Shown: in pieces, positions 1 to 64,000 of the stretch
How positions within the stretch are numbered: position 1 is the stretch's first letter
Layout of the letters: each line of letters starts with the position of its first letter
Virus record (IMG/VR): IMGVR_UViG_3300010356_000549
Span: 1 to 64,000 of that record
From: a virus
Lineage: Duplodnaviria; Caudoviricetes
Length of the DNA stretch: 64,000 bases
Direction: 5' to 3' (one strand)
Position numbers and translations under genes: made by a program
Notes under the pieces: generated by a model
Seen by the model: only the letters and a program-made list of their open reading frames with translations
Told to the model about the DNA's origin: nothing
Database searches by the model: none

Positions 1-314
1 ATGGTTCGACTCCCGCAGAGGCATTCGCAGTCGGTCCCGAGGGATATTAGGGTAAAGCCCATGAGTCGCTTGCGGAAATTGAGGTGGAGCACGACCACTG
101 CCTCCTTTTGGGAGTCGAACCATGATGCCTGCATGGGACCGTCGATCCAGGCACGGACCGCGTCTTGCTGGGTGAAGATTTCAGTGGTGAGGGCGGTTTC
201 CTTAACTGTGTTAATTACACGGATTTCACCGACCGTCGGTGCCTTGGGGGCGACCGGGGTGCGGGTGCGGGAACGGGCTGGGACGCGGGATGATCTGATT
301 TCGGTTTTGGCCAT
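1..314 (-). CDS. radC: RadC-like JAB-domain protein, truncated at the window edge
   Basis: Manual translation from ATG at 314: MAKTEIRSSR...KEAVVVLHLNFRKRLMGFTLISLGTDCECL, which matches the RadC pattern E-x-F-x-V-L-x-L-(D/N)-x-K-N-R-L-I-G...I-S-x-G-T. The JAB metal motif would lie beyond base 1. Confidence 0.7.
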   Translation of the reverse strand, partial: MAKTEIRSSRVPARSRTRTPVAPKAPTVGEIRVINTVKETALTTEIFTQQDAVRAWIDGPMQASWFDSQKEAVVVLHLNFRKRLMGFTLISLGTDCECLCGSRT

Positions 315-348
315 AGTGTTAGCTGGTAAGTGGTTGGGAGTAGGTGGA

Positions 349-582
349 TTATTTGGCGAAGCGGCAGTGCATATTTACGGGGAGGAGGGCTTCCACCGCA
401 CCTAGGAGGATAAGATAATCGGCGGATGCCGGGGCATCTTGATCCTCAACATGGAAGAGGATGCGGCGGAGAGCGTCGGCCTCTTTGCTGTCATAGGTGA
501 AGAGGCGCTGGCGGATTTCACGCACGGTTGGTGTTTTGGTTGATGTGGTCATTTCAGTATTGATGTTAGAATTGTTTTGCAT
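349..582 (-). CDS. hypothetical protein (leaderless, MQN start)
   Basis: 77-aa ORF directly behind a sigma70-like promoter, co-oriented with its neighbours. Confidence 0.7.
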   Translation of the reverse strand: MQNNSNINTEMTTSTKTPTVREIRQRLFTYDSKEADALRRILFHVEDQDAPASADYLILLGAVEALLPVNMHCRFAK

Positions 583-637
583 GTTGATAGCTTAAAGGCT
601 AAATGAAGTAGTGCAAGCGATTTAATCAAATATTTTT
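574..637 (-). promoter_or_regulatory. promoter TTGCAC-N16-TAAGCT with AT-rich upstream element; near-identical copy at 2906-2970
   Basis: -35 at 611-616 and -10 at 589-594; ATG 6 nt downstream. Confidence 0.75.
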
Positions 638-641
638 CCAT

Positions 642-669
642 AAAAAAAAGCAGCCGGGGGGAGCTGCTT
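642..669 (-). terminator. rho-independent terminator
   Basis: AAGCAGC/GCTGCTT stem followed by a U-run on the minus strand, downstream of alkB. Confidence 0.6.
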
Positions 670-716
670 GATTCCGTGGGGATTAGAGTGGTTAAAAAAA
701 AGCGGAGTTTTGTTCC

Positions 717-1439
717 TCACTGATCATAATGGAAGCGGCGAAAGGTTAGGCTGATTCTCCAGCCGCAAGGTGTTGAGTGTTTGGGGATTCGGTGAAGCAT
801 CACCGCCTGGAATCCGGGGGGCATGACGAACAGGGAGCCACGCTCCAAAAGGTAACGATCCGCAGGCGGGACAGCTCCCTTGACTGCCACCCTGCCTGTC
901 GCTCGGCATTCACCACACAACTCAATAGTGTTCCTCGCTCCTATGGAGGTGTCAGTAAACATCTTCTCTCCTTTGCATACAGGACAAACCATATCCTGAG
1001 GCTTGACCCAAATCTCCCGTTCCGCTCCGAAGGACATGACGGTGATGGGCGCTGCCGCGTCCATACCCGCAAAGTCGTCCGCGTGCCACCCGAGGTGCTG
1101 ATGCTGGTCGTCATACTTGTTCAAAAAACACCCGTTAAAGAACCCGGTGTAAATCAACCGGGGGGCGCTTTGCAGGTTCCAGATGCCTTCCCGGAATAGG
1201 CTAGCGAAGGTCCACATCGCCACCACGTCTCTCATTTCGTGGAGGTAGGGGGACCAGGGCTTCGAGGTGTAGCTAACACCATCGTCCTGTCGGCCATAGG
1301 CATAGTCGGTCTCCCTGTCGGCCATGAAATATTCGTGGCGGGCTGCCCTTTTGGTTTCCCAGCTCAGGCTTAGAAGCTCGTCCTCCATGTCGGCGAGCAA
1401 TGTGGCGGACAGGGACGGTGGAATGTAGATGGGTTTCAT
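717..1439 (-). CDS. alkB: AlkB-family 2OG-Fe(II) dioxygenase with an inserted CxxC..CxxC Zn finger
   Basis: CFLNKY...LGWHADD (HxD), MSFGAER, GSLFVMPPGFQ..MLHRIPK (distal His), RISLTFR (RxxxxxR). Confidence 0.85.
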   Translation of the reverse strand: MKPIYIPPSLSATLLADMEDELLSLSWETKRAARHEYFMADRETDYAYGRQDDGVSYTSKPWSPYLHEMRDVVAMWTFASLFREGIWNLQSAPRLIYTGFFNGCFLNKYDDQHQHLGWHADDFAGMDAAAPITVMSFGAEREIWVKPQDMVCPVCKGEKMFTDTSIGARNTIELCGECRATGRVAVKGAVPPADRYLLERGSLFVMPPGFQAVMLHRIPKHSTPCGWRISLTFRRFHYDQ

Positions 1440-1442
1440 AGG

Positions 1443-1736
1443 TTATTTGCTGAGGGTGGCGGTTGGGGTCTCCCGGTCAATCGGGCGGTGGAAAAAGCAA
1501 AGCAGGCTGTCAGAGTTCCAGCCAGTGAAGGTGAATCGCCGACCCTCAAAAACCAACACCTTCCCGGTGAGCTTCCGCACGTCATCCCAGCCATTGGGGA
1601 CGGCTATTTGCAGGGACTCCCGCCTGACTTCGGGCCGGATGGTGTGGATGACGGCGATTTCAGAGTTGCTGATTTTGGCACGTCCGTGCTTGGCGAGAGC
1701 AGGGCTTAGTGGGCGCTTGTTGTTGATACTTCTCAT
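1443..1736 (-). CDS. hypothetical protein
   Basis: 97-aa ORF in the leftward gene train. Confidence 0.6.
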   Translation of the reverse strand: MRSINNKRPLSPALAKHGRAKISNSEIAVIHTIRPEVRRESLQIAVPNGWDDVRKLTGKVLVFEGRRFTFTGWNSDSLLCFFHRPIDRETPTATLSK

Positions 1737-1765
1737 GGTTGTAATATGGTTGTAATTGGTTGAAG

Positions 1766-2008
1766 TTAAGCGTATTTGTAAAGTAGTTCGTTGGCTTCTC
1801 CGGGGGAAACCGTCCGAGTGTAAACGCTGGCATTGCGGCCTAACTTCCCGCCGGGGCCATAGGCCGACTCCAGGGCTGCCCGCCGGGTGAAACCGACACC
1901 GAGAATGCAGGTGCGGCCAGCGAAGGCGGAAGGTGCCTCCACTACGTGAATGGTGACATCGATCTCAGCCACGGGAGCGGCTGCGGGTGTGGTATTTACG
2001 TTGCTCAT
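1766..2008 (-). CDS. hypothetical protein
   Basis: 80-aa ORF in the leftward gene train. Confidence 0.65.
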   Translation of the reverse strand: MSNVNTTPAAAPVAEIDVTIHVVEAPSAFAGRTCILGVGFTRRAALESAYGPGGKLGRNASVYTRTVSPGEANELLYKYA

Positions 2009-2051
2009 ATATTTGGTATTTAGTATGTTGATAATGTGTATGTTAGTGATG

Positions 2052-2249
2052 TTATTTGGTGACTAAATTTATTTCGACCTCCACTGCTACCCAGCCATGA
2101 TTGGCGTGGGGCGGGCTGAATTTGCGGAGGGCATCGGCTGCGGTGTAGGACAGGGTTTCAACTATGATGCGGCCTGAGGGGCCACGCATTACCCAAAAGG
2201 TAACTGGGCCGGGCGCTGGCGCGGGTGCTGGAGATGAGGTGGAGTCCAT
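2052..2249 (-). CDS. hypothetical protein (start MDSTSS)
   Basis: 3' part of track ORF 2052..2438; ATG at 2249 abuts the stop of the upstream gene. Confidence 0.55.
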   Translation of the reverse strand: MDSTSSPAPAPAPGPVTFWVMRGPSGRIIVETLSYTAADALRKFSPPHANHGWVAVEVEINLVTK

Positions 2250-2251
2250 GA

Positions 2252-2557
2252 TTAAAGGCCGAGCAGGTGGAGTTTCCGACCCGTATAAAGGCGGTCGGCT
2301 GCGATGATGAAGTGGACAAGGGCCATGTCCGCTTGGCGTTCTACCCCGTCCTCGCAGGCCATATTTACGCTGGCGGGCTGGTCCGGGTGCCGGGTGAAGC
2401 GCAGGTCCACATTGGGCCATTCCTCGCGCATTGCCCACCGGAGGGAGGTCTCATATTCGGTCAGGGTATCGTTGAGGAGGCGCTGTTCGGCTTCATACTG
2501 TGGGTGAAGCTCGTCGAGTGAGGGGAGCGGATTGTTTGCAGTTATGACTATGCTCAT
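2252..2557 (-). CDS. hypothetical protein
   Basis: 101-aa ORF, tight packing. Confidence 0.6.
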   Translation of the reverse strand: MSIVITANNPLPSLDELHPQYEAEQRLLNDTLTEYETSLRWAMREEWPNVDLRFTRHPDQPASVNMACEDGVERQADMALVHFIIAADRLYTGRKLHLLGL

Positions 2558-2584
2558 GGTGCTAATAGGTTGAATTTGAGTTGT

Positions 2585-2914
2585 TTAAAAGGTTGACCAC
2601 TCGATCCGGGCATCATCAAAAAGACACCGCAGTGTGGCAGCGTAGGATTCGAGGTAACATTTGGACATGGGATCGCGGGGCAGGCCAGCTTCCTCGCAGG
2701 TGAGCAGAGCGTTTTCGCGGGCGGAGTCTTTGAAGTCGCCACCCTCAGTGGTGTCGAGGGCATCGAGCCGGGCGCAGTCGGCACGAAGGGCGGACCACTC
2801 CCGTTCTACTAGGAGTTGCTCGGCTTCGGCCACGGTCCATCCCTTTTTAGTCAGGGCGGCGACCTCTTTCAGGTGTGCTTTCTGTGATTTGCTCATTGAT
2901 GATTTGTTTTGCAT
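2585..2914 (-). CDS. hypothetical protein (leaderless, MQN start)
   Basis: 109-aa ORF directly behind the duplicated promoter. Confidence 0.7.
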   Translation of the reverse strand: MQNKSSMSKSQKAHLKEVAALTKKGWTVAEAEQLLVEREWSALRADCARLDALDTTEGGDFKDSARENALLTCEEAGLPRDPMSKCYLESYAATLRCLFDDARIEWSTF

Positions 2915-2970
2915 GTTGATAGCTTAAACGCTAAGTAAAATAGTGCAAGCGATTTAATCAAATTATTTTT
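2906..2970 (-). promoter_or_regulatory. promoter TTGCAC-N16-TAAGCT, copy of 574-637
   Basis: -35 at 2943-2948, -10 at 2921-2926, ATG at 2914. Confidence 0.75.
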
Positions 2971-3009
2971 AGGAGGAGCCGTAAATCATTGAGAGGGAAG
3001 CGAATAAAT

Positions 3010-3027
3010 TTTGCACGATCTTGCAAA
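3010..3027 (+). repeat. 18-bp quasi-palindrome TTTGCACGATCTTGCAAA, copy 1 of 11
   Basis: exact copy, immediately past the stop of 3029..3373. Confidence 0.95.
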
Positions 3028-3028
3028 T

Positions 3029-3373
3029 TTAATCATAATAGCAGGCGAGACCGTTATCCCTGATGATCTTCCTGAGGCTGCTGCCGTGGAGATCGCACCA
3101 TTCTGCCAGCTTGTCGAGTTGGGGCTGCGTGGCGGGATGGTAACCACGGACATTCCCAGGAGCGAGGTGAATCCAGCCGAGTTCTTCGGCCTGCCGCCAA
3201 GCGCTGATGCCCTCCGGGGGGAACGGGAGCAGGGAGACAATCAGCGGGTCGTGGTCACCGTAGTCGCAGGCATAGAAGTGCCCGCGAGGGCACAGCCAGC
3301 CGTATCGACAGGACATATCTGGCTGGGGGGATGGCCGTTCGTCACCGTATAGCGTTGTTGCCCTATCTCCCAT
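3029..3373 (-). CDS. conserved phage hypothetical protein (GWLxPxG..C...H motif)
   Basis: GWLCPRGHFYACDYGDHD and AEELGWIHL resemble a common phage family. Confidence 0.6.
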   Translation of the reverse strand: MGDRATTLYGDERPSPQPDMSCRYGWLCPRGHFYACDYGDHDPLIVSLLPFPPEGISAWRQAEELGWIHLAPGNVRGYHPATQPQLDKLAEWCDLHGSSLRKIIRDNGLACYYD

Positions 3374-3378
3374 AACCT

Positions 3379-3798
3379 TTAAGATTGATCAGCCTTGTCG
3401 CGAGGTGGTATCAGGCCAGCCGCGAGCCGTTTTTTGTATTGGCGTGCGACGGCTGGAACCGTTACCCCGAGTTGATAGGCAATCACGGAGCGGGGCATCG
3501 TCCAGTCGACAGCATCCCACACTTCCTCCGGGTGCCGGGCACAGTGCCTATCAGGGGCATAGGCTGCCCGAGCGCCATACAGCCTTGTCTTGGACAAGCC
3601 TGTTTGCTCCATGAGTTCCGGGATGCTCAGGGACCAATCAATGTGCTCCCATTTACGCACCCCAATGGTGTGCGGGGCATACCTGCGGCGCATAGTGGAT
3701 ACACACGGAGTGGAGTAACCAAACTTTTTGCCTATATCCTTGGTTTCCATTGACCAGTCCACGTCTGTGGCCCAATTTATTCTTGCCTTTCTGCTCAT
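3379..3798 (-). CDS. protein with three tandem HTH-like repeats (DWS/T motif), putative DNA-binding
   Basis: DVDWSMETKDIGKKFGYS, HIDWSLSIPELMEQTGLS, AVDWTMPRSVIAYQLGVT. Confidence 0.6.
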   Translation of the reverse strand: MSRKARINWATDVDWSMETKDIGKKFGYSTPCVSTMRRRYAPHTIGVRKWEHIDWSLSIPELMEQTGLSKTRLYGARAAYAPDRHCARHPEEVWDAVDWTMPRSVIAYQLGVTVPAVARQYKKRLAAGLIPPRDKADQS

Positions 3799-4205
3799 GC
3801 TTTGGGAGGGTTAGATTCAAGGGCATTCACCATGCAGGTGATGTGGCGGTTCAAGACTTCCACCTTTAGCCGTTGCTTCTCCAGCTTAAGGCGATGATAA
3901 TCCCGTGTTTTGCGGGCGAGAACCAAGTCGTCGGTGACGTGAAGGAACTGACGATAGGAACCACCGCTGGAGAAGGTGTGGCTCTGGACATAAATTAGGC
4001 CAAGGGCGGCTATGATCTCCTCTGCCTGCGCAGAACTGATAGTTAGCCTAAGGCTTGGGTGGGAGTAGAGGGTGAAATGAGGGTCAGAACCCCAATGGTG
4101 TAGGGAGCAATCTTTGTCCCACTTATCCACGACCATGGCCGTGTCGACGGTGACGAGGGCATCCTCTGTAGGGCTTATTATACATAGTATTTCTGGTGAT
4201 AGCAT
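3795..4205 (-). CDS. hypothetical protein, likely paralog of 4236..4658
   Basis: KWDKDCSLHHWGSDPHFTL vs AWSKNYSLYRWKGDDRYIL; both end in a coiled-coil-like tail. Confidence 0.6.
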   Translation of the reverse strand: MLSPEILCIISPTEDALVTVDTAMVVDKWDKDCSLHHWGSDPHFTLYSHPSLRLTISSAQAEEIIAALGLIYVQSHTFSSGGSYRQFLHVTDDLVLARKTRDYHRLKLEKQRLKVEVLNRHITCMVNALESNPPKA

Positions 4206-4235
4206 TGTGTTATTTATATGTTAGTTATGTGTGGT

Positions 4236-4658
4236 TTACCACGTTGGTTCACCGCTATGCTTCTTGATGCGATACTCCAACATGGAAATTTTGGTCTCAA
4301 AGGCTGCGGTGATATTCCGGGCGCGTTTGATGTGCCGGGCGAGGTCTTTGCGATAGCGGTCAACCTCCACCTCAGCCGTGTAGCAAGTGATGTAGCGCGT
4401 GGCCGAGGGGAAGGGGATACCCTCCACCGCGATTAGGTCCAGGATCTCGATGAGTTCATCACCCTGACCCAGGGTGATGCGGAGTAGGGAGGGGCTGGAG
4501 AAGTTGGTTTCCTCACAGCGGGTGGCGTGGGCCAGAATGTAGCGGTCGTCTCCCTTCCAGCGATAGAGGGAGTAGTTTTTGCTCCATGCTGCCCCCACGA
4601 TTGTCAGGTCGAGAACACTGGTCCCGTTGTCGTATGTGTGTATGATAGCGTGTCTCAT
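4236..4658 (-). CDS. hypothetical protein, likely paralog of 3795..4205
   Basis: see paralog. Confidence 0.6.
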   Translation of the reverse strand: MRHAIIHTYDNGTSVLDLTIVGAAWSKNYSLYRWKGDDRYILAHATRCEETNFSSPSLLRITLGQGDELIEILDLIAVEGIPFPSATRYITCYTAEVEVDRYRKDLARHIKRARNITAAFETKISMLEYRIKKHSGEPTW

Positions 4659-4693
4659 GTGGTCTGTGTGGCGTATAAAGTCGGTTGCATAAA

Positions 4694-4990
4694 TTAGGAT
4701 TCAAAATATTCTCTGGCGTTCCCGGCCACAACGGTCTCAAGCCTTACTATGAGACTCTCCAGCGAAAACGCGACAGCCACGGACTCACCTCCGGGGAACA
4801 TAAAACCGGGCTTTAGGGTCACCCAAGAGGAACCACGTCTACCTTCCCTCCACGTTTCCTGCACTCTGCTATCGTCGGCTTTAATCCTCGCTAGTGGGCT
4901 CAGGGACTTGACTTTTTTGGTTACTACTTGACTCTCATTAACGGTCCGAGCGTGGATGGTCGTTTTTTTACATGTTACAGTTTTCTTCAT
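4694..4990 (-). CDS. hypothetical protein (leaderless)
   Basis: 98-aa ORF; TTGCAC(5021-5026)-N17-TAATGT(4998-5003), ATG 7 nt later. Confidence 0.65.
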   Translation of the reverse strand: MKKTVTCKKTTIHARTVNESQVVTKKVKSLSPLARIKADDSRVQETWREGRRGSSWVTLKPGFMFPGGESVAVAFSLESLIVRLETVVAGNAREYFES

Positions 4991-5074
4991 AGGGGTAACA
5001 TTAACCTAGGGATGCCAGTAGTGCAAGCTAATTAATAAAATTATTTTTATTAAACCTAAAATTTGTTGGGGGGA

Positions 5075-5251
5075 TCAGGGCTCCTTGTCCTTAGGATTTG
5101 CACGATCTTGCAAATTTTTGGGTGGCTTCCTGTCTTTCCACGGGAAGGCTATTTGGATACCATAGGAGGTGGGGCCACGGGGGCTGGGATCACTCCATGT
5201 CCATATCGATACACGTCGAAGGATCTTGCGGATAAATTTCACGGATTTCAT
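5075..5251 (-). CDS. 58-aa hypothetical protein missed by the ORF track (MKSVKFIRKILRRVSIWTWSDP...)
   Basis: manual translation; preceded by TTTCCA-N16-TAGGTT with a 5-nt gap; carries 18-bp motif copy 2. Confidence 0.45.
   Translation of the reverse strand: MKSVKFIRKILRRVSIWTWSDPSPRGPTSYGIQIAFPWKDRKPPKNLQDRANPKDKEP
5097..5114 (+). repeat. 18-bp quasi-palindrome, copy 2
   Basis: exact TTTGCACGATCTTGCAAA. Confidence 0.95.
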
Positions 5252-5305
5252 GGGGTAACCTACACCACGATTTGCCTTTGGAAAGGGGGTGTGTTATGGT
5301 CCCCG

Positions 5306-5965
5306 ATGAAGTTGTGGATACTGATATTGATAGCAGGGCTTGCCGGGGCAGGTGTAAAGGGAGCGGACCAATGGCAAATCACTTACAACGGCAACCTAAA
5401 GGTTGCGGCTGGCACGGATTATGTGATTATCGACCTGTTTGACTACGGCTCCAGGGGTGTGGCCACCGTTAAGGCGGCTGGGGCCAAGCCCATCGCCTAT
5501 TTCTCGGCGCATTACGAGGATTGGCGACCGGACAAAGGCCAATTCGGGCGCAAGCTCGGGAAGATTGGAGGGTGGAAAGGTGAGTATTACATCGACTGGA
5601 CAGACCCGAGGAACCAAACCGTCATGCTTAGTAGATTGGAGCGGGCTAGTCGGCTAGGGTATTGGGGAGTTGACATGGATAACGTGGATGGGCCGGGGAT
5701 GGGTGGTTATTTTGCGTGGCTCTACAAGGCTGCGAAGGCTAAAGGGCTGGCGGTGGGGCTGAAAAACAGCGTTGAGCTGCTGCCGACCTGGGGGGCTAAG
5801 GTGGATTTTTTCGTCTCCGAGGCCACGAACTCCGGGGAACTGACCTGTTATAAGCCCTACATTCTCCCCACTCGACCAGCCGTGCGCATGTGTTATAGTC
5901 GCAAGGTGCCGACACCCGCATACATCGCCGAGGTGTGGAGCAAAACAAAAGGAAGCAAATACTGA
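5306..5965 (+). CDS. secreted glycoside hydrolase family 114 (endo-alpha-1,4-galactosaminidase-like)
   Basis: signal peptide MKLWILILIAGLAGAGVKG; QWQI, VIIDLFD, PIAYFSA.YEDWRPD, GWKGEYYID, GVDMDNVDG, GLAVGLKN, VDFFVSE; promoter TTGCCT-N17-TATGGT 5 nt before the ATG. Confidence 0.8.
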   Translation: MKLWILILIAGLAGAGVKGADQWQITYNGNLKVAAGTDYVIIDLFDYGSRGVATVKAAGAKPIAYFSAHYEDWRPDKGQFGRKLGKIGGWKGEYYIDWTDPRNQTVMLSRLERASRLGYWGVDMDNVDGPGMGGYFAWLYKAAKAKGLAVGLKNSVELLPTWGAKVDFFVSEATNSGELTCYKPYILPTRPAVRMCYSRKVPTPAYIAEVWSKTKGSKY

Positions 5966-5966
5966 T

Positions 5967-6272
5967 ATGAATAGGAGAGGATCATTCAAAACAATATTGG
6001 GCGGCTTGATAGCTGCGGCAACGTGGATTGGGGCGGGATGCCGGGAGGTTTACAGCGCGGTCTCGCGGTGGGGGTGGCCGGGCTACCCCAAGAAGGGGGA
6101 GCTGAGGAAACACCTGAAAACATCAAAGAACCATCCAAACATTACGGATGCGGAGGTGGATGCCATGTCATTTGAGCAGATGATCAAGTGGCACGATGCA
6201 GACCACAAGCGGAGGGGGGACAAGGGGCGATTCAATCCCGCTGCGCATGTCCCTGGAACTGACTACCCATGA
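5967..6272 (+). CDS. small exported protein with a twin-arginine-like signal
   Basis: MNRRGSFKTILGGLIAAATWIGAG-C; His-rich C-terminus (LRKHL...H...WHDADH). Confidence 0.6.
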   Translation: MNRRGSFKTILGGLIAAATWIGAGCREVYSAVSRWGWPGYPKKGELRKHLKTSKNHPNITDAEVDAMSFEQMIKWHDADHKRRGDKGRFNPAAHVPGTDYP

Positions 6273-6931
6273 CGCGCCGGGGGCTGCTCCTATCCGCCTT
6301 TTCGTGGCCTGATTTTGGAGAGTTACAACTAAAGATGAAACCAAGTGAAGACATGCTCCGCATAGCGGAGTTCATCGTGACAAAGGAAGGACGATTCGAT
6401 GCCGATGGGCGGTTGGTCGTTTACAAGCTGCCAAGGGGGGATGGGGGTGGCTCCTATGAGGTGGCCGGGATCAATGACAAGTTTCATCCCGGCATGGCCA
6501 GGCACCTGCGAGGACTGATTGAGGGAGGTAACCATGAGGAGGCCATGACTCAGGCTACCTGCTACATCGCGGAGTATGTAGGGAGTGCGGCTTCCTACCA
6601 TGAGTCCTATGCCGTGGACGTGTTCCTGATGGATTGCTCGTTCAACCGAGGGCCGACCGGGGCGGTCAAAATCCTCCAACAGGCGTTGAAAACGGCTGGC
6701 CTTTACGGGGGCAAGATCGACGGGAAGGCCGGGCCGTTGGTGCAAGATGCTCTGCTGCGCATAAGCGGGGAGGACTTGATTTTCCGCCTGCTGCTATCGC
6801 GCCAGTGGTATGAACGCTGTATCGTGGGGCGGTCCGAGTCTAACCCGCTATGGAATGGGCTGGTCAATCGCTGGATCAACGTTGCCCAATTCGCTGTAAG
6901 GCTGGGTAACCCCTACAAAAACCTGGCTTAA
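6269..6931 (+). CDS. GH108-family muramidase with a C-terminal peptidoglycan-binding domain
   Basis: KEGRFD (EGG-like catalytic Glu), GGGSYEVAGIN, VFLMDCSFNRGPTGAVKILQQAL..DGKAGP, NGLVNR. Confidence 0.75.
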   Translation: MTRRGLLLSAFSWPDFGELQLKMKPSEDMLRIAEFIVTKEGRFDADGRLVVYKLPRGDGGGSYEVAGINDKFHPGMARHLRGLIEGGNHEEAMTQATCYIAEYVGSAASYHESYAVDVFLMDCSFNRGPTGAVKILQQALKTAGLYGGKIDGKAGPLVQDALLRISGEDLIFRLLLSRQWYERCIVGRSESNPLWNGLVNRWINVAQFAVRLGNPYKNLA

Positions 6932-6938
6932 TCCTTTA

Positions 6939-6969
6939 AAACCCAATGCCCTACGCATTGGGTTTTTTT
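6939..6969 (+). terminator. rho-independent terminator
   Basis: AACCCAATGC/GCATTGGGTT stem plus T-run. Confidence 0.85.
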
Positions 6970-7033
6970 ATTGGGTGAAAAAAAGATAAAAAAGAATTTG
7001 CAAAGAGTATTAAACTACTTTAAGCTCCCCTCC

Positions 7034-7165
7034 ATGCAAAACGCTGACTATCGCAAAATCAACGACCGGAGCCAAAACTCCTCGACCTACCACAAAAAGG
7101 ACGGGGCCAATGTCCGGGCCAAACTCAAGGTAATCACCCTGCGGGCCATCAAGGACTTGGTCTAG
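7034..7165 (+). CDS. small hypothetical protein (leaderless, MQN start)
   Basis: TTGCAA(6998-7003)-N17-TAAGCT(7021-7026), ATG 7 nt later. Confidence 0.55.
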   Translation: MQNADYRKINDRSQNSSTYHKKDGANVRAKLKVITLRAIKDLV

Positions 7166-7167
7166 CC

Positions 7168-7551
7168 ATGTGGACTGAGATCAATAATAACGACTTTTTT
7201 CACCAACTTATACGCACCATGAACTACACCAAAACCGTCTATAAATATCCGCTTAAGATCGCAGAATCCCAGGAGGTTCTCATGCCCGAAGGGGCTGAAA
7301 TACTCTGCATTGGGTATGATCCCAACGGGAGCCTGTCGTTGTGGGCGCTAGTGGAATGCGACAAACCACAGGTGCCTGTCCCCATTTTCATGTGTGGGAC
7401 GGGCACCCGAGTTGAGGCGGGGGCGAAGTATCTGGAGACACTGAAAGACGGCTCCTTTATGTGGCATTTCTTCACCGAGGCCGACCCTGACCCTGCTTGT
7501 CCCGGTCCCTCCAATTTGGAAAAGTGGGAGACGTGGGAGGAGGGGAGATGA
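7168..7551 (+). CDS. conserved phage hypothetical protein
   Basis: TVYKYPL...MPEGAEIL...LWALV...GTG, a pattern common in phage proteins. Confidence 0.6.
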   Translation: MWTEINNNDFFHQLIRTMNYTKTVYKYPLKIAESQEVLMPEGAEILCIGYDPNGSLSLWALVECDKPQVPVPIFMCGTGTRVEAGAKYLETLKDGSFMWHFFTEADPDPACPGPSNLEKWETWEEGR

Positions 7552-7628
7552 TTGAGGTAATCGCTTTTTGGGCAGCTATCACTGCTCTAATCTTTGCTGT
7601 GGCTGTGATGATACTCAGCCTCTTTTAA
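7548..7628 (+). CDS. 26-aa single-pass membrane peptide MIEVIAFWAAITALIFAVAVMILSLF
   Basis: manual translation; ATGA overlap with the upstream stop; GGAGG-type RBS. Confidence 0.5.
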   Translation: MIEVIAFWAAITALIFAVAVMILSLF

Positions 7629-7646
7629 CATTAACCACACTGAGAA

Positions 7647-7994
7647 ATGTTGCAACGAGAGAGATGCTGCGGGCAATGCCCATTCGCCAAGTCAACGCCC
7701 AAGACCTATCTGGATACAATGGGGCAGAACGGGCAGAAGTTTATCGGGCAGGCCCAAGCCGGGATGTATCTACCATGCCACATGGAGGTGGGGTTTGGGG
7801 AGTTTCTGAAGAACCCACATCTGCCCCAATGCGCCGGGGCTGCGAAGTATCGGGCAAACGTCGGGATTGAGGTGCCGAAGGGCATAGGCACACTACCACC
7901 AGACCGGTGGAGGCGGTTCTGGCTGCTATCCAGGTGGCGCGGAAGGCCGGGGTCACCCCGACCGAGGTGTGGATCGGGCCTTATCAAGCCATGA
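7647..7994 (+). CDS. Cys/His-motif phage protein (CxxCPF..PCH..CAG), 3' end uncertain
   Basis: CCGQCPFAK, LPCHM, QCAGAA; overlaps the next ORF by 88 nt. Confidence 0.5.
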   Translation: MLQRERCCGQCPFAKSTPKTYLDTMGQNGQKFIGQAQAGMYLPCHMEVGFGEFLKNPHLPQCAGAAKYRANVGIEVPKGIGTLPPDRWRRFWLLSRWRGRPGSPRPRCGSGLIKP

Positions 7995-8176
7995 TTTTTG
8001 AGGCGGAAATGAAAGCCCATTGGGAGGAAGGGCGGCTAAAGGATTTCACGAAAATCCCGCTGGTAATAGGGCAGGGGCCGATCCAGCCAAAAATGGAGGG
8101 AGCCACGCTGCTGGGCCTGACTGTCCGAGTCAAGAACCACGATGGCATCAGGGTAGGAGTTTCATTTGAGGCATGA
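7907..8176 (+). CDS. hypothetical protein
   Basis: 89-aa ORF; its stop overlaps the next start (ATGA). Confidence 0.5.
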   Translation: MEAVLAAIQVARKAGVTPTEVWIGPYQAMIFEAEMKAHWEEGRLKDFTKIPLVIGQGPIQPKMEGATLLGLTVRVKNHDGIRVGVSFEA

Positions 8177-8556
8177 GCAGGAGCATGAGCATTATCTGGA
8201 ACAGGCTAAAGGCGGCGATGAGCTACCCTCCTTATGGCATGAATTGCCCGCCGAGGAATGCCCTTCCACCACCGCCACCACCAAAACCAATCACAACTAG
8301 AAGTATGAGCATAGACACCAATAAAATAGAGGTAGAAGATACGCGAGCCAGCGAGGAGGAGAGCTGCTACAGTTGCGGCTCTCGGGACTGCGGGGCGAGG
8401 GCACCGGGGCAAGGCATGTCGTGGGACTGGCGGGAGCAGCCCAACTGGGGCAGGCTTAATAACCTGCTGAGACCTTTCGGGGCTGTCATCATTGAGGTAG
8501 ATACCGATGACGACCAACACACAATCAGGGTAGGAAAGCTGAATAATAACAGATGA
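8173..8556 (+). CDS. hypothetical protein with a proline run and CxxC
   Basis: 127-aa ORF, coupled overlaps at both ends. Confidence 0.55.
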   Translation: MSRSMSIIWNRLKAAMSYPPYGMNCPPRNALPPPPPPKPITTRSMSIDTNKIEVEDTRASEEESCYSCGSRDCGARAPGQGMSWDWREQPNWGRLNNLLRPFGAVIIEVDTDDDQHTIRVGKLNNNR

Positions 8557-8858
8557 GAATGACATTGAAGGGACTGACGGCAAAAGAGAGAAACACTCTG
8601 ATAAACAAGCAGCATGAGCTGGAGGGGGCGCTGGACTGGCTTTTAAGGCAAGCTGATGGTAGGACAACGGAGGGGAGTTTTACGGGAGAGGGAGGTGGGC
8701 CTATTCCCACCGTTACCGTGGACGGCCACCATCTCCGAATCCTCATCAATCATGTGGAGGGGGACATCAACCTTATCGCTGAGTGGCTGAGGGAGGATGC
8801 GAAGGGTAAGGCTTTCCGGGAGGGGTGGCTTAAATCGTGCTTCAAGACAGGCATATAA
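8553..8858 (+). CDS. hypothetical protein
   Basis: 101-aa ORF with ATGA overlap. Confidence 0.6.
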   Translation: MRMTLKGLTAKERNTLINKQHELEGALDWLLRQADGRTTEGSFTGEGGGPIPTVTVDGHHLRILINHVEGDINLIAEWLREDAKGKAFREGWLKSCFKTGI

Positions 8859-8876
8859 TTTGCAAGACCGTGCAAA
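8859..8876 (-). repeat. 18-bp quasi-palindrome, copy 3 (1 mismatch)
   Basis: TTTGCAAGACCGTGCAAA on +, directly after the stop codon. Confidence 0.9.
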
Positions 8877-8890
8877 ATCACACAAAAGGT

Positions 8891-9094
8891 ATGGATAGAG
8901 ATTACCGCACGGGAACACATCTATTTGCGCTCCACTCCGGGGATACCGAAACGGGGCGCAGGAAGATAATGACGGGGCAGGAAGCGATGGACGATAACCT
9001 AGCCAAACAGCGGGCCTATGTGGCGGCTGTGAGGCAAGGCAAGCCCAACGGGGAGCGGCTGGAGGTCTGGAAAGTGATCAAGAAATTTATATGA
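8891..9094 (+). CDS. hypothetical protein
   Basis: 3' part of track ORF 8837..9094; start uncertain (8891 or 8969). Confidence 0.45.
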   Translation: MDRDYRTGTHLFALHSGDTETGRRKIMTGQEAMDDNLAKQRAYVAAVRQGKPNGERLEVWKVIKKFI

Positions 9095-9303
9095 TCCTGT
9101 CAAAATATTGGGTGGTGGTTTACTGCAAACAAACTCCACGCCACCGAGTTGGGCCGGGCCACCTTGAAACGCAGGATTGGAAGCCGGAAATCACGACCGT
9201 GGTTTCCCTGAGGCACAAGCGCAGTGAAACGTTTGTGCGGCAGATGAATGAGTTCATAGACTTAGATGTTCGGGAGGTAAAGCCCTTGGAGCAGTGGAGG
9301 TAG
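9091..9303 (+). CDS. hypothetical protein
   Basis: 70-aa ORF with ATGA overlap. Confidence 0.55.
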   Translation: MILSKYWVVVYCKQTPRHRVGPGHLETQDWKPEITTVVSLRHKRSETFVRQMNEFIDLDVREVKPLEQWR

Positions 9304-9366
9304 GTTGACGGAGGGGGCCATTAATTAACTGCTTGAACGGGCGGCTTTGTCTGCTAGAATGTGGAC

Positions 9367-9645
9367 ATGCCACACTTCCTAAGCGTCCATGAAGACGAGC
9401 TTTTAGTCGTGACCTTAGACACCGGATTCCTAGAATCCGGGGAGACCGCTTATTTTGTTATCGGGAGGGCCAGCGATAACGGGAAGATCATCGAGGGCGC
9501 ATTCTCCGGGTCGACCGCTACCATCGCGCATGGGCTGGTCGCCGGGGAATACAAGACGCAGATTCAGGCTAGGGTAGAGGCTACCGTCACCAACGTGATT
9601 GAGGGGCCACGGCTTAAGGTGGAGGCCATCCTAAAAACCAGATGA
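9367..9645 (+). CDS. hypothetical protein (leaderless)
   Basis: TTGAAC(9333-9338)-N16-TAGAAT(9355-9360), ATG 6 nt later. Confidence 0.65.
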   Translation: MPHFLSVHEDELLVVTLDTGFLESGETAYFVIGRASDNGKIIEGAFSGSTATIAHGLVAGEYKTQIQARVEATVTNVIEGPRLKVEAILKTR

Positions 9646-10211
9646 CCGTCAATCAAACAGTTACCCTTGCGACCCTAACGGTCAACGAGCAAACGGTGAT
9701 GTTGGCCGTCGAAGGCAGGGATCGTGTTTTATTGGGTGGACCACATGGGCCAGGCAGCGCAACGGGCTTCCAATCGCCTGCTGCCTTGAGCGCAATCCTT
9801 GACGCTTATGGGGATGGGTTCTGGAACAGCGGGTCGGGAGACAGGCTGTATGACGACGGTGCACTAGCAAATGGGCTCTACGGCTCGCCGTTATTGTATT
9901 ACGTTGAAGGTTATCCGGCGACGGGGTATTACGAGGCCACGTTTTATGTTTCGGGCAACCCGACTTCGCTTGACTCCAACGGGGACGGGTGGTGGGATTC
10001 TGACAATGATAGCACGTCGGAGTTTTATGACAATGGATACTTATTCACGGGCACCTACTCAGGCTTGTTCTATGTCAACGGGCTACTGTTTGGAAGCGGG
10101 TGGTATAGCGGTACAGGCACTTGGTACCATGAGAGCGTGGCAACCACACTGGACTCAAACGGGGACGGGAACTGGGATGGATCGGACTGGATTGGAGGGG
10201 TCAGACAATAA
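9642..10211 (+). CDS. Tyr/Gly/Trp-rich repeat protein with two DxNGDG motifs
   Basis: LDSNGDGWWD and LDSNGDGNWD; repeated Y-x-x-G turns. Confidence 0.6.
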   Translation: MTVNQTVTLATLTVNEQTVMLAVEGRDRVLLGGPHGPGSATGFQSPAALSAILDAYGDGFWNSGSGDRLYDDGALANGLYGSPLLYYVEGYPATGYYEATFYVSGNPTSLDSNGDGWWDSDNDSTSEFYDNGYLFTGTYSGLFYVNGLLFGSGWYSGTGTWYHESVATTLDSNGDGNWDGSDWIGGVRQ

Positions 10212-10321
10212 TGCCATGACCAAGCTGATTATATGGGTCATTTGGCTGGCGATTATGAAAGGGAGATTGGTTGTCTCTCTTTCCAGATTGACAACAAGGG
10301 TTAAGCGATTAGTATGGACTA

Positions 10322-11053
10322 ATGACATCGCGATTATTGAGTATCCTTGTGACCCTGCCCGTGATTTGCACGATCTTGCAAATCCGGTCGACTTCGGCGA
10401 CCGAGAGCACCTTCACGGCTGCCAAGAATATCCTGCGGACAGCGATTCCTGTTAAGCAGGAAGGCGGCTTCCTGCGGAGCGGGTGGATCAAAGAAGGGCT
10501 ATCGTCCCTCATGGGTGTGGAGGGGACCGTCGTTCAAGTGGAGCTGCCCGCGACAGAGCCAGAGCCAGCGCCAGTAACGACCTCAGGCGACGAGGTTCAG
10601 GAGTTGCCCGAAGGCACCAGCAATTTTTACCGGGACTCCCTGTTTCCCCTACCCGTAGATGATGAGGCGATACGGCAGCCCGAGAAAGTGCCCACCGGGG
10701 CACCCGTTCAGCTCATTGTTATTGACCTATCTGAGGAAAAGCTGGAGGCTTTCAGTATAGAAGGGGAGAGCCTGATGACCGCCAAAATCAAGGCATCCCG
10801 CTTTGGTATCGGGAGCGAGCAGGGGAGCAAAAAGACGCCCATAGGCGAGTGGACCCTGAATAAGGAGCCCAAGCACTCCTACGGTCCCACGTATCGGCTT
10901 TCCGGGGAGCAGGGCAAGGAAAGGGGCATCCTGATTCACCCCGGCAACCTAGGGCACGGCTCTCGCGGCTGTATTCATGTGAGTTGGGATAAGATCAAGG
11001 CACTTTACTCAATCACAGCCTCAAAAGGCACCGAGCTTAGGATTCAAGAATGA
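10322..11053 (+). CDS. exported L,D-transpeptidase (YkuD-domain) protein
   Basis: N-terminal signal; IVIDLSEEKLEAF, KTPIGEW, GILIHPG..GSRGCIHV (catalytic His/Cys); promoter TTGACA-N16-TAGTAT 6 nt upstream. Confidence 0.75.
   Translation: MTSRLLSILVTLPVICTILQIRSTSATESTFTAAKNILRTAIPVKQEGGFLRSGWIKEGLSSLMGVEGTVVQVELPATEPEPAPVTTSGDEVQELPEGTSNFYRDSLFPLPVDDEAIRQPEKVPTGAPVQLIVIDLSEEKLEAFSIEGESLMTAKIKASRFGIGSEQGSKKTPIGEWTLNKEPKHSYGPTYRLSGEQGKERGILIHPGNLGHGSRGCIHVSWDKIKALYSITASKGTELRIQE
10365..10382 (+). repeat. 18-bp quasi-palindrome, copy 4 (inside the signal-peptide codons)
   Basis: exact copy. Confidence 0.95.
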
Positions 11054-11406
11054 ATATATGGAGGAACATAGTCGCCTTTTCTCTCCTTTCCCTAACCGGG
11101 TGTCGGGAGAGTGACGAGAGGGTGCTTTCGAAGCGTCCCAGCTTCACTCCCCTAGCTATTGGGGCGGAGGAGCCGGGGGATGCGGAGGGGCTTTCTCCCG
11201 GCATCCTACGCATCGACATAAATTGGTCCCCCGAACCTCCGGTTGATCTGGAGGAAGAACCCACTTGGCTGTTTGACAATCCTTATGTGGAGTCCCCCGA
11301 GCCAATCAAGCCTAAGCCTAAGGCCAAGGCCAAGGCCAAGGCACCCGCCAAGGCCACACCTAAAAAATCCACTATAAAAAAGGCGGCTCCCGCTTGCAAA
11401 ACATGA
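11050..11406 (+). CDS. lipoprotein with a Lys/Ala/Pro-rich tail
   Basis: lipobox LTG-C; KPKPKAKAKAKAPAK repeat. Confidence 0.65.
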   Translation: MNIWRNIVAFSLLSLTGCRESDERVLSKRPSFTPLAIGAEEPGDAEGLSPGILRIDINWSPEPPVDLEEEPTWLFDNPYVESPEPIKPKPKAKAKAKAPAKATPKKSTIKKAAPACKT

Positions 11407-11461
11407 CGATGACTTTATCCTTGCGGTCGCAAGGTAAATACAACCAAGCAATAGAACAAAA

Positions 11462-12208
11462 ATGAAGAATAAAATTATAACGTTGGCGGCCATATTGGCC
11501 GGAGTAGGGTTAAGCATGATGATGGTAGGGTGTGATGGACCTCATCCGGTCCTTCCGGTTCCAGGGACCGTGACGGCTGCGGAGGCAGAGACTACCTACG
11601 ATGACACCTATGTTTACGAACACAAGCTCACTGAGCCAATCGTGGTTGAAGACGGGGAGACATACGATGGATTGATTGACGGGAGGATGACCCGACTCAG
11701 CCGGGCCGATGCCGACCCTATTGCCATCAAAAACATTCGAGGGGAGCTACTACACAACCAAGCTGGGATTGTCATGGAGTTAAAGCCGGGAGCCATAGTC
11801 AAGAACGTCATTATTGCTGAGAATTGCCAGATTGATGCAGTCCTAGCGGGGCGGATGAATATTTACCTTGAAAACGTGGAGTGGGAAGATTGTGCCGTGA
11901 ATGTCATTACCAAAGATTCACCGGGTTACCTATCATTGACCAATTGCCATGGACAAGCCAGTATTACCTATGCACCTAACATTAGTGAGGCCGGGCCGGG
12001 AAACGGATCTCAGGAAATAGCGGAAGCCAAGCAGAGCAAGCCGAGCGATGACCTTAGCATCAGCAATGCACCGGATTACATGGGAAAGCGTTCTAAGTCA
12101 GCCTCATCCGGGGTATCCGCACTCAAGCCCCCCAAATGGGTGCCGGGCAAGCCGTTCCAAAACTGGAAGGCTCAAATTGCTTACCATAAGGCCAAGCAAG
12201 CCTCCTAG
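11462..12208 (+). CDS. lipoprotein with a pectate-lyase family 3-like beta-helix
   Basis: lipobox VG-C; PIVVEDGETYDG, MELKPGAIVKNVII, LENVEWED. Confidence 0.6.
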   Translation: MKNKIITLAAILAGVGLSMMMVGCDGPHPVLPVPGTVTAAEAETTYDDTYVYEHKLTEPIVVEDGETYDGLIDGRMTRLSRADADPIAIKNIRGELLHNQAGIVMELKPGAIVKNVIIAENCQIDAVLAGRMNIYLENVEWEDCAVNVITKDSPGYLSLTNCHGQASITYAPNISEAGPGNGSQEIAEAKQSKPSDDLSISNAPDYMGKRSKSASSGVSALKPPKWVPGKPFQNWKAQIAYHKAKQAS

Positions 12209-12230
12209 AATCAATAGAATCCCATCCCCC

Positions 12231-12258
12231 AAACCCGTCAGAAATGGCGGGTTTTTTT
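12231..12258 (+). terminator. rho-independent terminator
   Basis: AAACCCGTCA-GAAA-TGGCGGGTTT plus T-run. Confidence 0.85.
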
Positions 12259-12333
12259 GTGTCCCTGAATATTAGTTAAAATAAATTACTTTTTTTCTCT
12301 TTACTAATAAGGGTTAAGGGTTTATAATGTGTT

Positions 12334-12615
12334 ATGGGAATAAATATAAATGTGGAAGGGATGGCGGCATTCACGGTACGTGAATTACTGCTCATGGGTC
12401 AACTGGCTAAGGCTGGCAGGGGGATGACGTGCAGTGAGCTGCGGCCTATGCTAGAAACCAGCTTATCGGGAATCACGTCAATCTGCCTCAGCTTGGAACG
12501 GCGGGGGCTGGTGATGCGTTCCAAGAGCGATCACCCGAAGTCGGCGGATAGGAGATGTGTCCACGTCCACTTAACGGAGGCCGGGGCGAAGCTCATCAAC
12601 GATAAACTGGTATGA
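12334..12615 (+). CDS. MarR-like winged-HTH regulator
   Basis: MTCSELRPMLETSLSGITSICLSLERRGLVMR...DRRCVHVHLTEAG; promoter TTTACT-N17-TATAAT 5 nt upstream. Confidence 0.8.
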   Translation: MGININVEGMAAFTVRELLLMGQLAKAGRGMTCSELRPMLETSLSGITSICLSLERRGLVMRSKSDHPKSADRRCVHVHLTEAGAKLINDKLV

Positions 12616-12866
12616 CAACAGTGGAGTTAGAGAAGCTGGTAGAGGCAAGCGTCTGCTGCCTTATTTCACAGAAATTCCATGACCTTACCTTTTCCGACAG
12701 CCTTCAATGCCGCTTGGCTCATAATGAGATAACCGTCGTTGAACTTAAAGAGGTGTTCATGGCCGGGGTAAATGCGGTGCGGGTGGCCACAGGGGCGGCA
12801 CTGCTGCCTTTGGAGGCGGCGGAGTTGGCTCTGGAGGAGCTGCGGAGACAAGAGGATATCCTCTGA
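12612..12866 (+). CDS. hypothetical protein
   Basis: 84-aa ORF with ATGA overlap. Confidence 0.6.
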   Translation: MTTVELEKLVEASVCCLISQKFHDLTFSDSLQCRLAHNEITVVELKEVFMAGVNAVRVATGAALLPLEAAELALEELRRQEDIL

Positions 12867-12870
12867 TACC

Positions 12871-13182
12871 ATGAGGAAAATTGAGGAGGAAGAGGAGTGG
12901 CTTAAGCTCATTGCGAAGCCCAAAAAGAAGAGGGTCAAGAAGGCCAAGGCCATGAATCAGGTTGAGGCGGCCAGGATCGTTGCGCAGGCGACCAACGCCA
13001 GTGCTAATACGGTCAAGGCGTGGTGGCGTAAAAACAAGGTGGCTGCCTCTCTAACTCTGGCCGAAGCGGTATTGAGGTCCGTTTGGCTGGGGCAGGCGGT
13101 TAGGGTGGGGCGACTCACCATCCGGGTGTGGGTAACTAAGGAGGACTCCATAGCGGATATTGAGGAGAAATTGATGGATTGA
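12871..13182 (+). CDS. hypothetical basic protein, weak HU/IHF-like resemblance
   Basis: MNQVEAARIVAQATNAS...AEAVLRSVWLGQAVRVG. Confidence 0.5.
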   Translation: MRKIEEEEEWLKLIAKPKKKRVKKAKAMNQVEAARIVAQATNASANTVKAWWRKNKVAASLTLAEAVLRSVWLGQAVRVGRLTIRVWVTKEDSIADIEEKLMD

Positions 13183-13231
13183 CACGGGGACGAGGCAGGG
13201 TAACCTAAGGAGTCGTGTTATTGCCTAGTGG

Positions 13232-13274
13232 AACCCAGCGGATTGTGGCGCAAGCTCGTCCGCTGGGTTTTTTT
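13232..13274 (+). terminator. rho-independent terminator
   Basis: AACCCAGCGGA/TCCGCTGGGTT stem plus T-run. Confidence 0.8.
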
Positions 13275-13308
13275 ATTGACGCTGCGGAACTTTGAACTAT
13301 CGTGGGGC

Positions 13309-13854
13309 ATGACTACCAAGAAAAGCCCTGCCAGATCGCGCACTAAGCCTAAGGATAACACCAAGGTTAAGGAGGACACGATCAGGCGGAAGAATCGAAT
13401 GTTGAAAGCCTTGGCGGATACCAAGGGGAACATCTCAGCGGCCTGTGACCGGGTGGGGGTGGACCGCATTACCCACTACCGCTACATGGAGAACGACCCT
13501 GCCTATGCCAGCAAGGTTAAGGAGGTCGAGGAGAGGTTGGTGGAGACGATTGAATCCCTGTTCATCAAATCGACGGTCAAGGCCGATGACAGGCGTTCGA
13601 TGAAGTGGATTCTGGAGCGGTTGAACCGGGCGCGTTGGGGTAAAGTTGAGACTCACGAATTGTCCGGGCCGGGCGGGGAGCCTATACGCACCGAGGGCAC
13701 TATCACGGTGGCGACCCTGCGCCAGTATATCCCTGACCAATCTTTATGCGATGCCGTTATCGACATGGCTCGCTCAAAACCTCGCGTGATTCAGCCGTCC
13801 TCTGGTGAGGCCGTGGCCAAGAAACGCGATGAGGATGAAATCGGAATGAACTAG
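13309..13854 (+). CDS. terS: terminase small subunit (HTH)
   Basis: LKALADTKGNISAACDRVGVDRITHYRY HTH, WILER...WG, ELSGPGGEPI; promoter TTGACG-N16-TATCGT 5 nt before the ATG. Confidence 0.7.
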   Translation: MTTKKSPARSRTKPKDNTKVKEDTIRRKNRMLKALADTKGNISAACDRVGVDRITHYRYMENDPAYASKVKEVEERLVETIESLFIKSTVKADDRRSMKWILERLNRARWGKVETHELSGPGGEPIRTEGTITVATLRQYIPDQSLCDAVIDMARSKPRVIQPSSGEAVAKKRDEDEIGMN

Positions 13855-13866
13855 ACATATAAAAGC

Positions 13867-14565
13867 ATGAGCATGAAAAGAAAAGACACAAAAGGCAATC
13901 GCACGGCGACATTAGACGTGCGAGTAATGGCACTGGCAGACCTACAGGAGCACCCAAGGAATGCCGAGATACGCAAGCACCCAGCTCCGGGAACGGCTAA
14001 GTGGGAGACACTGAAGAAGTCGCTGAAACATGATTACTTTGATCCCATCGTGCTCAACCTAAGGAACGGCCAACTGGTATCGGGCCACCTGCGCAGGCGC
14101 GTGATGATGGAGGATGACATGTACACCCATGCGAGTGTGGTGTGTGTGGATTATGATGAACCCACCCACATGGCGAGAATGTTGGCGGCCAACAAAAGCG
14201 TGGGGGACAACGACCTTGAGGGTCTCAAACAATGGTTCTCGGAGTTCTCGACCATTGATGACTTTAATTTTGACATAACGGGCTTTGACATGGGGGAGAT
14301 TGACGGGATGGGTAACTTTGACCCTGCTTTCGACTTTGACGACGAGGATGACACGACCGGGGAGCCGCCACCAGAGGCGGGGGAGGCTGATTACCGGGGG
14401 ATTCGCTACCTTCAACTCATCTACTCACCGGAGGAGTATGAGGAGATCCAGACCTTGATTGCTGCCTACAAAAAGGCAAAAAACAAGGAGCTGACAGCTA
14501 CCTTCGGGGACGACTGTAATGACTTCGCAAACATCGTGCTCCACCTGTTTCGTCATGCAAGTTAA
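13867..14565 (+). CDS. ParB/Srx-like N-terminal domain protein
   Basis: LADLQEHPRNA...LKKSL..YFDPIVLN..GQLVSGHLRRR...MLAANK. Confidence 0.8.
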   Translation: MSMKRKDTKGNRTATLDVRVMALADLQEHPRNAEIRKHPAPGTAKWETLKKSLKHDYFDPIVLNLRNGQLVSGHLRRRVMMEDDMYTHASVVCVDYDEPTHMARMLAANKSVGDNDLEGLKQWFSEFSTIDDFNFDITGFDMGEIDGMGNFDPAFDFDDEDDTTGEPPPEAGEADYRGIRYLQLIYSPEEYEEIQTLIAAYKKAKNKELTATFGDDCNDFANIVLHLFRHAS

Positions 14566-15535
14566 GCGTATCCGAGAGCTTCCCTTCCGGGAGGTTTACC
14601 TGCCTCCGTGCCTCACTGAGGCGGAGACAAACGCCAAGCTCGGCACCCTACTAAATGATTCCGACTTTGATGAGGACAAAATTTTCCGGGAGAACGTCAA
14701 TGCCTACTGTGCCGAGACAAAGGCTCCCCTTTTTTTCTTGCGGAGGGGGATTATCTCAAAGGAGCTGGTCGTCACCGCATTCAACTCGTTCCTTAAAGCG
14801 GCTGGCAAATCTTACAACCGAGGCATGGCGTCTGGTTCTGACCCTGGGGAGGAAGCCCTGTCTGAATTGCTGAGGCTAACCGGGGCAGTGGCTTACCGTA
14901 AAGCCAAAGGCAACGCTACCCGCTATGAGGTGCTGTGCTCTGACGGGAGCTGGTCAAACACGTCCTATGCGGCTCCCATAAACTCAGGGGTGGCGGGATT
15001 TTACCCCAAGACACCCCGAGTGCCTTACTGCCGATTGACGGCATTCACTCAGAACCATGTGGAGGAGTTCCGGGCCGGGCTGCCCTTGGTGCATTTGGTG
15101 GATAATGTTTACAAGGCGCTGGTTCCTGACAGCTATGCGCTTCAACGGGAGGAAGCTAACCGAACATCACCGGACTTTGTGATCAAAGACACGTCTTTCA
15201 CCACCATCACGGTCAACAAAAACTGGCAGACAGCATGCCATACCGATAAAGGCGACTTCGAGCAGGGCTTTGGGAATTTGGTGGCTCTGCGCAAGGGGAA
15301 ATACTCCGGGGGATTCACTATTCTGCCAAGATACCGGGCCGGGGTGGACCTACAAAACGGTGACGTGCTGCTGATGGACGTTCATAAGGTGCATGGGAAC
15401 AGCAAGATCGTGAAGATGGCACCGGGGGCGGTCAGGCTTTCCTTAGTGCATTATTACCGGGCGGACATGATTAATTGTGGCACGCAGAAGGATGAGCTGG
15501 AGGAAGCCAGACGCAAACGTCAAAAGCTGCTATGA
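14555..15535 (+). CDS. TET/JBP-family 2OG-Fe(II) base dioxygenase #1
   Basis: PYCRLTAF, FTTITVNKNWQTACHTDKGD (HxD), GVDLQNGDVLLMDVHKVHGNS, RLSLVHYYR. Confidence 0.85.
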   Translation: MQVKRIRELPFREVYLPPCLTEAETNAKLGTLLNDSDFDEDKIFRENVNAYCAETKAPLFFLRRGIISKELVVTAFNSFLKAAGKSYNRGMASGSDPGEEALSELLRLTGAVAYRKAKGNATRYEVLCSDGSWSNTSYAAPINSGVAGFYPKTPRVPYCRLTAFTQNHVEEFRAGLPLVHLVDNVYKALVPDSYALQREEANRTSPDFVIKDTSFTTITVNKNWQTACHTDKGDFEQGFGNLVALRKGKYSGGFTILPRYRAGVDLQNGDVLLMDVHKVHGNSKIVKMAPGAVRLSLVHYYRADMINCGTQKDELEEARRKRQKLL

Positions 15536-15933
15536 TCATCCGCAAATTCAGCCGCTCTGACGAGGCATGGATTAAGCCGATATGGATTCAGGGAGAAAAA
15601 ATGGGTGCCTTCGGTGCCTTTTTCTTCATGTGGAGCGGCTTAGTGCAGGGCAGGCCCAAAGGAGTCGACGCCGTCGTATGTCAGGGCAAGGGGTTTATGC
15701 GGTTCGTGAATAAAAACGGGGTATGTGAGGTCAAGGAAATCATAGTTGCCGAGTCTGCCCGTCGTCAAGGCGTGGGGCGAGCATTACTTGAGGAGCTGCC
15801 AAGACCTATCGTGCTGGAGACCAATGAATGGAACGAGAGCAGCCTGCTATTCTACAAGAGTTTGGGCTTTCAACAAAAAGGATCAAGAAGGACGCCCAAA
15901 GGTAAGGTCTTGATCCAGCTAGTGAGGAAATAA
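15532..15933 (+). CDS. GNAT-family acetyltransferase
   Basis: EIIVAESARRQGVGRALLE (motif A), NESSLLFYKSLGF (motif B). Confidence 0.85.
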   Translation: MIIRKFSRSDEAWIKPIWIQGEKMGAFGAFFFMWSGLVQGRPKGVDAVVCQGKGFMRFVNKNGVCEVKEIIVAESARRQGVGRALLEELPRPIVLETNEWNESSLLFYKSLGFQQKGSRRTPKGKVLIQLVRK

Positions 15934-15934
15934 C

Positions 15935-16537
15935 ATGTGTGGAGTCGTTGCGTGGATAAAGGGAGGCCGGAGAAGCGTGCCGGGGATTTGTAAATTGCTG
16001 GAGGAGTCCGCTATCCGAGGAGTTCATTCATTTGGTTTTTATGGGCCGGGTGGCACCTCCAAGCACCATAGGCTGGCGGAGGCCGTGAAGCAAATGCCCA
16101 TGGCACCGTTCATCTTCCATAACCGTTATTCCACCTCAGGGGACTGGGATGACCATAATAACAATCAACCCATCATCTCCGGGAGCGTGGGAATGGCCTT
16201 TAACGGGACTTTGGATATGAGAACCAAGGAGGAGATGGAGGCGGCCCACGGGGTCAAGATGCGGACCTACAATGATGGGGAGCTTGCGTTGCTGGCTTAC
16301 CTCAAGGGGGGCGACCGGGGGCTGATGGACTTTATCGAAGAGACGGGAGGCTCATTCGCAGGCGTGTTCTTGGAGCCGGGGAGACTGTTCGCATACCGGA
16401 ATACCAAGCGACCCTTATGGGTGGTGGATGAGGGGAGTCTTGCTGTCATAGCGTCCACTCAGGATATCCTCTCGCGGGCGGGCTTTAACGGGGCTGAGGA
16501 ATTGGAGGCAGGGGAAATACACTCATGGACACTGTAA
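15935..16537 (+). CDS. stand-alone class II (Ntn) glutamine amidotransferase domain
   Basis: MCGVV N-terminal Cys, RGVHSFG, HNRYSTSG, NQPI, FNGTL. Confidence 0.85.
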   Translation: MCGVVAWIKGGRRSVPGICKLLEESAIRGVHSFGFYGPGGTSKHHRLAEAVKQMPMAPFIFHNRYSTSGDWDDHNNNQPIISGSVGMAFNGTLDMRTKEEMEAAHGVKMRTYNDGELALLAYLKGGDRGLMDFIEETGGSFAGVFLEPGRLFAYRNTKRPLWVVDEGSLAVIASTQDILSRAGFNGAEELEAGEIHSWTL

Positions 16538-17424
16538 ACAGATATTTGGAGTATCACCTCCGATCCGCCAAAGAACGGGATATTGATCCGGCCAACGATG
16601 CGCTGAGATATTTGTCAAACCGTTTTGAGCTAAACAGGGAACAAAGGTATTGGTTGGCCTTCCTTTATGCCACCTGCTACTCCTCCACGACTGCCTACTA
16701 CATGTACAATGAGTTCCCCGACTTTGAGACGGTGGACCCAAAGCGCATGACCAGATGGTGGGAAGCTAACCGGGACAAGCTGCTGTTTCAGACCGACAGG
16801 AGATGGACACGCAGCCGGAATCAATGGGTGGATTGCTTCCTCTCTTACCGCTCCTTAGTGGGGAGCGTAGGGAGCCAACACGCACTATTCAAGAGTGCCC
16901 TACGACGCGCAGGAGGGTGTAATCGAGGTGCCTACGACATAGCCTTCTCCCTCAGTAGCACCATCTTCACGTTTGGGAGGTTTACCCTATTCCTGTATCT
17001 GGATGCCATAAATGCCATCACGGAAACATCGTTGAATCCACATAGCCTAGACTTAGTCAACGCTGCCTCTAGCCGGGGAGGATTGGCCTTCGCAGTAGGG
17101 ATGAGTGTAGAGAGTAAAGATTACCCCAAACTCAATCGCAAGTTTAAGGAGTTGGAGGTGGCCGTGGGGGGGCTACCTATAGATGACCAGTTCAAGACGG
17201 TGTGGGCTATGGAAACTTGCCTGTGCGCCTTCCGCAAACACTGCCAGGGGAATAAACGATGGGTTGGCTACTACATCGAGAGGCAGCGCAAGGAGCTGGA
17301 GGCGATGCAGGAAAAGGTTGCGACGGGGGTGAATTGGGACGTTTTGTGGGACTTTAGGGCGGAAACGTATAAGGATAAGCATCTTAAAAATGAAAAACGT
17401 AAAATTAATAGCAGTTGGAGGTGA
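16525..17424 (+). CDS. amino-acid:DNA transferase-like (aGPT-Pplase2/ADDT clade) protein
   Basis: RYWLAFLY..CY, FGRFTLFLYLD, METCLCAFRK, RWVGYYIER; context between TET and kinase genes. Confidence 0.65.
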   Translation: MDTVNRYLEYHLRSAKERDIDPANDALRYLSNRFELNREQRYWLAFLYATCYSSTTAYYMYNEFPDFETVDPKRMTRWWEANRDKLLFQTDRRWTRSRNQWVDCFLSYRSLVGSVGSQHALFKSALRRAGGCNRGAYDIAFSLSSTIFTFGRFTLFLYLDAINAITETSLNPHSLDLVNAASSRGGLAFAVGMSVESKDYPKLNRKFKELEVAVGGLPIDDQFKTVWAMETCLCAFRKHCQGNKRWVGYYIERQRKELEAMQEKVATGVNWDVLWDFRAETYKDKHLKNEKRKINSSWR

Positions 17425-17932
17425 GCCAGCCAGCGGGAAGACATCGGTATTTCGACATGTCCAGAGCAAGCTGGCACCGATGGGGCGGGAGTTCCGTTAC
17501 AAGCTGGTCAGGGGCAGGATGAATGCGGCGGGCGACGTGCTTATGCTGGGGGTGTTTGACGGCTCCTTACATGAGGGGACAGACAAGCTGAGTATGGCGG
17601 TTCAGCCGGACCTTTTGGCGTTCCTGGATGTGCTGGAGGCCAAGGGTAAAAAAGTGGTGATAGTCTTTGAAGGGGACAGGTTATTCAACGGGGCGCTGTT
17701 TGATAAGGTGGAAGAGGACTGTTCGCTGTTTGTCTTGACAACCAACAGGCAAGCGGAGAACATACGAGCGAGGGGGACGAACCAGACAGACGCCTTCCTC
17801 CTATCCAAAAAAACCAAGGTTGCGAACATCTGTAAACGGTTTAAGCATACCCCAATAGAGAACAATCACCCGGAGTCTATGGAGGAGGCGGCGGAGGTGA
17901 TCGTGAAGGAAATCAAAAGGCTCCTCTCATAA
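17390..17932 (+). CDS. P-loop nucleotide/DNA-base kinase of base-modification clusters
   Basis: AVGGEPASGKTS (Walker A), GTDKLSMAVQP, IVFEGDRLF. Confidence 0.75.
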   Translation: MKNVKLIAVGGEPASGKTSVFRHVQSKLAPMGREFRYKLVRGRMNAAGDVLMLGVFDGSLHEGTDKLSMAVQPDLLAFLDVLEAKGKKVVIVFEGDRLFNGALFDKVEEDCSLFVLTTNRQAENIRARGTNQTDAFLLSKKTKVANICKRFKHTPIENNHPESMEEAAEVIVKEIKRLLS

Positions 17933-17936
17933 GGCC

Positions 17937-18872
17937 ATGGAGACAATCAAAAGAAACAAGGTATTAACGGACAGCGACACTGCGGCAATGGAGGGCTCGA
18001 CCCTGCGCAAAAAACCATCTATGGTCATTAAGGGGGGGCACCCCCTTGGGGTTTTTTGTGCCGATACCGGGAGCTGCCTGCTCAAGTATTTGCCACAAGT
18101 GGTCCCCCGAAAAATATGGCTGCCCGCCTATAATGCGCTCGAAGACGCAGCGACCATGTCGGATAACCGGGGGATGGCGTCCGGGGAGCTGGATGACGAG
18201 GAGGCCATGAAGCTGGCCATCCGGCAAGGCGGCATTGGTTTCCATAGGGTGAACAAATACCGCATCCAAGTGGTGTATGAGGGCAACAAGGTTAGCAGCG
18301 TGAACAGGTCAAAGCCATCCATGGGAGGCATAGTGGGATTCTTCGGGAGCGGCCCAAGACAGCCCTTCTGTAGGGTCACCGCCTATGCTCAGAAGGATTT
18401 TGTGAGGTTTAAACGATCATGGCCATTGGTTCGGGCGGTGAATAGCGTTTATCAAAAGGAGATGCCCCACAATTATGAGATACAGGAGGCAGCTTTGGCG
18501 GCTTCTAAAGGGCAGGATTTTATCATTACAGGGACGGCCTTCTCTACCCTGACAGTCAACCGCAATTTCCAAACGGCATGTCACTATGATCGGGGGGATT
18601 TTAAGGAGGGCTTCGGAAACCTGTTTGTCATACGCAAGGGGCAGTATGAGGGAGGCATTACCTGCTTCCCTCAGTATGACATGGGCGTGGACATGCAGAC
18701 CGGGGATGTGCTATTGATGGACGTTCACCGCCTTCACGGCAACACGCCTATCAAACCCAAGGAGCCGGGGGCGGTGCGGCTTGCCATTGTAATGTATCTA
18801 AGGGAAGACATTCTCAAGTGCTCCTCTATGGAGGAAGAGTTGAAAAAAGCCAGAATTGTTACCGCACTATGA
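17937..18872 (+). CDS. TET/JBP-family 2OG-Fe(II) base dioxygenase #2
   Basis: PFCRVTAY, FSTLTVNRNFQTACHYDRGD (HxD), GDVLLMDVHRLHGNT, RLAIVMYLR; clear paralog of #1. Confidence 0.85.
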   Translation: METIKRNKVLTDSDTAAMEGSTLRKKPSMVIKGGHPLGVFCADTGSCLLKYLPQVVPRKIWLPAYNALEDAATMSDNRGMASGELDDEEAMKLAIRQGGIGFHRVNKYRIQVVYEGNKVSSVNRSKPSMGGIVGFFGSGPRQPFCRVTAYAQKDFVRFKRSWPLVRAVNSVYQKEMPHNYEIQEAALAASKGQDFIITGTAFSTLTVNRNFQTACHYDRGDFKEGFGNLFVIRKGQYEGGITCFPQYDMGVDMQTGDVLLMDVHRLHGNTPIKPKEPGAVRLAIVMYLREDILKCSSMEEELKKARIVTAL

Positions 18873-20371
18873 ACACGCTGTCGGAACAGGAGTACCAGAA
18901 GGCAATCGAAGTGCTCATAGCTAAGGCCAGAACCGACTTCCTGACTTACTTTCACCTGTTTAATCCACAGGGAGCCGGGGCCATTATTTTGGGTGACCTT
19001 CACCGCTACCTGATTGAGCTTACCCAACAAGTGTACGAGGGAGGACCGGAGCGGGCGAATAATGCTGTGTCCGTTCCTCCGCAACACGGCAAGAGCACGA
19101 TTCTATCCGTGGAGGCACCGAGCTGGCTGCTGGGAGTTTCCCCCAACATATCCATCGCCATCACGGGTTTCTCCTACAGCCTTGTGACCAAGTTTTCAAA
19201 GGCAATCAGGAGCCGTTTGGAGCATCCACTTTATCAGATCATCTTTCCAGGGGTTTACCCCGCCAAAGGGTCAAACAAGGAGGATGAATGGGAGACAGCC
19301 GTAGGGGGCAGCGTGATTGCCAAATCTTCCGGGGCAAAGCTGACCGGGCGACGGGTCGACTGGTTGATCATGGATGACGTTCACCCCGGTCGAGCCGAAG
19401 CGGAGAGTCCATCCATGAGGCGGAAGGTCATTGAGTGGTATTTCGCGGACTGTCTTACACGCTTACACCCCAAGGCGAAGACGTTTCTGGTGGGCACCCG
19501 CTGGCACCCGCACGACTTGATTGGGCACCTGACTTCTCCCGAGTATCAAGCGGAGCTGGACCAAGAGCAAAGCTCCCGGAAGTTTACCAAAGTCAATATT
19601 GCGGCGATTGCGGAGGAAGGCGTGCCGGACCCTCTGGACAGGCAACCCGGAGAAGCCCTATTCCCTGAGGAGCGTCCTTTGAGCTACCTGAAAAGCATCA
19701 AGGCGGCCATACCCTCCTACGAGTGGGACAGCCAGTACCAAGGCAAGCCTCGCTCTGCTGCGGGCGGGCAAATCGACCTTACCAATCTCCACTACCTGAC
19801 TCCCGATAACATACCGTGGAATGACATAGACGAAATTGTCAGGGGGTGGGACTTGGCCATGAGCGAGAAACAGACTGCGGACTATACCGCAGGGGCTTTG
19901 GTGGGGATCAACTGGGATACGCGGGCGCTGTATATCCTGCACATCTACCGGAGGAGGATGGCGTGGGCCAAGATGCGGAAGGCCATCCTGGACACTGCGG
20001 CGATTGACCTGAGGGGGTATCCCGCAAAGAAAGACGTGACATCCAAAAAGGTGCTGCGTGTGGGGCTGGAGGGGGTGGCCGGGTTCAAAGGGGTGGTTGA
20101 GGACGTGCGGCAGGAGCTACTGGGGACCGTCAAGGTGGAGTTGCGCAACCCGCCATCTCGATCACAAGGCGGAGGCAGCAAGCTACTTCGGGCACAGCCT
20201 TGGCTGAATAAGCTGGAGAAGGGGCTTGTTTATGTGGTCCGGGGCGACTGGACTAAGGATTTCATTGATGAGCTTGACCACTTCCCTGATGGGCCTAAAG
20301 ATGACCAGATTGATGCCGTATCCATTGGGAATGAGATGTTTGACAGGCGGGCGCAATTATTGATTGCCTAA
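18869..20371 (+). CDS. terL: terminase large subunit
   Basis: SVPPQHGKS (Walker A), LIMDD (Walker B), GTRWH..DLIG, GWDLA..ADYT, FPDGPKDDQIDA. Confidence 0.95.
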   Translation: MNTLSEQEYQKAIEVLIAKARTDFLTYFHLFNPQGAGAIILGDLHRYLIELTQQVYEGGPERANNAVSVPPQHGKSTILSVEAPSWLLGVSPNISIAITGFSYSLVTKFSKAIRSRLEHPLYQIIFPGVYPAKGSNKEDEWETAVGGSVIAKSSGAKLTGRRVDWLIMDDVHPGRAEAESPSMRRKVIEWYFADCLTRLHPKAKTFLVGTRWHPHDLIGHLTSPEYQAELDQEQSSRKFTKVNIAAIAEEGVPDPLDRQPGEALFPEERPLSYLKSIKAAIPSYEWDSQYQGKPRSAAGGQIDLTNLHYLTPDNIPWNDIDEIVRGWDLAMSEKQTADYTAGALVGINWDTRALYILHIYRRRMAWAKMRKAILDTAAIDLRGYPAKKDVTSKKVLRVGLEGVAGFKGVVEDVRQELLGTVKVELRNPPSRSQGGGSKLLRAQPWLNKLEKGLVYVVRGDWTKDFIDELDHFPDGPKDDQIDAVSIGNEMFDRRAQLLIA

Positions 20372-20404
20372 GGGCTTGAGACGTTATAAGGTGGCGACCT
20401 ACTT

Positions 20405-20965
20405 ATGGGCAAAAATTACGAAATACTACAACCACTTGGAACAGGCGTCTTAATCAAGAGAAGCAAGCCGAGAACCGTCACCGAGGGAGGCATTCATTTG
20501 CCTGAAACGGAGGTGGAGCGGCCACCAGAAGGGCTGGTCTTGAGGACTGGGACCGGGCCCAAGAAGGCGGAGGCGGATAAATGGGGCGGCTTTACGGTGG
20601 AGCAGGGCGACTTTGTGCTGATAAACAGGTATGGAGCCAGGGATGTCACCGACGACCTCGCCATAGTGAAATCTGAGGACATTCTGGCGCGTATCGAGGG
20701 AGGGGAACTGTTCCCGCTGGACACCACGTTACTGATTCGCGTCCTCCCGAGAGAGACGCAGGCGGGCTCCATCGTATTGCCCGAGTTCTCGCGCATGACT
20801 CAGGAGTTTGGTGTGGTGGTCGACCGGGGCGATAGGTGTAAAATCATCCATGAGGGCGATTATGTTTTCGTGGCATCGACTCAGGGGATGCACTACCGGG
20901 CGCATGGACAGGATTACATCCTGCTTCGGGAGGAGGCTGTCAAGGCATACGCTGACAACCAGTGA
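20405..20965 (+). CDS. groES: tandem double-domain GroES/Cpn10 co-chaperonin
   Basis: two repeats: QPLGTGVLIK..TEGGIHLPE..GDFVL..SEDILA and FPLDTTLLIR..AGSIVLPE..GDYVF..REEAVKA. Confidence 0.85.
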   Translation: MGKNYEILQPLGTGVLIKRSKPRTVTEGGIHLPETEVERPPEGLVLRTGTGPKKAEADKWGGFTVEQGDFVLINRYGARDVTDDLAIVKSEDILARIEGGELFPLDTTLLIRVLPRETQAGSIVLPEFSRMTQEFGVVVDRGDRCKIIHEGDYVFVASTQGMHYRAHGQDYILLREEAVKAYADNQ

Positions 20966-21010
20966 AGTGCTGCTTGCGTAGGGGCGTGGGTTAGCTTAAG
21001 ATTCATCCCA

Positions 21011-21706
21011 ATGAAGCAGGACTCTAAAAATATCTTAATTGAAAACCCACACACCGGGAATGCGTCTTTTGGTGATGCTCTCAAGCTCCTAAACGTGGAA
21101 GCGTTGCCTAAGTATGCTACTCCAGATGAGGCGCGTAAACACTTCCCCGATTGGGAGAAGCTGAGGAAAGTGGTCTTAATCCGCGACCCTCTGGAGCGGT
21201 TCGAGAGTGCGGCGACGGCCTATCTCCTAGGCCGGGATTCCCAGGGGGATCAAGTGGAGGATGAGGAACTGAGCAAGGCACTCACCCCTGAGAAGCGGGG
21301 GGAAGTGATCCTGCGTCGACTCTTAGCCGGGAAGGGGGAGACGCCTGTGGGCCTGCTACCCCAAAGCAACTGGCTAACCTGTAAGATGGACTTGATCCTC
21401 GCCACCCATGACATAGCCAGTTTTTTCAACGTTGTTGACGACCTTTCCCAAGCAACACGCAGCAATACCTTTGCTCACAATCCCGAGGTGCGGGACTTTT
21501 GGGTGAGGGCACGCAGCGACGATAACCGGGCGCTCGTTCGCGAGGTATATGCGAAGGATTACCAGACTTTCTCCACACTCCCGGTGTGGTCCCCGGACCC
21601 AAGCAAGGTCCGTTTCCTGACCGGGTATTGCCCGGACTGCCCCCTTCAGGATGGAAATTTGCAAGATCGTGCAAAATTGGAGCCAGTCAGGAAGCGTAAA
21701 AATTAA
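21011..21706 (+). CDS. sulfotransferase family 2-like protein
   Basis: NPHTGNAS (variant of xPKTGxTS), IRDPLERFESA, PQSNWL, YAKDYQTF; own promoter TTGCGT-N17-TAAGAT. Confidence 0.6.
   Translation: MKQDSKNILIENPHTGNASFGDALKLLNVEALPKYATPDEARKHFPDWEKLRKVVLIRDPLERFESAATAYLLGRDSQGDQVEDEELSKALTPEKRGEVILRRLLAGKGETPVGLLPQSNWLTCKMDLILATHDIASFFNVVDDLSQATRSNTFAHNPEVRDFWVRARSDDNRALVREVYAKDYQTFSTLPVWSPDPSKVRFLTGYCPDCPLQDGNLQDRAKLEPVRKRKN
21658..21675 (-). repeat. 18-bp quasi-palindrome, copy 5
   Basis: exact reverse complement, 36 nt before the portal ATG. Confidence 0.95.
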
Positions 21707-21711
21707 GTATC

Positions 21712-23118
21712 ATGTTTGAACAGTTAAAATCAGCCTTTTTGCGTCGCAGAGGTGAGCCTGACTTGAGCCGGGCGACTCCATCAGAGCTTGCCATGTTGTC
21801 CCGCATAGGTAACCGAAAAGAGCGGGAGTTCATTGAGTCTAAGCTGGGCATCCCGCTTCACAAATTCAGTGACTTTTCCTCCTACCTATCCACTGGACAT
21901 AAGCTGGTTTGGGCATCTTATCGTTCATGCAAGCTAATTGCGGCGGCCATGCTATCGGCTGATTTTAAGATCATATCAGTAGGGGGTCAGAGCCAATACA
22001 CGCTGGTTCAGCTTCCCCCGCCACCTGTAAAGGGGGAGACTGACCCCATCTACTTCTCATCGGGCGGCTTTATCAAAAACCCCAACCCTTATGACTCATG
22101 GGAGGAGTTCGTGGAGATGACTGTTTTCCACCTGGAGTTGACAGGTAATGCCTATTGGCTCAAGGATGAGATTGACCTAAGTGGGCGGCCTTCTGCCTTG
22201 TACCCTTTGTTACCCCACAACATGGGGCCAGTGCCGGGCAAGAAAGAAAAGGTGGCCAGCTATGAATACAAGGTCAACGGCATTATCAAATCGTTCAAGC
22301 CTGAGGAGATCATCCACCTGAAAACCACAAACCCGGTCAACCTAATGCTGGGCATGGGGTCAATTGAGCCGTCCCAGCCGCTGTACAACCAGTTCATCAA
22401 CAAGAACAATCTGGATGAGAAGTTTGTGGAGAACGGTGCCCAAATATCCGGGGTACTGTCCCGCGAGGATGCCGAAGGGCTGGACTCGGAGGACTGGGAC
22501 CGCTTCAAGAAAAAATTCAACTTGGATTATGCGGGCAAGGCCAACGCCGGGAAGACGGCTTTCCTTAACGGGAAGTGGTCATATCACCGCCTTGGTATGA
22601 ACATGGCCGAGATGCAGGCGTTGGAACGGGAGAAGTGGACGGTTGAGCAAATCTTCATGAACCATGGTGTGCCCCTTTCGGTGGCCGGGATTCAGGGGGC
22701 GGCTAACTACGCCACCGCTTCGCAAGATGAACGAAACTTCCGCAAATACAAGGTTGTGCCTCTGCTCGACATGATCGTGGGCAAGATCAACTCAGAGGGC
22801 TTTATCCAAGCTAATGATCCCAACTACACGCTGGTGTATGAAATGTCCGGTCTCATTGACGTGGATCAGATCGTCAAGGAGATGCTACCTTTGCTCAAGG
22901 CTGGAGTCATTACTCGCAACGAGCTTAGGGAAAAGATCAATATGCCGATCATCACAGACAACCCAATGATGGACGAGTTGACGGTGGAAATGACCACAAT
23001 CCCACTGGCATTGGCCGGGGTGGGTAATCCTGCTGATTCCGATCTTGCCCCCAAGGAGACGCCTAAGGCGACAAAAGGAGGAGTGAAGAAAAAACGCTAT
23101 GTCAAAAACATTCGTTAG
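21712..23118 (+). CDS. portal protein (HK97 family)
   Basis: NPNPY, LELTGNAYW, EEIIHLK, GMGSI, QIFMNHGVPLSVAG, GVITRNELRE. Confidence 0.93.
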   Translation: MFEQLKSAFLRRRGEPDLSRATPSELAMLSRIGNRKEREFIESKLGIPLHKFSDFSSYLSTGHKLVWASYRSCKLIAAAMLSADFKIISVGGQSQYTLVQLPPPPVKGETDPIYFSSGGFIKNPNPYDSWEEFVEMTVFHLELTGNAYWLKDEIDLSGRPSALYPLLPHNMGPVPGKKEKVASYEYKVNGIIKSFKPEEIIHLKTTNPVNLMLGMGSIEPSQPLYNQFINKNNLDEKFVENGAQISGVLSREDAEGLDSEDWDRFKKKFNLDYAGKANAGKTAFLNGKWSYHRLGMNMAEMQALEREKWTVEQIFMNHGVPLSVAGIQGAANYATASQDERNFRKYKVVPLLDMIVGKINSEGFIQANDPNYTLVYEMSGLIDVDQIVKEMLPLLKAGVITRNELREKINMPIITDNPMMDELTVEMTTIPLALAGVGNPADSDLAPKETPKATKGGVKKKRYVKNIR

Positions 23119-26100
23119 TAGGAGCACGGCGAGCGGGCGGGCCATGGACCGTGCCCGAGAAGCTGGGCAAAACGACCTCCTATTCGCAAGGTACCGCAAG
23201 TCACCCCAACCTCCTCCAGGGGGCTGGAATGCGGGGAACGTGACCACCTCTGTTCACATCGCCATAAACAGGGACATTGTGAACATCCAAAGGATGGAAA
23301 GGGCCAGGGGCATAAAGGCACTGACTCCAATCCTGACCAAGTTTATGGTCGAGCAGGTCGAGCAGATCATTGAAGTTGCCCTTATGCGGGCGCGGGTGAT
23401 GTACGGTATCCGCAAGTCTAAGTCGGCCATTATTAATGCGGATGCGCATGTGTCCTTATGGGAGGCTGCGATTATGAACGAGCTTTCCGGGACCGGGGTG
23501 CTGGTTTCCCTTACCCAGCCCGCGCTGTCGACCGTTCATCAAAACGTCTATGGGAAGATTGGGCTGGTCCTAAATGGGGAAAACAACGTAGTCAACCCGC
23601 CTAGGCTAATGGCGCGGATGGAGGCCGTGGCTACACGCATCACCGCTATCGGGGAGACTACTCGGGCGCGGGTTAAAAGGGAGGTGATTGACAGCGTGGA
23701 ACGGGGCAACACGGTGTTCGAGGTGGCCGAAAGTATCCGGGCGCGTATGCCTGAGATCGTCACCAACCGGGTGCCCACCATCGTCAGGACCGAGATGGGG
23801 AGGATCAGCGACGACGCCACCAAGTTTGCCATGAAAAACTCTAAAGTGGTTAGCCACATGAGTGTAGTTGGGTGCGAGGCCGTAGAGCCAGGCATTCCCA
23901 CCTATAAGGGGAGGCCGACATGTAACATCGAGAACGTTCCCATTGAAGACGAGCAACTGCTGGAGTTCCACATCAACCACACGGGCGTGATTATCGCATC
24001 CAAGTTTTTCCCAGCCCGTATTGCGGGGCAGCCCACACGGTACGTGGCCATACCTGCGGGTGTGGCTCCAATATCCCCCAACCTTATGCCGCCGGGGGTG
24101 ATTCACCCAGAGGACTTGAGTGTGGACGAACTGGCAAATACTCTCATGGGCTACGTGGAGGAGCACCCCAATAACTACCCTGCGATTGAGGCGCTGCTGG
24201 TCGACTCTTACAAGGTGCCCAAGGCGGATTTTGATGATGCCGTGAAGAGGCTCAGGAAGACGCATAGTGGGTTCAATAGCAGGATGAGTAGGATATTCCT
24301 CTGGCCTAAGGCCGACCTAAACAACGCGGAAGCGCTGGCTGCTCGAATGACCTCCTACGTGGACAAGCACAATCCAACCGCGCTGGAGATGGCCATGTCG
24401 GCAGTCGACGTGGGGGCACCTGTTAAGACCGTGGAGGAGGCGGTTGCTATCCTACAGCGTTCCGGGCGGCTAATGGACGCGGTGACTGACCCTTCTCTGG
24501 TCAAAAACTCCCTTGAGGCTGGATATGCCATCTACATCAAAGTTGCGAATAATGAGGCTTTCACCATGTCCTTAGACGACCTGCGCAAGTGGTGGTGGAA
24601 GTCAGGAGGGACTCTGGATATAGTCGAGCAGGGATTTGACGAAACCCTAATCATCTCCCCGAACGCATACATTCGATTCAGCCTAGAGGAGTGGAAAATC
24701 CATGAAAACGAAATGGTGGGGCGTCTCCAGCGGATAGGCGTGATGGATGAGGAGGGGGGCTTGATTGACCCCTGGAAACGGACCCTGGTGAAGACACCAC
24801 CATTCTCCCGAAGGATCATAACACCACCTAATGTGCCTCCGGTTGACCTCAATATGTTCCCGAGTGGTAAATCCCACCTCAGGGATTTGAACGTCACGGA
24901 GCTGGCGGATACGTTGGTTAAATATGTTGATAAGTATCCACGTTCCTATGAGCAGATGGAGAGGCTGGCGGAGGGTTACCTTGTGCCTGAATGGGCTTTC
25001 AAGGAGGCAGTCAACAGGATCAGAAAGACGCACGATGGATTTGCCCGCGACTCTGCCCGTATATTCCTATGGGAGCGGTCTTTAGGGAGTAACCCGGTGG
25101 CTCTTGCCGCACGCCTTATGGACCTTGATACCAGGCACCCCAACTCTGAGCTGGAATTGGTTATCTCCGCACTGGATAACGGCATACCCTTGCACGTCTG
25201 GAAACAAGCCGAGGCGTTGGTGCAGGATAGAGGAGGGATGCCTAATGCCGTCACGGAGCCATGGAGGGTGCGCAATTACCATCAGGCGGCCTATGCCCTA
25301 AATGACATGGTTTTTCACACCCCTAGGACGAGCAGTACCCTGAGTGAGCTTAAGAGGCTGTGGGTGGACCGGGGCGGTGATGGTGGCACCATATTTGAAC
25401 GGGGGGCGGATCAGCTTTATCGCGTGTACCCTTCCCGATGGATTGAGAGTTCGATCGGTATGGACCCTGACGCTGGCACACCCGCCTTGGAAGCCTTCTA
25501 TGCACGTCTCCAGGCTTTAGGGGTGGTGGATAAGGACAGGAACATCATAGATGTGTGGCTTCGCCCTAGGTCCGAGCCTGTGATACCTCCACAGCGGGTG
25601 CAGGCAGCCAAGCCAAAAAAACCTGTAACGTCGTCGAGGCCTCCGTCCCCCCCGCTCCCGGAGGGTAAGAAAGCAATCAGCCCTAAGCCGGGGAGGCGGA
25701 AGCTACACCCCAATATTGGTAAATCCGCCCAGTATAACGCAGCTCTAAAGGCCGAGGAGATTCTTAAAGAATCCCTGAATTACAAGACAAGTGCGGAGTG
25801 GTCGAAGGAGTTCATTGCTCTGGACAATGAGAAGATTACCCTACTGAACAACATACCGACCCTGAACAAGGTATATCGCAATGTTCTACAAGCCCACGAA
25901 AAGGAGCCGACCAACGCCTTCCTTAAGACCACTCTGGCCTCCACGAAAAAGGACTTAGACAAGAAAGAGGCTAGGCTAAAGGTGGTCGAGGAGGAGATGG
26001 TAAAGATGCGCAGCGAAAAGGCACCCGCCTATGATGTAATGGTGGGCCGGGCTGAGGGCAATATCAAAAAGATAACCGTGCTGGACGAGCTGAACTCGCT

Positions 26101-28237
26101 CATCTCCGGGGTATCCCAGGACTGGATGATGTACCCGCCGAGTAAGGAGGGCTTCAAGCAAATCATGAGGGAAGCCAAGGAGGGACTCGCCTTCATCGAC
26201 CACTTGGTCCCAGAAAGTAAGATGGGCGGCCTTAAGCAGATTCACCTGCGTTATGCGGACAGGGCATATGCGGAGGCAGGAGCACAGGTCAACATTTACC
26301 TCGACCCTCACACCGGGCACTTGAAAACCATGGCGCACGAGCTGGGGCACGTTTTGGAGTTCCAATCGCCGGAGGTGATGCAGAACAGCCGATTGTTTTT
26401 GTTGAAACGGGCGAAGGACCGGGAGGCGACCATTCAAGGCTTCCCCGGAGCGCAAGCGTGGGAGCAGTTTTGGGTGGGCAAGAACGGGGAGCCTATCCTA
26501 GGCAGGCCGGGCGGTGGGTATGTTGAGAAGTACACCAAGGCATACGCGGGCCGGGTTTACAACACCCGTGCCATCAACGGAAATACTGCCGAACAGTTGG
26601 CGGCCCATAGCGCTGACCACTACGCTTCGGAGGTGATGACTATGGGGATTGAAAACCTCCTAACCGATCATGTCCAATTCGCCAAAGACGACCCTGAATG
26701 GTTCCGCTTTGTGGTAGCAAACCTGAGGGGCGATTATGTTGACAACGATATCCTGGCAGAGGCTACCGCTGCGGCTGGACCTAAAAAACCGAAGCCAGTC
26801 AAGCCGAAGCCCGTGGTCATTAAGCCGACCAAGCCGACCAAGCCAGCTCCCCCCAAAAAGAAGGTGCCCAAAAAGAAGCCGACGCCTAAGCCGACGCCCA
26901 AACCGAAGCCGAAGCCGAAGCCTATCGTGGTCAAGCCCAAGCCTGCACCTAAAAAGAAGGTGCCCAAAAAGAAAGTGCCCAAAAAGAAACCCGTAGCGGC
27001 TCCCGATACCCCGATACCCAAACCGTCTCGGGCACCTGAGGCACCGATGGCACCGGAGAGGGTGCTGCGAACCGAGCCTGATACTTTGCCACTCCACACC
27101 AATCAGGCAGTCTCTGAGCAGTATAACGCTGCTCTAAAGGCCGAGGAGATCCTTGCTGAGTCGAGAAGCTACTCTCAGACAAAACTGCCTGAGGTTCGGC
27201 TGAATAGGCTTTTGGCTAACCGGGCGGAGTCTGCTGAGACCCTGGTGTGGGCGCAGAAAGTCATAAACGAGCTGGAGGCGCTGGGGCCAAACGCCACACC
27301 GGAGCAGGTGGCGGAGCTGGCGGAGTTCAAGGCCATCAAGGAACGCAACTTGGGAGCATTAAAGGACTTCGACCGGGCTATCAAAAAGAACTCAAAGGCA
27401 GGGCCACTTTTTATAGACATGGTGGCCAAGGCGGAGGGTAACTCTTTACTGGATAGCCTAAAGGTGAAGGACCAGCTTGACAAGTGGGACACCAGACCCT
27501 CCATGATCAAGGAGGATATTGAGCCGGAGATTTTAAAGGACATGCTGGGCAAAATCAAGGGCCGGGCCATGGACGGGCTCGCCTTCTTTGCCCACATGGT
27601 CCCTGAGGAGATGATGGGCGGCCTAAAGGCGGTGAAGATAAAGCTCAAGGACCGGGGGGAATGGGACGAGAAGACCAAGACGGTTTACCTTGAGCCGGGG
27701 GGCTACCGGACGGAGCAATTGATGGCGCATGAGATGACCCATGCTTTGGAGGACGCATCACCTGAGGTGCTGGCCAACAGTAAGAAGTTTTTGCTCAAGC
27801 GGGCTAAGGAGCGCAAGGCGGTCGTGGGCACTCACCGGGGCATGACCAAGGACGAGGAGACCCTGATTGGGGAGGATAAAAAGCCCATTTTAGGCAAGGG
27901 CCAAGAGGAGGCCGGGACCAATGCGTATGCCGGGAAGCTGTATATCACCAGATGGTTGAAGGACGGCCTGACTGCGGAGGAGTTGGAGCACCCAGCCTAC
28001 TCGGACGCCATCTACGCCACGGAGGTGATGACGATAGGCATTGAAAAGCTAATGACCGACCATGTGAAGTTTGCCAAGGAAGACCCAGAGTGGTTTCGCT
28101 TTGTGATAGCCAACTTCCGGGGCAAATACGTGGACAACGAGACTCTGGCGGCAGCGGAGGCGGCTAAGGCTTCGGCTGCGGCAACTGCCCCCAAGCACGG
28201 GCCGAGGATGATCAAAATCAGGTGGGGTGAGGGGTAA
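23099..28237 (+). CDS. MuF/SPP1-gp7-like head morphogenesis protein with a long C-terminal extension (duplicated domain A, two HExxH zincin-like domains, Lys/Pro linker)
   Basis: RVPTIVRTEMG MuF motif; HELGH and HEMTH each followed by a (S/T)EVMTxG Glu motif; position after the portal. Confidence 0.8.
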   Translation: MSKTFVSRSTASGRAMDRAREAGQNDLLFARYRKSPQPPPGGWNAGNVTTSVHIAINRDIVNIQRMERARGIKALTPILTKFMVEQVEQIIEVALMRARVMYGIRKSKSAIINADAHVSLWEAAIMNELSGTGVLVSLTQPALSTVHQNVYGKIGLVLNGENNVVNPPRLMARMEAVATRITAIGETTRARVKREVIDSVERGNTVFEVAESIRARMPEIVTNRVPTIVRTEMGRISDDATKFAMKNSKVVSHMSVVGCEAVEPGIPTYKGRPTCNIENVPIEDEQLLEFHINHTGVIIASKFFPARIAGQPTRYVAIPAGVAPISPNLMPPGVIHPEDLSVDELANTLMGYVEEHPNNYPAIEALLVDSYKVPKADFDDAVKRLRKTHSGFNSRMSRIFLWPKADLNNAEALAARMTSYVDKHNPTALEMAMSAVDVGAPVKTVEEAVAILQRSGRLMDAVTDPSLVKNSLEAGYAIYIKVANNEAFTMSLDDLRKWWWKSGGTLDIVEQGFDETLIISPNAYIRFSLEEWKIHENEMVGRLQRIGVMDEEGGLIDPWKRTLVKTPPFSRRIITPPNVPPVDLNMFPSGKSHLRDLNVTELADTLVKYVDKYPRSYEQMERLAEGYLVPEWAFKEAVNRIRKTHDGFARDSARIFLWERSLGSNPVALAARLMDLDTRHPNSELELVISALDNGIPLHVWKQAEALVQDRGGMPNAVTEPWRVRNYHQAAYALNDMVFHTPRTSSTLSELKRLWVDRGGDGGTIFERGADQLYRVYPSRWIESSIGMDPDAGTPALEAFYARLQALGVVDKDRNIIDVWLRPRSEPVIPPQRVQAAKPKKPVTSSRPPSPPLPEGKKAISPKPGRRKLHPNIGKSAQYNAALKAEEILKESLNYKTSAEWSKEFIALDNEKITLLNNIPTLNKVYRNVLQAHEKEPTNAFLKTTLASTKKDLDKKEARLKVVEEEMVKMRSEKAPAYDVMVGRAEGNIKKITVLDELNSLISGVSQDWMMYPPSKEGFKQIMREAKEGLAFIDHLVPESKMGGLKQIHLRYADRAYAEAGAQVNIYLDPHTGHLKTMAHELGHVLEFQSPEVMQNSRLFLLKRAKDREATIQGFPGAQAWEQFWVGKNGEPILGRPGGGYVEKYTKAYAGRVYNTRAINGNTAEQLAAHSADHYASEVMTMGIENLLTDHVQFAKDDPEWFRFVVANLRGDYVDNDILAEATAAAGPKKPKPVKPKPVVIKPTKPTKPAPPKKKVPKKKPTPKPTPKPKPKPKPIVVKPKPAPKKKVPKKKVPKKKPVAAPDTPIPKPSRAPEAPMAPERVLRTEPDTLPLHTNQAVSEQYNAALKAEEILAESRSYSQTKLPEVRLNRLLANRAESAETLVWAQKVINELEALGPNATPEQVAELAEFKAIKERNLGALKDFDRAIKKNSKAGPLFIDMVAKAEGNSLLDSLKVKDQLDKWDTRPSMIKEDIEPEILKDMLGKIKGRAMDGLAFFAHMVPEEMMGGLKAVKIKLKDRGEWDEKTKTVYLEPGGYRTEQLMAHEMTHALEDASPEVLANSKKFLLKRAKERKAVVGTHRGMTKDEETLIGEDKKPILGKGQEEAGTNAYAGKLYITRWLKDGLTAEELEHPAYSDAIYATEVMTIGIEKLMTDHVKFAKEDPEWFRFVIANFRGKYVDNETLAAAEAAKASAAATAPKHGPRMIKIRWGEG

Positions 28238-28279
28238 AAAGGGCTTTACTTTTTACTAAGTCGCCTTTAGTATTTAAGC

Positions 28280-28549
28280 ATGACCATTATACGTTGCAAA
28301 CTAACAGGGGTGGAAATAGCCTTGGGGGGCACTACTCCCACCGTCCATACCCAATCCGAGTATCCCGCCTCAACACAGGCAGCCTATGAAACGTGCCTGC
28401 TTGCTCTCAACCTACTCAGCCCGGAACTGGCGGGGTGGATGGACTGCGAAGGGCTCCTCGCCGACTACCTCATTGAGAAATTTGATTTTGAGATGGTTTC
28501 AAGGCCGGAGCAAGAGCTGGATGCGGCAGGTCGTCAGCGGGTTAATTAG
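28280..28549 (+). CDS. small hypothetical protein (leaderless)
   Basis: TTTACT(28245-28250)-N17-TAGTAT(28268-28273), ATG 6 nt later. Confidence 0.65.
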   Translation: MTIIRCKLTGVEIALGGTTPTVHTQSEYPASTQAAYETCLLALNLLSPELAGWMDCEGLLADYLIEKFDFEMVSRPEQELDAAGRQRVN

Positions 28550-28553
28550 AAAA

Positions 28554-28571
28554 TTTGCACGATCTTGCAAA
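28554..28571 (+). repeat. 18-bp quasi-palindrome, copy 6, overlapping the putative -35 of the protease/capsid promoter
   Basis: exact copy. Confidence 0.95.
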
Positions 28572-28590
28572 CTGTGGTAATTCTTACCAC

Positions 28591-29424
28591 ATGATAAAAA
28601 TCAAGACGGAAGCAAAGAAGAAAAAGGCGGCTATCAACCTAACCGGGAAGATGGTCCTATGGAACCCCAAACACCCCAACTCTCAGGCCATCGCGGGGAT
28701 CGTTCGGAGCCAGTCCGGGAAGACGGTTGAGGTGGATTTGGCAGTCCCCAACTCGGAGGGACTACTGGTGGTTGCCCGAGGCGCAACCGTTACCCTACAC
28801 CGTGAAGACGTGGCCCAGTTTGGGGGCGTCTATCAGGATGGCCGGGATGTCAAGCTGTGGGAGAGCAATCAGCCCATCTCCGACGTAAAGCAGGCCACTG
28901 AGGTCAAGAGGGACAACGTCGTGGTGGATTACCGGGGAGTGTCCTTTGAGGGCTTCGGCTCCACCTTCGGGAGCGTGACCAACCGGGACCGGGATCAGGA
29001 CTACGTGATGCCGGGGGCTTTTGACAAGTCCATCCGCCGATTCAAGGAGAACCCGGTGATGCTGATTAACCACACCCGGCAAGTGATAAGCCTGATGGGG
29101 CATTACTCCAAACTTTCAGTCGTGCAAACGGGCTTGGCGGTGCGGGGGGAAGTCACCGACTCACCACACCCCGACGCGGTGCATACCCGCTTTCAAATCG
29201 TAGAGGGGTCACTTAAAACCCTGTCTATCGGGGGGATATTTTTCTATGCGGAGGACTTCAAAGGGATCAAGGAGGTGGACCTCCACGAGGTATCGCTGGT
29301 GGTTATTCCGGCCAACCCGGACGCCACGGTGCAGGTTAGGTCGTTGAGCGAATCCATCGCCGAGTCCATATTCCGGGAGCACGCCAAGCGATTCGGGGGC
29401 GAGGTTCGTCATAAAAATTCTTGA
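28591..29424 (+). CDS. HK97-type prohead protease with an N-terminal extension
   Basis: FEGFGSTFG..DRDQDYVMPGAFDKS, MLINH, LSIGG, LHEVSLVVIPANPDA. Confidence 0.92.
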   Translation: MIKIKTEAKKKKAAINLTGKMVLWNPKHPNSQAIAGIVRSQSGKTVEVDLAVPNSEGLLVVARGATVTLHREDVAQFGGVYQDGRDVKLWESNQPISDVKQATEVKRDNVVVDYRGVSFEGFGSTFGSVTNRDRDQDYVMPGAFDKSIRRFKENPVMLINHTRQVISLMGHYSKLSVVQTGLAVRGEVTDSPHPDAVHTRFQIVEGSLKTLSIGGIFFYAEDFKGIKEVDLHEVSLVVIPANPDATVQVRSLSESIAESIFREHAKRFGGEVRHKNS

Positions 29425-29540
29425 CTTAACCGGAAATCCTGCGAAAAATTGTTTCAAATGAATTTCCCCTTCAAGGCGGTCACTGCAAAATGTGGTGCGG
29501 CCAGCGGAAACCAACCAATAGTAATCATAATCATACAAGA

Positions 29541-31259
29541 ATGAAATTCACCATTAAACAAAAGATGCGGTTGGCCGAGCTGTCTAACAGCGCCACGTTG
29601 ACCGATGCCGAGAAAACCGAACTGACCGAGCTTACCGATGCGTGTAAGGCGGCTGGTTTAACCCCTGCCACCGTCGTGAAGGAATTCACCGAGGCAGACG
29701 ACGACGCGGAGGAAGGTATCTCTGAGGAGAAACTTGCTGCGCTTATCACCAAGGCGGTCACTGCGGCCATCCCTGCCAATAGCGGGGTGGACTCTGCGAA
29801 GTTGATCGCCGAAATTCAAAAGGCTGCCGCCTCCCAAAAGGGCGAGGGTCTTACTGCCGATCAGGTCGAGAAGATCATGATCAAGCATATCGGAGGAACC
29901 AGCATCGACAAGGATGCGTTGGTGCTGGCCATTAAGGCGGCTATGCCTGAGGAAAAAGGGGTCACCCAAAAGGAGCTTTTGGCTACCCTTGATAAGTTTG
30001 CGGCCTCTATCAAGACGCCTTCCCGCAATGAGTTCGAGGTTGAGTATGCCCGCGACTTCCCGTTCGAGCACCGCAACCAGAATATGACCGTGGCGGAAAA
30101 GCAGCTTGCCAACGTCTGTCTCCACCACGTCTCTGACGAGCGCAAGGCGGACATGAAGGCTGCCAAGCAACACGTCCCGACCGGGATGAACGACGGAATC
30201 AGCGATGAGCAACTTGCCTATGCTGCCCGCAAAGGGGCTGCGGCTTGGAAGGCGGCTCGCAACGCTCGCATCTATGGCGGGAAAACCCTGACCACTACTG
30301 GTTCGGGATCGGGCGCTGACCTCATTCCTTCGGACTTGAGTTCGGACCTGATGATGAGGATGTATCTGGAGTCCCAGCTTGCCAGCGAAATGCAGGCCAG
30401 CGAGATCGAGATGCCCACTCCCGTCTTCAAGTTCCCGCTCACCACGACTCGCCCTAACTTCTATGTGGGCAGCGAGAATCCGGGGAGCGACCCTACCTCT
30501 TCGGAGCCGGGCACCGACTCGATCACGCTGGATTCCAAAAAGTTGATTGGTATGTCTGAATACAGCTACGAGGCTGACGAGGACGCCATCATCGCAATCC
30601 TGCCTATGCTCCAGGAGTCGCTGGCTGCGGGCGCGGCTGACGCGTACGAGGGCGCGTTGATCAACGGTGACACCACCGGGACGCACCAAGACTCCGATAT
30701 CCATGCGGTGTCCGGTCACCACGCGAAACTGTTCAAGGGCTTGCGGAAGTATGCCATTGCTGGTTCGCTGACCAAGGACATTTCCACCGGGAAAATCAAC
30801 GCCACGAACATCATCGCCATGCGGAAGATGCTCAAGCGTTGGGGTGTCAAACCACGCGACTTGATGTTGCTGGTCGGACCTCAGGGCTACAACGATTTGA
30901 TCGGCCTTGAAGAAACCCTTACCTTCGAGAAAGTCGGCAACCCTGCCGCTGCTCGAATCCTTACTGGTGAGGCTGGCTCCATCATGGGGATTCGCATCGT
31001 GGTTTCCGCTCAGGTTCGTGAGGACTTGAACGCATCCGGGGTGTATGATGGGACCACGATGACCAAGGGCAGCGTCCTTTTGGTTCACCGCCCATCTTGG
31101 ATCAGCGGTGTGCGCCGGGGCTTTACCGTTGAGGTCGACGTTGACCGCAAGCGTCAGGTCAACTCTGTGGTGGCCAGTTTCCGCCGGGCGTTCGTGCCTA
31201 AGGAGACGCCGAGCACGACTCTGCCCTCTGTGGTTCTCGGCTACAACTATGCTGTTTAA
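29541..31259 (+). CDS. major capsid protein (HK97 fold, long N-terminal scaffold domain)
   Basis: GADLIPSDLS, FYVGSE, ITLDSKKL, ALINGD; position after the protease; strong terminator. Confidence 0.9.
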   Translation: MKFTIKQKMRLAELSNSATLTDAEKTELTELTDACKAAGLTPATVVKEFTEADDDAEEGISEEKLAALITKAVTAAIPANSGVDSAKLIAEIQKAAASQKGEGLTADQVEKIMIKHIGGTSIDKDALVLAIKAAMPEEKGVTQKELLATLDKFAASIKTPSRNEFEVEYARDFPFEHRNQNMTVAEKQLANVCLHHVSDERKADMKAAKQHVPTGMNDGISDEQLAYAARKGAAAWKAARNARIYGGKTLTTTGSGSGADLIPSDLSSDLMMRMYLESQLASEMQASEIEMPTPVFKFPLTTTRPNFYVGSENPGSDPTSSEPGTDSITLDSKKLIGMSEYSYEADEDAIIAILPMLQESLAAGAADAYEGALINGDTTGTHQDSDIHAVSGHHAKLFKGLRKYAIAGSLTKDISTGKINATNIIAMRKMLKRWGVKPRDLMLLVGPQGYNDLIGLEETLTFEKVGNPAAARILTGEAGSIMGIRIVVSAQVREDLNASGVYDGTTMTKGSVLLVHRPSWISGVRRGFTVEVDVDRKRQVNSVVASFRRAFVPKETPSTTLPSVVLGYNYAV

Positions 31260-31292
31260 CCCCTGGTTAATCTGGTAATTGAGTAGATGGTC

Positions 31293-31328
31293 AGCCCGCT
31301 CTGGATACGTCCAGGGCGGGCTTTTTTT
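31293..31328 (+). terminator. rho-independent terminator
   Basis: AGCCCGCTCTGGA/TCCAGGGCGGGCT stem plus T7. Confidence 0.85.
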
Positions 31329-31343
31329 GCACGATCTTGCAAA
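31326..31343 (+). repeat. 18-bp quasi-palindrome, copy 7, between the terminator and the next promoter
   Basis: exact copy; TTGCGT-N17-TATCAT follows at 31355-31383. Confidence 0.95.
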
Positions 31344-31395
31344 AATTATTGCCCTTGCGTATTAGCGCAGGCGGCTGTATCATCCTGAACATAAT

Positions 31396-31896
31396 ATGCG
31401 AAGGGTAAAATACGAGGGCAAAGCAAGCAACATTGGCAGATTCGGGAACGTCAAAAAAGGAGACGTGCTGGAGCTGACCGAGATGGAGTGGTCTGACATA
31501 CGGGCAGAGGCTCATTTTCAGCTAATCGACCAACCCCTATCCAAAGAGGAGCGTGAAATCGCGGCACGCATTGCCCCGTGGGGGAACGGCTATTTTGACC
31601 TGAGGACTATCCCATGGGAAAACCCCAACCTTCCCCGGCAACTACTGGCGAGAGCACCCAAAACGCGGCTGGTCAGCATTCTGGACGCGGTTAAGCAAAA
31701 CGGGGGCACCGTGGCGGAGGGCTACCGGGAAATGGGGGAGAGGCTATGGCTGGTTGACGCGGTGATGGCTGCGGCTACCTTACACGGCTGGACAGAGCTG
31801 ACGATGGAGCAGAGGACAAACCTGCCGACTTTCGAGGAAAGAAAAACCAATACAACAACCGACCTGCCCGCAACTCGGGACAGGCGCAAAAAATAA
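31396..31896 (+). CDS. hypothetical protein (head region)
   Basis: 166-aa ORF with its own promoter. Confidence 0.7.
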   Translation: MRRVKYEGKASNIGRFGNVKKGDVLELTEMEWSDIRAEAHFQLIDQPLSKEEREIAARIAPWGNGYFDLRTIPWENPNLPRQLLARAPKTRLVSILDAVKQNGGTVAEGYREMGERLWLVDAVMAAATLHGWTELTMEQRTNLPTFEERKTNTTTDLPATRDRRKK

Positions 31897-31900
31897 ACAA

Positions 31901-32167
31901 ATGATAACAAAGCAAATGATCAGAGCGGCGGCCCAAGCCACGCCTCAAGGAAGAGCAAGTGACACCTACGTGGAAAACGTCGTGGCCCAGTATGAGACAC
32001 TTGACGAGCCAGGGAGGCAACGCCTTCATAACAGCCTAACCGGGGTAACGGTGGCCACCAAGGAGGGGGAAGTCGCCAAGGTGGGGGGTAAAACCTCCAA
32101 GTTGGACAAGAAATTCGACGACAAGGTGGAGAAGCCGGGGGATACCAAAGGGGGGGTGACCGATTAA
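31901..32167 (+). CDS. hypothetical protein (head region)
   Basis: 88-aa ORF. Confidence 0.65.
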   Translation: MITKQMIRAAAQATPQGRASDTYVENVVAQYETLDEPGRQRLHNSLTGVTVATKEGEVAKVGGKTSKLDKKFDDKVEKPGDTKGGVTD

Positions 32168-32774
32168 TCCCTATTGCACAGTTGAGGACATTCAGCGGGA
32201 GACGCGCAACCGGGAAGCAGAAAACACCGTCTGGTTCGCCGAGTGCGCTTCCCGCGCATCCCGTTGGATCGACACCCACTGTGGGCGGGACTTCCTATTC
32301 CATGACCACGCAGAGGGCGAGGCTCCCTATGAGGTGCCACGGAAGTATGTGCTGGCTAATGAGGTGTTTCTCCCTATCCCCATCATCACCCTGACGGGGC
32401 TGTGGGTTACCGAGGAGACCGCACCTGTGGAGGCGGATAAATTTGACCCGGAGGACTACTATTTCTCACTGCCTAACGCCAGTCACCGGGCGCGGATCGA
32501 CACGCTGGGCACCTTTGGGCCTTATCCGTTTCGCTTGAATATGTTTCTGGAGGGCACCTTCGGATATGAGGTGGAGGATGAAACGTCACCGCCTAGCGGG
32601 ATACCGGAAAACGTGAGGCGGGCTACCGTCCTATTGGCTGCTGCGTGGTCAGTGGAGAAGCGGTTGGAGAGCGTGGCACTGGACGGCTCAAGGGCTGAGG
32701 TGCTGGACACGGGGATTCCCAGGGAGGTGTTTGACCTCATCAAACGATTCAGAATCAGAAACGACGAAATCTAA
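32163..32774 (+). CDS. head-tail adaptor (SPP1 gp15/HK97 gp6-like), probable ATT start
   Basis: frame is open from ATT at 32163: NPYCTVEDIQRE..ASRWIDTHCGRDF.. and later GYE..IPENVRRATVLLAA. Confidence 0.75.
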   Translation: MNPYCTVEDIQRETRNREAENTVWFAECASRASRWIDTHCGRDFLFHDHAEGEAPYEVPRKYVLANEVFLPIPIITLTGLWVTEETAPVEADKFDPEDYYFSLPNASHRARIDTLGTFGPYPFRLNMFLEGTFGYEVEDETSPPSGIPENVRRATVLLAAAWSVEKRLESVALDGSRAEVLDTGIPREVFDLIKRFRIRNDEI

Positions 32775-33274
32775 TGGCACAGCTTGTCCTAGTCGCCCAA
32801 ACCGGGCCAGCCAAGAGGCTGATAAAAAAACTTCACCGCAACCTGACACCTGAATCTATGGACAGGGTGGTCAGGGTGAGCGCTTTTAAGATTCATGCGA
32901 AGCTGGTCGTTGCCACCCCTAAAAGGTGGACCGGGCAAACGCGGAGAGGATGGACCGTTACCTTTGCAGGCGCGAGCCACTACGCGATATGGAACCGATC
33001 AAAGGTAATGCTGTGGCTGGAGAAGGGCACCCCTGCCAGAGGACCAGTCCGGGCGAAGGCGCTGTTTATCCCCCTTAACCGGAAGATGGCTCTGGCCGGG
33101 CCGAAGGCGTTGAAGAACCCCAATCATCGTTTCATCTACGGGGTGGACTACATCCTAAGGAAGTCAGTGAAGGGAGCCAAGGCGATGCACATCGTCAGAA
33201 ACTTTCTGCCTACTGGCGAAAAGATTCTATTCGCTGAGATGCGGAGCTTCATCAGAGAAATTGCTTCATCATAA
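32774..33274 (+). CDS. neck/tail-completion protein (HK97 gp10-like)
   Basis: TPKRWTGQTRRGW, WLEKGT, KALFIP, KGAKAMH. Confidence 0.7.
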   Translation: MAQLVLVAQTGPAKRLIKKLHRNLTPESMDRVVRVSAFKIHAKLVVATPKRWTGQTRRGWTVTFAGASHYAIWNRSKVMLWLEKGTPARGPVRAKALFIPLNRKMALAGPKALKNPNHRFIYGVDYILRKSVKGAKAMHIVRNFLPTGEKILFAEMRSFIREIASS

Positions 33275-33275
33275 T

Positions 33276-33821
33276 ATGGCTACCGTTTACAACTGCACAA
33301 TGGCCACCGCTGCCGCCTGGGTATTGAATGAGAGGATCATTCACCACTCCCAATCGGGCGGCTTGCTGGAGGGTCTTAAATTTGACAAGGAGGGCACCTA
33401 CGACGTGGACGGGGAATCAGACCTGCCTTTGCTCCAACCGTTGGCGGTTAGCTTGACCGAAAAAGTTGGGCCGGGCTTCGGGGCTTCGGGGGCGCAGGGG
33501 AAGAATGGCACCATATCCCCGACGTGGACAATGACCTACCGTTTGGCAACGTCTCGCAGGCGGCTTTTGTTTAGGCGCAACCCTGATGTGATATCGGAGC
33601 CGAAGGGCTTCATGGAATGGGCCTGTGCCATCATCGACGCCATGGAGATAAATCAAGACGGGGCGCTCGACGCCGGGCTGGAGGGCTCCATTGAGTCCCC
33701 GATGCTTGTAAATATCGGGGAGAACACCGCCTCGCAACTATCCTTTCAGGGCATCATGCAGGTGGTTCTCCATACCAAAAACCATTGCCGAGGGGAGCGT
33801 TCCTTCACTCTCCCGGAGTAA
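33276..33821 (+). CDS. putative tail terminator/completion protein
   Basis: synteny between the gp10-like gene and the tail tube gene. Confidence 0.55.
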   Translation: MATVYNCTMATAAAWVLNERIIHHSQSGGLLEGLKFDKEGTYDVDGESDLPLLQPLAVSLTEKVGPGFGASGAQGKNGTISPTWTMTYRLATSRRRLLFRRNPDVISEPKGFMEWACAIIDAMEINQDGALDAGLEGSIESPMLVNIGENTASQLSFQGIMQVVLHTKNHCRGERSFTLPE

Positions 33822-33843
33822 TGGAGGGGCCATCAAATTACAT

Positions 33844-33867
33844 TTGACATAACGGTCTGCTATGTCA
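33844..33867 (+). promoter_or_regulatory. TTGACA overlapped by inverted repeat TGACATA-N9-TATGTCA
   Basis: sequence upstream of the tail tube gene. Confidence 0.45.
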
Positions 33868-33899
33868 TCGTTTATCAACTTAAATTTTAATAAAAACAA

Positions 33900-34247
33900 A
33901 TGGCTTGCGGAACAGTAGTTGGAGCATCGTTGGAGTTTGGGATTGCGGCGGATGAGGCTTCGCTGACTACCCAAACTGTATCTGTCACGAACAAGAAGGA
34001 CAAAAAGGAGGCGCGGGACAAGTGTGGCATTATCGTTGCCGTCTCGTTCTACAATGCGACTTCTGAGATTTCAATTGACGGTCTTGGGACCGCTGCGAAC
34101 TCAGTGGGCACCGCGCTCTCTTTGAGTGGAACATACCTAACCTTAGCGGGGGCTACCTTTGTTGATGAGGTAGGGGTGGTCAAAACCAACGACGACTTTG
34201 TGAAGTCTTCGATCAAGGCCACCAGCTATGCTGGCATCTCTGTGTAA
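33900..34247 (+). CDS. major tail (tube) protein, short type
   Basis: 115-aa Thr/Ser/Ala-rich beta protein upstream of the chaperones and tape measure. Confidence 0.6.
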   Translation: MACGTVVGASLEFGIAADEASLTTQTVSVTNKKDKKEARDKCGIIVAVSFYNATSEISIDGLGTAANSVGTALSLSGTYLTLAGATFVDEVGVVKTNDDFVKSSIKATSYAGISV

Positions 34248-34298
34248 ACCCTTAACCCGTCTCCCACGGATTAAACGAGCCGTGGGAGAGCCATTCTT

Positions 34299-34781
34299 AT
34301 GGATTCAAAAACCAACCCGGTCCAACCGGGTCACGACAACCAACATATTGCCAAGGATTCGCTGGTCATTCATGTGACCAATATCGACCTGGCAATCTGC
34401 CTGATAAGCGTGGGCATACCCCTACGGGATGACCCTCCATTCACCCACATTCGGCTGCTGAATGGTGAGGAGCGCTTCATCTTCAATTTCCACTCTGCCT
34501 CTGAGGATGGCACGGAGAACACCGGGAAGCTGATTCAGGCGTTTCGCGAGGATGCGAAGTTCATATCCGAGAACCCCACGCACCCCTTCACCTTCGCCAT
34601 GTGTGCCCTTAAGAACCGGGAGCGCTTCCGCGAGGTTCTGAGCAAGAGCAAGCCCTGGGTGGCCTTTCGCAATTCCAGGGGGGGTAAGGCGAATTTATTG
34701 GTCGTTGAGGGGTCAAGGAAACACCAGCAATGTATCAGAAAAGGTATGGTGAGGACAGACCCTTACCGCAAAGATAAATAA
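34299..34781 (+). CDS. hypothetical protein (tail region)
   Basis: 160-aa ORF. Confidence 0.65.
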   Translation: MDSKTNPVQPGHDNQHIAKDSLVIHVTNIDLAICLISVGIPLRDDPPFTHIRLLNGEERFIFNFHSASEDGTENTGKLIQAFREDAKFISENPTHPFTFAMCALKNRERFREVLSKSKPWVAFRNSRGGKANLLVVEGSRKHQQCIRKGMVRTDPYRKDK

Positions 34782-34782
34782 C

Positions 34783-35229
34783 ATGAGTATGCTAGACGAT
34801 GAACTAACTAAGAAGGCGGCTGAGGCCGAAAAATCCATGATAGACTCGCACGCGGGAGGAGGCGTAGAGCTGCTGGGGATGCACATGAGGCCAGTCACCT
34901 TGGGCTCTTTGGTCATGCTAATGCAGGTCGGCTCTGAGCTGATTCGGGGGGTGCCTATCTCCCAATGCCGAAACATCCTAATGGATTGTTGTGTGTTTAT
35001 ACGGCTCCACACTCTCTCGTTCAAGCAAGCCGTCAAACTGACGCGGAACAAGGCTGCTCTGGAAGACGCGGCATTAGAGCTTGCGGAGAAGTTGAGTCCC
35101 GCTGATGTAGGGGCTATTATTGATGCGGTCACCCTAATGATCAAAAAGGCCACCGAGACGCAGGTGGAGCCTATTCTTGAGGATTCCCTTATGGGCACCC
35201 GCGACGATGACGTGCTGGGGGAGACCTAA
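34783..35229 (+). CDS. tail assembly chaperone (G-like)
   Basis: synteny; GGGGGAG slippery site just before the stop. Confidence 0.7.
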   Translation: MSMLDDELTKKAAEAEKSMIDSHAGGGVELLGMHMRPVTLGSLVMLMQVGSELIRGVPISQCRNILMDCCVFIRLHTLSFKQAVKLTRNKAALEDAALELAEKLSPADVGAIIDAVTLMIKKATETQVEPILEDSLMGTRDDDVLGET

Positions 35230-35414
35230 GACCGCACTGGGTTACCCGACTCTGTGCCGTCGTATCTCTAGTTTCAGGGGAGAGTGCTCATTACATACTT
35301 AGGAAGATGCCTCTGCGCATCGCCTATGATTTTGAGCACATTTTTTACAGGCGGGAGGGGTATAAGGTTACCACGCCGGGGGGCGGCGATTGTGAAATTC
35401 ACAGAATGAGGTAA
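35217..35414 (+). CDS. -1 frameshift extension of the tail chaperone (T-like), no independent start
   Basis: -1 frame is open: GGDLRPHWVTRLCAVVSLVSGESAHYILRKMPLRIAYDFEHIFYRREG...stop at 35412-35414. Confidence 0.7.
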   Translation, partial: GGDLRPHWVTRLCAVVSLVSGESAHYILRKMPLRIAYDFEHIFYRREGYKVTTPGGGDCEIHRMR

Positions 35415-35423
35415 TATGGGGGC

Positions 35424-37847
35424 ATGAATGAGACTATAACTATTGATGTTCTGGCTAATGCGGGCAAGGCCAACAAGAACCTAAAGGACACCAGCAACGC
35501 GGTCAATGGGGTGGGCACTTCTGCCGCATCTACCGGGGGGAAAATGGGCGCTCTGGGTGCTATGGCTCGCAAGGTGGCGATAAGTATTGGGGCCATGGCG
35601 GCGGCCTTTGTCGGATTAGCAGGGGCGGTCTCCATCATGACCAAACTGATTAGGGTCAATGCGGTGTTTGAGGAGTCCATGTCACAGGTCCGAGCCGTGA
35701 CCCAATCAGCGGCAGGCTTCACGGAGGCGGCATTCCGCTCTATGAGCGAGGAGGCAAGGCGGCTCGGGGCGACCACCAAATACACTGCTGGGGATGCTGC
35801 GGATGGCCTTAAGTATCTGGCCATGTCCGGGTTTACCGCTCAACAAGCAACCGAAGCCCTAGAATCTACCCTTGAACTAGCACAAGCTGGTGGTCTGGAG
35901 CTGGGGGAGAGTGCGGAGATTGTGTCTAACATCCTTAACCAGTTTGGGGCGGCGACAAGTCGCACGGCGGAGTTTTGTAATGTCTTGGCGATCACGGCAT
36001 CCCGTTCTAATACTGACGTGAGGCAGATGGGAGAGGCCATGAAGTATGCGGGTCCGGTTGCGGGCGGCTTGGGCAGGAGCGTCCAGGAGACAGCAGCAGC
36101 CATAGGAACATTAGCAAACAGCGGTATCCAAGCCAGTATCGCGGGAACGGCTCTAAGGGGTATGATGATCGGGCTGGCCGATAAGTCTTCCCACACCTAT
36201 AGAACCCTGATTGAAATGGGAGCAACGGAGGAGTCCCTCAACGTACGCACCCGCTCCCTTGTGGATGTCATGCAGACATTGAAGGACGTAGGTGTGAATG
36301 CGGGGAATGCGTACGCTATCTTTACCGACCGGGCGGGCGCGGCTGCGAACATGTTGACACGGAACCTTGATGTTTTTCGTAGCATGGACGAGGCCATTGG
36401 CAACACCCCGGATGGGCTGAATGATATGGCAGATGCAATGGTTGATAACCTTGTAGGGGCTTCCAGAGAAGTGACCTCAGCATGGGAAGAGATGCTGCTA
36501 CAGGTGGGAGACGGCGGCCTAAATGAGGGTCTTCGGGCCTTGGTCGACGGGACGGCCCAAATGCTGGTTGGATTCAATGAGCTGGAGATGGGCGTTGAGG
36601 TGGGGGAGAGCCTATCTGCGGCATTCTCCACTCTTGGTGCCATTCTCGGAGAGCTGCCGGGGGTCATGCAGGATCTTCACACCATCTTCGGGCCAATAGC
36701 TGCATCCATAGGTGCGTTGTGGAATAGCATGGGCAGCGAGGATACTTTCTTTGGCCAGATTAGGCAAGGAAAGCAGGAGAGGGATCTGGTTGGGGAGCAC
36801 AAGAAACAATCCAATTTCACTGAGGATATTAGGCAGCAAGTGAAGGATGCGGACAGCGATGAGGATTCTGAAAAGATTCAGAAGGCTTTGGAAGATCGTC
36901 AACGGGTGTTGGAGGAGACTAAGGCGGCTATTGAGCGGGACGCAACCATGGGTGAGGACATGAAGATACGCTCCCTCAGTCAGGTCAATCAGAGCATGGC
37001 GGAAATCGCCAAGATGAGAGAGGCGGCTTACATTGATTTTGACGACAGGGGAGAGACGGTCAAAAACCTGCAAGCGGAGCTGGCCATGAATATCAAGATC
37101 AACCAAGCAAAGGCGGAGCAGGCCAGGATTGACAAGGAGAATGAGCCTTCTGACGCGGAGCAGGAAGAACAGGCGCGGGCATTCGCTAGGCGCAAGCCCA
37201 TGCGTGAAAGTCTGGAGGCTTTTGATAACGCGGAGCGGGACCGAGACATAGCCAAGGGGCCAAAAGGGCAGGCTAAGGTGGATGCCTACCTTGCCACGGA
37301 GGGGATAGACACAGAGGAGGACTTGGCTGATGAGATGGATGCCCTAAGGGCCAAGCTCAACACGGAGGGAGTGGTCATGTTCAGTGAGGAGGAGGAGAAG
37401 CGGATGGAAGCGTTGCTGGTTCTTATGGGTAAAATCAATGCTGCTAAACGCGAAAGCAAGGACGCAACAAAAGCTGATAAGGCGCTCGCAGATACTGAGG
37501 CCATTCTGGATGCTAAATTGGCCGGGAACAAAGAGGAGGTGGAAAGGCTGGAGCGGGAGGGCAAGATCAATAAGATGACCGAGGAGCTGGGCGGCGGGGA
37601 TAAGGCGAGAGAAAACGCCACTCGGGTCGTTGATAAAACCATGGCTCTGGAGAAGCAAGGCCGGGAACGGGAGACAGCCCGGATTGGCCGGATCGGCGGG
37701 GCTATTAACGCCATCGTGGGGAGGAGTTCCGGGGAGCAGGTTGCCAAGTTGGCCAGTGAGCAGCTATCCCAACAAAAAGAGATCGTGAAGGAGTTGCAAG
37801 AGCACTCCCGTTATTTCAGAACCCAACAACGAACCAGTGTATTTTAA
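35424..37847 (+). CDS. tape measure protein (TP901 family)
   Basis: FEESMSQVRAVT, ARRLGATTKYTA, LAMSGF, GEAMKYAGP, LANSGIQASIAGTALR. Confidence 0.92.
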   Translation: MNETITIDVLANAGKANKNLKDTSNAVNGVGTSAASTGGKMGALGAMARKVAISIGAMAAAFVGLAGAVSIMTKLIRVNAVFEESMSQVRAVTQSAAGFTEAAFRSMSEEARRLGATTKYTAGDAADGLKYLAMSGFTAQQATEALESTLELAQAGGLELGESAEIVSNILNQFGAATSRTAEFCNVLAITASRSNTDVRQMGEAMKYAGPVAGGLGRSVQETAAAIGTLANSGIQASIAGTALRGMMIGLADKSSHTYRTLIEMGATEESLNVRTRSLVDVMQTLKDVGVNAGNAYAIFTDRAGAAANMLTRNLDVFRSMDEAIGNTPDGLNDMADAMVDNLVGASREVTSAWEEMLLQVGDGGLNEGLRALVDGTAQMLVGFNELEMGVEVGESLSAAFSTLGAILGELPGVMQDLHTIFGPIAASIGALWNSMGSEDTFFGQIRQGKQERDLVGEHKKQSNFTEDIRQQVKDADSDEDSEKIQKALEDRQRVLEETKAAIERDATMGEDMKIRSLSQVNQSMAEIAKMREAAYIDFDDRGETVKNLQAELAMNIKINQAKAEQARIDKENEPSDAEQEEQARAFARRKPMRESLEAFDNAERDRDIAKGPKGQAKVDAYLATEGIDTEEDLADEMDALRAKLNTEGVVMFSEEEEKRMEALLVLMGKINAAKRESKDATKADKALADTEAILDAKLAGNKEEVERLEREGKINKMTEELGGGDKARENATRVVDKTMALEKQGRERETARIGRIGGAINAIVGRSSGEQVAKLASEQLSQQKEIVKELQEHSRYFRTQQRTSVF

Positions 37848-37849
37848 TT

Positions 37850-38623
37850 ATGCCAAACGATGTAGATATCAAAGGAGCAACAGAGCCTCATGCCATTGAC
37901 AAAGAGAGTGGCTCTTTGAGTGCGGATGGGCTGGGTCAATCGACCCTGAATTACAGGGTGATGACCTTAGAGCAATGCACCACGTACAGCGAGGGGCACC
38001 CCTTAGGTTGGATTGAAAAGGGGCGCACTTGGGAGCTGCTGACCGGGGGACTCGGCTATGAATTGGCCATCAACTATGAAGGCACAGAGGAGGAGGATTC
38101 CGATGATTATTCGCTGGATATTTCCTTCGCTGAGGAGCCTATTGAATCGCACCCGCGATGGGAGTTGATCAAGAAGGTTTACAAGGGCCGGGTGGAGGAT
38201 GGCAAGGTTGTCTTCACCGAGAAGCTGGAGAGGGGAGGGGCTACCGGGCTGAATGCAGGAGGCGGAGGGCAGCGAAAAAACCCGTTATTTGGGGTAACAT
38301 CTTATTTGGTGTTGAAAGGGGTGTTTGTCCACTCCTACACCACCACGCAAAAGCCACACTTGGACAGCATAGGGACCATAGTGAAGCACCTACCGGGGGA
38401 CTTTGACACGCCGCCCAACCACGATTGGCTGATGATGCCACCGAAGATGAAGCGGGCGGGCAAGAACGCGGAAGGGGAGAAGGTTTACCAAGTGACTCAG
38501 GAGTATCTGATGTCGGCAATCGGAGGATGGCCCCCAGAGGTGTATGGCTTGATGGAACAAGGTGGAGCCGGGGGAAGGCCGGATGGCCTAAGCATAGGAA
38601 GTGTACAGGGGGGCAGATTGTAA
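37850..38623 (+). CDS. putative distal tail/baseplate protein
   Basis: synteny after the tape measure gene. Confidence 0.55.
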   Translation: MPNDVDIKGATEPHAIDKESGSLSADGLGQSTLNYRVMTLEQCTTYSEGHPLGWIEKGRTWELLTGGLGYELAINYEGTEEEDSDDYSLDISFAEEPIESHPRWELIKKVYKGRVEDGKVVFTEKLERGGATGLNAGGGGQRKNPLFGVTSYLVLKGVFVHSYTTTQKPHLDSIGTIVKHLPGDFDTPPNHDWLMMPPKMKRAGKNAEGEKVYQVTQEYLMSAIGGWPPEVYGLMEQGGAGGRPDGLSIGSVQGGRL

Positions 38624-38627
38624 TAAC

Positions 38628-39260
38628 ATGCCTATCACCAACATAAACCAAGTGACGGCCAAGAAGGGGGATGCCATCCTCCCGAAATGGAAGCTGCTAG
38701 TTGAGCTGGTGCAAAGAGGCTTTCGCTTTGGTCGGGACGTTAAGCTGTCCATTCTACCGGGTGGCGGAATGCTGGTTTCTGCAGTGGGCGACCCTTACCC
38801 TTGGCTCCATCCGTGGAAGGTGGGTTACCCCGATGACAGCAATATGGTCAGCATCAGGCCGGGAACAGTAAATGGGGCAGTTCCCTTTATCAAGGAGGGG
38901 ATGCGACTGGGCGAGGTGGATAAGGACACTGGGGACACTCCGGGGCTGACCCTAAAGGCAGGAGAGGAAGGCGAGCGGACGTGGGTAATGGTGAGCGTGA
39001 GAGGGACAAACACCATACGGGGAGAGGAGACGACCTATGACATGCTCAGAATGGATGCGGCCACGTCGTTGCCTAAAGGCATGGGGTCGGGAGGGGTGAT
39101 TGCCACAGATGAAGGGTGGGCGAGGTATCCGGTGGCGATGGTGTTATGGGGAGCAGACGAGCTGGCCGAAAGCATCTTCCAAATATCCTACCACAACCTA
39201 AATTATGTCATGAGCAAGGCCGAAGGCCGGACCAATAGACACTTTTTTTTCGCAGCATGA
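38628..39260 (+). CDS. putative tail-tip protein
   Basis: HPWKVG motif shared with the next ORF; synteny. Confidence 0.55.
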   Translation: MPITNINQVTAKKGDAILPKWKLLVELVQRGFRFGRDVKLSILPGGGMLVSAVGDPYPWLHPWKVGYPDDSNMVSIRPGTVNGAVPFIKEGMRLGEVDKDTGDTPGLTLKAGEEGERTWVMVSVRGTNTIRGEETTYDMLRMDAATSLPKGMGSGGVIATDEGWARYPVAMVLWGADELAESIFQISYHNLNYVMSKAEGRTNRHFFFAA

Positions 39261-40318
39261 AGAGGGATGGTAAAATCAGAGGGCCAAAGATCCAGAAGGT
39301 AACCGGGCCGGAGCCTTTTTATCCTGAGGTTGCGGACTGGAACGGCTTGGCGGCCTGGCTCTACAAGACTCGCAACCTATTCATGGGGACAACGGCAAAG
39401 GAGGGCACTTTCTCTCACCCGTGGAAGGTTGGGTGTGTATGGGATACCGCGCTGGGAAAATGGGTGATAACCGTTAAGGCGGGCTTCCTAAGGGGGCATG
39501 ATGTGGTGGTTAAGGAGGTGGAGGGCTATTGCGCCGGGGATGCCACTTGGAAAAGGGAAACGGGAGCTGTCAACCCAGACCCTATGAACGCGAAGACGGG
39601 CAAGACATTTAAGAACGTGCCCTTGATTGAAAAGCCCATGATTCCAGTGCTCAAATGGAGGGTGGCGGCATCGGCGGACAAGGTGGTGCTCGCCGGGAGC
39701 GACGAGAAGCCCGTTCCGCCCTACTTTACCGAGCTAGGGGTGGTGGGGGCTAAGGTCATCTCCGTTGATCTGGATACACAAGAGCTGACCGTGACTGAGC
39801 CGGAAACGATACCCCTATCAGCGGCGAGGCAACTCCGGTCTGTGGAGATTGTTTTAAATCAACCTAGGCCAGTGGTTAATTTTGTTGAGGCAGATGGAGC
39901 CCTGGTGCCTTCGGTGGATTACCCGGACCCAAAAAAGAAACCACCTTTCTTAAGGCTACAGCCGAAGCCTCCGGTCACGAGCACCGATGTGGTTTCCACT
40001 GCCATAATACAAACCAGTCTCAACCAAGAGCTGCACATCGCAACAGTTTGGTTGATCGGACCTCCGGGCGACTTGGGCACGGTGGAGCCGGGGGAAGATT
40101 GGGAGTTTGTGAGCCAGAATTGGGTGTGGTGGAACCTTGATTACTCGGTCCACGTCAAAGCGACCGAAGTATCCCTGGAGCCAGTAGTCAATCCAGCGCT
40201 CGGGCTAACCGGGAGCGAGAATGCCCAAGTGATCGTGGACGGTCTCAATGCGCAGGCGAGGGCTGCGGAGGAGTTGGCAAGCAGTGTGCAAATAGATGGG
40301 GGATTCTGGACGATATGA
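39257..40318 (+). CDS. putative tail-tip protein
   Basis: FSHPWKVG; synteny. Confidence 0.55.
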   Translation: MKRDGKIRGPKIQKVTGPEPFYPEVADWNGLAAWLYKTRNLFMGTTAKEGTFSHPWKVGCVWDTALGKWVITVKAGFLRGHDVVVKEVEGYCAGDATWKRETGAVNPDPMNAKTGKTFKNVPLIEKPMIPVLKWRVAASADKVVLAGSDEKPVPPYFTELGVVGAKVISVDLDTQELTVTEPETIPLSAARQLRSVEIVLNQPRPVVNFVEADGALVPSVDYPDPKKKPPFLRLQPKPPVTSTDVVSTAIIQTSLNQELHIATVWLIGPPGDLGTVEPGEDWEFVSQNWVWWNLDYSVHVKATEVSLEPVVNPALGLTGSENAQVIVDGLNAQARAAEELASSVQIDGGFWTI

Positions 40319-40506
40319 GCGAGGAAGTTGTAGGATTAACAGGTCCGAGGGAGTTCGAAGAGGAAAGGGCGACCGAGTTGCGCCTCAACCCCAAGTTTCC
40401 CTACTATGCGCAGCCCTTCCCCTTTGACACGGTGATAGACTCCAAAAATTTGCACGATCTTGCAAATCCTGAGGAGGAACAAGGCATTGACAGCAATCAA
40501 CTTTAA
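40315..40506 (+). CDS. small tail-region protein
   Basis: 63-aa ORF with ATGA overlap; LNPKFPYYAQPFP. Confidence 0.5.
   Translation: MSEEVVGLTGPREFEEERATELRLNPKFPYYAQPFPFDTVIDSKNLHDLANPEEEQGIDSNQL
40449..40466 (+). repeat. 18-bp quasi-palindrome, copy 8
   Basis: exact copy inside the 63-aa ORF. Confidence 0.95.
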
Positions 40507-40523
40507 AACGACTGTAAAAATAA

Positions 40524-43235
40524 ATGACATTAACAGGGTATTATGACTTGGCGACTAAGCAGATTTTCAGCGATGTCGCAGGCAACCAAGGGATCAACGT
40601 TCAAACGCTGATTGCTGGGGAGGCAGTAAAAATCAGCGCACGATTCCGGGAGGTGCGGGACGGTGTTCCTAGGGAATATCAGCCCAACGTTAGGGCGATG
40701 CGGGCAACCCTGGGCTTTGTAGATTCCCGCCCAACTCTCGGCACCTTTAAGCTGTCAGTTGGAGGGGTGGAAACGGATGCGATCACCTACAACACCGATT
40801 CAACCGCATTTGCCACGGCTATTCAGGCGGCATTAAACGCGGTGAGCATAGCTGCGGGAGCGGCGACCGTGATCCACCGGGACTCGTCGTTCATCATCAC
40901 GTTCGCCACGATCAGCGGGGCGGCGCAGGAAATCCTCATGGTTCAAAACCGACTACACCCAATAACGTTCGGGAGAGTCCGGGGCTACCAACGCGGAGAC
41001 CGATGGGAGCATGAGCTACGCTTCATGAAGGCACCCCTGGCCCATACCAACACCTTCATTACCGAAGGCGCTCCCGTTCCCGTCATTGAGGTGCTGAGGG
41101 AAGGCGGGTCGGATGGCGATGTATCGTGGTCTGAGATTCAAAAACTTTACATCCCTCCGGGCTTCGCAGGCACCTTTCGGATCGTGCGGGATGGGGCCAT
41201 ACGGTCTGAGCCTTTAGGCGTCAAATCTACCGTGGAGGATATTGACGCTGCCATGACCAACCTACTTGATCCGGGGGGAGAGTTCATAGTCACCACGCCC
41301 ATCAAAAACGTGGCTTATATTGAGTTCGCCGGGGACATGAAGGGGGGGAACTATCCCCTGCTCACTGTGGAAATCTTTGACTCCCCTCCGCCAGCCAAGG
41401 CTGTCACCCTAAATACGCGCACTCGCGAGATGGCCGACTGGATGCAGGTGGTCAACGAGGGCTTGGCTTGGCTTGAGGTAAAGGCAGAAATCGAAGATGA
41501 GGAGGATGTGTTTAAGTGGCACACCCTTTTCTATCGCGAGGTGCGGGTTCGGGAGAACATCGACTGGGAGGAGCTGGCGACTGCTCCGGGGATTGACTGG
41601 CTGAATCCGCCTTCTTTCTACTCTTACAACACGTTTGCGCCGGGGCAAGTGAGCAATGGCCAAATCCACTACACGACCACGATTGGTGATGGGTCGGCTA
41701 CATCCTTCCCCATCACCCATGGGCTGAACACGACAGTGGTTGATTTATCAATTCTGGAGACGGCTTCTCCGGGGGCAGCCATGATCGCGGGAACGGACTT
41801 TTCGTGGGAGAGGAACGGAGCAAATCAGGTAATTATAACGTGGCTCGGAACCACACCGACAACCGGGCAATATGTGGCTACCGTAAAGGGGCTGGCAATG
41901 ACCAGCTTTTTTGACGATCACGGCCACGTTATCGACGACACGGAGGGGCTGCAAGAAATCATCGACGACCTACAGGGGCGGCTGGCCGTCCTTGAAATAT
42001 CGTCAGGGGGCAGAACCCTGGAGGCACCGGGCGAGGAGGGGATTGAGGTGGCCAGATGGACTTTGCCTACCCTCTATGAGCTGTATCCTTCCAAGGTGCA
42101 ACCGACTCCACCGGAGTCTGGCAAATTGTCTGACCTTGACGCGGACGAGTTACGCGAGGGGTCAACCCGCAAGATCATCAGCCGGGGTAAAGGGCTGCTG
42201 CCAGCCGTCCATGACGCGAGTGTGGCGGCTTTGCCCGCTACTTTACCCGCTGCAAACTCAACTGCGGCTGAGGCATTTATTGGAGCCGTGGGGAGGCACG
42301 ACGGCACCGGGGAGCTGATACTTCCGGGGGGAGGAGGCAACGCATCTTCACGCATTCAGCCGGGCGAATTTGCGACGACCGACGGGGTGCTGTGGTATCC
42401 TGTGGTTCAATACGGTGACTATGAGGCCCATGTAGTGACGGCGAATGCCGAGACCGACAAGCTGACCTTCTCATCCCTGGCCACGGCTGAGATGCTTCCC
42501 GAAGGGGCAAACGTCGAGCTGGCCACGACCAACACCTTGCCAGCCGGGCTATCGACGGGGGTGACATACACCGTGTTTGGCATGGACTATGCCGATGGCT
42601 CGTTTCAACTCAAAGACAGTGGGGGTACGGTGGTGACCTTTACCGATACCGGGACCGGAGTTCATACCGTGGTGGTGGCGGGGCAAATCACTTATTACCC
42701 AAGGCACTTCGAGCGGACCCTTTTTACCATCCATGTAAATGACAAGATGCTGAGGCCACGCAAACGGCTTGACGTGGGCTTCCAACTGGAGGCTGCGGTC
42801 TTGAAATCCAACACGGAGGCGCAGTGGGTGGTCGTGATTGAGATTGGGGAAGCCCGGTCCGTCGCTACGGTGGGGACCGAGGGGCTGAATCTGAGTGAGA
42901 TGGTGTGGCGTAAAATCCCTGCTCTTGAGCAACGCATTATCCTGACCAAGCAGGCCACGACACACCGTTTCGGCCTAAGGGTTCAACGGCGGCTGATAGA
43001 CGGGCTGGACGTGTTTGATGCGTCCCGCTTCCTTTATGGTGCGCAAGAAACCGGGGTGGTCCCCCCTCTCACGGCCAACTTTGCGGTGAGGGGCAGGTTG
43101 ACCCGATTTGATACCATTGATTCCGTGTCTGACCCTAAGGGCTACGTGATTGTCTCGGGATTGAATTTTAAGGCAGAGGATGATGCCGCTAGCAATGGGA
43201 CGGCTATCGAGTATGGTTTCGCCATAGTAAAATAA
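40524..43235 (+). CDS. large tail/structural protein
   Basis: 903 aa; IGDGSATSFPITHGLNT and TLPAGLSTGVTYTV motifs typical of virion proteins. Confidence 0.65.
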   Translation: MTLTGYYDLATKQIFSDVAGNQGINVQTLIAGEAVKISARFREVRDGVPREYQPNVRAMRATLGFVDSRPTLGTFKLSVGGVETDAITYNTDSTAFATAIQAALNAVSIAAGAATVIHRDSSFIITFATISGAAQEILMVQNRLHPITFGRVRGYQRGDRWEHELRFMKAPLAHTNTFITEGAPVPVIEVLREGGSDGDVSWSEIQKLYIPPGFAGTFRIVRDGAIRSEPLGVKSTVEDIDAAMTNLLDPGGEFIVTTPIKNVAYIEFAGDMKGGNYPLLTVEIFDSPPPAKAVTLNTRTREMADWMQVVNEGLAWLEVKAEIEDEEDVFKWHTLFYREVRVRENIDWEELATAPGIDWLNPPSFYSYNTFAPGQVSNGQIHYTTTIGDGSATSFPITHGLNTTVVDLSILETASPGAAMIAGTDFSWERNGANQVIITWLGTTPTTGQYVATVKGLAMTSFFDDHGHVIDDTEGLQEIIDDLQGRLAVLEISSGGRTLEAPGEEGIEVARWTLPTLYELYPSKVQPTPPESGKLSDLDADELREGSTRKIISRGKGLLPAVHDASVAALPATLPAANSTAAEAFIGAVGRHDGTGELILPGGGGNASSRIQPGEFATTDGVLWYPVVQYGDYEAHVVTANAETDKLTFSSLATAEMLPEGANVELATTNTLPAGLSTGVTYTVFGMDYADGSFQLKDSGGTVVTFTDTGTGVHTVVVAGQITYYPRHFERTLFTIHVNDKMLRPRKRLDVGFQLEAAVLKSNTEAQWVVVIEIGEARSVATVGTEGLNLSEMVWRKIPALEQRIILTKQATTHRFGLRVQRRLIDGLDVFDASRFLYGAQETGVVPPLTANFAVRGRLTRFDTIDSVSDPKGYVIVSGLNFKAEDDAASNGTAIEYGFAIVK

Positions 43236-43236
43236 T

Positions 43237-45582
43237 ATGAGCTACTTAGACGCATTTGCACAAGAGGCCGTCGACGCAATTAACGTCGCACCTGAAATTG
43301 ACCTCCTCACCTCCTTACTGGATGGCAAGGTGGGGGAGGAAATATCCTATCAGATGAAGGCTAGATACAAGCCTGAATATTGGTCAGCGGTTGGGCTACC
43401 TGAGGGGTGGGAGATTAATGCCTCCACCGGGCTAATCACTGGGGTGACAGAGGTGGCGGGTCTGTATAAGGCCATTATCACCGTTAGTAATTTTCAAAAG
43501 TTAGTCTTCACCTACTCAACCAATCGCGTTATCATTGGATCGCGGGCCTTGGTTACCGGGGAGATAGTTGGTGTTTACACGACGGGAACGCTCCCGTCGC
43601 CCTTAAACGCCAGCACACTTTATGAAGTGTATGCTCCCGACACCCTGATTGGCGGGGGCGCGAACACGGACAGCGTGTATCTGGCACCTGTAGGGACAAG
43701 CAATTACATCACCCTGACCGGGGGGACGGGCAGTTATTACCTAGTCAAACGGAGGATTGACGAGGCAGCTTTGATTATCCCAATCCTGGGAGACGCCATT
43801 AGTTCTGTTTCTGATGATTCCTTCACCCTACTGATGGACGTTGATATTGACTCCGGGGTGGTCACCTTCCCCACGATAAGTGTTAGCGATTGGAGTCCAG
43901 CGGCAGCGGAACAAAGGACCGATGGCTTGAAAGCTCCCAAGTTAGCCGTAAAGCGGGGGGACCGATTCCCGGTGGCAATAGGCTTCACGAGAGCGAATCA
44001 GCTACAAGACTTGCCCTTGGGGTCTGTCCTCATCGGCTCCAAGCAATACGCGCCTGAGCCATTGGTTCCCCTGAGCGATAGTTCGTTCACCAAAATAGGC
44101 TCTGGTAAGTCAACCAGATATGAGGTTGTCCTCAGTATCGCAGAGGCAGCGTGGTTGGGTATCCTCTCTGACGAGGAGGAGGATGAAGGCACCTACGTCA
44201 ATTCCATTTGTGAGGTGCAATACAGTACGGGGGGTGCCGCTACATGGGCGACAGTCAGTCAATTAATCGTGCATGATGCGCAGGCCATAAACCTATCCGT
44301 GGCCGAGCCAGTTTCTCAGGCGTTCGAGTTTGATGAACTGCCAGACAATGCGGATGAGCCTATTGACTTCCAGTTGACGCTAAATTTATCCGCTACCGGA
44401 AACGGGGTCACCACGGGCACATCAATAACCAAGCCGCTGACGGGATCACGAAATGGGGGTGTGTGGACTTTTGTGGATCGTGATCAGGATGGTTTATCTG
44501 ATATAACGACCGTGACAACGGGATACAGCGGCTCTCTTACCTTTACGTTTAGTAGATACAAATTCCCTGCTCTACAACCAATAGACATGTCAAATGGATC
44601 GACGTACGGCGGTGTACTTGACCAAAAAATTTCGTATGTGGCTCCCGGCATCCCTTCATACCCTACTGCAATCCCAGGGTATGAATCAATCAGGTTTTAC
44701 AATGCCTCTAATACCCTCCTTAAAACCATTCAAATAGGGGATGCGGACTGGGCAGCTAAGGTAATCATCCCGTGGGCGAATAATGGGACCACACTAACGG
44801 AGACAAAGACGATTACATACCTGCTGGGGGCGACTACCTCAACCATTACTCTGACCAGTGGGATGTCTTTGCTAGACTTGTGGGTAGAGCATATCGCTAT
44901 ACAGACTGACCAGAGGGTAAAATTTCCAGAATGCTCTTTTAGTGGTCAGAATTTAGTACTGAAGTTTGGCCCAAGATGGGGCACACGACCAAGCCCATTC
45001 CGGGCTACCGTGAACGCAGTAGCATACAACGCCACCTATGCCTACAATAACATGACTAATGATGAGGTTTTTCACGAAAGTCTCCGGGAGGTAATCGAAA
45101 AAATAACTAATGCTTTGTATGGTTCCGTTTGGTCATCCGCTGCCAGACCAAAATTAGTTAGCGCAGGTATTTTTACGCCTAGTACAATTTCCATCCTGAC
45201 GCAGACCAACCTGAGTGCATTTGCTCAGTCAGTGGCTTACCTAAAAGACGAGTCCGATAATGTATATGTTTTCAATAAGACACCCTTTACGACGACCGTG
45301 GTGACACCGTTTACTCCGCTGAATGTATCATCGGACACGATTCTAGCAGGTGGTTGGAAGGCTAATTTACGTTATTCGGGGATCGACTCTGTTTCGGCTT
45401 CGGAGGCTACAGTTAGCTCCCAGGTCGTTGCTTCAACCCTTATAGGGGGGTATGAACCCACGTATGGCGAGATTGTCGTTTCAGCGCAGTTGACGGCTCC
45501 CGCAAAGGAGGAGCAGACGGGTTACACCAAAACCAGCGAATCCTTTGTCCTTAGGGTCGAGGATGACCATATCGAAAATTAA
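43237..45582 (+). CDS. tail fibre/receptor-binding candidate with an N-terminal putative Ig (He_PIG-like) domain
   Basis: SAVGLPEGWEINASTGLITG; AT-richer central segment. Confidence 0.6.
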   Translation: MSYLDAFAQEAVDAINVAPEIDLLTSLLDGKVGEEISYQMKARYKPEYWSAVGLPEGWEINASTGLITGVTEVAGLYKAIITVSNFQKLVFTYSTNRVIIGSRALVTGEIVGVYTTGTLPSPLNASTLYEVYAPDTLIGGGANTDSVYLAPVGTSNYITLTGGTGSYYLVKRRIDEAALIIPILGDAISSVSDDSFTLLMDVDIDSGVVTFPTISVSDWSPAAAEQRTDGLKAPKLAVKRGDRFPVAIGFTRANQLQDLPLGSVLIGSKQYAPEPLVPLSDSSFTKIGSGKSTRYEVVLSIAEAAWLGILSDEEEDEGTYVNSICEVQYSTGGAATWATVSQLIVHDAQAINLSVAEPVSQAFEFDELPDNADEPIDFQLTLNLSATGNGVTTGTSITKPLTGSRNGGVWTFVDRDQDGLSDITTVTTGYSGSLTFTFSRYKFPALQPIDMSNGSTYGGVLDQKISYVAPGIPSYPTAIPGYESIRFYNASNTLLKTIQIGDADWAAKVIIPWANNGTTLTETKTITYLLGATTSTITLTSGMSLLDLWVEHIAIQTDQRVKFPECSFSGQNLVLKFGPRWGTRPSPFRATVNAVAYNATYAYNNMTNDEVFHESLREVIEKITNALYGSVWSSAARPKLVSAGIFTPSTISILTQTNLSAFAQSVAYLKDESDNVYVFNKTPFTTTVVTPFTPLNVSSDTILAGGWKANLRYSGIDSVSASEATVSSQVVASTLIGGYEPTYGEIVVSAQLTAPAKEEQTGYTKTSESFVLRVEDDHIEN

Positions 45583-45586
45583 CATA

Positions 45587-46351
45587 ATGGCTACCGTAAA
45601 AGGCTCAACAATAATCAGGGATCGTGAGAACGCGAATGCTCGCGCCAACGCGAATTTTAACGCGGGCAATTTCAATGCCGAGACACAGGCACGTATTGAA
45701 GGCAATGCAATTGGGGGTGTACGTGGCCCCAATGGTGGGTGGGTTTACCCTAATAGCAGACCACTTGGCACGGGAAACATAGTTGCCACAGTAAATGGCT
45801 CTCCAAATGTAGGGGGAGCCACCTCTGGAGGTGGAAGCGGAGGAAGTAGGAGCAGCAACCTAAGCGGAAAATCTTACAACGACCTTGTGAACACGGATAT
45901 AGGTGCTCTGGTTGAGCCAGATGATGTGTTTAGCTTTGATGTGGATGCGGCGGGCAATCTGGTGAATGCCAAATTGGAGCGTGAAGGAGTAGCAGGGACT
46001 GGTATGAATTTCCCCACGGCTCTCCACCTTGCGAAGACGACCGGGTTTTTGGTGGGGAGGTCATCATGGCAAACGGCTGACTCCGGGAAGTGGCTTTACT
46101 ACTACGGGGTGGCGTGGTTCCTCCTACTCATGGACGGGTCGGAGCTGGTAACGTCCGAGGGGGTCACGCGGGAGGTTGCCCCCAACTTTACCTATGGGGA
46201 TGCCCTATCCGAGGACTGGATTCTGCCGCCGGGTGCGGGCGCTGCTGGCTATCTACAATTCGAGCCGTTCGAAAGCACGATTAATGGTAAAACGCAAAAA
46301 TACAACCCACTAAGCCCACCCACTAGGATTGGCTATGGAATAACTTTATGA
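45587..46351 (+). CDS. putative structural protein
   Basis: Gly/Asn-rich N-terminus; end of the tail module. Confidence 0.55.
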   Translation: MATVKGSTIIRDRENANARANANFNAGNFNAETQARIEGNAIGGVRGPNGGWVYPNSRPLGTGNIVATVNGSPNVGGATSGGGSGGSRSSNLSGKSYNDLVNTDIGALVEPDDVFSFDVDAAGNLVNAKLEREGVAGTGMNFPTALHLAKTTGFLVGRSSWQTADSGKWLYYYGVAWFLLLMDGSELVTSEGVTREVAPNFTYGDALSEDWILPPGAGAAGYLQFEPFESTINGKTQKYNPLSPPTRIGYGITL

Positions 46352-47400
46352 GCAGGAAGAGAGTGAAGAAAAAAACGTTTTGCCTAGTGGTCCCTTGGAT
46401 GGCACTAGGAGGCGCGGATAGGTGCGGCCTTGATGTGCTCTCCTACTACAAGTCGAAGGGGTATCGGGCAGTGGTAATAGCTACCAAACACAATCCCCTT
46501 ACCCACCATCAAACGCAGGCTTTTGCTACAGTAGCTGACGCAATTTACACCGAGGAGGATATGCTTGCTACCATACAGGAGGAGGCTCCCGATATCGTGC
46601 TGATTAATAATAGTCATCACGCTTACCAATACTTGGCCGGGATAAAGAAGGTGGCTCCAGCGTGTAAGTTATTCGCCCTAATGCACATGCTCTTACCCCA
46701 CCCATGGGATTTTGAAGAGTATCTAAAAAAGGGCTTCGCCAAGGTGGATGGGGTCATCACCGTATCCAACAAGCTGAAAGCCGACCTTGCGGAGAAGGGG
46801 ATTCGGAAGAAGGTTTATCCGCTCCATTGGTTCGGCTTTAAGGGAGATGGCCTCTCTTTCTCAAGGGAGTTGTCAAATCGGATTCTGTGCCCTATGAGGC
46901 TGGAGACCCAGAAGCGTCCCGAGTTCATCCCTCTGGTGGCGGAGAAGATGCGGGCGCTCATACCCACGGCCAAGTTCATCATAACGGGCTCGGGGTATAT
47001 GGAGGATCGTGTCAAGGAGGTGGCCGTTGAGAGGGGTGTTATGGATATGCTGGAGTTCACCGGGGAGATACCACTGGATGAAATGGAGGCGCAATACACC
47101 AAGGCTGGGGCTGTCCTTTGCCCTTCCAGAGATGAGGGGATTCCTCTCATCTATTATGAGGCAATGCAAAGGGGTGTCCCGCTCGCGGCATCAAAGGTGG
47201 GGGCAGTGGGTGAAGTGGTCCCTCCAGAGTATCTTATTGAGTTTGAGGCGAGCGACGAGGCATACCTATATGCGGAGCTGCTGGCGAAGCACTTGATGAA
47301 ATACACCATCGAGCATGTGGTAAATACAAGTATCCGGGTTTCCAGGGACTTCTCACATGGTAAATGGGCAGAGAGGCTGGCGGCTATCATGGGGAGATGA
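46348..47400 (+). CDS. GT4 (GT-B fold) glycosyltransferase
   Basis: LGGADR, RLETQKRPE, PSRDEGIPLIYYEAMQRGVPLAASKVG (EX7E). Confidence 0.9.
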   Translation: MSRKRVKKKTFCLVVPWMALGGADRCGLDVLSYYKSKGYRAVVIATKHNPLTHHQTQAFATVADAIYTEEDMLATIQEEAPDIVLINNSHHAYQYLAGIKKVAPACKLFALMHMLLPHPWDFEEYLKKGFAKVDGVITVSNKLKADLAEKGIRKKVYPLHWFGFKGDGLSFSRELSNRILCPMRLETQKRPEFIPLVAEKMRALIPTAKFIITGSGYMEDRVKEVAVERGVMDMLEFTGEIPLDEMEAQYTKAGAVLCPSRDEGIPLIYYEAMQRGVPLAASKVGAVGEVVPPEYLIEFEASDEAYLYAELLAKHLMKYTIEHVVNTSIRVSRDFSHGKWAERLAAIMGR

Positions 47401-48668
47401 TCACGATAAGCAATGGCCGAATCCTATGGATTCTCAACCCAAAAACCGGGACACGCTCCGTGGTCGCTTCAAAGTTATTTGCGGGGTATGCGGAGAACTA
47501 CATCACCGGGGTGGAGCACCCTTGCTTTAAAAATCTCTACAAGGTGGCGGTGGTTAGAAACCCCTTTGATAGACTCGTTTCCTGCTTCTTTAACAAGGTT
47601 GATGTAGGAAAAGGATACGGGGGCAAAGACAGCGGGGCGATTCCTGAGCATGTCAGGCATAGCTTCTCAGCCTTTGTTCATTGGCTGGCGGAGGGGGACA
47701 ACCTAAGGAGTGACGTTCACTGGCTACCTCAATCCGAGTATCTGCCCCCAGCACATCAGATTGACCACCTAATCAGGTTTGAGAGCTTGCGGAGGGGATT
47801 CGCCGAGGTGTGCAAAGTAGCAGGGCAGCCCTGCGAGTTGCCTCTTGACAACAACTCCTATCACGACCATTATTCCACCTATTTTGATGATGAGCTTGTG
47901 CAGGTGGCGAGCAGGCTATACGGTGAGGACTTACAACGATTTGGGTACAGTTTTAATGATATGAGCAAGGCAAGAATTGGGTGGGATAGATACGTCGAAA
48001 GCATGGTTGCACTTGGCCTGGTGCCGGGGGATGAATGGGCTAACCGGGAAAGGTGGGAGAGCATCTACAACGGTTTCCTGTCCAAACAAGCCGTAAAGGG
48101 GGAGGTCAGGAAATTTGTGGAGATTGGCCAGGGCTCCGGCAAATACACCCTGATGGCTCTGGCCGACCACAAGCCAGAGCTGGCGATCTGCTGTGACGTG
48201 TCCAAACGTTTTTTGGACTATTGCGAGGAGAGAATCTCTAAGACTATGCCGGAGGCAACCGTACGCTATGAGCTACTGCCCCCAAAGAACAGATATGCGC
48301 TCATGGACAGCGTCCTAAAGCATACCGGGCCGGAGACGGTCGACCTTGTGTTTTCCATTGATGTGATGGTTCATGTGGAGGCTCCCCTAATTCTCAACTA
48401 CCTGATGAATGCAAATAGTCTGCTCAGGCTCGGGGGGACCGTGGTAATGCAGGTGGCCAACGGTAGCACATCTTCAGGCGTTGAAAGGATGCTGGAGGAC
48501 GTGGAGCCGATTCATGGGCCTGACGAGCATTTTGAGGGCAAGTTCCAGTGGGTTACCCCGTCCCTCATTACGCGGATGGCCACTCGGGCCGGGCTTGAGG
48601 TAGAACTGATGACGTGTGAGAACGGGGTGGACCTTTACTTTTCAGCGACCAAAATAATGCACCTATGA
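47397..48668 (+). CDS. sulfotransferase family 2 fused to a class I SAM methyltransferase
   Basis: NPKTGTRS, VVRNPFDRLVSCF, HWLPQSEY, IRFESL, DLQRFGY; then FVEIGQGSG, CCDVS, DLVFSIDVMVH. Confidence 0.8.
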   Translation: MITISNGRILWILNPKTGTRSVVASKLFAGYAENYITGVEHPCFKNLYKVAVVRNPFDRLVSCFFNKVDVGKGYGGKDSGAIPEHVRHSFSAFVHWLAEGDNLRSDVHWLPQSEYLPPAHQIDHLIRFESLRRGFAEVCKVAGQPCELPLDNNSYHDHYSTYFDDELVQVASRLYGEDLQRFGYSFNDMSKARIGWDRYVESMVALGLVPGDEWANRERWESIYNGFLSKQAVKGEVRKFVEIGQGSGKYTLMALADHKPELAICCDVSKRFLDYCEERISKTMPEATVRYELLPPKNRYALMDSVLKHTGPETVDLVFSIDVMVHVEAPLILNYLMNANSLLRLGGTVVMQVANGSTSSGVERMLEDVEPIHGPDEHFEGKFQWVTPSLITRMATRAGLEVELMTCENGVDLYFSATKIMHL

Positions 48669-49342
48669 AAGCAATCGTCTATCAAGTGGACACCTACTAC
48701 AACAGTCCCCACGTTACCGGGAGGCATTCCCATCACTACTATAACATGTGCGAATACCTGCTGCCGCAAACGCAGCAATGGTGTAAGGATATGGGGCACG
48801 CCTTTGAGCTGATTAGGCCGGACGTGGTGACCTGCACGAGGAATGAGGTATGGCCGGAGACCATGCGCCACACCATCAACACCATCCCTAGGTTCGCCGA
48901 GAGCGAGTATGATTACATGCTCTTCCTGGACTTTGACATCTACGTGCCGGAGAGGTATGAGTTCCCCTTCCGGGAGGGCGTGATTCAGGCACCCTCTTAC
49001 CCGCGCAATGAAAGGTATGATTTTCTCAAGGCTAAGGTCAAGGAGATGACCGGGCTGGAGACCACCTCCGACTCCTACCTATTTTGTGCTGTGGCCATGA
49101 GCAAGGACGTGGCACGGCGGCTCAACGTCCCTATGCTGACCAATCCGATGCCCAGTTACAATGGCACAGTTTACAGCAACGATGAGCTGACCCTCCTTTA
49201 CCATGCCGATAGTAAGGGGGTGCCCTTTGAGGATATCAAGGGGATAGTCAAGCACTCCGGGTGGGGAAGGGGCAACCACATTACCCACTTTGGAGGGGAC
49301 GGGAAGGATGTAATTCGGTCGTGGTTCAGCGGAGGTATTTGA
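48665..49342 (+). CDS. GT-A-like nucleotide-diphospho-sugar transferase
   Basis: YDYMLFLDFDI (DxD), NDELTL, ITHFGGDGK. Confidence 0.55.
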   Translation: MKAIVYQVDTYYNSPHVTGRHSHHYYNMCEYLLPQTQQWCKDMGHAFELIRPDVVTCTRNEVWPETMRHTINTIPRFAESEYDYMLFLDFDIYVPERYEFPFREGVIQAPSYPRNERYDFLKAKVKEMTGLETTSDSYLFCAVAMSKDVARRLNVPMLTNPMPSYNGTVYSNDELTLLYHADSKGVPFEDIKGIVKHSGWGRGNHITHFGGDGKDVIRSWFSGGI

Positions 49343-49439
49343 CATTATGAAAAAGCGTAGGATGATACGTCAAACAAAGAGGCAGTCGCGGCCTAAAGTG
49401 GGCCGGGACGTGTTAAAAATATTACTCAATAAAGCAATT

Positions 49440-49811
49440 ATGATAGAGAGAGTAAAGTCAAGGAAACTGTGGGTGGCGGTCTTATCGGCGGCGCTGGTCG
49501 CCTTCGGAGACGGCATGGGCCTAAGTCAAGTGACCCAGTGGATCATCGGGATGATCGGCGGGCTCTACACCGTGGGGCAAGGTATTGCCGATGGTGGAAA
49601 GCAGGGGGAACTCCAGGCGCTGGCAGCAGAGCAGCGCCAAATGCAACGTGCGGCTGCGGCCTCCCGGAAGCAGATGGAGGCAGAGGCTAGGCAGGCGGCT
49701 CAATGGGGGCTACAACCTCAAGGGCAGTGGAACGGTTACCCGCCACAAGGGAACGTGCAAAATACCCAAGGTGTGCTGACTCCTAACAACCAGCAAAAAC
49801 CTCAACTATAA
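49440..49811 (+). CDS. holin-like two-TM protein with a Gln-rich tail
   Basis: KSRKLWVAV..ALVAF, IIGMIGGLYTVGQGIAD. Confidence 0.6.
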   Translation: MIERVKSRKLWVAVLSAALVAFGDGMGLSQVTQWIIGMIGGLYTVGQGIADGGKQGELQALAAEQRQMQRAAAASRKQMEAEARQAAQWGLQPQGQWNGYPPQGNVQNTQGVLTPNNQQKPQL

Positions 49812-49906
49812 GCAATTAATTGGGTCGCTAACAAGAGTGCCCTTTTGAATAGAGTCCTCCCCCCGCCGTGGGGGGGGCTTTTTACTAAGATAAAACCAAC
49901 AAAAAT

Positions 49907-50125
49907 ATGAAAAACATCATCATGCTATTGATCATCGCTTTCGCCCTATTTGGGGGTGTTCAAGCGGTTGAAGCTCGGCCTTCTAATCAGCCCTGCCGCT
50001 GTGCGGTGGACGGTTGTAAGAAGTGCCCGAAGTGCGGCGGCTGCCGCTGCGGGGCGAAGGATTGCAAGTGTAAGAAATGCACCTGCAAAAAGGCTCCCCC
50101 ATTTAGGAAAAGGGGCCAGCGCTAA
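49907..50125 (+). CDS. secreted Cys-rich metallothionein-like peptide
   Basis: signal peptide, then 11 Cys within residues 30-60. Confidence 0.65.
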   Translation: MKNIIMLLIIAFALFGGVQAVEARPSNQPCRCAVDGCKKCPKCGGCRCGAKDCKCKKCTCKKAPPFRKRGQR

Positions 50126-50216
50126 CCTTTCGGACATGACGACCTGGGGTAAGTCGCAAAACTATCCCGCCACCCCTTGCATCTCTCTCTCGGTGTGCTA
50201 CATTCTGGCAAAAAAT

Positions 50217-50234
50217 TTTGCACGATCTTGCAAA
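50217..50234 (+). repeat. 18-bp quasi-palindrome, copy 9, between the promoter and the endolysin ATG
   Basis: exact copy; TTGCAT(50177-50182)-N16-TACATT(50199-50204) upstream. Confidence 0.95.
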
Positions 50235-50242
50235 TTACTATT

Positions 50243-50704
50243 ATGGACGAACGATCAGCCCGAATCATAAGCACCTTACACCCCAAAGCGCAGCCCGTAT
50301 TTACGCGGCTCCTTGAAGCGGGAAAGACCATCGCCCTACTGCATGGGGCTGATTACGTCGCAATCTCCGGGCATCGGAGTTACGCAGAGCAAACGGAGCT
50401 GTATGCCAAGGGCCGGACCAAGCCGGGCCGGATCGTCACAAACGCTCGGGCGGGCTACAGCAACCACAACTTTGGGATCGCGGTGGATTTTGGGGTGTTC
50501 AAGGATGGCAAATATCTGGACAGCGCCAAGCCTGCCCTTGCCAACAAGATCCACAAGCAAGTCGCGGAATGGGCGGCTAAACATGAGTGGATCATCGAGT
50601 GGGGGGGCAACTGGAAATCCTTTCAAGACATACCCCACTTCCAGCTCAAAGGCCACACCCTGGCCCAACTTCGCACGCTGGTAAAGGAGGGGAAATGGAG
50701 CTAG
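50243..50704 (+). CDS. M15-family (L-Ala-D-Glu peptidase-like) endolysin
   Basis: SGHRSYAEQTELYAKGRT, TNARAGYSNHNFGIAVD, WGGNW..FQDIPHFQ. Confidence 0.92.
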   Translation: MDERSARIISTLHPKAQPVFTRLLEAGKTIALLHGADYVAISGHRSYAEQTELYAKGRTKPGRIVTNARAGYSNHNFGIAVDFGVFKDGKYLDSAKPALANKIHKQVAEWAAKHEWIIEWGGNWKSFQDIPHFQLKGHTLAQLRTLVKEGKWS

Positions 50705-51060
50705 GTAAAGTGACCCAATGGATTGACGAGCTAATCGCTCAAACCAAAATGCCCCCGCCTATGGAAGCCGACCCGCGCATTTTTTGTTACATGCTCGGGA
50801 TTATCGCTTTCGGGGGTGTATCCGCGCTGGCGGCCCTTTTCTCCTCCGAGGCTTCCTTGACACCCCGTGTAGTGGTGGCGTATATGCTGTCGGGGCTTAT
50901 CTCCTCAGGCGTTGTGGTGCTGCTACTGGTGGAAAGGTATGGTCTGTCGTGGTTTCTGGTAGGCATTGCCATCCTCGCGGGGTACAAAGCGGTGGACTTT
51001 TTGGCGGCTGGAAGTCTGTATGTAAGGAAACTAATCGGAAAGTTCGTAAAGCATGAGTAA
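50695..51060 (+). CDS. holin (three predicted TM segments)
   Basis: hydrophobic segments, basic C-terminus, overlaps the endolysin stop. Confidence 0.65.
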   Translation: MELGKVTQWIDELIAQTKMPPPMEADPRIFCYMLGIIAFGGVSALAALFSSEASLTPRVVVAYMLSGLISSGVVVLLLVERYGLSWFLVGIAILAGYKAVDFLAAGSLYVRKLIGKFVKHE

Positions 51061-51520
51061 GGCAAGGTTAAGGGTCAGCGAATTACTACACGTATTATTG
51101 CTCGTTTTGGTAGGGGCAAGCCTGGGGGGCTACATCTTCGAGAAGGGTCACCGGAAGAGTGCCCACGAACGCATGGAATTGGCCTTTCACTCCGGGCGGG
51201 CCGGGTGGTGGGTGTTCAACGTGAGGAAGAACCAACTAGAATGGTCAGACGGCATGTTTGATTTATACCAGCAGAAGCCCGAGTCGTGGGAGCCGACTTA
51301 TGCCGGGTTTATAAATTCTGTGCATCCTGAGGACCGGGTGGAGGTCACGTCCCTACTGGAGGAATGCTACACCAAGGGCACGCCTTACCGGGTGGGCTTT
51401 CGTATTGTATGGCCGGACGGTCAGGTTCACAAAATACTGGCATCAGGGGAACGCTCGCACGATGGCCGATACATCGTTGGAATCAACATCGAGGACTCGA
51501 TGCTAAGGGTTTACGAGTAA
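51053..51520 (+). CDS. membrane-anchored PAS (PAS_3-like) domain protein
   Basis: TM at residues 10-28; GWWVFNV..LEWSD..DLY, SVHPEDR, YRVGFRIVWPDGQVHKI. Confidence 0.8.
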   Translation: MSKARLRVSELLHVLLLVLVGASLGGYIFEKGHRKSAHERMELAFHSGRAGWWVFNVRKNQLEWSDGMFDLYQQKPESWEPTYAGFINSVHPEDRVEVTSLLEECYTKGTPYRVGFRIVWPDGQVHKILASGERSHDGRYIVGINIEDSMLRVYE

Positions 51521-51636
51521 AGGGGCGATAACTTGCTGGCGATCAAGGGATAGTATTTTTGTTAAAAAAAGACTTTGCAAAGGCTTTAAAAGGGTTTACT
51601 CTTTAGTCGTCCACAGTAGAGGGACAATAAACGACA

Positions 51637-53295
51637 ATGAGTAAACAAAAGTATCAGAAGGCTCTAAGCCTTTTATCAGACAGCGGCATCGGTGTAATCC
51701 TCACCAGAACCCGCGAACCACTACGGGCTATCTCAGCTCTCCGGGAACTCTCCCAAACCAATCACCTTCCGTTCTGTCAGTGGGACGTTATGCGGGGCTG
51801 GCGCAGTTACGGTCCCAACGACCGGGAAGACACTCCACCTAAGGCGGAGAAAATCACCGACCCTTTTATGGCCTTGAAGGCCATCGAGGATATCGACAAT
51901 GCAGGGATGAACCGTAAAGAATCGGGCCTATTTGTGATGAGCGCTATTCATCATTGGATGGGCAAACACCCCGGCATAACGGAGTGCTTGCGTCACTACG
52001 TCAAAACATTCGCTGAGAAGGCCGACCTTCGACTTGTGCTGGTCTGCCCGGAGTCGACGATGCTACCGGAGGAGCTGCAACATGATATCCCAATCGTGGA
52101 CTTCGACCTGCCCGACCATGAGGAAATCAAAAGCATTTACGAATACATCCTGGCCTCGTCAACGCTGGAGGGCGAGGATGTTCCTGAGCTTTACGGGGAC
52201 GCGGAAACTGAGGCACTAATCTCATCCGCCGGGGGCATGACCACCATGCAGGCGGAGGCGGCCTATTCGCTGGCCATCGTCAAAAACCGTCCAGTCGACC
52301 GGGAGTGGCATGACATTCCCTTCTCAGCCTTCAACGGCTCCGTGCTGGACTCCAAAACTGAGGCTGTCAAACAGTCGGAAGTGCTGGAGCTACTGGAACC
52401 CGTCGAAATGTCTGACGTGGGCGGTCTGGAGGTTCTCAAGGAGTGGATCACCGATGCAGCCCAAATGTTCTCCAAAGAGGCAAGGGATTTTGGGGCGGAT
52501 ATGCCGGACGGTATTGCGGCAGTCGGACCTCCGGGCACCGGGAAAACTCTTGTGGCCAAGGCTATCGCCACCACGCTGGGGCAGCCCTTAGTCAAGTTTG
52601 ACGTATCCAAGTGCTTCGGCAAATACGTCGGGGAGAGCGAAAGCAAGGTGCGGTCTGCCCTTAAGCAGCTTGAGGCCATGGGCCGGGTGGTCGTGCTTTT
52701 TGATGAGGTGGATAAGTCACTTGGCGGCTCTCACCAAGGCGGTGGGGATAACGGGGTTTCCCAAAGGGTGCTGGGGTCTATCCTGACCTTCCTTCAAGAA
52801 ACGTCTGCCCCTATCTTTCCAGTGTTCACCGCTAACCGGACCAACTCCCTGCCACCGGAATTGCTCAGGAAGGGGCGGCTTGATGAGGTCTTTGCGGTGA
52901 TGCCTCCCAACCGTATCGAGCGCGAGGCCATCCTGAAAATCCACCTGCGCAAGCGCAAGCAAACCGGGAAGATCAAAGATTTGGGCGTGGCAGTAGCGGC
53001 CAGCCGGGGTTACGTTTCCGCAGAGCTGGAGGCGGCAGTCAAAGAGGCGGTGAAGCACAGCTTCTGCCACGGCGTGGAGATTACCGGGCAACTGATAGCG
53101 GAGCAGCTTCTCAACATGGTCCCAATCTCTGTGGCCTTTGCCGAAGACTTTGCAGCGATGCAGGAGTGGGCAGCGAACAACGCTCGCCAAGCCTCTGCCC
53201 CTTGCGATGAGGACGCCAATGAGTCTATACCGGAGCCTAAGCGGGCGCGGAGGCGGGCTATTCAGGGTGACAACAACATCAACTCGAAAAACTAG
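51637..53295 (+). CDS. ycf46: Ycf46-like AAA+ ATPase
   Basis: VGGLEVLKEWI, GPPGTGKT, VLFDEVDK, TANRTNSLPPELLRKGRLDE; promoter TTGCAA-N16-TACTCT at 51575-51602. Confidence 0.85.
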   Translation: MSKQKYQKALSLLSDSGIGVILTRTREPLRAISALRELSQTNHLPFCQWDVMRGWRSYGPNDREDTPPKAEKITDPFMALKAIEDIDNAGMNRKESGLFVMSAIHHWMGKHPGITECLRHYVKTFAEKADLRLVLVCPESTMLPEELQHDIPIVDFDLPDHEEIKSIYEYILASSTLEGEDVPELYGDAETEALISSAGGMTTMQAEAAYSLAIVKNRPVDREWHDIPFSAFNGSVLDSKTEAVKQSEVLELLEPVEMSDVGGLEVLKEWITDAAQMFSKEARDFGADMPDGIAAVGPPGTGKTLVAKAIATTLGQPLVKFDVSKCFGKYVGESESKVRSALKQLEAMGRVVVLFDEVDKSLGGSHQGGGDNGVSQRVLGSILTFLQETSAPIFPVFTANRTNSLPPELLRKGRLDEVFAVMPPNRIEREAILKIHLRKRKQTGKIKDLGVAVAASRGYVSAELEAAVKEAVKHSFCHGVEITGQLIAEQLLNMVPISVAFAEDFAAMQEWAANNARQASAPCDEDANESIPEPKRARRRAIQGDNNINSKN

Positions 53296-53299
53296 AGTC

Positions 53300-53950
53300 A
53301 TGCCCTACATCAGAACATTAGTCGGGAACATCAATGAATACAGCGGCTCCTCCCAGGTGCGGGTGTTCCACTCCCCGCGAGCAGGCGGGCTCGGCCACCA
53401 AGAGCTTTTCTTGGATAAGGCTGCCGGGGAAGGGCCAACGGCTGGCAAGATTATCCAAAGGATGACCAACCCTATTTTCATCCCAGCCGTTGTGGGGAAG
53501 CCCAAGGAGATTGGGGGGATGCTGGTGGATCAAACCTTCTCCATCTCGGATGGTGAGATACTGAAAATCTTCGCTCATCTCCGGGGCGGCTACGGGAGCC
53601 GGGTTAAAACTGCCAACGTGTTTCTGCGGGTGCGGGAGGGCGCGGCAGTGCAAAAAATCAGAATCAAAATCTCAACCAATCCAAACGCGGCTTTCCAGTA
53701 TGCGGAGATTGAGGGGGCTTTTGACATTCTGGACCCTGATGACGTGGAAGCAACGGGAGTGAAGATGCTGGAGCAATTCCGGGACTCCATGAGCCTTGCG
53801 AACCGTCAAAGGGTGATCAGTGAAGTGATAGTCATTCAGCCTGAGGTTAAGGCTGTCCAAAAAATGGTTAAAAAGGAAACCATCGGGGTCGACGGCACAA
53901 AGGTCGTCACCTTTGAAGTCAAACGTAAAAGAGCAATCAGAACCAAGTAA
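53300..53950 (+). CDS. hypothetical protein
   Basis: 3' part of track ORF 53138..53950; ATG at 53300 follows the AAA stop. Confidence 0.65.
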   Translation: MPYIRTLVGNINEYSGSSQVRVFHSPRAGGLGHQELFLDKAAGEGPTAGKIIQRMTNPIFIPAVVGKPKEIGGMLVDQTFSISDGEILKIFAHLRGGYGSRVKTANVFLRVREGAAVQKIRIKISTNPNAAFQYAEIEGAFDILDPDDVEATGVKMLEQFRDSMSLANRQRVISEVIVIQPEVKAVQKMVKKETIGVDGTKVVTFEVKRKRAIRTK

Positions 53951-53963
53951 AAAAAGTAATATT

Positions 53964-54539
53964 ATGTCACATACAACGAGCATTAAGTCAGCTCCAATTA
54001 AGTCGGTGGCGGCCCTGAAGGGGTGTATCGCAGAAATGCGGGCCAATGGAATGAAGATCAACCTTAAAGAGAACGCGGTCCCGCGCATGTTTTACCGGGA
54101 CCAAATCTCGCGGCACGTTAAGGCGGCTGAGGCGGCGAGGGCACCCGCTGATAAGCTGGGTTTACAGTTCCACACAAACCCGGAGGAATGCGACTACGTT
54201 ATTGAGCTGGAGGACGCATATTATGACATCGCCCTGATCAAAGACAAGAATGGCTATCTCGTGCCCTTCTTTGATGACTACAACTATCCCTCGCAGTCGA
54301 GTGGCACTAAGGCCACCAAACCCATCCGGGGCGTTCTCGGGGCAAAATACGAGGGCAAGGTGGAGCACTGGAGCGGCGAGCGGGATGCCACAGATCAAAC
54401 CCTGCATTCCGTAGGGAAGCTGCTTCAAGGGTATGCCCGGCACGCGGCCATGGAGGCGGCGACTATGGCGGGCTACCAAGTGCTGGGGTATGAGGAGGAT
54501 GACAAGGGGTGGCAACACCTGCTGGTCGAAGTCAATTAA
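53964..54539 (+). CDS. DUF1257/Ycf35-like protein
   Basis: MSHTTSIK..IKSVAALK, LLQGYARHAAMEAA..GY. Confidence 0.65.
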   Translation: MSHTTSIKSAPIKSVAALKGCIAEMRANGMKINLKENAVPRMFYRDQISRHVKAAEAARAPADKLGLQFHTNPEECDYVIELEDAYYDIALIKDKNGYLVPFFDDYNYPSQSSGTKATKPIRGVLGAKYEGKVEHWSGERDATDQTLHSVGKLLQGYARHAAMEAATMAGYQVLGYEEDDKGWQHLLVEVN

Positions 54540-54574
54540 GCCTAACCGGAGTTCAACAATAACCGACTAAAATT

Positions 54575-54781
54575 ATGGGATCTAAACAAATCAAAATCAG
54601 CATCTCGCCCATCGGCGAGGTCAAGCTACTGACAGAGGGTTTCGCGGGGATGGGGTGTTTGGCGGCAGCCAAGCCCATTCTGGACGCCTTAAGCGACCAC
54701 ACCAAGCCTCCCGAGATTGAAATCACGGGGGAAGGCTATGCCACGGAAACTGAATCGGAGCTGGAGTGCCAAGTAGGATGA
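54575..54781 (+). CDS. DUF2997-like protein
   Basis: KQIKISISPIGEVKLLTEGFAGMGC. Confidence 0.7.
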   Translation: MGSKQIKISISPIGEVKLLTEGFAGMGCLAAAKPILDALSDHTKPPEIEITGEGYATETESELECQVG

Positions 54782-55104
54782 AGCAAGTCATCTCCATTGC
54801 GCCGGACGGCTCCATGCACGCACTAAAGCAATGCAATGCGCTTGACCTGCGGGCTTTTGGCCGGGCGGATATTCGCCGGGCTACCCTGATTGAGTGGGAT
54901 GCGGACCTACAGGCATGGTTCATCCGCTGGTGCGACCCTAGGCTGGGGGAAGGCGTGTGGAAGCACGAGGATGGCCGGGTCATCACCTTCCAGGAGTATG
55001 AGGAGGCAGTGGCCCATGAGGTGGCCACCATCCAAACGATGCAGAGAGCTGGGAAACTGGCGGCTCTGGGGGCCATCCTCCATTGTGTTCAGGCCGAAGC
55101 CTGA
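54778..55104 (+). CDS. hypothetical protein of the Ycf46 neighbourhood
   Basis: VISIAPDG..DLRAFGRADIRRATLIEWD; coupled start. Confidence 0.6.
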   Translation: MKQVISIAPDGSMHALKQCNALDLRAFGRADIRRATLIEWDADLQAWFIRWCDPRLGEGVWKHEDGRVITFQEYEEAVAHEVATIQTMQRAGKLAALGAILHCVQAEA

Positions 55105-55117
55105 AAGGTAAAAAAAG

Positions 55118-55159
55118 GCGGCTCCCTAGGAAAGTTTTTCCGAAAACCTAGGGAGCCGC
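55118..55159. repeat. perfect 13-bp inverted repeat GCGGCTCCCTAGG/CCTAGGGAGCCGC
   Basis: A-run on the 5' side only. Confidence 0.8.
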
Positions 55160-55223
55160 AAACACACTGAGAAGTCACACATCTTTCGATGTCGCGGCAA
55201 TAACTTAACGCTGGGAAGAACTA

Positions 55224-56393
55224 ATGTCTAGCAAATCTTTGATTACTTATCGAAATATTCATCGCCTGCTGGTTAGGGAGTGGGCACCTCACTTGACACA
55301 TGTGGAATATCGGGCATTACATTTTATATTGGATCGCACACTTGGATGGAACAAAACATGGGAAAAAATAACCCTCAAACAAGCCGTGGAGGGCATAGAA
55401 AACAACGGGGTAATATACGCTTCCCCCTTCTCGCCAAACTCGGCCAGCGGAGCCAGCAAAGCCCTGAAAGGTTTACTGGAGAAGGGTGTGATCGAGGCTC
55501 AAGCCGGGCCGAACCGGACCAACAAATACAGAATAAACGAACAGTGGCAACCTATGAAAATATCAAAAAGGCGGGCGGCGGAGGGGAAAAAAGAGTACCT
55601 AGAGGAGGTAATCAGAGTACCTAATTTAGGTACGCCGGGAGTACCTAATTTAGGTACGCGAAGAAGTACAAAAGAAAGAGGAGAAACTGATAAGAGTTCC
55701 GATGCCGGGGGCATCGGTGATCTGGAGGAGCAATTCGCTCTGATAGCTGAAACCAGAAAGGGGAAGCTCAAGGGTAAGGCAAAGGAGGGGAAAGCGCTAA
55801 GGCCGGATGGAACGGGATTCCGGCCTTTTCAAAAGAACGTCCCTGCCCTTTGGTTCACCCTGCTCTCCGAGCATCACCCTGAGGCACCCCGTTCCCTATC
55901 TCCCGTCTCTGCCTCCATCCTTTACAATTACTGGGGGTCATGGACTCAGGCCAGAGACTCCGGGGAGTTCGGGGAGTTCCTGGAGTGGGTGTTCAAGCGC
56001 TGGCACAGCCTAGGGGCGATTGCCTTTCACTGGATGGGCGCTTTTCCCACCTACCCGGACGTGAGGATCATCACAGCCGTTTATCACCGGATGACCATTG
56101 AGGAGTGGTATCGCAATCAGGTGGCCTTCGAGGATTTAACTCACTTGACCCCGGACGAGCGCAGGAAGCGCTTCATGGAACGAGAATGGGGGATGGACGC
56201 CGGGGAAGCCGAGCGCAGGGTGGCCAAGATACGGGGTGAGCGGGACCAATTGGCCGAAGTGGAGCGCGAGAGGGCGCGGCTAAGGGTGGAGGTTGAAAGA
56301 TTCAGGCAGGAGAAGGCTGCGGCATCCCGAGGCCGGGAAAGAACAAGGCGCAACGCGCCACTACAATTAATCGACGACGAACATGATGAATAA
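55224..56393 (+). CDS. replication initiator (lambda O-like N-terminal wHTH)
   Basis: YRALHFILDRTLGWNKTWEKITLKQ, LKGLLEKGVI; internal repeats; heads the replication genes. Confidence 0.7.
   Translation: MSSKSLITYRNIHRLLVREWAPHLTHVEYRALHFILDRTLGWNKTWEKITLKQAVEGIENNGVIYASPFSPNSASGASKALKGLLEKGVIEAQAGPNRTNKYRINEQWQPMKISKRRAAEGKKEYLEEVIRVPNLGTPGVPNLGTRRSTKERGETDKSSDAGGIGDLEEQFALIAETRKGKLKGKAKEGKALRPDGTGFRPFQKNVPALWFTLLSEHHPEAPRSLSPVSASILYNYWGSWTQARDSGEFGEFLEWVFKRWHSLGAIAFHWMGAFPTYPDVRIITAVYHRMTIEEWYRNQVAFEDLTHLTPDERRKRFMEREWGMDAGEAERRVAKIRGERDQLAEVERERARLRVEVERFRQEKAAASRGRERTRRNAPLQLIDDEHDE
55615..55659. repeat. two 21-bp direct repeats GAGTACCTAATTTAGGTACGC, each palindromic; candidate origin iterons
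   Basis: 55615-55635 and 55639-55659, inside the initiator gene. Confidence 0.75.
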
Positions 56394-56943
56394 AGACCAA
56401 GACGAGATCAAGAAAATGCTTAGGGCGGCTGGAGTCCCTGCTTCCTATTGCGTGCCCAAAAAGTGGACAGAGCTGGGAGATGGAGCCGTGATCATATCAA
56501 ACTGGCTCAAGAACGACGGGCTGGCGGCTTTGCAGGATGGCAAGGTGATGCTGCTGGAAGTGCCTCTTACACCCTCGATGAAGCCAGATAAGGCAATCGA
56601 GCAGGCCGAGAACATAAGGTGGACCTACAACTTATGTCACGCCTATGCTATACTCAACAAGCTGCCTACATCAAGGTTTGATGCCTGGGAGCTGCGGGAG
56701 GACGTTAAGTGGGAGGCACTGGAAGAGTCGTCCATAATTTTTGTGGAGGGAGTGTATTCGAGGGGCAGCACAGGGTTTACCCCAGAACAGCGTAGAACCA
56801 TTGAGTTCTTTCTCAAGACCGCACTTGAGCGGAATATTGGGCTGGTGATTTTGCAAGATCGTGCAAATTCAGGCAATTCGTGGGAGGGCTTCTCCCAATC
56901 ATTCGAGGCATTAATCCGGTCCCGCATCGCTATCTTGGTATGA
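56383..56943 (+). CDS. putative helicase loader (degenerate DnaC/IstB-like)
   Basis: position between initiator and DnaB; LRAAGVP..Y N-terminus; no intact Walker A. Confidence 0.4.
   Translation: MMNKDQDEIKKMLRAAGVPASYCVPKKWTELGDGAVIISNWLKNDGLAALQDGKVMLLEVPLTPSMKPDKAIEQAENIRWTYNLCHAYAILNKLPTSRFDAWELREDVKWEALEESSIIFVEGVYSRGSTGFTPEQRRTIEFFLKTALERNIGLVILQDRANSGNSWEGFSQSFEALIRSRIAILV
56850..56867 (-). repeat. 18-bp quasi-palindrome, copy 10
   Basis: exact reverse complement inside a CDS. Confidence 0.95.
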
Positions 56944-58229
56944 GTCAGGGAACTAAATTCATCAGGGCGGTGTGTGATGCCAACGACTGGAAAACCCTGC
57001 GCAGGGCGAGTGCTCGCCTTTTTACCGAGGAGGAGACGCCTTTGTTCAATTATGTCCGGGATTATCATGCCAACTATGGCACGTTGCCTACGGTACAGAT
57101 CCTGACTGCGGAGGCGGGATTTACCCTGCCAATGATAGGGACACGCGGCAACGCGGCTTTTTGGTTTGATTCGTTGCGCCAGCGTTACGCCCACACCAAG
57201 GTTAGGGAGCAATGGCCCGCCCTGATTGACAGTGTGGGGATGGGAGCGAGCGGGACACTGGACATTGCGGCCACTATTTCGACCTTAAGGGAGATGCTGG
57301 CTTCTGCGGCCTTCGGGGATACCGGGCAATTGGTCACGATGGCTGACATGGCGGAGGCAATCCGGGATAAGATCGCCTATGCCCGAAACCATCCGGGGCT
57401 TATCGGTATCTCAACAGGCTGGGCCACACTGGATGAGGCTACCCAAGGCATGATGGGGGGCGACCTAATTGTAATTGCGGGGCGACCATCCATGGGCAAA
57501 TCTTACCTGCTTATGGAGATGGCGCTGGCGGCCAATAGGCTGGGGAAAGTCATAGCCATGACTTCCATGGAGATGGGCCTGGATCAGCTCACCTTTAGGT
57601 GGCTGGGGAGGCTGACCGGGATTAACCCTACCTTGATACGCAAGGGGGAGCTGGACACCTACCAATATCAACGTGTCAGGGATGCCCTTGACGATATAGA
57701 AGACCCACTTAGTGACATACACCTAATCGCCGGGAACATGTCCAAGTCAGTGGAGGCGATTGAGGCCATGATCATCGAGACCGGGCCTGAAATCGTCTTT
57801 ATCGACTCTGCTTACCTTTTGTCCCCCTCAGGTAAGGCGAAAGGCTACGTTTCCAAGTGGGAGAGCATAAGCGAGGTGGTCAAAGAGCTGAAACAAATGG
57901 CGCTACGGTATGACATTCCGATCGTGATCACGGTGCAGTTCAATCGCAACCAAAAATCCACCTCAACAAAGGCGCTCGACATGGGCGATATTGGGGGGAG
58001 CGACTCCATACCGCAGGATGCGTCAATCGTGCTGGGCGCGAGGAAAGGGCCGAAGCCTTACACTGATACACGCAGGATTATTGAGGTAATGAAAAACAGG
58101 GAGGGAGCCTGCCCTACGTTCGCGACAGCCTTCTCCTTTGCCCCTGTCACGATGGAGGAAGTGGAGTATTCACCTTCAATCAATATTCATGGGGAACCAA
58201 CCCCGGAACTAACAGCATGGATGGGATAA
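56940..58229 (+). CDS. dnaB: DnaB-like replicative helicase
   Basis: IAGRPSMGKS, SMEM, IVFIDSAYL, QFNR, DIGGSDSIPQDAS, MKNREG. Confidence 0.93.
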   Translation: MSQGTKFIRAVCDANDWKTLRRASARLFTEEETPLFNYVRDYHANYGTLPTVQILTAEAGFTLPMIGTRGNAAFWFDSLRQRYAHTKVREQWPALIDSVGMGASGTLDIAATISTLREMLASAAFGDTGQLVTMADMAEAIRDKIAYARNHPGLIGISTGWATLDEATQGMMGGDLIVIAGRPSMGKSYLLMEMALAANRLGKVIAMTSMEMGLDQLTFRWLGRLTGINPTLIRKGELDTYQYQRVRDALDDIEDPLSDIHLIAGNMSKSVEAIEAMIIETGPEIVFIDSAYLLSPSGKAKGYVSKWESISEVVKELKQMALRYDIPIVITVQFNRNQKSTSTKALDMGDIGGSDSIPQDASIVLGARKGPKPYTDTRRIIEVMKNREGACPTFATAFSFAPVTMEEVEYSPSINIHGEPTPELTAWMG

Positions 58230-58234
58230 CAAAT

Positions 58235-58444
58235 ATGGAAAAAATATACGAGCTAATAGGAGGCCCACTTGATGGGGCGGTCAGACGGATAGACATGACA
58301 ATCGAAGGGGTGGCAGTCAAGGAGTGGAGCAATCGCATATCCATCTACAGGCAACTAGCATACGGGGGCACCTCTGCGAGGGCCAAGACCATTCACCCGT
58401 CCCTGCTGTATAGGGGGACTGTAAGCAGGCCGACGGCCAACTAA
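58235..58444 (+). CDS. small hypothetical protein
   Basis: ELIGGPLDG motif common in phage small proteins. Confidence 0.55.
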   Translation: MEKIYELIGGPLDGAVRRIDMTIEGVAVKEWSNRISIYRQLAYGGTSARAKTIHPSLLYRGTVSRPTAN

Positions 58445-58447
58445 CAA

Positions 58448-58465
58448 TTTGCACGATTTTGCAAA
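58448..58465 (+). repeat. 18-bp quasi-palindrome, copy 11 (1 mismatch)
   Basis: TTTGCACGATTTTGCAAA, 11 nt before the next ATG. Confidence 0.9.
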
Positions 58466-58476
58466 AAACACACAAT

Positions 58477-59007
58477 ATGGGAACGACATTGAATAAAGCA
58501 GAGTTGGAGCTGAGGATTGATGAAGCCGTCAAACTAAGCCTAGCTAAAATCCCCGGTTCCGACGTGGCGATAGCGGGGGCGTGCGTCCTTTACGCGCATG
58601 AGACGGCTAAGGTTCTACAGGAGGAGGGCTACACCGCGTTGGTGCAGGGCGGCTCGGCATTCTGGAGGATGGCACCTGATAGCGAGCCGGGGATGACTTG
58701 GTTTGGGTATGGCTTCAACAAGGACGAGGCTGCCCACGCGGTCACGAGGGGCTACCTTCCAGAGTTACACGCTTGGGTGGTGGTGATGGAAACCGAGGAG
58801 CTGGTCGATTGCACCGCGAAACACCAAGCTACACAATTGCGCAACACCTTCCTGTCCGAAGGGATCAGGAAGGAATGGAGGGAGCAGTACACCCTACCCT
58901 CCACGATATGGAAAAAATGGAGCGACGTAGGGGCGCGGGAGAGATATGCTGCGGACGATTTTGCCACAGCCATCGTGAACAGAATGATCAAAAAATACTT
59001 TTTATGA
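58477..59007 (+). CDS. hypothetical protein
   Basis: GACVLYA, ELHAWVV, ELVDCT; coupled to polA. Confidence 0.65.
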   Translation: MGTTLNKAELELRIDEAVKLSLAKIPGSDVAIAGACVLYAHETAKVLQEEGYTALVQGGSAFWRMAPDSEPGMTWFGYGFNKDEAAHAVTRGYLPELHAWVVVMETEELVDCTAKHQATQLRNTFLSEGIRKEWREQYTLPSTIWKKWSDVGARERYAADDFATAIVNRMIKKYFL

Positions 59008-62000
59008 CCGAAAACCATTGGCCAAATATAAATGTGATAGAGGGCAGCCAAGCCAAGATCGTGGTGGTCTGCGACCTTACCACCAAGGCAGTGTGGGAGC
59101 GGGGGATGGTGATGACCATTCCCGCTCTGGACCTATTCAAAACGGAGGCGGAGCGAAACGGCTTCGGGCCGGAGGATTTTGTGTTCGTGTCGCCTTCCCG
59201 ACCTATCGCGGAGGAGGATCAGGCGACCGAGAGCAAGACGGCCAAAGCCATGGGTATTGACCGGGCCGAGTTCCTGGAGGTGATCAAGGCATACCAGCCC
59301 GAAATCATCCTGACCCTGGGCAAATGGGCGCTCCGGCAGCTCAAGGGTAATGCCATCAAAATAACCACGGCTAGGGGCACCGCTCAGGTGATTGACGTGG
59401 CGGGCCAGGAATACCCTGTGCTGCCCCTTCTGTCTCCCCGAGAGGTGCTTCGCTTCCCCGAGCGCAAGGTTATTTTCAGGACCGACTTCATGCAGTTGGC
59501 CAGCCTTAAGGAGCACGGTTATGACGTGGATCAATTCAGGGAGGGGGCGCAGGGCAAGGGCTACCGTTGGTGCCTTGACTTGGCTCACCTACTCGACAAT
59601 CCCCCACAACAGATTGCCTTCGACTGTGAGACCGTAGGTCTGGACCGTTATGACCCACGATTCGAGCTGGTGACCGTGCAGATCACAACCCGCAAGGGGG
59701 AGAGCTTAGTTGTCCCCCTCCACATCGAATGGTGGAACAATCCAGAGTTGATGTCCCTAGAATCTGCGGCTGCTCCACGTCTCACTAAGACCATCCGCAA
59801 AAAGCTCATTGGCCAGCTCAAGGAGCTACTGGAGAATCCGAAGGTGGCGGTGGTCGGCCACAACCTGAAATATGACATCCACGCCATGAGGACGGCTGGA
59901 GTGCGCATTGCCAACTGGTATGCGGACACCATGCAGTTGGCGTTTGTTGTTGACGAGAACATGCAGCGGATGGGGCTTGACGATTGCGTTAGAAGGTGGC
60001 TCCCCCAATTCGCGGGATATGCCGACGAGTTCAATGCGAACATCGACAAGAGCAACATGCACAAGGTGCCGCATAGTCAATTCTTGGGGTATGCCGGGGG
60101 GGATACTGAGGTCACTTGGCGGCTGGCCGGGGTGCTACTCGATGAGGCAAAGCGGGACATTTTGCAGTGGGGCACCTTCATAAAGGTGCAAATGCCAGCT
60201 CTAAGGGCTTTCGTGGGGATGGAGGAAGTGGGAGTTGGGATCAACACCACCGCTTTGACCGAGTTTGGGGTGTACTTAGAGCAACGTCACGCCGAGCTAC
60301 AGGCGAAATTGCTGGATCAAGTCCCCCCTACCCTATTGCGGGCGCATGAAGAGAAGGGCTGCCGATTCTCTCGGGCCGACTTTGTGATTGACTGCCTTTT
60401 TGGGGAGGACTCCATCCGATTCCTGGAAGACGGGACCGTGGACCAACACAATGGGTCGCGGCTCAAGGCCAAGGTGTGGACTAAAGGTGGGCAACCCTCT
60501 ACCAGCTCCACCGATCATTTACCCTACTTTGACCACTGCGAATGGGTGCGCGACTTAATGGAGTTAAGCAAGGTCAGCAAGATGATCTCAACCTATGTGG
60601 GGCATGACCTCAAGGAGTGGCAGCAACCCATCAAGCGGACCAAGACCGGGCTGCTACCTAAGGTCGTCAGGGACATATTGGCCGAAAGAGGATACGTTGC
60701 CCCTTTACAGGTGGCCGGGCGACTTCGGGAGCCGGATCAAGAAATCGTCAATTTCATCAGAAGCAACTACCCAATTTCAGCGTCCATACCTGACCGGGAG
60801 TTGAGCTGTAAAATCAATGGGATAACCTTTGACACCATGGGCCGGGTCTTCCGGGAATGCCGGGAGGAGGCAACCGGGTTCTGGCAATACCTCAAGAACA
60901 AGGAGACAGCGCCACGCATTCACCCGTCCTTTCACCTCCACAGGACCGTTACAGGGCGGGCGGCTTCCTCCAATCCCAATGGACAGAATCTACCCAAGCG
61001 GGGTGCCTTGGCCAAAGCGTATCGTCGAATCTTCATCCCCACGGAGGGCTACACCTTTATTGAATGTGACCTTTCGCAGGCCGAGCTGCGCATCGCGGCA
61101 TGGATGGCCGGGGAGCCTGAGATGCTGCGGATTTACCGAACCGGGGGGGATATCCACTCTGCTACGGCTGCGGCTGTCATGGGCGTGTCTGAGCGTGTCT
61201 TCAACGCGGGACTACATTCATCGACCCTGCTTCACACCGTAGCGGCAGAGTGGCCGGGGGCTAACTCCTACCTGCTTGCGGCTGGCAGCAAGATGATGGA
61301 GGTCACCCTGAAAGCCTTCTTAGATTACAAACGATTTGCGGCCAAGGCCATTAACTTCGGATTCCTGTACGGGATGGGCTGGCGCAAGTTCCAAGTCTAT
61401 GCCCGTGTTGAGTACGGACTGACCTTTACCGAGGCTGAGGCACAAGCCATTCGGAAGACCTTTTTTCGTAAATATGCGGGGCTGGAGGAGTGGCACGACC
61501 AAACGAGGGAGTTTGTCAAAGACCGGGGCTTTGTCCGGGCGCTTCATGGGGCTTTGCGCCACCTGCCCAATATTGAATCCGATGATGAGGGGGTCATAGG
61601 GGGGGCCAGCCGTCAAAGCATTAACTCACCTGTTCAGCGCTTCGCCAGCGACCTGGGGCTGATTGCTCTGAGCAGATTTGTGAGGGACTGCGACCATGAC
61701 CGGATGCGGCCTTGCCTCTTTATTCATGACTCCAACATCATCGAGGCCAAACACGATTGCGTGGAAGAGGCGGCTGATGCCCTTAAATGGTACATGCAGT
61801 CTCAACCCTTGATGGAGTGGTTTGGGCTGGAGTCGCCCATCCCGATTATTGCCGATATTTCGGTGGGGGTAAATTTGGAGCAGATGACCGCATGGAATGG
61901 GCGGGACGGCACACCTAACTTATTGGGTAGGAAGCCGGAGTGGGCTTCCGATAGGGAAACACCTTTGGGATTTAGAGGTGTGAATCAACCAGTAAAGAAA

Positions 62001-62018
62001 AGGTTTATCCATAGATAA
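59004..62018 (+). CDS. polA: family A DNA polymerase with an N-terminal UDG-like domain and 3'-5' exonuclease
   Basis: QPEIILTLGKWAL..ITTARG..LPLLSP (UDG4-like); IAFDCET, GHNLKYD, YAGGD (Exo I-III); DLSQAELR, KAINFGFLYG, FIHDS (motifs A-C). Confidence 0.93.
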   Translation: MTENHWPNINVIEGSQAKIVVVCDLTTKAVWERGMVMTIPALDLFKTEAERNGFGPEDFVFVSPSRPIAEEDQATESKTAKAMGIDRAEFLEVIKAYQPEIILTLGKWALRQLKGNAIKITTARGTAQVIDVAGQEYPVLPLLSPREVLRFPERKVIFRTDFMQLASLKEHGYDVDQFREGAQGKGYRWCLDLAHLLDNPPQQIAFDCETVGLDRYDPRFELVTVQITTRKGESLVVPLHIEWWNNPELMSLESAAAPRLTKTIRKKLIGQLKELLENPKVAVVGHNLKYDIHAMRTAGVRIANWYADTMQLAFVVDENMQRMGLDDCVRRWLPQFAGYADEFNANIDKSNMHKVPHSQFLGYAGGDTEVTWRLAGVLLDEAKRDILQWGTFIKVQMPALRAFVGMEEVGVGINTTALTEFGVYLEQRHAELQAKLLDQVPPTLLRAHEEKGCRFSRADFVIDCLFGEDSIRFLEDGTVDQHNGSRLKAKVWTKGGQPSTSSTDHLPYFDHCEWVRDLMELSKVSKMISTYVGHDLKEWQQPIKRTKTGLLPKVVRDILAERGYVAPLQVAGRLREPDQEIVNFIRSNYPISASIPDRELSCKINGITFDTMGRVFRECREEATGFWQYLKNKETAPRIHPSFHLHRTVTGRAASSNPNGQNLPKRGALAKAYRRIFIPTEGYTFIECDLSQAELRIAAWMAGEPEMLRIYRTGGDIHSATAAAVMGVSERVFNAGLHSSTLLHTVAAEWPGANSYLLAAGSKMMEVTLKAFLDYKRFAAKAINFGFLYGMGWRKFQVYARVEYGLTFTEAEAQAIRKTFFRKYAGLEEWHDQTREFVKDRGFVRALHGALRHLPNIESDDEGVIGGASRQSINSPVQRFASDLGLIALSRFVRDCDHDRMRPCLFIHDSNIIEAKHDCVEEAADALKWYMQSQPLMEWFGLESPIPIIADISVGVNLEQMTAWNGRDGTPNLLGRKPEWASDRETPLGFRGVNQPVKKRFIHR

Positions 62019-62105
62019 AAATAATACTTGCAAAGGGTAAAGGATAAGTTAGACTAGGGGAAGCTAGTCCTAAGGACTCAATATAACAACAAATAAAAAT
62101 CACAC

Positions 62106-62576
62106 ATGAGAGCAGTTAAGGCGACGACCAAGAAAACCATCACGACAAAAAACGCACCCAAAAGAGTGCCACGGAGCCGCGTTCCTGCGGCGACGCCTAA
62201 GGCGGAGGCCGGGACCAACCCTCTGGAGAAAATGGCGGCTGATTATTATGCGGCCAATGAGGCCAGGAAGAAATTCGCCACCGCATCGGAGAAGCTCCGG
62301 GAGCAGCTTTTGGGGGAGATGGGACGGCAGGGGATAGAGAAATTTGAGCTGCCTGCTCACGGCAACACCCCTGCATTGGTGGCCACTATTGAATCCCGCA
62401 ATACGACGACCATCGACCTTCAAGCCCTGTCCAAGCTGGTATCCTTCGAAGTATTAATGCAGGTGGTTTCCGCATCTGTCTCTGCGGTTACTGCGGTGGC
62501 CGGGAAGGAAGTGCTCGCCCAAGTGGCCATACCTGGGAAGAGCAGCCCAAACGTCAACGTTAATCCCAAAAAATAG
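62106..62576 (+). CDS. hypothetical protein
   Basis: 156-aa ORF; promoter TTGCAA-N16-TAGACT upstream. Confidence 0.7.
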   Translation: MRAVKATTKKTITTKNAPKRVPRSRVPAATPKAEAGTNPLEKMAADYYAANEARKKFATASEKLREQLLGEMGRQGIEKFELPAHGNTPALVATIESRNTTTIDLQALSKLVSFEVLMQVVSASVSAVTAVAGKEVLAQVAIPGKSSPNVNVNPKK

Positions 62577-62577
62577 G

Positions 62578-63591
62578 ATGAAAGAGGCGGCGCTGAGAGC
62601 ACTATTGTCGAAGCTGGACATTGATGTTCAGTTCAAAAATGCCAAGGGATGGCTCTCAGCGCCATGCCCCTTTGCGGAACATCTTCACCAATACGGGACC
62701 GACTTGAATCCTTCTTTCATGGTGAAGGTGTCCGACCGGGGCGCATCTGGCTTCAACTGCTTTTCATGCCACCAACGGGGTAACCTTACCCGCTTAATGA
62801 CCAAGCTCGGGAAGCTCAGGGGCCAGTCCTATGACCGGGAAATCATCCGGGCGGCCATTGAGGAGACGCCTAAGGATGTCGAGAGCTGGGATGACCTCAA
62901 GGATCAATGGATTGCCGAGGCCATGCTGGATGAGCCGCTGGACTCACGCCTTTACAGGCGCATGTACCCCTCAGCATGGAGGGAGGAGGAGTCTCGCCTT
63001 TACCTATTGGAGCGCGGAGTATCGGAGGTGGCAGCGACCGTCCTGGACCTCCGGCACGATCCAGATAGCCATCGCGTCCTTTTCCCAGTCTATGACGACG
63101 ACCACTTCCTGTATGGCTTTACCGGGCGGGCCGTCTATGACGACATTGAGCCAAGGATCAGGGACTATGCCGGGCTTAAAAAAGATCGACACCTGCTGGG
63201 CCAGCATCTTATATCGTCGAGGCCGGGGATGCCTATTGTATTGGTGGAGGGGCTGTTTGCTTTAGCCCATCTGGTGACCATCGGGGCGACCGATCTCGCA
63301 GTGCCCATGGCCACGATGGGGAGCTACTTGAGCCAATACCAAGCAGGCATACTGGCAGACTACGGGAGGGCGGTTTACCTGCTATATGACAACGACATGG
63401 CCGGGAGCGAGGGGCTGTTTGGTTCATGGAGTGAGAGGCGGGGATTCGAGGGAGGAGGCGCGGTGGATAAGCTCAAGAGCGAGGTGCCGACCTTTGTGTG
63501 CTTATACCCCGAAGGCGTGGACGATCCAGACGATTTGACGCTGACACAATTTACAGAATTTTTCTCCGAGGGGGGAAGAGAATACCAGTGA
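62578..63591 (+). CDS. dnaG: DnaG-like primase (Zn finger plus TOPRIM)
   Basis: CPFAEHLH..FNCFSC, YLLERG, YGFTGR, LVEGLFA, YDNDMAG, DPDD. Confidence 0.85.
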   Translation: MKEAALRALLSKLDIDVQFKNAKGWLSAPCPFAEHLHQYGTDLNPSFMVKVSDRGASGFNCFSCHQRGNLTRLMTKLGKLRGQSYDREIIRAAIEETPKDVESWDDLKDQWIAEAMLDEPLDSRLYRRMYPSAWREEESRLYLLERGVSEVAATVLDLRHDPDSHRVLFPVYDDDHFLYGFTGRAVYDDIEPRIRDYAGLKKDRHLLGQHLISSRPGMPIVLVEGLFALAHLVTIGATDLAVPMATMGSYLSQYQAGILADYGRAVYLLYDNDMAGSEGLFGSWSERRGFEGGGAVDKLKSEVPTFVCLYPEGVDDPDDLTLTQFTEFFSEGGREYQ

Positions 63592-63632
63592 GTTGGTAAC
63601 AAAAACAAACAACAAATAAATACAATAAATAA

Positions 63633-64000
63633 ATGAGGACTAACGCAAATAAGGGGAACACGGCACAGACCGCAGAGTCACGCCGGGGAGCACTACGGGA
63701 AGCCGTGGCCAGGGACGAGGAGGCAGCCAAAAAGAGGGCGGCTAACTCAAATCAACCATGGCGCTTTTTTCAGGCCAAGGGTGCAGAAACGGAGGTGATA
63801 ATTCTGGACAAGGAGCTGGAGGAAGCCTTCTGGCGCAATGAGCACAACCTGGAAATCGCGGGCAAGTGGGGCAACTATGAGCCGTGTATAGCAGACTCAG
63901 GACCATGTCCCCACTGTAAAGCGGGGTCATCCCCCTACCTTGTGGTGCTGCTTACCGTATTGGTGATTCAGCAATACACCAACAAGAAGACGGGCAAGGT
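63633..64000 (+). CDS. putative gp32-like ssDNA-binding protein, truncated at the window edge
   Basis: manual translation: ...QPWRFFQAKGAETEVIILD..EHNL..YEPCIADSGPCPHC..., open to the end. Confidence 0.6.
   Translation, partial: MRTNANKGNTAQTAESRRGALREAVARDEEAAKKRAANSNQPWRFFQAKGAETEVIILDKELEEAFWRNEHNLEIAGKWGNYEPCIADSGPCPHCKAGSSPYLVVLLTVLVIQQYTNKKTGK

Follow-up and report, generated by a model that had tools for sequence, protein, structure and literature searches.

A membrane-anchored PAS protein encoded behind the holin of an activated-sludge phage: a candidate regulator of lysis timing

The stretch of DNA analyzed here, hereafter the window, corresponds to the initial 64 kb of an IMG/VR virus record of 75,106 bp, the completeness of which was put at 86% by CheckV. 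Its source is an uncultured activated-sludge phage with a genome of about 75 kb, and its terminase shares at most 33% identity with any deposited phage terminase. Three sequencing runs were found to contain the stretch around the lysis cassette, all of them activated-sludge DNA; no RNA run was listed in that search. Nearly all long open reading frames (ORFs) of the window are located on the plus strand. Upstream of the cassette, an operon is closed by a strong intrinsic-terminator-like hairpin (49857–49877, plus strand) consisting of a 9-bp G+C-rich stem and a following T run, which is likely the 5′ limit of the transcription unit carrying the lysis genes. The first gene of this unit is probably the one at 49907–50125 (plus strand), which encodes a secreted peptide of 72 aa that is rich in Cys and Lys and starts with a hydrophobic signal; a weak metallothionein-like match of this peptide (E 0.0019) lies below the cut-off. 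From there the unit probably runs through the endolysin and holin genes to a gene encoding a transmembrane (TM) protein with a PAS domain, referred to as TM-PAS.

These last three genes overlap in series on the plus strand, as the initial annotation had described, at 50243–50704 (endolysin), 50695–51060 (holin) and 51053–51520 (TM-PAS), and the overlaps measure 10 and 8 nt. The endolysin of 153 aa is predicted to be a zinc peptidase of the M15/VanY type based on its Pfam matches (Peptidase_M15_4, E 1.4e-14; VanY, E 1.6e-11) and on its similarity to PHROG endolysin families (E 2e-28 to 1e-24), and the zinc-ligand motifs H-x6-D and a C-terminal PHF can be read in its sequence. The hydrophobicity of the 153-aa product revealed neither a TM nor a signal segment. 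Being soluble and devoid of an export signal, this endolysin should therefore need a hole-forming holin.

The candidate for that role is a protein of 121 aa with three hydrophobic segments, predicted as TM segments at about residues 29–47, 59–79 and 84–105, and a basic C-terminal tail. Its gene has a strong Shine-Dalgarno sequence (AAGGAGG, 5 nt upstream of the ATG) and starts 10 nt before the end of the endolysin gene. Searched alone, the window holin found no significant match in Pfam or PHROG (phrog_6384 at E 0.077). An ENA metagenome supplied a relative, P0156, which is 46% identical to the window holin (E 9e-22) and aligns with almost the entire profile of PHROG holin family 6384 (E 1.4e-7); the same PHROG family was among the matches of all five holin family members. 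Pfam Phage_holin_3_3 (LydA) appeared for one member only, at E 0.06. As a lead only, the nearest clusters in the ESM Atlas are LydA-type or superfamily III holins (0.88 for features; TM-score 0.72 for structure). Because of the relative matching PHROG 6384, and of its size, number of TM segments, basic tail and position, the three-TM protein is accepted as a holin; small size, at least one TM segment, a charged C-terminus and a gene beside that of the endolysin are the attributes of the class. It resembles lambda S105/S107 in being a small three-TM holin with a basic C-terminus that would serve a soluble endolysin. Whereas the lambda antiholin is produced from the same gene by a second start, the window has a separate gene behind the holin. 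No conserved dual-start motif was seen in the window holin family, and the holin of its most diverged member (contig L004) has a single N-terminal Met.

A near-palindrome of 18 bp (TTTGCACGATCTTGCAAA), with the arms TTTGCA and TGCAAA on either side of CGATCT, is located at 50217–50234, 8 nt before the endolysin ATG. The initial annotation had pointed to such a site in the leader of the cassette, where it is indeed present, but it is not specific to lysis because 14 copies precede operons across the genome. In the window, 11 exact-type copies were counted against 2.6 expected, and no shuffle reached 11. The 14 copies in the whole genome of about 75 kb occur in both orientations, their centres being CGATCT or its complement AGATCG around a GATC core, and they always lie 0–58 nt upstream of gene or operon starts, including those of portal, tail and DNA-polymerase genes. 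The site is a genome-wide leader element and not a cassette-specific operator. As a sigma-70 promoter it was rejected, given that the −10 element of the only hexamer pairing would coincide with the endolysin ATG and that no consistent −10 element is shared by the other copies. A sigma-54-like promoter, judged by eye, would have a spacing one base short, TG in place of GG and copies in both orientations, and an RNA hairpin formed by the site (−4.5 kcal/mol) is no better than that of shuffled sequence; these two readings were rejected as well.

The third gene of the cassette and the holin gene share 8 nt at the holin stop (ATGAGTAA), an arrangement by which TM-PAS is translationally coupled to the holin. 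Apart from a single N-terminal TM helix and a PAS_3 domain, the protein of 155 aa contains no further element; hydrophobicity and Pfam confirmed the earlier proposal of a single helix and a PAS_3-type domain without any output domain. The helix (residues 11–29; 51083–51139, plus strand) is the only hydrophobic segment and ends in a family-invariant G-Y-I-F motif, with a basic N-tail ahead of it and a basic linker behind. The PAS_3 domain and its N-cap helix take up residues 38–145 (51164–51487, plus strand; Pfam core match 51236–51454), and the protein terminates just past them. The match to PAS_3 (PF08447) scored 46.6 bits against a curated cut-off of 25.6 (E 4.1e-12), and 47.7 bits in a six-frame search of the genome. 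An AlphaFold (AF2) model obtained with a five-sequence alignment (mean pLDDT 69) shows a long helix at the N-terminus and the canonical alpha/beta fold of PAS domains, with strands at residues 52–56, 61–64, 112–119, 125–134 and 140–145 in addition to helices, and Foldseek matched this model to the PAS structures 3nja, 3mr0 and FixL with a probability of 1.0.

The closest solved relative of the PAS domain is 3nja, from a GGDEF protein of Chromobacterium (E 1e-12, HMMER), for which no ligand is assigned; other structural neighbours are 3mr0 from a Burkholderia kinase and the heme-free PAS-A domain of FixL. The similarity to FixL covers FixL residues 22–97, which are the heme-free PAS-A and not the heme-binding PAS-B. 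Neither the proximal His of FixL PAS-B, nor the LOV Cys, nor homology to cofactor-binding domains was found in the window PAS, which may still bind some other ligand, and sensing by this domain is assumed from the fold alone. The window protein shares the PAS_3 family with bacterial membrane sensors such as MASE1-/PAS-histidine kinases and PAS-GGDEF proteins (3nja, 3mr0), and a comparison of Atlas structures, taken as a lead, suggests that in both the PAS N-cap is a direct continuation of the TM helix. Unlike these sensors, all of which carry a kinase, cyclase or other output, the phage protein ends after PAS.

The topology of TM-PAS decides which part of the holin its PAS domain could reach, namely the N-terminal segment if it lies in the periplasm, or the basic tail and the first loop if it lies in the cytoplasm. 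In the window family, two to three conserved basic residues in the N-tail argue for an inside N-terminus and an outside PAS domain, as in RI or Rz, yet three to four K/R residues also follow the helix and counter this, and either orientation appears about equally probable. A second family, found in other phages and having a linker between helix and PAS domain (TM-linker-PAS), shows an acidic N-tail and a strongly basic flank behind the TM helix. By this charge pattern its PAS domain would be cytoplasmic, the usual location of PAS_3.

By its position, TM-PAS sits where spanins are usually encoded, a point that the initial annotation had made and that stands as far as position goes. It was considered whether TM-PAS, in the place of an Rz i-spanin, takes part in outer-membrane disruption. 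A gene behind the holin/endolysin pair, a length of 155 aa and an N-terminal anchor do resemble Rz i-spanins of about 150 aa, such as lambda Rz, and no lipobox gene or other spanin candidate is found near the cassette: ORFs with a lipobox are absent in or beside 51053–51520, the only ones of the genome being at 11050 and 11462. Nevertheless, the soluble part of TM-PAS has a PAS alpha/beta fold and not the coiled coil of Rz, it has no lipoprotein as an o-spanin partner, and two complete phage genomes (G001 and G005, described below) carry a TM-PAS gene plus separate Rz/Rz1-like pairs. In addition, the charge pattern of the TM-linker-PAS lineages points to a cytoplasmic PAS domain. By fold and by co-occurrence with true spanins, the role of a spanin substitute is largely refuted and must be regarded as highly improbable. 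An o-spanin ORF embedded in the PAS gene was also looked for; the sole internal ORF in the +1 frame (51364–51531) is without a signal peptide or lipobox and was rejected.

Close relatives of TM-PAS are very few among 5.8 billion clustered proteins. An exhaustive HMMER search with the protein placed one other stand-alone cluster among the top matches, the rest being bacterial multi-PAS sensors with 24–34% identity. When the PAS protein, the L004 holin and the gene upstream of the pair in contig L002 were compared by tblastn with 50,697 deposited phage genomes, no match was obtained, and for the PAS domain there was none even at E 10. Scans with back-translated peptides likewise found no relatives in IMG/VR (single proteins, alignment A1) or in GTDB genomes (A2). 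A metagenome scan recovered only L006, which is the same phage as that of the window, and L004.

In each of the five other contigs that show both genes (L002, L003, the P0155 contig, L004 and L006), the holin gene lies directly 5′ of the TM-PAS gene, although with a window family of about six environmental contigs such co-occurrence is statistically weak and partly due to common descent. In the most diverged pair, that of L004, the holins share 46% and the PAS proteins 32% identity. Aligned by blastn with L002 and L003, the window is similar from a point inside the holin gene (50744) to the PAS stop (51517–51520), and for the genes on either side of the pairs in L002 and L004, no equivalent exists in the genome of the window phage. 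Among relatives with roughly 70–80% identity, synonymous sites are saturated (pS 0.75–0.90), and pN amounts to 0.11–0.19 for the PAS gene and 0.05–0.16 for the holin gene; both genes are under purifying selection. With its adjacency retained, purifying selection acting on both members and variable flanks, the pair has the hallmarks of a functional unit of two genes that is transferred among different lysis contexts. The genetic linkage to a holin that is expected of an antiholin is thus found in the 8-nt overlap of the window and in the pairs of L002, L003, L004, L006 and the P0155 contig, and more distantly in that of L037. The initial annotation had named homologs unlinked to lysis genes as the outcome that would overturn its proposal; in the neighbourhoods surveyed, every relative with a visible upstream gene lies behind the same holin, and the proposal was not refuted.

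The occurrence of TM-PAS proteins beyond this family was surveyed in IMG/VR by means of a DNA pattern that encodes the PAS_3 signature HP(D/E)D ... (F/Y)R ... DG. Fifty distinct loci were retrieved, in which 26 ORFs match the PAS profile; 11 of these ORFs are no longer than 300 aa, and at least nine of the 11 have an N-terminal hydrophobic helix. All five survey records that were re-searched passed the Pfam cut-off for PAS_3. In five more phage lineages, a gene for a TM-PAS_3 protein that is distantly related or unrelated to the window TM-PAS is found beside holin, endolysin or spanin genes. For instance, in L037 a holin gene is followed by that of a TM-PAS-PAS protein of 293 aa with the same LGYI juxtamembrane motif as the window family. 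The L037 holin matches phrog_175 (E 0.0027) and aligns with the window holin family in hhalign with a probability of 74% (E 2.7e-5); the L037 pair is a distant member of the same module. In G001 (complete, 97.8 kb), the genes encode, in turn, a TM-linker-PAS protein, a 2-TM protein, an M15 endolysin (phrog_465, E 1e-37), an HNH endonuclease, an Rz-like spanin and a lipoprotein, and in G005 (complete, 57 kb) a TM-linker-PAS protein, a Phage_lysozyme with an N-terminal hydrophobic segment (E 1e-34) and Rz-like and Rz1-like proteins. The order in L036 is a TM protein, an Amidase_2 endolysin (E 2e-14) and TM-linker-PAS, while in L023 tail genes are followed by those of an 83-aa 2-TM protein and TM-linker-PAS.

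Compared with the window PAS, the PAS domains of the linker type reach 17–22 bits, that of L037 40 bits and those of bacterial sensors 60–68 bits. Because the other phage PAS domains, except that of L037, are further from the window PAS than are bacterial sensor PAS domains, the association of TM-PAS with lysis genes has arisen more than once. Its recurrence in unrelated lysis cassettes makes a lysis role of TM-PAS more credible. TM-PAS proteins in phages are not always linked to lysis, however, as can be seen in the L035 group of six related contigs, where the TM-linker-PAS gene is located between the genes for the alpha and beta subunits of ribonucleotide reductase and that for a Mom-like protein (E 3e-45).

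The L035 context would suit an accessory membrane protein of the moron type, unrelated to lysis, which rides on the late lysis transcript and whose PAS domain pairs with the PAS of a host kinase or diguanylate cyclase and disturbs late host signalling, or which has another host-directed role. It is established that PAS domains commonly work through PAS-PAS contacts; the window PAS and the PAS repeats of bacterial multi-PAS sensors are members of one family, and small accessory genes are generally known to lodge often beside lysis genes. We nevertheless consider such a role unlikely, given that TM-PAS is coupled to the holin in a pair that is kept while both flanks change, and that TM-PAS genes have been recruited independently beside holin or endolysin genes in several lineages. 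Moreover, an identity of only 24–34% to the nearest bacterial PAS domains gives no sign of recent capture from a target. The more specific suggestion of the initial annotation, that TM-PAS is a decoy for a host histidine kinase, found nothing in its support, the same distance from bacterial PAS domains speaking against it.

Coupling to the holin could also be expected of an obligate structural subunit of a two-component holin, in which both proteins form the membrane lesion and the PAS domain only oligomerizes and senses nothing. Strict co-inheritance and translational coupling of the pair imply matched expression, and PAS domains are well known to be frequent dimerization modules. In G005, moreover, TM-PAS directly precedes the lysozyme gene with no small multi-TM gene between them and could be holin-like itself. 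On the other hand, the three-TM protein of the window resembles holins that act alone (PHROG 6384; the LydA/lambda-type superfamily III), and the order and distance of TM-PAS and holin genes vary among lineages, which fits an add-on regulator better than a subunit. A two-component holin is thus quite improbable.

The reading that we favour, although tentatively, is that TM-PAS may be a holin-associated regulator of lysis timing, positionally analogous to LydB of phage P1, because several unrelated phages encode proteins like it within their lysis cassettes. In P1, the antiholin LydB is encoded directly behind the holin LydA; it lacks a predicted TM domain as well as any homolog of known function (PMC9025707). 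The likeness to P1 lies in a regulator gene immediately 3′ of the holin gene and co-expressed with it, and the mechanism of LydB is also unknown. At the level of a lead, it extends to the holin itself, whose nearest named clusters are LydA-type (Phage_holin_3_3, superfamily III). Unlike LydB, the window protein is membrane-anchored and has a PAS_3 domain, and no sequence relation was found or expected between them; P1 has an unlinked endolysin gene and a SAR-type enzyme, in contrast to the adjacent gene and soluble enzyme of the window.

In concept, TM-PAS is closer to the antiholin RI (with RIII) of the T4 holin T, as a small, separate, membrane-tethered protein with a soluble part that could time holin triggering according to a signal. 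Should the N-tail of the window protein keep its N-terminus inside, the two would also agree in orientation, with the soluble domain outside. The two systems are not homologous, and the T4 holin has one TM segment and a large periplasmic domain in contrast to the three TM segments of the window holin. The RI anchor is a releasable SAR domain, while only about 26% of the window helix is Gly/Ala/Ser. Neither an RI-type SAR domain nor homology to RI was found in TM-PAS, its helix having about 5 Gly/Ala/Ser among 19 residues and a Leu/Val-rich core, and the only PHROG or Pfam matches being to PAS_3. The nearest precedents would therefore be P1 LydA/LydB in layout and T4 RI in concept. To our knowledge, a PAS domain occurs in no known antiholin.

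As a lysis-timing regulator, TM-PAS could act as follows. The soluble endolysin would require the three-TM holin for access to the cell wall, and the holin would build up in the inner membrane. TM-PAS would be made in step with the holin by translational coupling and be tethered by its one helix to the same membrane, where it might associate with the holin and alter the moment of triggering, most likely as a delay. An inhibitory, antiholin-like effect on the holin is more likely than an activating one. The PAS domain could serve as a ligand- or state-dependent switch or as a surface for protein contacts, and would make the association with the holin depend on a ligand or on the state of the cell. 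Of the antiholin-like sensor of host physiology put forward in the initial annotation, the association with lysis genes and the antiholin-like position stood up. The analysis establishes the anatomy and coupling of the genes, their domain content, the conserved pair with purifying selection on both members, and the recurrence of TM-PAS_3 proteins in other lysis cassettes; binding to the holin, inhibition, sensing, the effect on lysis timing and its direction, the ligand and the side of the membrane on which PAS lies are inferred. A predicted complex of holin and TM-PAS (alignments A2 and A1) scored 0.05 against a mark of 0.32 and was counted neither way.

Lysis timing decides the burst size and fitness of a phage. 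Only a handful of lysis regulators are understood as far as we know, among them the lambda S107 dual start, T4 RI/RIII and P1 LydB, and apart from T4 lysis inhibition we know of no regulator that reads a signal through a dedicated sensor domain. In the available full-text literature, no association of PAS with a holin, antiholin or lysis cassette is described, the only match being an unrelated iGEM paper. The window cassette is rated as a compact example of a recurring, undescribed arrangement with a putative holin-associated lysis regulator. Two of the unrelated phages in which the arrangement recurs have complete genomes with full sets of holin, endolysin and spanin genes, and this recurrence suggests a general strategy and not an oddity.

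A PAS domain bolted to a holin, if true, would offer a simple and testable case of lysis that depends on environment or physiology, and the three-gene cassette of about 1.3 kb is small enough to be transferred to a laboratory host for direct assay. Should the PAS ligand be identifiable, the pair would be a natural ligand-gated lysis switch. It is conceivable, if rather doubtful, that several unrelated lineages independently wired a membrane-tethered PAS sensor to their holins, so that lysis would await a small molecule, or a redox or energy state, that is read by PAS. Such phages would have built a signal-dependent lysis clock from a bacterial sensor module without enzymatic output, of which the window cassette would be the most compact form.

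P0162, a short PAS match on an 83-kb contig, sits in a bacterial sensor-kinase neighbourhood and was not retained as a relevant relative. The gene fragment upstream of the L002 pair looks like YkuD by eye; it found no support in Pfam or PDB and matches only phrog_3000, a family of unknown function. One further contig, L001, is 98.9% identical to the window from the PAS ATG onward and differs from it in the 18 nt upstream, which may be an artefact of the contig end or may mean that the PAS gene can follow a different gene.

The lysis genes of the window share a repeated element with other genes of this phage. This 18-bp near-palindrome reads TTTGCA-N6-TGCAAA around a GATC core and occurs 14 times in the genome in both orientations: at 3010, 5097, 8859, 10365, 21658, 28554, 31326, 40449, 50217, 56850 and 58448 in the window, and at 64694, 68269 and 71834 in the remainder of the record. 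Every copy lies 0-58 nt 5' of the start of a gene or operon, including those for portal, tail, lysis and PolA, and several of the downstream genes are missing a Shine-Dalgarno sequence. The element is probably a promoter or operator element of the phage's own.

Just 5' of the endolysin gene, the gene at 49907-50125 encodes a secreted peptide of 72 aa whose core is rich in Cys and Lys, and it is probable that both genes are carried on one transcript. Because a spanin candidate is absent nearby, it is conceivable, as speculation, that this peptide acts as a cationic, outer-membrane-active third lysis component. Further upstream, the gene of a 154-aa protein (49347-49811) is followed by a strong intrinsic terminator at 49857-49877. 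The protein combines a very basic N-terminus with one or two hydrophobic segments and a tail that is Gln-rich and resembles a coiled coil, and its only PHROG holin match is weak (phrog_9987, E 0.17); this could be a second membrane protein with a holin-like or regulatory role.

Directly after the cassette, and preceded by an A/T-rich intergenic region, an AAA+ ATPase gene (51637-53295; phrog_8638, E 2e-139) opens a separate operon. The 3' part of this gene shows 72% DNA identity to Rhizobium phage L338C, the sole nucleotide-level link to any cultured phage. The module at 10322-12208 is an early-region envelope module with no relation to the lysis cassette. It comprises the gene of a protein in which a YkuD-like catalytic motif was read by eye near the C-terminus and, 3' of it, two genes for lipoproteins (11050-11406 and 11462-12208), both with a good lipobox.

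Beginning with the start codon of the PAS gene, the environmental contig L001, which carries a close relative of that gene, matches the window at 98.9% identity, whereas its positions 1-18 differ completely from the 18 bases 5' of the gene (51035-51052) and form the end of another ORF with an ATGA overlap. Either the mismatch is an artefact of the contig end, or it marks a recombination joint precisely where the holin and PAS genes meet.

A separate phage protein family of roughly 195-235 aa consists of an acidic N-tail, one TM helix, a linker of ~90 aa that contains a conserved PNGGxSxRDxIxRIE-like motif (phrog_9869, function unknown), and then PAS_3. It is represented at the surveyed loci L059 (G001:26500-33600, from a complete phage), L026, L036, L023, L035, L029, L039, L043, L047 and L058. 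In some lineages these genes belong to lysis cassettes; in others they lie between genes for RNR and a Mom-like protein. In G001, the endolysin and spanin genes are separated by an inserted HNH endonuclease gene (L059 4601-5050, minus strand; phrog_3377, E 4e-50).
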